From positions 1 through 25,802 of IMG/VR virus record IMGVR_UViG_3300001460_000174: 25,802 bases of DNA; one strand, 5' to 3'. Of this stretch, positions 1 through 25,802 are shown piece after piece. The DNA comes from a virus (Duplodnaviria; Caudoviricetes). Under the pieces are notes generated by a model. The model did not search any database. It was not told the DNA's origin and was given only the letters and a program-made list of their open reading frames with translations. Position 1 is the first letter of the stretch. Each line of letters starts with the position of its first letter. The translations under genes and the position numbers were made by a program.

Positions 1-590
1 GTAGTGGAAAAACATTACTTGCATGTAATGTTGCCCTAGATGGTCTGTTACGAAGACAATATGATAAAATTATAATAACCAGACCTACTGTATCAAAAGA
101 AGAAATAGGATTTTTACCTGGCGACTTAAGAGAAAAAATGGATCCTTGGGTTCAGCCTATTTATCAAAATTTCTTTGCTTTACATGATAAATCCAAAATT
201 GAAAAATTAGTTAATGATGGTAAAATAGAAATTGTGCCCGTATCATTTATGAGAGGTAGAACATTTATGGATTCAATGATTATAGTAGATGAAGCACAAA
301 ATGTAACTCACGAACAAATGGAAATGATTACTTCACGTATAGGTTTAAGAAGCAAAATGATGATATGTGGTGATGCTCACCAAACAGATTTAAAAAAGAA
401 AGCAGATTCTGGTTTTAAATTTTTATATACAGCAGCAAGAAAAATTAAAAATTTAGAAGCAATTACTTTAATTTCTAACCATAGAAATGAAATTGTTGAA
501 GATTTATTAAACTATTATAATGAAGCTGTTGATAAAGGAGCAAGTATTACCGTTTCTGGTTCATATATTTATAATAATAAAAACCAATAA
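1..590 (+). CDS. phoH: PhoH-family ATPase, 5'-truncated by the window edge (the ORF-track start at 138 is internal)
   Basis: The frame is open from position 3: SGKTLLA (Walker A), TRPTV..IGFLPGDLREKMDPW, FMRGRTF, IIVDEAQN, CGDAHQTD, HRNEIV. These are the canonical PhoH motifs. Confidence 0.95.
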   Translation, partial: SGKTLLACNVALDGLLRRQYDKIIITRPTVSKEEIGFLPGDLREKMDPWVQPIYQNFFALHDKSKIEKLVNDGKIEIVPVSFMRGRTFMDSMIIVDEAQNVTHEQMEMITSRIGLRSKMMICGDAHQTDLKKKADSGFKFLYTAARKIKNLEAITLISNHRNEIVEDLLNYYNEAVDKGASITVSGSYIYNNKNQ

Positions 591-591
591 C

Positions 592-606
592 ATATTTATA
601 ATAAAA
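592..606 (+). promoter_or_regulatory. Putative late promoter ATATTTATAATAAAA (a second, near-tandem copy lies at 565-579 inside the end of phoH)
   Basis: Motif recurs immediately upstream of structural gene starts throughout the window. Confidence 0.7.
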
Positions 607-613
607 TTATAAA

Positions 614-1156
614 ATGGCAAAATGTGTAACTAGTGGGTCTTTAAAAGTACTCATCCAAGAAAGTATAACCTTACCTAATAAAAACGAAGAAGTTTGTATT
701 AATGAAGTTATAATTCCAGGTATTGCTCAAACAGTAAGAAGAGTAGATACCATATCTACTACATTTAGTGGAAGTGGAATTGAGATTTTAAGATTTGTTG
801 ACTCAGAAGAACAACAAGTAGCTGGTTCATTTGTTAGAGATACAGTTAAATATATGAGATTTACTAATTTATGTACATCCCACTATTTATCTTTATACTT
901 AATCCAAGATAGTCCCGATGCCCAAAATCCAAACACAACTAATGTAGGTTCTGGTGATGATGGTCTATTTAAATTAGACCCAGGTAAATCAATGGTATTT
1001 TCTAATGGGCAATTTGATAGTAATAATTATTATGATTATGTAGTAGAAGGATATGTTGATGAACAATACTTTGCGGGTTTTGCTTCATTAACTTCAATAA
1101 AAGCAAAAGCAGATACTAAAGATATTCAAATGGAATATTTTGTAGCTTCTTCTTAA
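614..1156 (+). CDS. Hypothetical protein, probably virion-associated
   Basis: 180-aa ORF with an A-rich leader, preceded by the late-type motif and located upstream of the neck genes. No family recognised. Confidence 0.6.
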   Translation: MAKCVTSGSLKVLIQESITLPNKNEEVCINEVIIPGIAQTVRRVDTISTTFSGSGIEILRFVDSEEQQVAGSFVRDTVKYMRFTNLCTSHYLSLYLIQDSPDAQNPNTTNVGSGDDGLFKLDPGKSMVFSNGQFDSNNYYDYVVEGYVDEQYFAGFASLTSIKAKADTKDIQMEYFVASS

Positions 1157-1170
1157 TATTTATAACAAAA
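1156..1170 (+). promoter_or_regulatory. Putative late promoter ATATTTATAACAAAA
   Basis: Exact match to the recurring motif, upstream of the ATG at 1187. Confidence 0.7.
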
Positions 1171-1186
1171 TTAAATTTAATAAAAA

Positions 1187-1507
1187 ATGGCATTAATTTA
1201 CAGATCAGAAAAAGGTTCAGCATTAACTATAACAGAACTTGATGATAATTTTAGATACTTTACAGGTTCTCATAGTATAACAGGATCATTAGATATAAAT
1301 GGTGGTTTAATAGTAACTGGGTCAATTAATTTAGTTGATGGAGGATCCATAACCGGAGAAGGTGCAAATCTTACAGGTTCTTTTTCAGGATCATTTTCTG
1401 GATCAATAGATGGAGCTGAATTATTTGTAGGCAATTTACCATCAGTGGATCCAGGTGTTGTTGGTCAACTTTACAATGACAGTGGAACAATAAAAATATC
1501 TTTATAA
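1187..1507 (+). CDS. Small fibre/whisker-like virion protein with TGS/SGS repeats
   Basis: N-terminal RxxKGSALTxxELDxNF resembles phage fibre anchor segments. The centre has xTGS/xSGS repeats, and the C-terminus is LPSVDPGVVGQLYNDSGTIKIS. It sits just before the gp13-like gene, where T4 has wac. Confidence 0.55.
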   Translation: MALIYRSEKGSALTITELDDNFRYFTGSHSITGSLDINGGLIVTGSINLVDGGSITGEGANLTGSFSGSFSGSIDGAELFVGNLPSVDPGVVGQLYNDSGTIKISL

Positions 1508-1534
1508 ATTTACCAATTTTTAAAATAAAAAATT

Positions 1535-1560
1535 AGACCTCAATTTGAGGTCTTTTTTTT
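1535..1560 (+). terminator. Rho-independent terminator
   Basis: AGACCTCA-ATT-TGAGGTCT perfect inverted repeat followed by a T run to 1560. Confidence 0.85.
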
Positions 1561-1561
1561 C

Positions 1562-1576
1562 ATATTTATAACAAAA
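1562..1576 (+). promoter_or_regulatory. Putative late promoter ATATTTATAACAAAA
   Basis: Exact motif directly after a terminator and upstream of the neck gene ATG at 1585, so a new promoter is required here. Confidence 0.75.
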
Positions 1577-1584
1577 TATAAATT

Positions 1585-2757
1585 ATGAATGTACCTATTT
1601 GGCCTGGTTCAAGTTCATTCGCACCTGGAGAAACACCTTTTGGCTTTTATGATAACGATCCTGAATTTAGAAGGGACGCAGACAAAGTATCTGTTTTTTG
1701 TGCTAATAGAATGGGATACCCCTTAGTTGATATTGAATTACAATCTGGATCCTTTTATACTGCATTTGAAGAAGCAGTAACTATTTATGGTAATGAAATT
1801 TGGGCGTATATAATTAGAGATAACTTTTTAGATTTAGAAGGTCTTTCTATATTTGAAGAATTAAACGAAACTATTATTACTCCTAGTATGAAAACAATAG
1901 TTCGATTAACTCAACAATATGCTGATGAAGCAGGAGTAGGAGGTACAATTCCTTGGTATTCTGGTTCATTTGATCTTGTTGATGGTGAACAAAATTATAG
2001 TTTTGAAACTTTTATGACAGCTAGTGGATTTACAGGATCTGCGTACTCAGAAGGAATTGAAGTAAAAAGAGTATTTTGGCAACGTCCTGTTCCTGCATCA
2101 GCACAATATTTAGACCCTTACACAGGATTTGGGTTTGGTGGTGCAATAGCAGCTGGACTAGTAGGTGTTGGTGGATTTGGGGGTGATATGGGATATATGA
2201 TGATGCCTCTTAGTTATGATATGCAAGTAATCCAATCAATTGAAATGAACGAAATGGTTAGATGGGCAGATTATAGTTTTGAAATACATGCTAATGACTT
2301 AAAAGTATTTCCAATCCCACGAAGAAGTGATGTTGGAGGTCAAGGATTAGGTAAAATTTGGTTTCAATATATTTTTGAAAAAGATAGAGGAACAATAAAA
2401 TGTGCTGATGGACAAATTAACAATGTTAGTAATGCTAATTTTAAAAACCCCAAATACTCATTAATTAATTCAATTGGTAGACAATGGATATTTGAAATGA
2501 CATTAGCAATTTGTAAAGAAATGCTAGGGTATGTTAGAGGTAAATATTCAAGTATTCCAATCCCTAACGCAGAAGTAAACCTTAACCAAGGTGATCTGAT
2601 ATCTGCAGCGACAGCTGAAAAAACAGCTTTATTAGAAAGACTAAGAGCATATTTAGATGAAACATCTAGAGCTGCTTTATTAAATAGAAAAGCTCAGGAA
2701 GCTGAATCTAAAATGGTTGAGTTACAACAAGTCCCTTGGACAATATTTATAGGATAA
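1585..2757 (+). CDS. Neck protein / head-tail adaptor, T4 gp13-like
   Basis: C-terminal QWIFEMTLAICKEMLGYVRGKYSSIPIPNAEVNLNQGDL resembles the gp13 W..Y..AL.K...G..R.K....PG.V.+NG segment. N-terminal MGYPLVDIEL and the synteny also fit. Confidence 0.75.
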   Translation: MNVPIWPGSSSFAPGETPFGFYDNDPEFRRDADKVSVFCANRMGYPLVDIELQSGSFYTAFEEAVTIYGNEIWAYIIRDNFLDLEGLSIFEELNETIITPSMKTIVRLTQQYADEAGVGGTIPWYSGSFDLVDGEQNYSFETFMTASGFTGSAYSEGIEVKRVFWQRPVPASAQYLDPYTGFGFGGAIAAGLVGVGGFGGDMGYMMMPLSYDMQVIQSIEMNEMVRWADYSFEIHANDLKVFPIPRRSDVGGQGLGKIWFQYIFEKDRGTIKCADGQINNVSNANFKNPKYSLINSIGRQWIFEMTLAICKEMLGYVRGKYSSIPIPNAEVNLNQGDLISAATAEKTALLERLRAYLDETSRAALLNRKAQEAESKMVELQQVPWTIFIG

Positions 2758-2758
2758 T

Positions 2759-3289
2759 ATGGCAATGTTTACAGGACAAAGAGATGTCTCTTTGATAAGA
2801 AAATTAAATAGAGAACTGATGGGTAATATCATTACCCAACAGTGTGCTTTATATCAATTTAAATTAGAAGAAACTAAAGTAAATATCTATGGAGAAGCAG
2901 CTGAAGCTAAATTTTATAATGGTCCATTTCTTTTTAATGTGTTAATAAATAGATCAAATGAAGAATATGCAGAAAATGAAGAAGGAATTCAATTTGGCCA
3001 ACCTATAGATTTTTATTTTTTTAGAGATGATTTAGTTGATGCTGATGTAGTCCCAGAAGTTGGAGATATTATACTTTATCAAGAAGGATACTACGGTGTA
3101 CAAAGTACAGTAGCAAATCAATATTTTGGAGGTAAAAACCCTGATTATCCTAATAACGATTCAACTGGCGATCCAAATCCACTTAATCCAAATCTTGATC
3201 AATTTGGTAGTAATTTATCAATATTAGTTTCTACGTATTATATCCCAGCGGATAAAGTAGCAATCTCACCATATATAGAAAGAATGTAA
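2759..3289 (+). CDS. Head closure / neck protein, T4 gp14-like
   Basis: Lies between the gp13-like and gp15-like genes. NIYGE and PEVGDIILY motifs are typical of the family. Confidence 0.65.
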   Translation: MAMFTGQRDVSLIRKLNRELMGNIITQQCALYQFKLEETKVNIYGEAAEAKFYNGPFLFNVLINRSNEEYAENEEGIQFGQPIDFYFFRDDLVDADVVPEVGDIILYQEGYYGVQSTVANQYFGGKNPDYPNNDSTGDPNPLNPNLDQFGSNLSILVSTYYIPADKVAISPYIERM

Positions 3290-4230
3290 TGAGTAAAATT
3301 AGAAAACCAATTCCAAAAACACAAAGGCAACTAAGTATTGAGCAACAAAAAGCTACTGATACTAGAAGAGGTAATCCTAATTCTACTGTAAATTCAAACG
3401 AATCACAAACGGGTATACCTTTTAATAGATCAACTAAATTAAGTTTTAAAGATGATTCAGTAAAACCATTTTCTATTGGTATTCAAGATTTAGATGAAGC
3501 AGTATTTTATTACTTTAAAAATGTAATTAAACCTTTTGTATACCAAAATGGAGAAAGAAGAAATGTACCTATAATATATGGAGCCCCAGAAAGATGGAAA
3601 TCATTCCAAAGAGATGGATATTATAGAGATAAAAAAGGTGCTATAATGTTACCTATTATTGTTTTAAAAAGAGATACTATATCAAAAGATAGATCTGTTT
3701 ACAATAAATTAGATGCTAATGGAGTTAATTTATATGGATCATTTCAAAAGAAATATAGTCCTGATAATTTTTATAACAATTTTTCAGTTTTAAATAATAA
3801 AAAACCTGTAAAAGAACATTATGCAGTTGCAGTCCCAGATTTTGTAACTTTAGAATATAGTGTACTTATACAAACTTATTATATGGAACAATTAAATAAA
3901 ATAATTGAAGCATGTGAATATGCATCTGATGCTTATTGGGGTAACCCTGAAAGGTTTAAATTTAGAGCCTTTATAGATTCATTTAATACAAAAACAGAAT
4001 TAACAACCGGTAGAGATAGATTAGTATTAGGCACATTTAATATACAATTAAGAGGTTATATTATTCCTGATACTATTCAAAAAGAAATGCATTCGATTAA
4101 TAAATTTAATAGCAAATCTAAAGTTACAATTAATTTTGAAACAACAAGTAATAGTGATAATTTTAAACCTGGAGTTCAATCAGTTCCAGCAAATAGAGAA
4201 TATCCTAATGGTCAAACTAGGCAAGAATAG
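3289..4230 (+). CDS. Tail terminator / sheath stabiliser, T4 gp15-like
   Basis: VPIIYGAPERW and IMLPII, then VPDFVTLEYSV..QT.YMEQLNKIIE. TAATG stop/start overlap with the previous gene. Confidence 0.7.
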   Translation: MSKIRKPIPKTQRQLSIEQQKATDTRRGNPNSTVNSNESQTGIPFNRSTKLSFKDDSVKPFSIGIQDLDEAVFYYFKNVIKPFVYQNGERRNVPIIYGAPERWKSFQRDGYYRDKKGAIMLPIIVLKRDTISKDRSVYNKLDANGVNLYGSFQKKYSPDNFYNNFSVLNNKKPVKEHYAVAVPDFVTLEYSVLIQTYYMEQLNKIIEACEYASDAYWGNPERFKFRAFIDSFNTKTELTTGRDRLVLGTFNIQLRGYIIPDTIQKEMHSINKFNSKSKVTINFETTSNSDNFKPGVQSVPANREYPNGQTRQE

Positions 4231-4262
4231 TTTGGATACCTAATAATAGTTACGTACATTAT
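4231..4262 (+). promoter_or_regulatory. Putative host-sigma (Bacteroidota -33/-7 type) promoter for the enzyme cassette
   Basis: TTTG(4231-4234)-N20-TACATT(4255-4260), compared with the Bacteroidota consensus TTTG-N19-21-TAnnTTTG. Confidence 0.55.
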
Positions 4263-4285
4263 GGTTACATTTAAAATAACGTTAT

Positions 4286-4798
4286 ATGATATATTGGTTT
4301 ACGGGTCAACCCTGTTCAGGAAAGACCGTTTTAGCAAACATGCTTAAAGAAAAATATCTCCCTCATGCCTACCGCATAGATGGAGATGAAATGAGAGAAT
4401 TATTTACAAATAAAGATTATTCTATAAAAGGTAGAATAACTAATGTAGATGCTGCTCAAAAAATTGCTCATTATTTACACAACCAAGGTAAAGATGTAAT
4501 CGTATCTTTAGTTTCTCCTTATTTAGATCAAAGAGAAGAATTTAAGGATATAATGAAGTGGCAATTACATGAAATTTTTGTACATTATGATGTAGAAAAA
4601 GGATTTAGAGGTAGAGAAAATTACCATGTTATGCAGTTCCAAAAACCAGACTTAGATTATATTAATATTGACACTACAAATCAAACACCAGAAGAATCAT
4701 TAAAGATAATAGCCAAAAAGACTGGTTTAGATGTAGTATATCCTAAAGGATCATTATTAAATGAATTACCACCTTCGGATTATCAATTAGATAACTAA
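4286..4798 (+). CDS. cysC: Adenylyl-sulfate (APS) kinase-like protein
   Basis: WFTGQPCSGKT P-loop, IDGDEMR, VSLVSPY..R, EIFV. The usual RDPKGLY lid motif is diverged. Confidence 0.8.
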   Translation: MIYWFTGQPCSGKTVLANMLKEKYLPHAYRIDGDEMRELFTNKDYSIKGRITNVDAAQKIAHYLHNQGKDVIVSLVSPYLDQREEFKDIMKWQLHEIFVHYDVEKGFRGRENYHVMQFQKPDLDYINIDTTNQTPEESLKIIAKKTGLDVVYPKGSLLNELPPSDYQLDN

Positions 4799-4799
4799 T

Positions 4800-5138
4800 A
4801 TGGAGAAAAAAAATACATACTTTTGTGATATAGATGGTACTATATTTAAATATCGCAAATTTGAAACATACGAAACTACAAAAGCTGAAGGAATAGAATC
4901 TACTATAGATTACCTAGATAAAGCATCAGTTGAAGGACATATGATAATTTTAACTACAGCACGCCCTGAATACCTTAGGATGCATACTGAAATAGAATTA
5001 TATGAAAATGAAGTACCATATCATAGATTAATTATGGGGATTGAAAGAGGACCTAGATATTTAATTAATGATATGGACCCAAATAAACCAGAAAAAAGAG
5101 CAATAGCAATAAACTTAATAAGAGATAATGGAATTTAA
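4800..5138 (+). CDS. Small capless HAD-superfamily phosphatase
   Basis: FCDIDGT (motif I DxD), LTTAR (motif II), INDMD (motif IV). Confidence 0.8.
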   Translation: MEKKNTYFCDIDGTIFKYRKFETYETTKAEGIESTIDYLDKASVEGHMIILTTARPEYLRMHTEIELYENEVPYHRLIMGIERGPRYLINDMDPNKPEKRAIAINLIRDNGI

Positions 5139-5526
5139 AGCAAAAGCAGACAAAGAGTCTTCATCATCAGAAGTAAAGTATTCATTTTTTGCTGGTAGAT
5201 GGCAACCTTTACATAAAGGGCATTTATGGTTAATTAATGAAAGATTAAAACAAGGATATAATGTTTGGTTAGGAATTAGAGATGTAAAACCGGATAAAAA
5301 GAATCCTTGGACAGCACAACAAATTTTAGAAATGGTAAAAGAAGGTGAGTTAAAAGAACTTATTAAAGAAGGTAAAGTATTACCAACTATTATACCTGAT
5401 ATAGAATCGATTAATTATGGTAGAGGAGTTGGATATGATATTATTGAACACGTTCCACCATCTGAAATAGGAGAAATATCAGCTACTTCTATAAGAAAAC
5501 AAATGAAAAAAGATGGTAAGTTATAA
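5128..5526 (+). CDS. Cytidylyltransferase-like (HIGH-motif) nucleotidyltransferase
   Basis: FAGRWQPLHKGH (HxGH) and C-terminal ISATSIR, which are NadM/Sat-like superfamily motifs. Confidence 0.8.
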   Translation: MEFKAKADKESSSSEVKYSFFAGRWQPLHKGHLWLINERLKQGYNVWLGIRDVKPDKKNPWTAQQILEMVKEGELKELIKEGKVLPTIIPDIESINYGRGVGYDIIEHVPPSEIGEISATSIRKQMKKDGKL

Positions 5527-5731
5527 AAGACACATTGCAAAAACAGTTTCATGGCGAATAATAGGATCAATAGATACAGTAGTAATTTCAGGACTAATAA
5601 CGGGTTCTTGGGAAGCAGGTTTGGCTATAGGGGGAATAGAAATCATTTCCAAAATGGTGCTATACTTCCTACACGAAAGACTTTGGTATAAATTTAGTAA
5701 ATTTGGGTTAAATGACAAAACAAAAACCTAA
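5513..5731 (+). CDS. DUF2061-like small membrane protein
   Basis: RHIAKTVSWRIIG..DT..ITG....A..IGG.E...K..LYFLHERLW pattern with two hydrophobic segments. Confidence 0.75.
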   Translation: MVSYKRHIAKTVSWRIIGSIDTVVISGLITGSWEAGLAIGGIEIISKMVLYFLHERLWYKFSKFGLNDKTKT

Positions 5732-8700
5732 AATTTTTGCACATGGTAGTTACATTGGTACTACTGGTTATGCTAATCACACAAGAGCTTTTTATAGAGA
5801 ATTATCTAACATATATAATTTAAAAGTTAGAAATTTTACTATAGGAGGTTCTTGGGAAGGACATAATGATGAGCCCCATAATGGAGAAGATTATATAGAT
5901 AATTTAGATAAAAAATTATTAGTTGAACAATCTTTATGGGATAATGATGATAAATTAAATCACCACTCATTTTATTCTAATTATCCTAATAATTTTAATC
6001 ACAATATTAATATAGTTCTTAATGAAACAAACCATCATTTCTTTTACCAAGACTACCAGGGTCCTAAAATAGCATATAATGTATGGGAAACTACAAGACA
6101 ACCAGATTATTTTTTTGACCAATTAAAAACATTTGACCAAATTTGGGTTCCTTCTCAATGGCAAAAAGATTGTACTGTAGAACAAGGTATAGAAGAAAAT
6201 AAAGTAAAAGTTGTCCCAGAGGCAGTTGATGGTAATATATTTAAACCTAATAATAAAGTAACTTTACCTGATTATGATGATGGTAGATTTAAATTTGTTA
6301 TATTTGGTAGATGGGATTATAGAAAATCAACTAAAGAATTAATAGAATCTTTTTTAGAAGAATTTGACAAAGATGAACCCGTTGACTTAATAGTATCTAT
6401 TGATAATCCTTATGCTAAAGATAAATTTAAATCTACAGAAAAAAGATTAAAACATTATAAGTTAAATGACCCTAGAGTAAAAGTAAAACACTTTCCTACT
6501 AGAAAAGAATATATAAAATTTTTACAGAAAGGTCATGTATTTTTATCTTGTGCTAGATCTGAAGGTTGGAATTTACCTTTAATTGAAGCAATGGCTTGTG
6601 GTACACCTTCTATATATTCAAATTGTAGTGCACAATTAGAATTTGCTGAGGGACTAGGATTGCCAGTAAGTATTTTATCTACATCTAAAGCTAAAAAAGG
6701 GGAATATAGTAGTTTTTCTCAAGAAATGTTAGAAGGGGAATTTTATGATCCTGATTTTAATAATCTAAAAGAAGTGATGAGAGATGCTTATGAAAATTAC
6801 GAATATCATAAAGAACAATCTATAATAGAGTCTAAAATAATTAGAAAAAAGTTTACTTGGGAAAATGCTGCTAAAATAGCAGGTAAAGAATTAGAAAATT
6901 TATTAAAAAATATCCCACAAAATAAAGTAGAAATAAGTTTTAATTTAGGTCCTAAAGTAGAAGTCCTTGGACACCATAATAACAAATATACAGTTGAATT
7001 TATAAATGGTTCTACTAATGAAATAGTTCATGTAGCTACTATTACTAATAATATGTGGACTCATTGTAGTAAAACATATAATATACCTTGGATAATTAAA
7101 ATTAATGGTGAAGTAGTACATACTTTTAATTTAGAAAATAAAACAGTAAAAATTTCATTTGAATCAAAATCAATAGGAGATACATTAGCTTGGGCCCCAC
7201 AAGTGATAGAATTTAAAAATAAATATAAATGTAATGTTATAGTTAGTACATTTCATAATGAATGGTTTAAAAATCTAAAAGATTATAATGATATCAAATT
7301 TGTACCCCCAGGAGAAACTCCTCCATGTTACGCTCATTTTCAAATTGGTTGGTTTAGAGATGAAAAAGGAGGTTGGAAAAACTTAAATGATCATCCAACC
7401 CAAGTAAACACAATACCATTAATCCAGGCTGCTGCTGATATTTTAAATATTCCTTATAATCCTGTTAACTATGGAATTGATTATAAAATAGGAAAAAGAC
7501 CATTAAAACAAAAATATGTTTGTATTGGACCCCAAGCCACAGCAGGACTAAAAGAATGGCAATATGAAAGTTGGATTAAATTAGCTGATTCTCTAACTAA
7601 AAAGGGTTATAAAGTTATTAGTTTAACACTTAATGGGTTTAAAGGTAAAAATATTATTAATAAGAAAAATTTACCTTGGGATAAATTATTTAATTATATT
7701 CATCATGCAGATTTATTTGTAGGATTAGGTTCAGGATTATCTTGGGTTAATTGGGCTATGGGAAAACATACTTTAATGGTTAATAATTTTGTTCCTTATG
7801 GGTATGATGTGCCTAATAATTTAACTAAAGTAGAAAACCATTCTGTGTGTAATAATTGTTGGGTTAATAAAGATTATATTTTTGATACAGGAGATTGGGA
7901 TTGGTGCCCAGAACATAAGGGAACAAATAAACAACATATTTGTCAAAAATCTTTAACACCAGAAGTTGTAATTAACAAAGCATTAAATTTATTAGATAAT
8001 AAAAATAAAAAAAAATCTTTTATATGGATAACAGGAGGTAATGAAAGTTATCTTCCTATGATAGAAGTTTTAGCTAAAAGTTTACTTAAATATTCAAAAC
8101 ATAAAATTATAGTTTATGGGTTTAATTGTGATTCTAAAATAAATCTTCCTAATGTTATTAATAAAAGAATAGATTATCGTCCAAAACCAAAATCGGAATC
8201 AATTGGAGAACCAAATTTATTTAATAAAGATTACTCAATATTTTTTGCTAAGTATTTAGCTAGTTTAGATTCACTAAAAGAAAATTATGATAATTTTGCT
8301 TGGATTGATGGAGATGCTTTTGCAACAGAAAATATTGATAATTCTTTACAATATCTAGAAAATTTAAAAGATTATCCTTTATTTATGAAATACTTCCACG
8401 AAGATATTAATCAGTGGAGGTATTATAATAATATTAAATTAGAAGGAAATTATGGTAGCGAGTTAGCTTCAATTAAAAATATAACTAGAAATCCAAATAA
8501 AAAATTAATTGCTACTGGTTTTTATTTTTATAATAAAGAAAGTAAACCATTTTTTGATAAATGTTTAAAATGGAATAAAGAATTAAATTTATACAATATT
8601 AAAATTTATGTAGATGATAATGCATTTTCAGAAGAAAGGGTAGCTAACAATATACTTTGGGAAGAAAATAAGACATTAGATTTACCCATTACATGGAATA

Positions 8701-9440
8701 ATTATTATAGTTCAGAGGATGAAATAAAAGTTAATTTACCTTATTTAAAACAAGGTTTTGATGTAATGTATGATACTAATACTTTAGAACCTTACTTTAT
8801 ACATGGTCCTGATCCTTCAGTAACTCCTAAAGGTGCAGATATTTTAAATAAAACTTTTAATGATTATAAATCATCTAAATTAATGATTATTGCTCATCCT
8901 GATGATGAATTAATATTTGGAGGAGAAGAATTAATAAAACATGGTTCTGATTATAAAGTAATTTGTCTTACAAATAAATCAAATAAAATTAGAAGTGAAG
9001 AATTTAAACAAGTAATGGAAAAATTAAATGTAGGTTCTTGGAAAATGTTCGACTATGAAGATACTTTATACCCTACAAAACAATTTGATTTAAAAAATAT
9101 AATTAATTATAAAAATTGGGATAAAATAGTAACTCATAACCCTATTGGTGAATATGGACACCCTCAACACAAATTAATTTTTGATGCTGTTAAAAATGAG
9201 ACTGATGATTTTTATGTATTTGGTAAATCTTCACAAAAAATATCCAAAACATATTTGGAGACTAAAAAATTATTACTTAAATTATATGAATCAGAACAAT
9301 CTATTATAAATCAAATCTTAAATAAAAAAGGTGATTGGTTTAAAGGTAACTCGGATACAAACTATATTGAGTACGAATCAATAACTAAATACAATAAATT
9401 AAAAGACATATCAACTTATATAGCATGTTATGAAAAATAA
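5712..9440 (+). CDS. Multidomain glycosyltransferase: GT4 + AAH/TibC-like (GT9-fold) heptosyltransferase + DxD GT-A-like domain + PIG-L/LmbE deacetylase
   Basis: GT4: TGYANH, WETT, GRWDYRKS, RSEGWNLPLIEAMACG (aa ~1-395). AAH-like: SIGDTLAW, FVGLGSGLSW, CNNCW...WDWCP...HICQK (aa ~400-762). Third domain: WIDGD (aa ~770-1055). Deacetylase: IAHPDDE, THNPIGEYGHPQH (aa ~1057-1242). Confidence 0.8.
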   Translation: MTKQKPKIFAHGSYIGTTGYANHTRAFYRELSNIYNLKVRNFTIGGSWEGHNDEPHNGEDYIDNLDKKLLVEQSLWDNDDKLNHHSFYSNYPNNFNHNINIVLNETNHHFFYQDYQGPKIAYNVWETTRQPDYFFDQLKTFDQIWVPSQWQKDCTVEQGIEENKVKVVPEAVDGNIFKPNNKVTLPDYDDGRFKFVIFGRWDYRKSTKELIESFLEEFDKDEPVDLIVSIDNPYAKDKFKSTEKRLKHYKLNDPRVKVKHFPTRKEYIKFLQKGHVFLSCARSEGWNLPLIEAMACGTPSIYSNCSAQLEFAEGLGLPVSILSTSKAKKGEYSSFSQEMLEGEFYDPDFNNLKEVMRDAYENYEYHKEQSIIESKIIRKKFTWENAAKIAGKELENLLKNIPQNKVEISFNLGPKVEVLGHHNNKYTVEFINGSTNEIVHVATITNNMWTHCSKTYNIPWIIKINGEVVHTFNLENKTVKISFESKSIGDTLAWAPQVIEFKNKYKCNVIVSTFHNEWFKNLKDYNDIKFVPPGETPPCYAHFQIGWFRDEKGGWKNLNDHPTQVNTIPLIQAAADILNIPYNPVNYGIDYKIGKRPLKQKYVCIGPQATAGLKEWQYESWIKLADSLTKKGYKVISLTLNGFKGKNIINKKNLPWDKLFNYIHHADLFVGLGSGLSWVNWAMGKHTLMVNNFVPYGYDVPNNLTKVENHSVCNNCWVNKDYIFDTGDWDWCPEHKGTNKQHICQKSLTPEVVINKALNLLDNKNKKKSFIWITGGNESYLPMIEVLAKSLLKYSKHKIIVYGFNCDSKINLPNVINKRIDYRPKPKSESIGEPNLFNKDYSIFFAKYLASLDSLKENYDNFAWIDGDAFATENIDNSLQYLENLKDYPLFMKYFHEDINQWRYYNNIKLEGNYGSELASIKNITRNPNKKLIATGFYFYNKESKPFFDKCLKWNKELNLYNIKIYVDDNAFSEERVANNILWEENKTLDLPITWNNYYSSEDEIKVNLPYLKQGFDVMYDTNTLEPYFIHGPDPSVTPKGADILNKTFNDYKSSKLMIIAHPDDELIFGGEELIKHGSDYKVICLTNKSNKIRSEEFKQVMEKLNVGSWKMFDYEDTLYPTKQFDLKNIINYKNWDKIVTHNPIGEYGHPQHKLIFDAVKNETDDFYVFGKSSQKISKTYLETKKLLLKLYESEQSIINQILNKKGDWFKGNSDTNYIEYESITKYNKLKDISTYIACYEK

Positions 9441-10347
9441 AAATTTAATAGTAATTTTATGTTATTGTGATACACAAGAAAAATTAGATATATTACAAAG
9501 TACTATTTCTATTTTAAAAAATAACTTTAATATCCTAATTTCATCCCATTCACCACTCCCAACCTCAATCCAGTCTCAAATTGATTATTTTGTATATGAT
9601 CAAAGTAACCCAATTTTACGTTTTCCAGAAAGAGGAATGAAATTTTGGAAAACAGTAGGGGGCCAAATAAAAATTTCTCATATTAAAGAAGATTATGGTT
9701 GGACAGTTTTTAATTTAATTAAAAATGCTATTTCACTAAATAATAATTTAGATTATCCATTTTGTTCTTTTATTAATTATGATACTAAAATTACTAACGA
9801 AATATTAGAATTACTTAATGATCCCAAAGATTTTATTTGTAGTAATTATATAGACCCAGCAACTAACCAACCTTTATTTCCTGGGTTATTATTAAATATT
9901 TTAAGTAAAGATAATATTATCAAAGTTGATTCTTTACTTAGTAAGTCAGATTATGTAAAACAAATTCCTAATACCCAAACTTCAATGTATAATGATGCTG
10001 AAAGTTATTGGGAAAGTATTTTAGAAAATTTTAAATATAAAAAAACAGAAGTAAAAGTAAAGGGTACTTTAGAATGTGGGTCTCCTGATGTTTTAAATTA
10101 TAATAAATATAATACAAATTTTAAATTATTTTTTTCAGTTAGTAATAAACAATTATTAATTTATGATAATTTTAATAATCTTAATATTAAAATCAATGTA
10201 AATGGAGAAAATATAATATTAAAACAAATTAATGAAGTAATAAATTTGCCTGATATAAAATATTTAGGTATATTTATTGATTCAAAGTTAGTAGATATTA
10301 CTAATATTTATACTAAAGACAAATTAAACAAAATAGAAAATTTATAA
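9430..10347 (+). CDS. Hypothetical protein, possibly glycosyltransferase-like
   Basis: Overlaps the preceding gene. ILISSHSP...DYFVYD..N and INYD motifs suggest a GT-A-like fold. Very AT-rich. Confidence 0.5.
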   Translation: MKNKNLIVILCYCDTQEKLDILQSTISILKNNFNILISSHSPLPTSIQSQIDYFVYDQSNPILRFPERGMKFWKTVGGQIKISHIKEDYGWTVFNLIKNAISLNNNLDYPFCSFINYDTKITNEILELLNDPKDFICSNYIDPATNQPLFPGLLLNILSKDNIIKVDSLLSKSDYVKQIPNTQTSMYNDAESYWESILENFKYKKTEVKVKGTLECGSPDVLNYNKYNTNFKLFFSVSNKQLLIYDNFNNLNIKINVNGENIILKQINEVINLPDIKYLGIFIDSKLVDITNIYTKDKLNKIENL

Positions 10348-10348
10348 T

Positions 10349-11068
10349 ATGAAAGTATTAATTTTAGGCCATAAAGGAATGTTAGGACATATGGTTGCAG
10401 CATTTTTAGATTCAAAAGGATTTAAAATAGCTTATACTGATAAAAAATTTCCATCAATAGAATTTAAGAATGCGGTATGTAATTTTGATGGTGAATTTAT
10501 TATTAATTGTGCCGGAGCTATATCTCAAAAAACAGATAAGTTTGAAATAAATTGGGAATTACCCCAATGGTTAGAAGAACAAACAAAATTTAAAATTATA
10601 TACCCAGGAACTGATTGTGATGACGATAATGATGAATATGGCTTATCTAAAAAACAAGCATCAGAATGGATAAAAGAAAATGGAAAAAGAACTAAAATTA
10701 TAAAAACTAATGTTTTTGGTCCTGAATGGGATTCATCAGCAAGTTTAATGAGTTGGTTTCTTTCACAAGAGAATGAAATAAATGGTTATACTAATTATTT
10801 ATCCAATGGTAATACTACATTAACTTGGGCTCAATATTGTTTATATCTTATGTTTAATTGGGATAGTCATAACACAGAAACTATTTTACATAGTGAATGT
10901 ATATCAAAGTATGATTTACTTTTATTATTAAAAGAAATATATCAAAAAGAAATTAAAATAAACCCCGTAGATAAACCAAAAAAAGATAAATGCTTAGTTG
11001 GTGGGGTACAAACTTTACCATTAAAAACACAAATATTGGCATTAAAAGAATTCTGTCAATATTTATAA
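10349..11068 (+). CDS. NAD(P)-dependent sugar-nucleotide reductase/epimerase (RmlD-like SDR)
   Basis: KVLILGHKGMLG (GxxGxxG), IINCAG, GTDC, YGLSK (YxxxK), ISKYDLL. Confidence 0.8.
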   Translation: MKVLILGHKGMLGHMVAAFLDSKGFKIAYTDKKFPSIEFKNAVCNFDGEFIINCAGAISQKTDKFEINWELPQWLEEQTKFKIIYPGTDCDDDNDEYGLSKKQASEWIKENGKRTKIIKTNVFGPEWDSSASLMSWFLSQENEINGYTNYLSNGNTTLTWAQYCLYLMFNWDSHNTETILHSECISKYDLLLLLKEIYQKEIKINPVDKPKKDKCLVGGVQTLPLKTQILALKEFCQYL

Positions 11069-11073
11069 TAAAT
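11059..11073 (+). promoter_or_regulatory. Putative late promoter ATATTTATAATAAAT
   Basis: Overlaps the cassette's last stop codon and marks the return to structural genes. Confidence 0.65.
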
Positions 11074-11081
11074 AAAAACAC

Positions 11082-11333
11082 ATGAGTACAACAAAGTTAT
11101 CAAAAGAAGAGTTACAAAAACTAAAAGATTTACAAAGACAAGAAAATGAAATAACCTTTAGTTTAGGTGATATAGAAAAAAGAAAATACTTTTTATCTAA
11201 ACGAAAAGAAAACCTTGAAAGCAATTATGTATCTCTTCTTCAAGAACAAGAAACATTAGGTAAGGAATTACAAGAAAAATACGGAGAAGGTAATATTGAT
11301 CTAGAAAAGGGAGAATTCGTTAGTTCAGAATAG
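11082..11333 (+). CDS. Small coiled-coil protein upstream of the sheath
   Basis: 83 aa, E/K/L/Q-rich heptads, ending ELQEKYGEGNIDLEKGEF. Confidence 0.6.
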   Translation: MSTTKLSKEELQKLKDLQRQENEITFSLGDIEKRKYFLSKRKENLESNYVSLLQEQETLGKELQEKYGEGNIDLEKGEFVSSE

Positions 11334-11352
11334 TTCTTTGAAAAAATCTTTA

Positions 11353-11367
11353 ATATGTATAATAAAA
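11353..11367 (+). promoter_or_regulatory. Putative late promoter variant ATATGTATAATAAAA
   Basis: One mismatch to the motif, upstream of the sheath ATG at 11392. Confidence 0.6.
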
Positions 11368-11391
11368 CAATATTAAAAATAACATATAAAG

Positions 11392-13758
11392 ATGGCAGAA
11401 ACATTATTATCTCCAGGTGTATTAGCTAGAGAAAACGACCAATCATTTATTACTCAACAGCCCGCAGAAGTAGGTGCCGCTATTATCGGACCAGCTGCAA
11501 TAGGTCCTGTTGAAGTTCCAACATTAGTTACTTCTTTTAGCCAATATTCAGCAATTTTTGGTACTACTGTACAAAGTGGTTCAATTGCTTATTCATATTT
11601 AACTGCATTAGCTGCAAATAATTATTTTCAAAGTGGTGGGAATAGCTTATTAGTTACTAGAGTAGTACCCGAAACATTCTCTTCTGCTACAAGTTCATTT
11701 GTAGACTCAGTAGATGGTGAACCTTTATTAACGGGTGATACAAACGCAGCAGCATTATTTGCTAATGGGGTATCTGCAGGATCAGCTTTTACAGGATCAG
11801 CAGAAACTGTAACTTATACAGCAGCTACTTATTCTGCAACAGGAGGAGGTTCTGGAGCAGTATTTAATTTAGTAACAGATAATGGAGCAGAAGCTGCAGT
11901 AACAGCATCTTCAGCAGGAACAGGATATAAAGTAGGAGATGTAATTACATTTTCTTCAAACGATAACGGTGGTTCGCCATTAATTTCAACTACAATTTTT
12001 GATGCTGTTTCAACAAACACATTTAATACAAATACAGGTGATGATTCATTAGATGGAACTTATACCTTTACTAGTGGTAGCACTGCTGCTACAGATTTAA
12101 TAGTAGGTGGTGGAGGAACTGCAACAGGAGTATCTGTTGACGTAACTATTTTAAATGGAGTAATTACTAATGTAGTCCCAAGTTCTGTCGGAGAAGGATC
12201 AATAGTAGATACAACATTATCTTTATCACTTGATGCTATTAATGCTCAAACTGGAGACGCAGGCGGAACAGGTGTCCTTGTTTTAACACTTACAGCAGAT
12301 GAATTAAGTGCAGGAACTTTTACAATAACTTTAGACACAGATAATCTAGAAGCATCAGCCCCATCATTTGAGTTAGAAACAATTTCTGAAGGGGAAATAA
12401 TGAACACTGGAACAAGCCAATTATCAAACGGAGCTTTAGTATCAGGTTCAACACAAAATGTACGTTGGTCAGTAGCTAGTGTAAATACAGGATCTGGAAC
12501 ATTTAGTTTACTAATTAGAAGAGGAAATGATAATACTAATCAACAAGTAGTATTAGAACAATATTTAGATGTATCACTAGATCCATATCAACCAAACTAT
12601 ATTGGAGCACAAATTGGTGATATTAAGAAAAATTTAGTAAATGATGGAGCAGATTATTATATCCAAGAATCAGGTTCATATGCTAACTTATCAAGCTATG
12701 TAAGAGTTAAATCAGTAAGAAAAACTCCAAATTATTTTGATAATAATGGAGCAGCAAAAGATAACTTTACAGGTAGCCTACCAGCTGTATCATCAGGTTC
12801 ATTTGGAGGTGCTGTAGGTAGAAATATTACAACAGCAGCTTCTTCAAGATTAGCTAATTTTTACGGAGATATAGGTAATGGTGCTGCATTTGATACACAA
12901 GGATTAACTGGTAGTAATTATGATAACGCAATTGCCTTATTAGGAAATGTAGATGAATACCAATATAATGTTATTAGTGCTCCTGGATTAATTAACGCAG
13001 TACACGCAACTCAAACAACAGCTTTAGTTAATAATTCATTAAATAGAGGTGATAATGTTGCAGTAGTAGACCTAGTAAAATATGGAAGTTCAGTAGCTTC
13101 AGTAACACAAGCAGCTTCTTCATTTGATAATAGTTATGCTGCTACATATTGGCCATGGGTTCAAATGATTGATCCACAAACTGGAGAATTAGTATTTGTA
13201 CCAGCTTCAACAGTAATCCCAGGAGTATATGTCTTTACAGATGCTTCAAGTGAACCATGGTTTGCACCAGCTGGATTAACTAGAGGAGCTTTAGGACAAG
13301 TAGTTAGAGCTGAAAGAAGATTAACAGCAAATAATAGAGATACTTTATATGAAGCAAATGTTAATCCATTAGCTACATTCCCACAAAGTGGAGTAGTTGT
13401 ATTTGGACAAAAAACACTACAGAAAAGAGCTAGTGCTTTAGATAGAGTAAATGTACGTAGATTATTAATTGCTCTTAAAGGATTTATTTCTGGAGTAGCT
13501 GATAATCTAGTATTTGAACAAAATACAATCGCTACAAGAAATAATTTCTTAAGTGTTGTTAATCCATATTTAGAAGGAGTACAACAAAGACAAGGATTGT
13601 ATGCATTTAAAGTAGTAATGGATGATACTAATAATACACCAACTGTAATAGATAGAAACGAATTAGTAGGACAAATTTTCTTACAACCAACTAAAACAGC
13701 TGAATTTGTAATATTAGATTTCAATGTATTACCAACTGGAGCAACATTTCCAGCATAA
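11392..13758 (+). CDS. Contractile tail sheath protein (T4 gp18-like)
   Basis: LSPGVLAREND at the N-terminus, then YWPWVQ, PWFAPAGLTRG, RDTLYEANVNP, GQKTLQ..SALDRVNVRRLL, FEQNT, NNTP.VID and AEFVILDF. Confidence 0.95.
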   Translation: MAETLLSPGVLARENDQSFITQQPAEVGAAIIGPAAIGPVEVPTLVTSFSQYSAIFGTTVQSGSIAYSYLTALAANNYFQSGGNSLLVTRVVPETFSSATSSFVDSVDGEPLLTGDTNAAALFANGVSAGSAFTGSAETVTYTAATYSATGGGSGAVFNLVTDNGAEAAVTASSAGTGYKVGDVITFSSNDNGGSPLISTTIFDAVSTNTFNTNTGDDSLDGTYTFTSGSTAATDLIVGGGGTATGVSVDVTILNGVITNVVPSSVGEGSIVDTTLSLSLDAINAQTGDAGGTGVLVLTLTADELSAGTFTITLDTDNLEASAPSFELETISEGEIMNTGTSQLSNGALVSGSTQNVRWSVASVNTGSGTFSLLIRRGNDNTNQQVVLEQYLDVSLDPYQPNYIGAQIGDIKKNLVNDGADYYIQESGSYANLSSYVRVKSVRKTPNYFDNNGAAKDNFTGSLPAVSSGSFGGAVGRNITTAASSRLANFYGDIGNGAAFDTQGLTGSNYDNAIALLGNVDEYQYNVISAPGLINAVHATQTTALVNNSLNRGDNVAVVDLVKYGSSVASVTQAASSFDNSYAATYWPWVQMIDPQTGELVFVPASTVIPGVYVFTDASSEPWFAPAGLTRGALGQVVRAERRLTANNRDTLYEANVNPLATFPQSGVVVFGQKTLQKRASALDRVNVRRLLIALKGFISGVADNLVFEQNTIATRNNFLSVVNPYLEGVQQRQGLYAFKVVMDDTNNTPTVIDRNELVGQIFLQPTKTAEFVILDFNVLPTGATFPA

Positions 13759-13773
13759 AAATTAAAAAGATAA

Positions 13774-13788
13774 ATATTTATAATAAAA
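13774..13788 (+). promoter_or_regulatory. Putative late promoter ATATTTATAATAAAA
   Basis: Exact motif in the sheath-tube intergenic gap. Confidence 0.7.
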
Positions 13789-13800
13789 TAAAACAATAAA

Positions 13801-14289
13801 ATGGCAGTATTAGATCCGAACGAAATATTTTTCACAGCTTTTGAGCCAAAACAGCAGAATAGATTTATTCTTTATGTAGATGGTATTCCTGCTTATGTGG
13901 TAAAAGGAGTTGGAGCTGTAACCTTAACTCAAGGTACAGTTGAATTAAATCATATTAACGTATCAAGATATGTAAAAGGAAAATCCGTTTGGGATCCAAT
14001 TTCTTTAACATTATTTGATCCAATTACTCCATCGGGTGCTCAAGCTGTTATGGAATGGGTACGTTTGCATCATGAATCAGTAACTGGTCGTGATGGGTAT
14101 AGTGACTTCTATAAGAAAGATCTTACTTTTAATGTACTTGGTCCTGTAGGAGATATAGTATCAGAATGGATTATTAAAGGTGCATTTATTACAAATGCTG
14201 GATTTGGAGAATATAATTGGGATTCTGTAGATACTGCTCAAAATATTGAAATAACGGTACAACCAGATTATTGTATCTTAAATTTCTAA
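13801..14289 (+). CDS. Tail tube protein (T4 gp19-like)
   Basis: 162 aa, directly after the sheath. Motifs FEPKQQNRF, GKSVWDPISLTLFD, MEW, YKKD and W.IKGAF. Confidence 0.9.
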   Translation: MAVLDPNEIFFTAFEPKQQNRFILYVDGIPAYVVKGVGAVTLTQGTVELNHINVSRYVKGKSVWDPISLTLFDPITPSGAQAVMEWVRLHHESVTGRDGYSDFYKKDLTFNVLGPVGDIVSEWIIKGAFITNAGFGEYNWDSVDTAQNIEITVQPDYCILNF

Positions 14290-14318
14290 AAATTTTACCC
14301 ACCCCTGATTGAAAAATT

Positions 14319-14344
14319 GCTTGGCTTAGGCCAAGCTTTTTTTT
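14319..14344 (+). terminator. Rho-independent terminator after the tail tube gene
   Basis: GCTTGGC-TTAG-GCCAAGC perfect stem followed by 8 T. Confidence 0.85.
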
Positions 14345-14355
14345 ATCTTAATTAT

Positions 14356-15024
14356 ATGGTGCAAGACTATCCTAATTTTTTATCTTTAGAAGAAATAAAA
14401 ATTATCAAAAATAGTATTTATGAACTAAAAGAATATTGGAAACATATTTCCCAATATGAAAATAGTCATGCCCAAATATATAAAGGTACCCCAGCAGAAG
14501 AAGCTATTATGGAACAGTGCAAAGCCGAATATACTTTAGGTGATGCTATATATAAATTAGAAGGAAAAAAAGAAAACATAGATATAGGAGTTCAATTATT
14601 ATTAGTTGAAAAATTTTATTGGTTATATAAAAAGTTAATTAATAAAATAGAATTAATAACTTCCATACCTACGGAATTAGAAGACGAATTAACGGTTCCA
14701 GGATTTCATGTATTTACAGGTTCTTCACAACCTTTAAAAACATATGATTATCATTTAGATCTTAATATTTTAGATTTTTACCCCAAATTAGATGTAGATC
14801 AAATTTATTCATTTGTATCTTTAATTGAATCTAATGGTACTATACCTTATTTAGATTATAAAACTGGTACTAAAAATTATGAATTTGGCACTTTGCATAT
14901 TTGGAAAGGAGATATACCCCACAGAATAGGACAATTAGAGTTAAAACAAAATGATTCTAGAATTACATTTCAGGGTCATTATTATTATAATCCTGTTACA
15001 AATTCTAATAAATTATTTTTCTAA
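14356..15024 (+). CDS. 2OG-Fe(II) oxygenase-like protein (start revised from the TTG at 14317 to the ATG at 14356)
   Basis: PGFHVF, YHLD (HxD), IPHRIG (distal His), RITFQGH (2OG-binding Arg). The longer start lies within the terminator hairpin. Confidence 0.75.
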   Translation: MVQDYPNFLSLEEIKIIKNSIYELKEYWKHISQYENSHAQIYKGTPAEEAIMEQCKAEYTLGDAIYKLEGKKENIDIGVQLLLVEKFYWLYKKLINKIELITSIPTELEDELTVPGFHVFTGSSQPLKTYDYHLDLNILDFYPKLDVDQIYSFVSLIESNGTIPYLDYKTGTKNYEFGTLHIWKGDIPHRIGQLELKQNDSRITFQGHYYYNPVTNSNKLFF

Positions 15025-15100
15025 ATTACGTGGAGACGGTAAAAAAACTAATTATATTGATATTTATCAATGTACAAAACGTTATTAATAAATAAAGATT

Positions 15101-15835
15101 ATGGCCGAATTTAAATTAGCTACAGAAGTTGTAGATTTACCCTCAAAAGGATATTTATACTCTAAAGATTCTCCTTTAGCAGAAGGAAAAATTGAAATTA
15201 AATATATGACTGCTAAAGAAGAAGATATTCTTACTAATTCTTCTTATATCCAAAAAGGAACTGTATTAGATAAACTATTTCAATCATTAATTGTTTCCAA
15301 AATAAATTATAATGATTTATTAATAGGAGATAAAAATGCAATTATGATAGCAGCTCGTATTTTAGGGTATGGTAAAGATTATAATTTTTCATATCAAGGA
15401 GTAGAAGAAACAGTTGATTTAACAGATATAAATAATATTGAAATTAATGAAGAATTATTTAAATCAGGTAAAAATGAATTTAGTTATACATTCCCTCATT
15501 CAGGTAATGAAATTACATTTAAATTATTAACTCATGGAGATGAAATGAAAATCCAACGTGAGTTAGAGGGTTTAAAGAAAATAAATAAAAATGAAGATCC
15601 TACTCTTACTACAAGACTAAAACATATGCTTTTATCCGTAGAAGGGAAAACGGATAAAAAAGATATTCGAGAGTTTGTAGATAAATACTTACTGGCGCGA
15701 GATGCTCGTGCCTTAAGAGAATATATTAAATCAATGTCTCCAGATGTAGATTTAACTTTTTTTCCCACTGGTAGCGAAACAACAAAATCAATTCCAATTG
15801 GGGTTAGATTTTTTTGGCCTGAATTTGGAAAATAG
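15101..15835 (+). CDS. Baseplate hub / tail assembly chaperone, T4 gp26-like
   Basis: VDLPSKG, YMTAKEEDIL, DLLIGDKNAIMIAARILGYG. Lies between the tube and tape measure genes and ends FFWP. Confidence 0.75.
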   Translation: MAEFKLATEVVDLPSKGYLYSKDSPLAEGKIEIKYMTAKEEDILTNSSYIQKGTVLDKLFQSLIVSKINYNDLLIGDKNAIMIAARILGYGKDYNFSYQGVEETVDLTDINNIEINEELFKSGKNEFSYTFPHSGNEITFKLLTHGDEMKIQRELEGLKKINKNEDPTLTTRLKHMLLSVEGKTDKKDIREFVDKYLLARDARALREYIKSMSPDVDLTFFPTGSETTKSIPIGVRFFWPEFGK

Positions 15836-16091
15836 CCAGGTATACAGAAAAAATTTATTTACCCAAATACACAACATAGTCTTTCATGGAAATGGAGGCT
15901 ATGATTGGTTTACGATATACAATATGCCTATTTGGCTTCGTAAATTTACTTTCCATGAAATAGACCAATATAATAAAGATCAAAATAAAAAACAGGAGGC
16001 TGCAATGAAAGGAAAAGGTAAAAAATCTATGGTAGATTCATCAGGTCAAGTAAAACGTCCTACATTTAAAAACAAGTCTAGTTATAAGTAA
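15810..16091 (+). CDS. gp51-like chaperone segment, probably reached by +1 frameshift from the upstream ORF
   Basis: YRKNLFTQIH..VFHG.GGYDW.TIYNMPIWLR resembles the gp51-family 'ENM.PWER' region. There is no ATG before this conserved block, and the ORF overlaps the upstream one at a 7-T run. Confidence 0.65.
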   Translation, partial: FFGLNLENSQVYRKNLFTQIHNIVFHGNGGYDWFTIYNMPIWLRKFTFHEIDQYNKDQNKKQEAAMKGKGKKSMVDSSGQVKRPTFKNKSSYK

Positions 16092-16105
16092 AATTATTCT
16101 TTTTA

Positions 16106-16120
16106 ATATTTATAACAAAA
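16106..16120 (+). promoter_or_regulatory. Putative late promoter ATATTTATAACAAAA
   Basis: Exact motif upstream of the tape measure ATG at 16128. Confidence 0.7.
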
Positions 16121-16127
16121 TACCCTT

Positions 16128-18122
16128 ATGGCATTAGGAGACGATATTAAAAAAGGTAAAGTAGAAGCACAAGAGTTTAGACAAATCATAATGGATTTAG
16201 ACTCTACGCTTAAGTCTTTAGCCGTTACTTTCTCACAAGGGATTACCCAACAAACAGCAAAAGCAACAGAAGAAGCTAAAAAATTAGCAGCTAGCTATTC
16301 TAATGACTTAACAAAAGGTATAACTGCATCTGAAAAAGCACTACAAGATATTGAAGATATTCAAGAAAAGTTAAACCAAGGCCAAAAACTTAGTATATCT
16401 GATAGAAATAAAATTAATAAGGCTGAAAGAGATCAATTAGTAACTTTACGAAAAATTGAACAAGCTAAACAAGAAGGAATTAAATTAGATGCTGAAGATT
16501 TAGTTGCCCTAGAAGAAAATTTTAAAAAACAAAACAAAATAAGAGGAGCTATAGAAGCTAGGGCTGAGGCACAAGAAAAATCTTTAGGGGCTGTTGGAAA
16601 AATTTCGGGTGCAGTTACTGGTTTATTGGATAAACTAGGAATGGGTAGTTTAAATAAGTTTTTTAATTTAGACAAAGCAAACGCCGAATCTAAAAAAACA
16701 TTAGAAAATCTAGGTGATAGTGCAACAGCTGGTCAAAAAATAGGTACTGTTTCTAAAAATATTTTCAAAAATTTAGATAAAGGTGCATTAGCTGCTGGAG
16801 CTTTATTTAAATTAGCAGGTGCTTTATTTGATCAATTTAAAAAAGCAGATCAATCTACAACTGATATTGCTCGTGGCCTTAGTATGTCTAAAAAAGAAGC
16901 TAAGGAATTTAAAAAAGAAATGAAAGAAACCAGTGGATCATTTTTATCCACTGCAGTCTCAATAAAAGAACAGAAAAAAGCCTTAATGGCTTTAAATAAA
17001 GAGTTAGGAGGCACAGCAATTGCTTTTGATAAAGGTATTTTAGAAGGAGCAGCTGAATCACTAAACAGACTTCATCTATCAGAAGAGGCAATAGGTAACA
17101 TGGCTAAACAAGCTATGAGAACTGGTAAAACCTTCAAGCAATTAGAAAAAGAACAGGCAGCGGGGGTATTAGCAGCAGAAAAAGAATTTGGTATTAGGTT
17201 AAAATTATCTGATGTATTAGATGAAGCTAATAAAATGTCGGCTTTAACAAGAATAAATTTAGATAAGTTTCCTGGTGGTTTAGCAAAATCTGTAGCTTTA
17301 TCTAAACAGTTGGGGGCAAACATGGATGATATAAATGGAGCAGCTAACCAATTATTGGACTTTGAATCATCCATCAGAGCTGAAATGGCAGCTGAAGCAT
17401 TGATTGGTAGAGATTTAAATTTAGAAAAAGCAAGATCATTAGCCCTAGACAATGATATGGCGGGACTAATGAAAGAATTAGTTGCGCAAGCTGGAAGTTT
17501 AGAAGAACTTCAGGGTATGAATAGAATCCAACAAGACAAATTTGCGGAGGCATTAGGGTTGTCAGGAGAAGCATTAGCTGAACAACTAGAAACAGGGGAA
17601 GCATTAGCAACACAAGCGAATGCAGAATTAGACAGAGATGCACAACAAGCATTAAATAATGAAAAAATGCTTTCATTACAAGAAAAACAAACATTAGCAA
17701 TGGAAAAATTTTCTGAAACAATACAAATGTTAGGCCCACTACTATTAGTAGCTGCAGCGGCAGCAGCAGCTGTAGCAATAGCAGCATCATTTGGTGTTGC
17801 AACTCCTGCAATTGTTGGGGGTATTTTAGCAACTGCGGCAGTAGTAGGTGGAATTACAGCTATGGTTCAAGATGGTGTAGCACCTCCGGGTTCGGGACCA
17901 TTTACTATTACAGATAAATTTGGTGCAACTACAATAACAGCAGCAGGTGATGGTTTAGCTGTTTCTCCAAATATAAACACAACAGGTGGAGCAGGTGGAA
18001 ATGCTGATATGAAAGAAACAAATGCTTTATTAAGTAGAATCTTAAATAAAGAAGGAACGGTTAAAATGAATAGTACCCAGGTAGGTACTGCATTTAGTGT
18101 AAATACACGACAAATACAATAA
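16128..18122 (+). CDS. Tape measure protein
   Basis: 664 aa, A/K/E/L/G-rich and helical, with a hydrophobic Ala-rich segment near the C-terminus. Follows the chaperone pair. Confidence 0.8.
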   Translation: MALGDDIKKGKVEAQEFRQIIMDLDSTLKSLAVTFSQGITQQTAKATEEAKKLAASYSNDLTKGITASEKALQDIEDIQEKLNQGQKLSISDRNKINKAERDQLVTLRKIEQAKQEGIKLDAEDLVALEENFKKQNKIRGAIEARAEAQEKSLGAVGKISGAVTGLLDKLGMGSLNKFFNLDKANAESKKTLENLGDSATAGQKIGTVSKNIFKNLDKGALAAGALFKLAGALFDQFKKADQSTTDIARGLSMSKKEAKEFKKEMKETSGSFLSTAVSIKEQKKALMALNKELGGTAIAFDKGILEGAAESLNRLHLSEEAIGNMAKQAMRTGKTFKQLEKEQAAGVLAAEKEFGIRLKLSDVLDEANKMSALTRINLDKFPGGLAKSVALSKQLGANMDDINGAANQLLDFESSIRAEMAAEALIGRDLNLEKARSLALDNDMAGLMKELVAQAGSLEELQGMNRIQQDKFAEALGLSGEALAEQLETGEALATQANAELDRDAQQALNNEKMLSLQEKQTLAMEKFSETIQMLGPLLLVAAAAAAAVAIAASFGVATPAIVGGILATAAVVGGITAMVQDGVAPPGSGPFTITDKFGATTITAAGDGLAVSPNINTTGGAGGNADMKETNALLSRILNKEGTVKMNSTQVGTAFSVNTRQIQ

Positions 18123-18126
18123 TTTA

Positions 18127-18141
18127 ATATTTATAATAAAA
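18127..18141 (+). promoter_or_regulatory. Putative late promoter ATATTTATAATAAAA
   Basis: Exact motif upstream of the ATG at 18150. Confidence 0.7.
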
Positions 18142-18149
18142 CAATAACT

Positions 18150-18353
18150 ATGGGACTTTTAGATAAATTAGAACAAGGTAAATCTAACTTAACTGGATTA
18201 AATGGTGGTACACCTTCTATTCCTGATTTTGCATTATCAAAATTACATGATACTTACTCAGCAGACGGAATACCAAAACAACCAGGAAAACCATCACCAA
18301 CAAATTTAGTTGATGGTGATCCAGTAAAGTATTTAGATAACTTACCAAGATAA
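18150..18353 (+). CDS. Small hypothetical tail/baseplate-associated protein
   Basis: 67-aa Pro/Gly-rich ORF that fills the gap exactly and has its own late motif. Confidence 0.6.
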   Translation: MGLLDKLEQGKSNLTGLNGGTPSIPDFALSKLHDTYSADGIPKQPGKPSPTNLVDGDPVKYLDNLPR

Positions 18354-18359
18354 TAAAAT

Positions 18360-20210
18360 ATGGCTCTTTTAGATTTAACAACAGACCTTAAGTCTTTAAG
18401 GTATGGACGTGATCGTATAGGTGGAGGTGATAGTAGAGAACCTTTTATCACTAAATCTATTGACAGTACTCCTGGAGATACTGGTGGTCCTGACTTTCTT
18501 TTAAGAGCAAATAGTTTACAACATATAGGAGATGATACATCAAGAATGTTTGATTTCTTAAAAAGCCCAAAAGGTTTACAATTTATAGCAAAACAAAATT
18601 TATTATCAAGAACTGCTGTTAGAGCACAGGGTAGCAGTGGACCTATAAATGACGGAATTTATTTACCAACTTCTACCTTAGCTCAAGTAGCGACAAACGC
18701 AGCAGGAGGACATTTATTAAAACAAGGAATTAATCCTTTTGCCAATACAAAAGCAACTGATGTAAATACAGGAATTGGAATATTGGATACAATCTTAAAT
18801 TCTCCACTTCCTTTATCTGCTCCTTTTTATGTTAAAAGAGTAACAAATAACCAAAGTAAAGAAGAAAATAGATTAGTTGAATTGTCTAAATATAAATTAG
18901 GTATAGCTAGTTCAAGTAATAACTCATCATTTTTAGACCAAATATTAAGTGGTACAGGTGTAGGTGGATTTTTAGGAAATCTTGGTGGTGGTATAGTAAA
19001 TAATTTATTAGCAATTTCACCTTCAGCGGGTCAAAAATTTAATAATATTTCACTAAATGATGATGAAATTATAAGATATGATGGAGGACCAGGATCAGCA
19101 TTAGGAGTAGGTCAAACATCATTAAAAAGAACTACATTTACTCAAAAAAATAATTTTCCGGATAATACTAAAGTTTATAATTATAGTCAATTAGTAGAAG
19201 CTAGTGATCTAGCTCAAGCAAGTAGAGGGGCAACTTTAAGAGATTTTAGAACAATTTTATCTCCCTCTAGTACTAATTCTGTAATTTCAACATCATTAGA
19301 TTATCAAACCAAAAACCAAGATATTAGAGTAAATCAAGGAATTCCTGGTAGAAGAAATAAAAATTTATCAAATTATAATTTTAGTGCTAATGGAGATTTA
19401 ACACCTTTAGATAAATTAAATGCTTTCCCTATATATTCTTCAACTAATGTTATAACAACTAAAGATAATATAAAAAATGACTTAGTTAAGTTTAGAATAG
19501 GAATCTTAGATAATAATGCGGATAACCCAGAGGGTTTAAAAACATATATCCATTTTAGGGCTTTCATTGATTCTTTTAGTGATACTTATGGAGCTGAATG
19601 GGGTGAAGAAAAATTTATGGGTAGAGGTGAAAAATTTTATAGATATGGTGGATTTAATAGAAATATAGAAATGTCATGGACCGTAGCAGCTCAATCATTA
19701 CCCGAATTAATTCCAATGTATCAAAAATTAAATTTTTTAGCTTCAACCTTAGCACCAGATTATAGCTACAACGGATACATGCAAGGAAATATTGCTTATT
19801 TAACTTTTGGAGGTTACTGTTATGAACAACCAGGTATAATAACTGGAATGACTTTATCAGTCCCAGAACAATCAACTTATGAAATTGATATTGACAGTGG
19901 ACAAGGAAGAGATGGTGGAATTAACACTAAAGAATTACCTCATATAATTAAAGTTTCAGGTTTTCAATTTATACCTATACATGATTTTGTTCCAAGAATA
20001 CAACAAAATGATTATGATGGAGAAAAATTTGGTGATGCATCTCTTATATCTAAATGGGGTAAAGAAAGATATATAGCATTAGAAAATAAAAATGGAAGTA
20101 ATTATACTGGTGAAAATGGTCAAAATACGTTTATAAAACCATCATCAACAACTCAACAATCAACTAATAATCAAGGAGATACATTAACAGAAGAAGCTAA
20201 AGGTATTTAA
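18360..20210 (+). CDS. Baseplate / tail tube initiator-like protein
   Basis: C-terminal FRAFIDSFSDTY.AEW....MGRGEKFYRYGGFNR.I...W region is tube-initiator-like. Lies between the tape measure and LysM-like genes. Confidence 0.55.
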   Translation: MALLDLTTDLKSLRYGRDRIGGGDSREPFITKSIDSTPGDTGGPDFLLRANSLQHIGDDTSRMFDFLKSPKGLQFIAKQNLLSRTAVRAQGSSGPINDGIYLPTSTLAQVATNAAGGHLLKQGINPFANTKATDVNTGIGILDTILNSPLPLSAPFYVKRVTNNQSKEENRLVELSKYKLGIASSSNNSSFLDQILSGTGVGGFLGNLGGGIVNNLLAISPSAGQKFNNISLNDDEIIRYDGGPGSALGVGQTSLKRTTFTQKNNFPDNTKVYNYSQLVEASDLAQASRGATLRDFRTILSPSSTNSVISTSLDYQTKNQDIRVNQGIPGRRNKNLSNYNFSANGDLTPLDKLNAFPIYSSTNVITTKDNIKNDLVKFRIGILDNNADNPEGLKTYIHFRAFIDSFSDTYGAEWGEEKFMGRGEKFYRYGGFNRNIEMSWTVAAQSLPELIPMYQKLNFLASTLAPDYSYNGYMQGNIAYLTFGGYCYEQPGIITGMTLSVPEQSTYEIDIDSGQGRDGGINTKELPHIIKVSGFQFIPIHDFVPRIQQNDYDGEKFGDASLISKWGKERYIALENKNGSNYTGENGQNTFIKPSSTTQQSTNNQGDTLTEEAKGI

Positions 20211-20211
20211 A

Positions 20212-20511
20212 ATGAGAGATAGATATTCATATACCGCTATATTTGGAAATAGAAGAAGATACTATGGGAGTACTAAATATCCTGTTGTACCTTACACATC
20301 AGATGATATATTTGTTGTTACTCAAGAAGGAGATAGATTTGACCAATTGGCCCAACAATATTATGGAGATGCAAGCTTATGGTGGGTAATTTCATGTTCA
20401 AATCCTGGTTTAAAGCAAAATTCATACTATCTTCCTGTGGGTATCCAAATAAGGATTCCTCAAGATATATCAAAAGTACAAAAAGAATTTGCGATATTAA
20501 ATAATAGATAG
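20212..20511 (+). CDS. LysM / tail-X-like baseplate wedge protein (gp53-like)
   Basis: EGDRFDQLAQQYYGDASLWWVI...N......G.QIRIP. Confidence 0.8.
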   Translation: MRDRYSYTAIFGNRRRYYGSTKYPVVPYTSDDIFVVTQEGDRFDQLAQQYYGDASLWWVISCSNPGLKQNSYYLPVGIQIRIPQDISKVQKEFAILNNR

Positions 20512-20513
20512 TT

Positions 20514-23500
20514 ATGACTGGAAATTTACTAGGAGAAGAGTTTGATCCTTTTGTTTTTGAACAAATTAAAAAAAGACAAGAACTTATGGGTTCTGGTTTT
20601 AATGATCAATCTATATCCCCTAATCAAATTCAACTTTTAAATAATAAAAATTCATTTTTAAGATTAGCATCAAGTGTTGATCTTTTTAGTAACCATTCTG
20701 TACCCCAAAGCTTAGATGGACTTTCTGAACTTGATGAGCTAAAAACTCTTATAAAACTTGAAGAAGATACAGGGTATATAGAGGCATATAGAAGCAGTGG
20801 GAGACTACCTATCTTTCAACAAGAAGATAAAGAAAAATATAAATCATATAGAGAACAAATTATACAAAATAATCAACTTCAAACTGAAATAGCTAAAAAT
20901 AAATTAAGATCAATAGGATTTAGTGAGAATGAAATTAAAAGATTTAAAAATAAATCTGAGCTAGCAAGATCAGCTGTATTATGGGGAGGATTAAGTAAAA
21001 TAAATGAAAATATAGAGGGAGAAATTATTATTTCTAATTTTAGTCAAAGAAAAGGTATACAGTATAAAAATGATGTTTGGAATGGTAGTAAAGCTTATGG
21101 TCTAGGAGGCCCAAATTTTGGTAAACAACCTATGCCCGGTATAACATCTGCTACTATAGAATGTATTAACAGAGGTTCAACTAGGGATGCAACTATTCAA
21201 ATAAAGGCATATAATACTTTTCAATTTCAATTACTAGAAACTTTATATTTAAGATTAGGGTTTACTATGTATTTAGAATGGGGTCATCAAAAATTCCTAA
21301 ATAATTCTGGCGATTTAGAGGAAATAGGAAATACTTTTTTAGATAATGATTTTTTTCAAGATAACAAAAAATTATCTCAAAATGAAGCATTACAACTTAT
21401 TCAAAATTATAGAGAAGAATATAGCGGTAATTATGATGGTTTTTTTGGTAGAGTAGTTAATTTTAGCTGGACTTTTAATGATCAAGGTGTATATGATATT
21501 ACATTAAAATTAATAACACTAGGAGATATAGTAGAATCCATCCAAATGAACATCCCAGCTAATATAAAGTCATTCTCATCTAATAATCCATGGATTAATG
21601 CTCCATCTACTATGGAAGTATGGTTAGATAATTTTATAAATAAAGATAAATCCAAAAATTCTGTATTTCAAGGTGGTAATTATATTAATTTAAAGTCTTT
21701 AAATTATACTAATCGACCTCGTACCGAAACAACTGAATTTAAAACTCTTAATGATAAAGGAGAAGAAGTTAAAATTACTGGGAATTTCGTTGAAATATCA
21801 AAGAAATTAGCTGAAATAAAAAAGAAAACTAAAAACGTAGAAGCATTTGAAGAGGATATCCTTCAACTAAATAATATATATACGGGTAAATTTCAAATCC
21901 AAGATGGAACAACACATGAAAATAGTTATTTTGTACGATTTGGAACATTTTTAGAAAAAGTTTATAATAATATTTTACCAAGAGTAATAGGCCCAAAAGG
22001 TAATCTTCCAATATTAAATATTGAATTTGATGAGGAAATAAATGTTATAAGTGCCCAACCAAACCAGATATCTTTTGATTTAGGAGTTTGTTTTGTAAAA
22101 CCAATGTTATTTGCTCCGGGGATATTAGGTCGTGATGGTCAAGCATCATCTACTCTCCAAGCAGATAGTATAAAAGATTATTTTATTTTAGAAAAAGAAG
22201 GTAAAATTGATGTTTTTTATGGAAAATTAATGAATTTATATTTAAACTTTAATTTTATAAAACAATGTTTAAACCAAAGTAATAATGATAGTGGTGTTGT
22301 AGATTTATTTTCATTTTTTTCTGAAATATGTAAAGGAATTAATAGTGCTTTGGGTGATGTTAATAAAATTGAACCTATTATTAATGCTGAAAAAAATACT
22401 TTAGTTTTTATAGACCAAAATCCAATAAAAGGTAATCCTCAAGTACTAAAAAAATTATTATCTTATATTCCTGAACCACAAGAAATTACTCCTTTAGAAG
22501 TGTTTGGTTTTAATACAACTGGTAAAACACCAATATCAAACTTTGTTAAAGAATTTAACTTTGAAACTAAAATTGATTCAAGCTTAGCTACAAACATAAC
22601 AATTGGAACAACTGCAGGCGGGTCACAATCTAAAGTAACAGATGGTACAGCTTTTGGAAATATTAATTCTGGGTTAATTGATAGATTCCAAAAATCTATA
22701 GCTCCACCACCAGATTTTATTACAGAAGAACAATTAATAGAAATATCTAAACTAAAAGAAGAATCAGAAATTAGAGCTGAATTAAAGGAATGGTGGGGTG
22801 ATATAGTAGTTACCGATGTCCAAAGAAATATCCCAGGTAAATTATCAACAGACCGAGATTTAAGAAATAAACAATTAGGTTACAGAGAAGAAGAAGATGG
22901 AGACTTTATTAGATGGGCATATCTTAGAACAAGCTCTGGTGTAAAAGATAAAAATTATGTAACAATAAATGCAAGAAATGGTTCGGGAAATAGAAAAACT
23001 GGTAGATATAAAGGATGGAATTTTGAAAATGAATCTCTTGAAACAGCCATATCAGGTTATATTGCATGGAAAAAAATACAAGGAAAAGATGTATTAGATG
23101 TAACAGATATTGATTTTGAATTATCTTACCAAACTTGGCTTGTTTATGCTGTAGGAGGGGTTTTAGCTGGAAAAAAAGATGTTGATGGTCAACCTTTTTC
23201 TATTGGATTAGATGAAGCTTTATACCTAAATAGAGACAATACGGGTTTCTTTAGTCAAGGAAAAGCTGCATTTAAAGAATATTTAAGAAAAAGAGATCAA
23301 AAAATATTTAGAGTAACAGGAAATCCATCTAATCAAGGAGGTTTTATTCCTATTGAATTAAGTTTAACTGTAGATGGAATTAGTGGGATAAAACTTTTTC
23401 AAAGAATTAATGTAAATAATAGATTTCTCCCAGTTGAATACCAAAATTTTGGAACCCAAGCTTTAACTTTTCTTGTTATGACAATAAATCATGACCTTCA

Positions 23501-24248
23501 AGATGAAAAGTGGATAACTAAAATTACTACTTTAAGTATACCCCCAACACAACCTGATAATATTGAAGCAGTAGACACAGGATTATTTGATTATTTAGTT
23601 TTAGATGAAAATGAAACACTTAGTCAATCTGAAAGTAATGGAAATGCTCAAAGATATTTACCTTCTCAACTAGTACCATCAAATAATGTAAGAAAAAAAT
23701 TAAAATCATCAGAGGCTTTTAGAGCAAATGCATATAAAGACCCAGGTACTAAAAATGATCCAGTTAAACAGGGTAAACCTATTACAATAGGGTATGGTCA
23801 AACTTATTATACCCCAGGTCAACAGTATACTAGAAATGGAGTACTTCAAACTCAAACAGGAAAATCATTTGTTAGAAGAGGAGATGGTAAAAATGAAATA
23901 AAATTAGGAGACCAAATAACTCAAAATTCCGGAAATAAAGGATTCAATGATATAGTTAACTATACTGGACAACAAATGGTAAAATCTGGGGGATGGGGAC
24001 AAATTCCATTTACTCAAAATGAATTTGATGCTTTAGTTCATTTTAACTATAATACAGGTCCTTTTTATGGAACAAAAACTCCAGGTAAAAAGAAATTATA
24101 TGACTTAATATTAGCAAAAGATTATACAAAAGCAGGAGAAGTATTAGCTGATACTATGGTAAATGCTGGTGGTAAGCCCATATTAAGGAGTAGAAGAAAT
24201 ATGGAATCAAAATTATTTTTAACTAACCAACCACCTAATCCAGCATAA
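20514..24248 (+). CDS. Large baseplate hub protein with C-terminal GH24 lysozyme domain
   Basis: Hub-like N-terminal region (PMPGITS...RGS.R.ATI.I, LEWGH, GNYDG..G.V.NFSW). The C-terminus has E-x8-D (EAFRANAYKD), TIGYG, TQNEFDALVHFNYNTG and RRNME..LF. Confidence 0.75.
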   Translation: MTGNLLGEEFDPFVFEQIKKRQELMGSGFNDQSISPNQIQLLNNKNSFLRLASSVDLFSNHSVPQSLDGLSELDELKTLIKLEEDTGYIEAYRSSGRLPIFQQEDKEKYKSYREQIIQNNQLQTEIAKNKLRSIGFSENEIKRFKNKSELARSAVLWGGLSKINENIEGEIIISNFSQRKGIQYKNDVWNGSKAYGLGGPNFGKQPMPGITSATIECINRGSTRDATIQIKAYNTFQFQLLETLYLRLGFTMYLEWGHQKFLNNSGDLEEIGNTFLDNDFFQDNKKLSQNEALQLIQNYREEYSGNYDGFFGRVVNFSWTFNDQGVYDITLKLITLGDIVESIQMNIPANIKSFSSNNPWINAPSTMEVWLDNFINKDKSKNSVFQGGNYINLKSLNYTNRPRTETTEFKTLNDKGEEVKITGNFVEISKKLAEIKKKTKNVEAFEEDILQLNNIYTGKFQIQDGTTHENSYFVRFGTFLEKVYNNILPRVIGPKGNLPILNIEFDEEINVISAQPNQISFDLGVCFVKPMLFAPGILGRDGQASSTLQADSIKDYFILEKEGKIDVFYGKLMNLYLNFNFIKQCLNQSNNDSGVVDLFSFFSEICKGINSALGDVNKIEPIINAEKNTLVFIDQNPIKGNPQVLKKLLSYIPEPQEITPLEVFGFNTTGKTPISNFVKEFNFETKIDSSLATNITIGTTAGGSQSKVTDGTAFGNINSGLIDRFQKSIAPPPDFITEEQLIEISKLKEESEIRAELKEWWGDIVVTDVQRNIPGKLSTDRDLRNKQLGYREEEDGDFIRWAYLRTSSGVKDKNYVTINARNGSGNRKTGRYKGWNFENESLETAISGYIAWKKIQGKDVLDVTDIDFELSYQTWLVYAVGGVLAGKKDVDGQPFSIGLDEALYLNRDNTGFFSQGKAAFKEYLRKRDQKIFRVTGNPSNQGGFIPIELSLTVDGISGIKLFQRINVNNRFLPVEYQNFGTQALTFLVMTINHDLQDEKWITKITTLSIPPTQPDNIEAVDTGLFDYLVLDENETLSQSESNGNAQRYLPSQLVPSNNVRKKLKSSEAFRANAYKDPGTKNDPVKQGKPITIGYGQTYYTPGQQYTRNGVLQTQTGKSFVRRGDGKNEIKLGDQITQNSGNKGFNDIVNYTGQQMVKSGGWGQIPFTQNEFDALVHFNYNTGPFYGTKTPGKKKLYDLILAKDYTKAGEVLADTMVNAGGKPILRSRRNMESKLFLTNQPPNPA

Positions 24249-24250
24249 AA

Positions 24251-25108
24251 ATGTATTTTCCAAAGTCACAAATAAAAGAAAACTTATACACCGATGGTAC
24301 AGAATATATGGTTGCGGCAACAAAAAAACCATATAAAGGATATTATTTTCAAGTTTCTAATAATAAAAAATATACAGGTAAAAATACAGATGATTTACCT
24401 AATAATCAGCTTCAACCTTTAACTTCAGTATATAACGAATATGAAGATAGTTTACTAGATGAAAATCAAGGAACATATTGGTCAGGGTATTATTCTTTTT
24501 TGCAAAGAAAAAAAGGTATTGAATTACTAACTCCGGCACAATCCCCAAAACAAATAATACCAATACCAACAGAATTAAATTATAATAATGGATATTTTAA
24601 TAGATATTTTCTATATAACTTTGTAGATTACTCTACAATAGAAACAAATTTAATTTCTTATACATCTTTTGTAGATAATGACCCATCAACACAGTTTGAT
24701 AAATATACCCCAGTTCAAATTATATGGGCATTAACAGGTAAAAATGAAGAAGTTTATAAATCAAATTTTAATAGTGTTAGACTAAAAGAAAAAAAACTAC
24801 AAATATATGGGTTTAGTAATTTTTTTACTAAAAAATACACTCAATACTTTAAATTTGATGAAAACGAAAATTTATATAGTAATGGATCGGAGTTAAGATA
24901 TACTAAAAGCAAAAAACCATATATAGGTTACTATCACATCCATCCTAAAAAAGGACCAATGGTAGGTAAACAACATATAACAGAAGCTCATGATTATTTG
25001 GAATTTTTACCAACAGGTTCTATATTAAACCCCATTCCACCATCCTCACAATCGGGTTCATATGTAGAACCTACAAGAAACATTTCAATAACAAGTGGAG
25101 GTTATTAA
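24251..25108 (+). CDS. Hypothetical baseplate-region protein with an internal repeat
   Basis: Two copies of ENLY[TS][DN]G.E......KKPY.GYY, near the N- and C-termini. Confidence 0.6.
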   Translation: MYFPKSQIKENLYTDGTEYMVAATKKPYKGYYFQVSNNKKYTGKNTDDLPNNQLQPLTSVYNEYEDSLLDENQGTYWSGYYSFLQRKKGIELLTPAQSPKQIIPIPTELNYNNGYFNRYFLYNFVDYSTIETNLISYTSFVDNDPSTQFDKYTPVQIIWALTGKNEEVYKSNFNSVRLKEKKLQIYGFSNFFTKKYTQYFKFDENENLYSNGSELRYTKSKKPYIGYYHIHPKKGPMVGKQHITEAHDYLEFLPTGSILNPIPPSSQSGSYVEPTRNISITSGGY

Positions 25109-25125
25109 ATAATTTCGTATATTGG
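25096..25125 (+). promoter_or_regulatory. Putative host-sigma-type promoter TGG-N17-CGTATATT
   Basis: Same spacing as the element at 4233-4260 (TGG-N17-CGTACATT). Upstream of the ATG at 25144. Confidence 0.5.
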
Positions 25126-25143
25126 GGGTTAAAATAAAGGTAT

Positions 25144-25802
25144 ATGTACTGGCTTGTAGAAGACGAGGAGCAGTTAAATGTTTTAATAAATAGTAGTTAT
25201 AAAAAGGCTTTCATTGAGGTAATACCTTACAATGACACAATACACCCCGTACAAAACCATGTTAGTTTAGTGTATATTAGACCGATTGAAGCGAGTAAAG
25301 GTTTTATGGTATGTGTTACACATAGTGAATCTTTAAATGCATTAAACACGCGTATAAACGATTTATTAAATAAATTTGAAATATTATATTGTAGAGATAA
25401 AAAAGAAATATTACATTATTTCCCAATCAAAACTCTTTATGACATTAATCCACCCCCTAATCCGTATATACGACCTACAACACCTACACATGATTTATAT
25501 TATAGACAACATAAGGATAATCCCGAGTTAAATTTAATTATCCCGATTGTTAAACATTATGAATTGTGTGAAAACATTTTTGAAGATTTAAAAGCGAATA
25601 TTAACAATAAAATAACAAAATATGATGAGTTCTTTAACAGTCGAGTGTCAGTGGTATTCAACGCCATCGAGAGAAGTGGCATACGTATACACAATGAAAC
25701 CTTCAGTGGATACTTCCACGCAGTTGACGGTGAATACGTCAACACTCAGTTCAACTTAAAAACAACAACTACTAGACCTAGTAATAAATTTAATAATGTA
25801 AA
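25144..25802 (+). CDS. Family A DNA polymerase-like protein, 3'-truncated by the window edge (absent from the ORF track)
   Basis: Manually translated open frame MYWLVEDEEQL...AIERSGIRI...VNTQFNLKTTTTRPSNKFNNV. It matches the Pol I IERNGVKID and VHTSYHQAVTATGRLSS landmarks. Confidence 0.7.
   Translation, partial: MYWLVEDEEQLNVLINSSYKKAFIEVIPYNDTIHPVQNHVSLVYIRPIEASKGFMVCVTHSESLNALNTRINDLLNKFEILYCRDKKEILHYFPIKTLYDINPPPNPYIRPTTPTHDLYYRQHKDNPELNLIIPIVKHYELCENIFEDLKANINNKITKYDEFFNSRVSVVFNAIERSGIRIHNETFSGYFHAVDGEYVNTQFNLKTTTTRPSNKFNNV

Follow-up and report, generated by a model that had tools for sequence, protein, structure and literature searches.

Established ATP sulfurylases are of two kinds, Sat and CysDN, and the phage locus described here raises the question of whether there is a third. 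The window, by which we mean the whole 25,802-nt stretch of DNA analysed, is by family annotation a 25.8-kb contig from a T4-like tailed phage, with genes for PhoH, a head-tail adaptor, tail sheath and tube, baseplate proteins and a lysozyme-bearing protein. An earlier note on this DNA had proposed that four of its genes form a minimal PAPS module. The ORF listing and Pfam bore out the four genes on the + strand, given here with the gene that follows them:

4286..4798, + strand: short-lid APS-kinase-family protein, 170 aa (PF01583, E 7.7e-17)
4800..5138, + strand: small HAD phosphatase, 112 aa, accessory (HAD_PNKP, E 5e-4, under cut-off)
5128..5526, + strand: minimal NadM-like HIGH-fold nucleotidyltransferase, 132 aa (CTP_transf_like, E 7.8e-6)
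5513..5731, + strand: DUF2061 small predicted membrane protein, 72 aa (PF09834, E 1e-21)
5712..9440, + strand: neighbour outside the core, 1242 aa, GT4 + Aah/TibC-like heptosyltransferase + PIG-L deacetylase (TIGR04414, 185 bits; cut-off 200)

As the note had also remarked, cysD/cysN and sat are lacking: none of the 24 window ORFs scanned matched a Sat or CysD/CysN family, an absence that refers to a fragment, the source record being the 25.8-kb contig alone. Consecutive genes among the four are separated by a 1-nt gap (kinase/HAD) or overlap by 11 nt (HAD/nucleotidyltransferase) and 14 nt (nucleotidyltransferase/DUF2061). Such tight packing is not special, abutting or overlapping genes being common across the window; the DUF2061 and glycosyltransferase genes overlap equally closely, by 20 nt, so packing by itself does not define the module. 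The slot between the neck genes and the large glycosyltransferase is variable, and the module is an optional insert: of 80 close relatives retrieved through PhoH, just 8 encode the nucleotidyltransferase at a distance of up to 6 kb.

The HKGH and ISATSIR motifs pointed out in the note are both present in the 132-aa protein, and in the alignment of its family HxGH and S[AG]TxxR are invariant. The protein has HxxH and SGTxxR-type motifs on a HIGH fold, as Sat does (PF01747; the A. vinosum Sat of sat-aprMBA; T. thermophilus 1v47), and its family shares with Sat the partners APS kinase and AprMBA. The suggestion that it is a stripped-down Sat was nevertheless not supported. Sequence, profile and fold comparisons all gave NadM/NMNAT as the nearest relatives (family profile against a NadM, E 3e-11; against a Sat, E 0.11), and this kinship, with the lack of the QXRN and GRD motifs, speaks against a trimmed Sat. 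The QXRN (RNP) loop, described as binding the sulfate of APS (PMC3779200), is absent from the family, which has GR[WYF]QP at that place; the GRD loop is likewise absent, with GR-x-VGY instead and no Asp or His, although that stretch resembles the GRDHAGVG..Y of Sat (a lead only). Sat's GxxKxxD mobile loop and three-domain architecture are not seen either, the protein being a single domain with IRD....NP in that region, and Pfam and NCBIfam gave no match to a PAPS_reduct-type CysD or a GTPase CysN.

If function followed kinship, the protein would be an NMN/NaMN adenylyltransferase for phage NAD supply and its neighbourhood incidental. Archaeal NMNAT/NadM (TIGR01527, NF002243; 1f9a, 1ej2, 2qjt, 2qjo) is the nearest fold and shares with the family GR.QP.H.GH, NP[FW]T, D-I-E and S[GA]T..R (GRFQP.H.GH in the fuller form of the first motif), and two JGI records bear the NMNAT/NadM name. 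We consider this very improbable, as the curated scores fall far short (NF002243, 36.8 against a cut-off of 127; TIGR01527, 27.6 against 181) and the stretch from the DIE motif to the last strand is about 25 residues shorter than in 1f9a, whose residues 76 to 110 align to family profile positions 78 to 87. The NadM segment after D-I-E, which holds the nicotinamide-stacking Trp helix, is lost, so the 132-aa protein is probably not an NAD enzyme. The Gly-Ser that NadM keeps after strand 2 is Arg-Asp in the family. NadM has Nudix or NAD-gene partners, not APS kinases or sulfotransferases, whereas the 52 family representatives scanned included no Nudix fusion; NadD was already present in all five carrier genomes tested, and one single-chromosome carrier (G021) encodes both NadD and NadM elsewhere in its genome.

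For the 170-aa kinase, the best PDB matches are APS kinases. It scores under all curated NCBIfam cut-offs; its top match, PRK05541 (60.4 bits), is nearly tied with TIGR00455 (59.6 against a cut-off of 138.7 bits). The P-loop, DGD, conserved Arg/Asn and S-P motif of CysC are all there, and compared with full-lid kinases it retains G7, G12, K13, D32-G33-D34, R37, R50, N53, R83, R108 and P121; R37, R50, N53, R83 and the positions aligned to them presumably have APS-binding roles in APS kinases. The CysC lid, RDPKGLY...FTG, has lost about 19 residues and kept just the Arg (R108). The note was thus right that RDPKGLY is missing, but its argument that the substrate may therefore differ from APS is not strong, because some partner kinases of the family have the full lid and score over the curated APS-kinase cut-off. 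As the same nucleotidyltransferase pairs with kinases of both sorts, the short lid looks like streamlining, and the kinase is predicted to convert APS and ATP to PAPS.

Our preferred reading, to which we assign a probability of about 0.7, is that the 132-aa protein represents a third and minimal kind of ATP sulfurylase, which would supply the short-lid kinase with APS for PAPS synthesis. It would turn ATP and sulfate into APS and PPi, with ATP placed at HKGH and SATxIR and with the family-specific R51 and R99, together with R24 and Q26, binding sulfate in place of NMN; as the family has neither the QXRN nor the GRD motif of Sat, we can only infer that it binds sulfate. That first step is unfavourable, and the kinase would drive it by using up APS to make PAPS. 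A sulfotransferase, encoded elsewhere on the phage genome or by the host, would then transfer the sulfate, likely to a phage-made glycan or glycoprotein, and the HAD protein may optionally clean up by removing PAP or PPi. The same family may work with AprMBA in SAR11, plausibly in the ATP-forming direction. The sulfurylase reading draws on fusions to APS kinases and to a sulfotransferase, on viral and cellular neighbours, on the pattern of missing Sat and CysD and on the linkage to apr in SAR11. The note's central proposal, APS from the nucleotidyltransferase and PAPS from the kinase, is thus well supported by fusions, neighbours and phyletic pattern, the activity being predicted, while the Sat ancestry and the place of the HAD in the core are given up.

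The family is large, with 3,759 proteins at E <=1e-3 in a near-length search, 849 clusters at 50% identity (E <=1e-10) and an estimated 1,500 or so matching stretches in the GTDB collection. Neighbourhoods within 6 kb were examined for 80 viral loci, the best of 494 matches, redundant loci all being counted. Here a kinase was found in 75 of the 80 loci and was directly adjacent in 44. PHROG 10255 covers both kinase and nucleotidyltransferase, and the two are fused in a single ORF in the Xylella phages Salvo and Bacata and in Stenotrophomonas phage DLP_6. Salvo gp32 and its relatives (L081:7575-8321) are fusions of this kind in 55-kb phages. In five loci (L013, L016, L048, L051, L296) the module lies between queC and a carbamoyltransferase gene, near queD/queE/folE-like genes.

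Sulfotransferases, counted as Pfam-confirmed proteins plus BLAST relatives with seeds taken from carrier loci, occurred within 6 kb in 20 of the 80 viral loci (744 kb); 72 control loci around PhoH, lacking the nucleotidyltransferase gene and spanning mostly structural genes (732 kb), had none. An unseeded scan for sulfotransferase motifs gave 17/80 and 0/72, respectively. Among 48 whole contigs selected by length (33 as carriers, which are longer on average, and 15 as PhoH controls), two sulfotransferase families were found in 15 of 36 carriers (11 over the cut-off) and in none of 12 non-carriers; the sole PhoH-chosen contig with a sulfotransferase also carries the nucleotidyltransferase gene, about 0.7 kb away. 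In one viral ORF (L021) a Sulfotransfer_4 domain is joined to the nucleotidyltransferase, and a sibling of our locus (L267) has two sulfotransferases directly 5' of its own copies of the four genes and the glycosyltransferase. Neither the window itself, nor a near-identical 35-kb record (G841), nor a 119-kb sibling (G845) yielded a sulfotransferase, and none is annotated within 8 kb of the Salvo and Bacata fusions. Pfam likewise detected none in three of six near-complete carrier phages (G856, G869, G871); two of these three have a motif-only candidate inside the module.

Five ORFs of 184-202 aa, inside or beside the module, have PRTGST, LxR and YED motifs (L288:6721-7272, L284:6734-7330, L009:3897-4481, L044:4686-5291, L279:4963-5559). 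They resemble a divergent sulfotransferase family and have no Pfam, PHROG or PDB-sequence match.

Cellular loci were taken from the best 80 of at least 546 confirmed GTDB matches (26 of 64 collection parts scanned), and the carriers include Marinimicrobia, Omnitrophota, Planctomycetota, Acidobacteriota, CPR bacteria, archaea and SAR11. In the 47 loci outside SAR11, a few of which may be phage contigs binned into MAGs, the kinase was fused to the nucleotidyltransferase in 26, separate in 18 and absent in two, with one ORF not called; the full RD.KG.Y lid is seen in 27 of the 47, and a sulfotransferase lies within 6 kb in 26. All three partner kinases tested pass TIGR00455 (203, 150 and 258 bits; cut-off 138.7). 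Among the best 150 profile matches, 29 of the 35 representatives of at least 233 aa contain an APS-kinase domain, in both domain orders; the other six have methyltransferase, DUF6717 or unassigned domains, and no sugar-kinase or Nudix domain was seen in any of the 35. Three proteins (P0170, P0205, P0219) join a Cys-rich, endonuclease-like N-terminal region to the nucleotidyltransferase. In a sibling contig, at L263 / L175 (G867 84614-84959), the gene is split into two frames, through a frameshift or an assembly error, and a sulfotransferase lies about 40 kb away.

Neither Sat nor CysD was found in 39 of 50 carrier genomes, most of them incomplete. Counting against the sulfurylase reading, beside the lack of a sulfotransferase in the window, the other 11 do have one of them: Sat in four, and a CysD-like protein of at least 185 bits in nine (two over the cut-off). 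The clear case of coexistence is L103, where cysD and cysN adjoin a kinase-nucleotidyltransferase fusion. This coexistence, the missing sulfate-binding motifs of Sat and the same set of neighbours could also be accounted for if the 132-aa protein handled APS in some other way, for example as an APS:phosphate adenylyltransferase, by hydrolysing APS, or by binding it as a non-catalytic partner of the kinase. We think such roles improbable: HxGH and S[AG]TxxR, through which this fold binds ATP/PPi, are invariant, and in G021, where no Sat or CysD was found, the sole APS kinase adjoins the nucleotidyltransferase gene and could not be supplied with APS by a hydrolase or a binder.

The sulfurylase reading bears on SAR11 in particular, where AprBA and cysC are present and sat and cysDN are reported lacking (PMC5069961). 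In that source Smith et al. describe P. ubique as without sat and cysDNCHIJ, and their Table 3 gives cysC and aprA in apparently equal numbers of strains; the passages on these genes in a 2025 study treat aprAB as core and the pathways as incomplete (PMC12636525). Across 201 genomes of the order, we found the nucleotidyltransferase gene in 162, AprA in 166 and Sat in seven, five of which also have the gene. The gene is close to core in SAR11 and follows AprA in its distribution. Gene and AprA occurred together in 152 genomes, the gene alone in 10, AprA alone in 14 and neither in 25, the last against 6.8 expected (Fisher p 2e-14, phylogeny not corrected for); without one unpublished genome (G715) the table reads 151/10/14/25. 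Seven genomes, selected because the coordinates looked adjacent, were inspected at apr. In five the gene stands directly upstream of aprM-aprB-aprA, co-oriented and with no adjoining kinase; in the other two, kinase and nucleotidyltransferase genes are convergent on the apr operon. We named aprM by position (literature source, PMC2211403). In Allochromatium vinosum, sat is described immediately upstream of aprMBA (PMC3779200). The 33 SAR11 loci in the best-80 GTDB set had no sulfotransferase within 6 kb, and their scanned neighbours are unrelated catabolic genes. A 132-aa HIT protein is encoded at the SAR11 apr/xsc locus (L164:3142-3537, L174:4192-4587), directly upstream of aprM in G657, and is a rival candidate for consuming or discharging APS.

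Another SAR11 locus bears on the possibility that the pair activates a group other than sulfate, the nucleotidyltransferase making NMP-X and the short-lid kinase phosphorylating its 3'-OH. In the Campylobacter phosphoramidate pathway, a CysC-like kinase phosphorylates the 3'-OH of NMP-X. In G050 a PRK05541-type kinase (L171:6410-7539) adjoins a gamma-glutamyl-CDP-amidate hydrolase-like gene, a phosphoramidate-type locus which indicates that CysC-like kinases serve other routes too; the near tie with PRK05541, the shortened lid and the Salvo and Bacata fusions, with no annotated sulfotransferase nearby, point the same way. We still regard this explanation as unlikely, since the family is fused to full-lid kinases passing the APS-kinase cut-off and, in L021, to a sulfotransferase, a kinase-less gene stands upstream of aprMBA, and phosphoramidate genes do not recur among the scanned neighbours.

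The DxDGT and TTAR motifs are conserved in homologues of the 112-aa HAD, and viral loci with such a homologue have the kinase in 35 of 36 cases and the nucleotidyltransferase in 35 of 36, both misses being at contig ends. The converse does not hold: the HAD is present in 24 of the 80 viral nucleotidyltransferase loci (best 80 of 494 matches) and in none of the 80 cellular loci (best 80 of at least 546 GTDB matches). It travels almost solely inside the module, which often does without it, and so it is an accessory, not part of the minimal PAPS core in which the note had placed it. The PAP phosphatase CysQ is an inositol-monophosphatase-family protein, while the 112-aa protein matched HAD families only in Pfam and NCBIfam; a CysQ-like role is possible. 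Both PAP and pyrophosphate would fit as its substrate, PAP being slightly preferred because of a weak likeness to the PNKP 3'-phosphatase domain. DUF2061 is a frequent companion, found in 59 of the 80 viral loci (best 80 of 494 matches), and is fused to the nucleotidyltransferase in two of the 52 representatives scanned.

As an alternative, the note had considered that HAD and nucleotidyltransferase act like GmhB/HldE and supply NDP-heptose or another NDP-sugar to the adjoining Aah/TibC-like transferase. HldE/HldC with GmhB does likewise combine a HIGH-fold nucleotidyltransferase and a HAD beside a heptosyltransferase-like gene, and a PHROG labelled phosphoheptose isomerase matches our HAD. 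GmhB has a Cys/His zinc-site loop; no such Cys/His cluster was found in 13 HAD homologues, and the only GmhB-family score was a 13-bit HAD-IIIA match. The module also differs in having no PfkB kinase and no obligate link to the transferase: an Aah-like gene occurs in 10 of the 80 viral nucleotidyltransferase loci (best 80 of 494), and 13 sibling loci have it with neither kinase nor nucleotidyltransferase in the upstream slot. HAD and Aah-like genes are both absent from the 47 cellular loci outside SAR11, and heptose-synthesis genes from the window. Where HldC/HldE have (F/L)XXGXSTT, the heptose nucleotidyltransferase (HENase) motif (PMC11461863), the family has IS[AG]T. Two siblings instead encode, directly 3' of the Aah-like transferase, a separate cassette of an HldC-like nucleotidyltransferase (ending STT), a 116-aa HAD about 30% alike to the 112-aa one, and a probable RfaE-I-type sugar kinase (L211:7552-8766, L223:11358-12581), a candidate for phage heptose activation. 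Despite the likeness of the two HADs, the missing STT motif, the 13 loci without a module and these separate cassettes leave the heptose alternative highly improbable. The 1242-aa neighbour, which siblings carry whole, split or shortened, has an unassigned domain at about aa 760-1050.

The closest known counterparts of the proposed two-step system are bifunctional PAPS synthases and the Sat-CysC and CysN-CysC fusions (human PAPSS1, 1x6v; Aquifex, 2gks), which likewise join an APS kinase and a nucleotidyltransferase in either order and make PAPS, the product predicted for the phage-family fusions. Here, in contrast, the nucleotidyltransferase half is a NadM-like domain of 110-130 aa, and most of the lid is missing from many of the viral and SAR11 kinases. 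Phage-borne APS-kinase genes are also known as cysC auxiliary genes in aquatic viruses; the passages on cysC in COBRA (PMC10914622) and in Kieft et al. (bioRxiv 2021.01.05.425418) place them in assimilatory sulfate reduction and mention no phage-encoded source of APS next to cysC, whereas the context here points to PAPS for sulfation with an APS source of its own. In main texts, chiefly of the open-access literature, we found no description of the nucleotidyltransferase family as a sulfurylase. The pathway and the fold are already known; the enzyme class would be new.

On balance we favour the broader view that the family would be a widespread third class of ATP sulfurylases, some 115-130 residues long, with an origin in NadM that is separate from those of Sat and CysDN. 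With it, aquatic phages and streamlined cells would have a PAPS synthase of two genes with which to sulfate products of their own; in SAR11 it would be the sulfurylase reported missing, turning AprMBA-derived APS into ATP during organosulfur breakdown. If so, pathway calls would change in many genomes, where the family is now annotated just as 'cytidyltransferase-like'; orphan phage cysC genes would be halves of PAPS synthases and not assimilatory sulfate-reduction genes; and the gap in SAR11, with AprBA and cysC but sat and cysDN reported lacking (PMC5069961), would be filled.

Three other ORFs in the window deserve mention. Two gave no Pfam family at E 0.1: a 305-aa ORF 3' of the glycosyltransferase (9430-10347) and a 235-aa ORF between the tail tube and baseplate genes (14317-15024). 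The third encodes the 788-aa tail sheath (11392-13758), which has a long Thr/Gly/Ser-rich insertion and may be a target of glycosylation.
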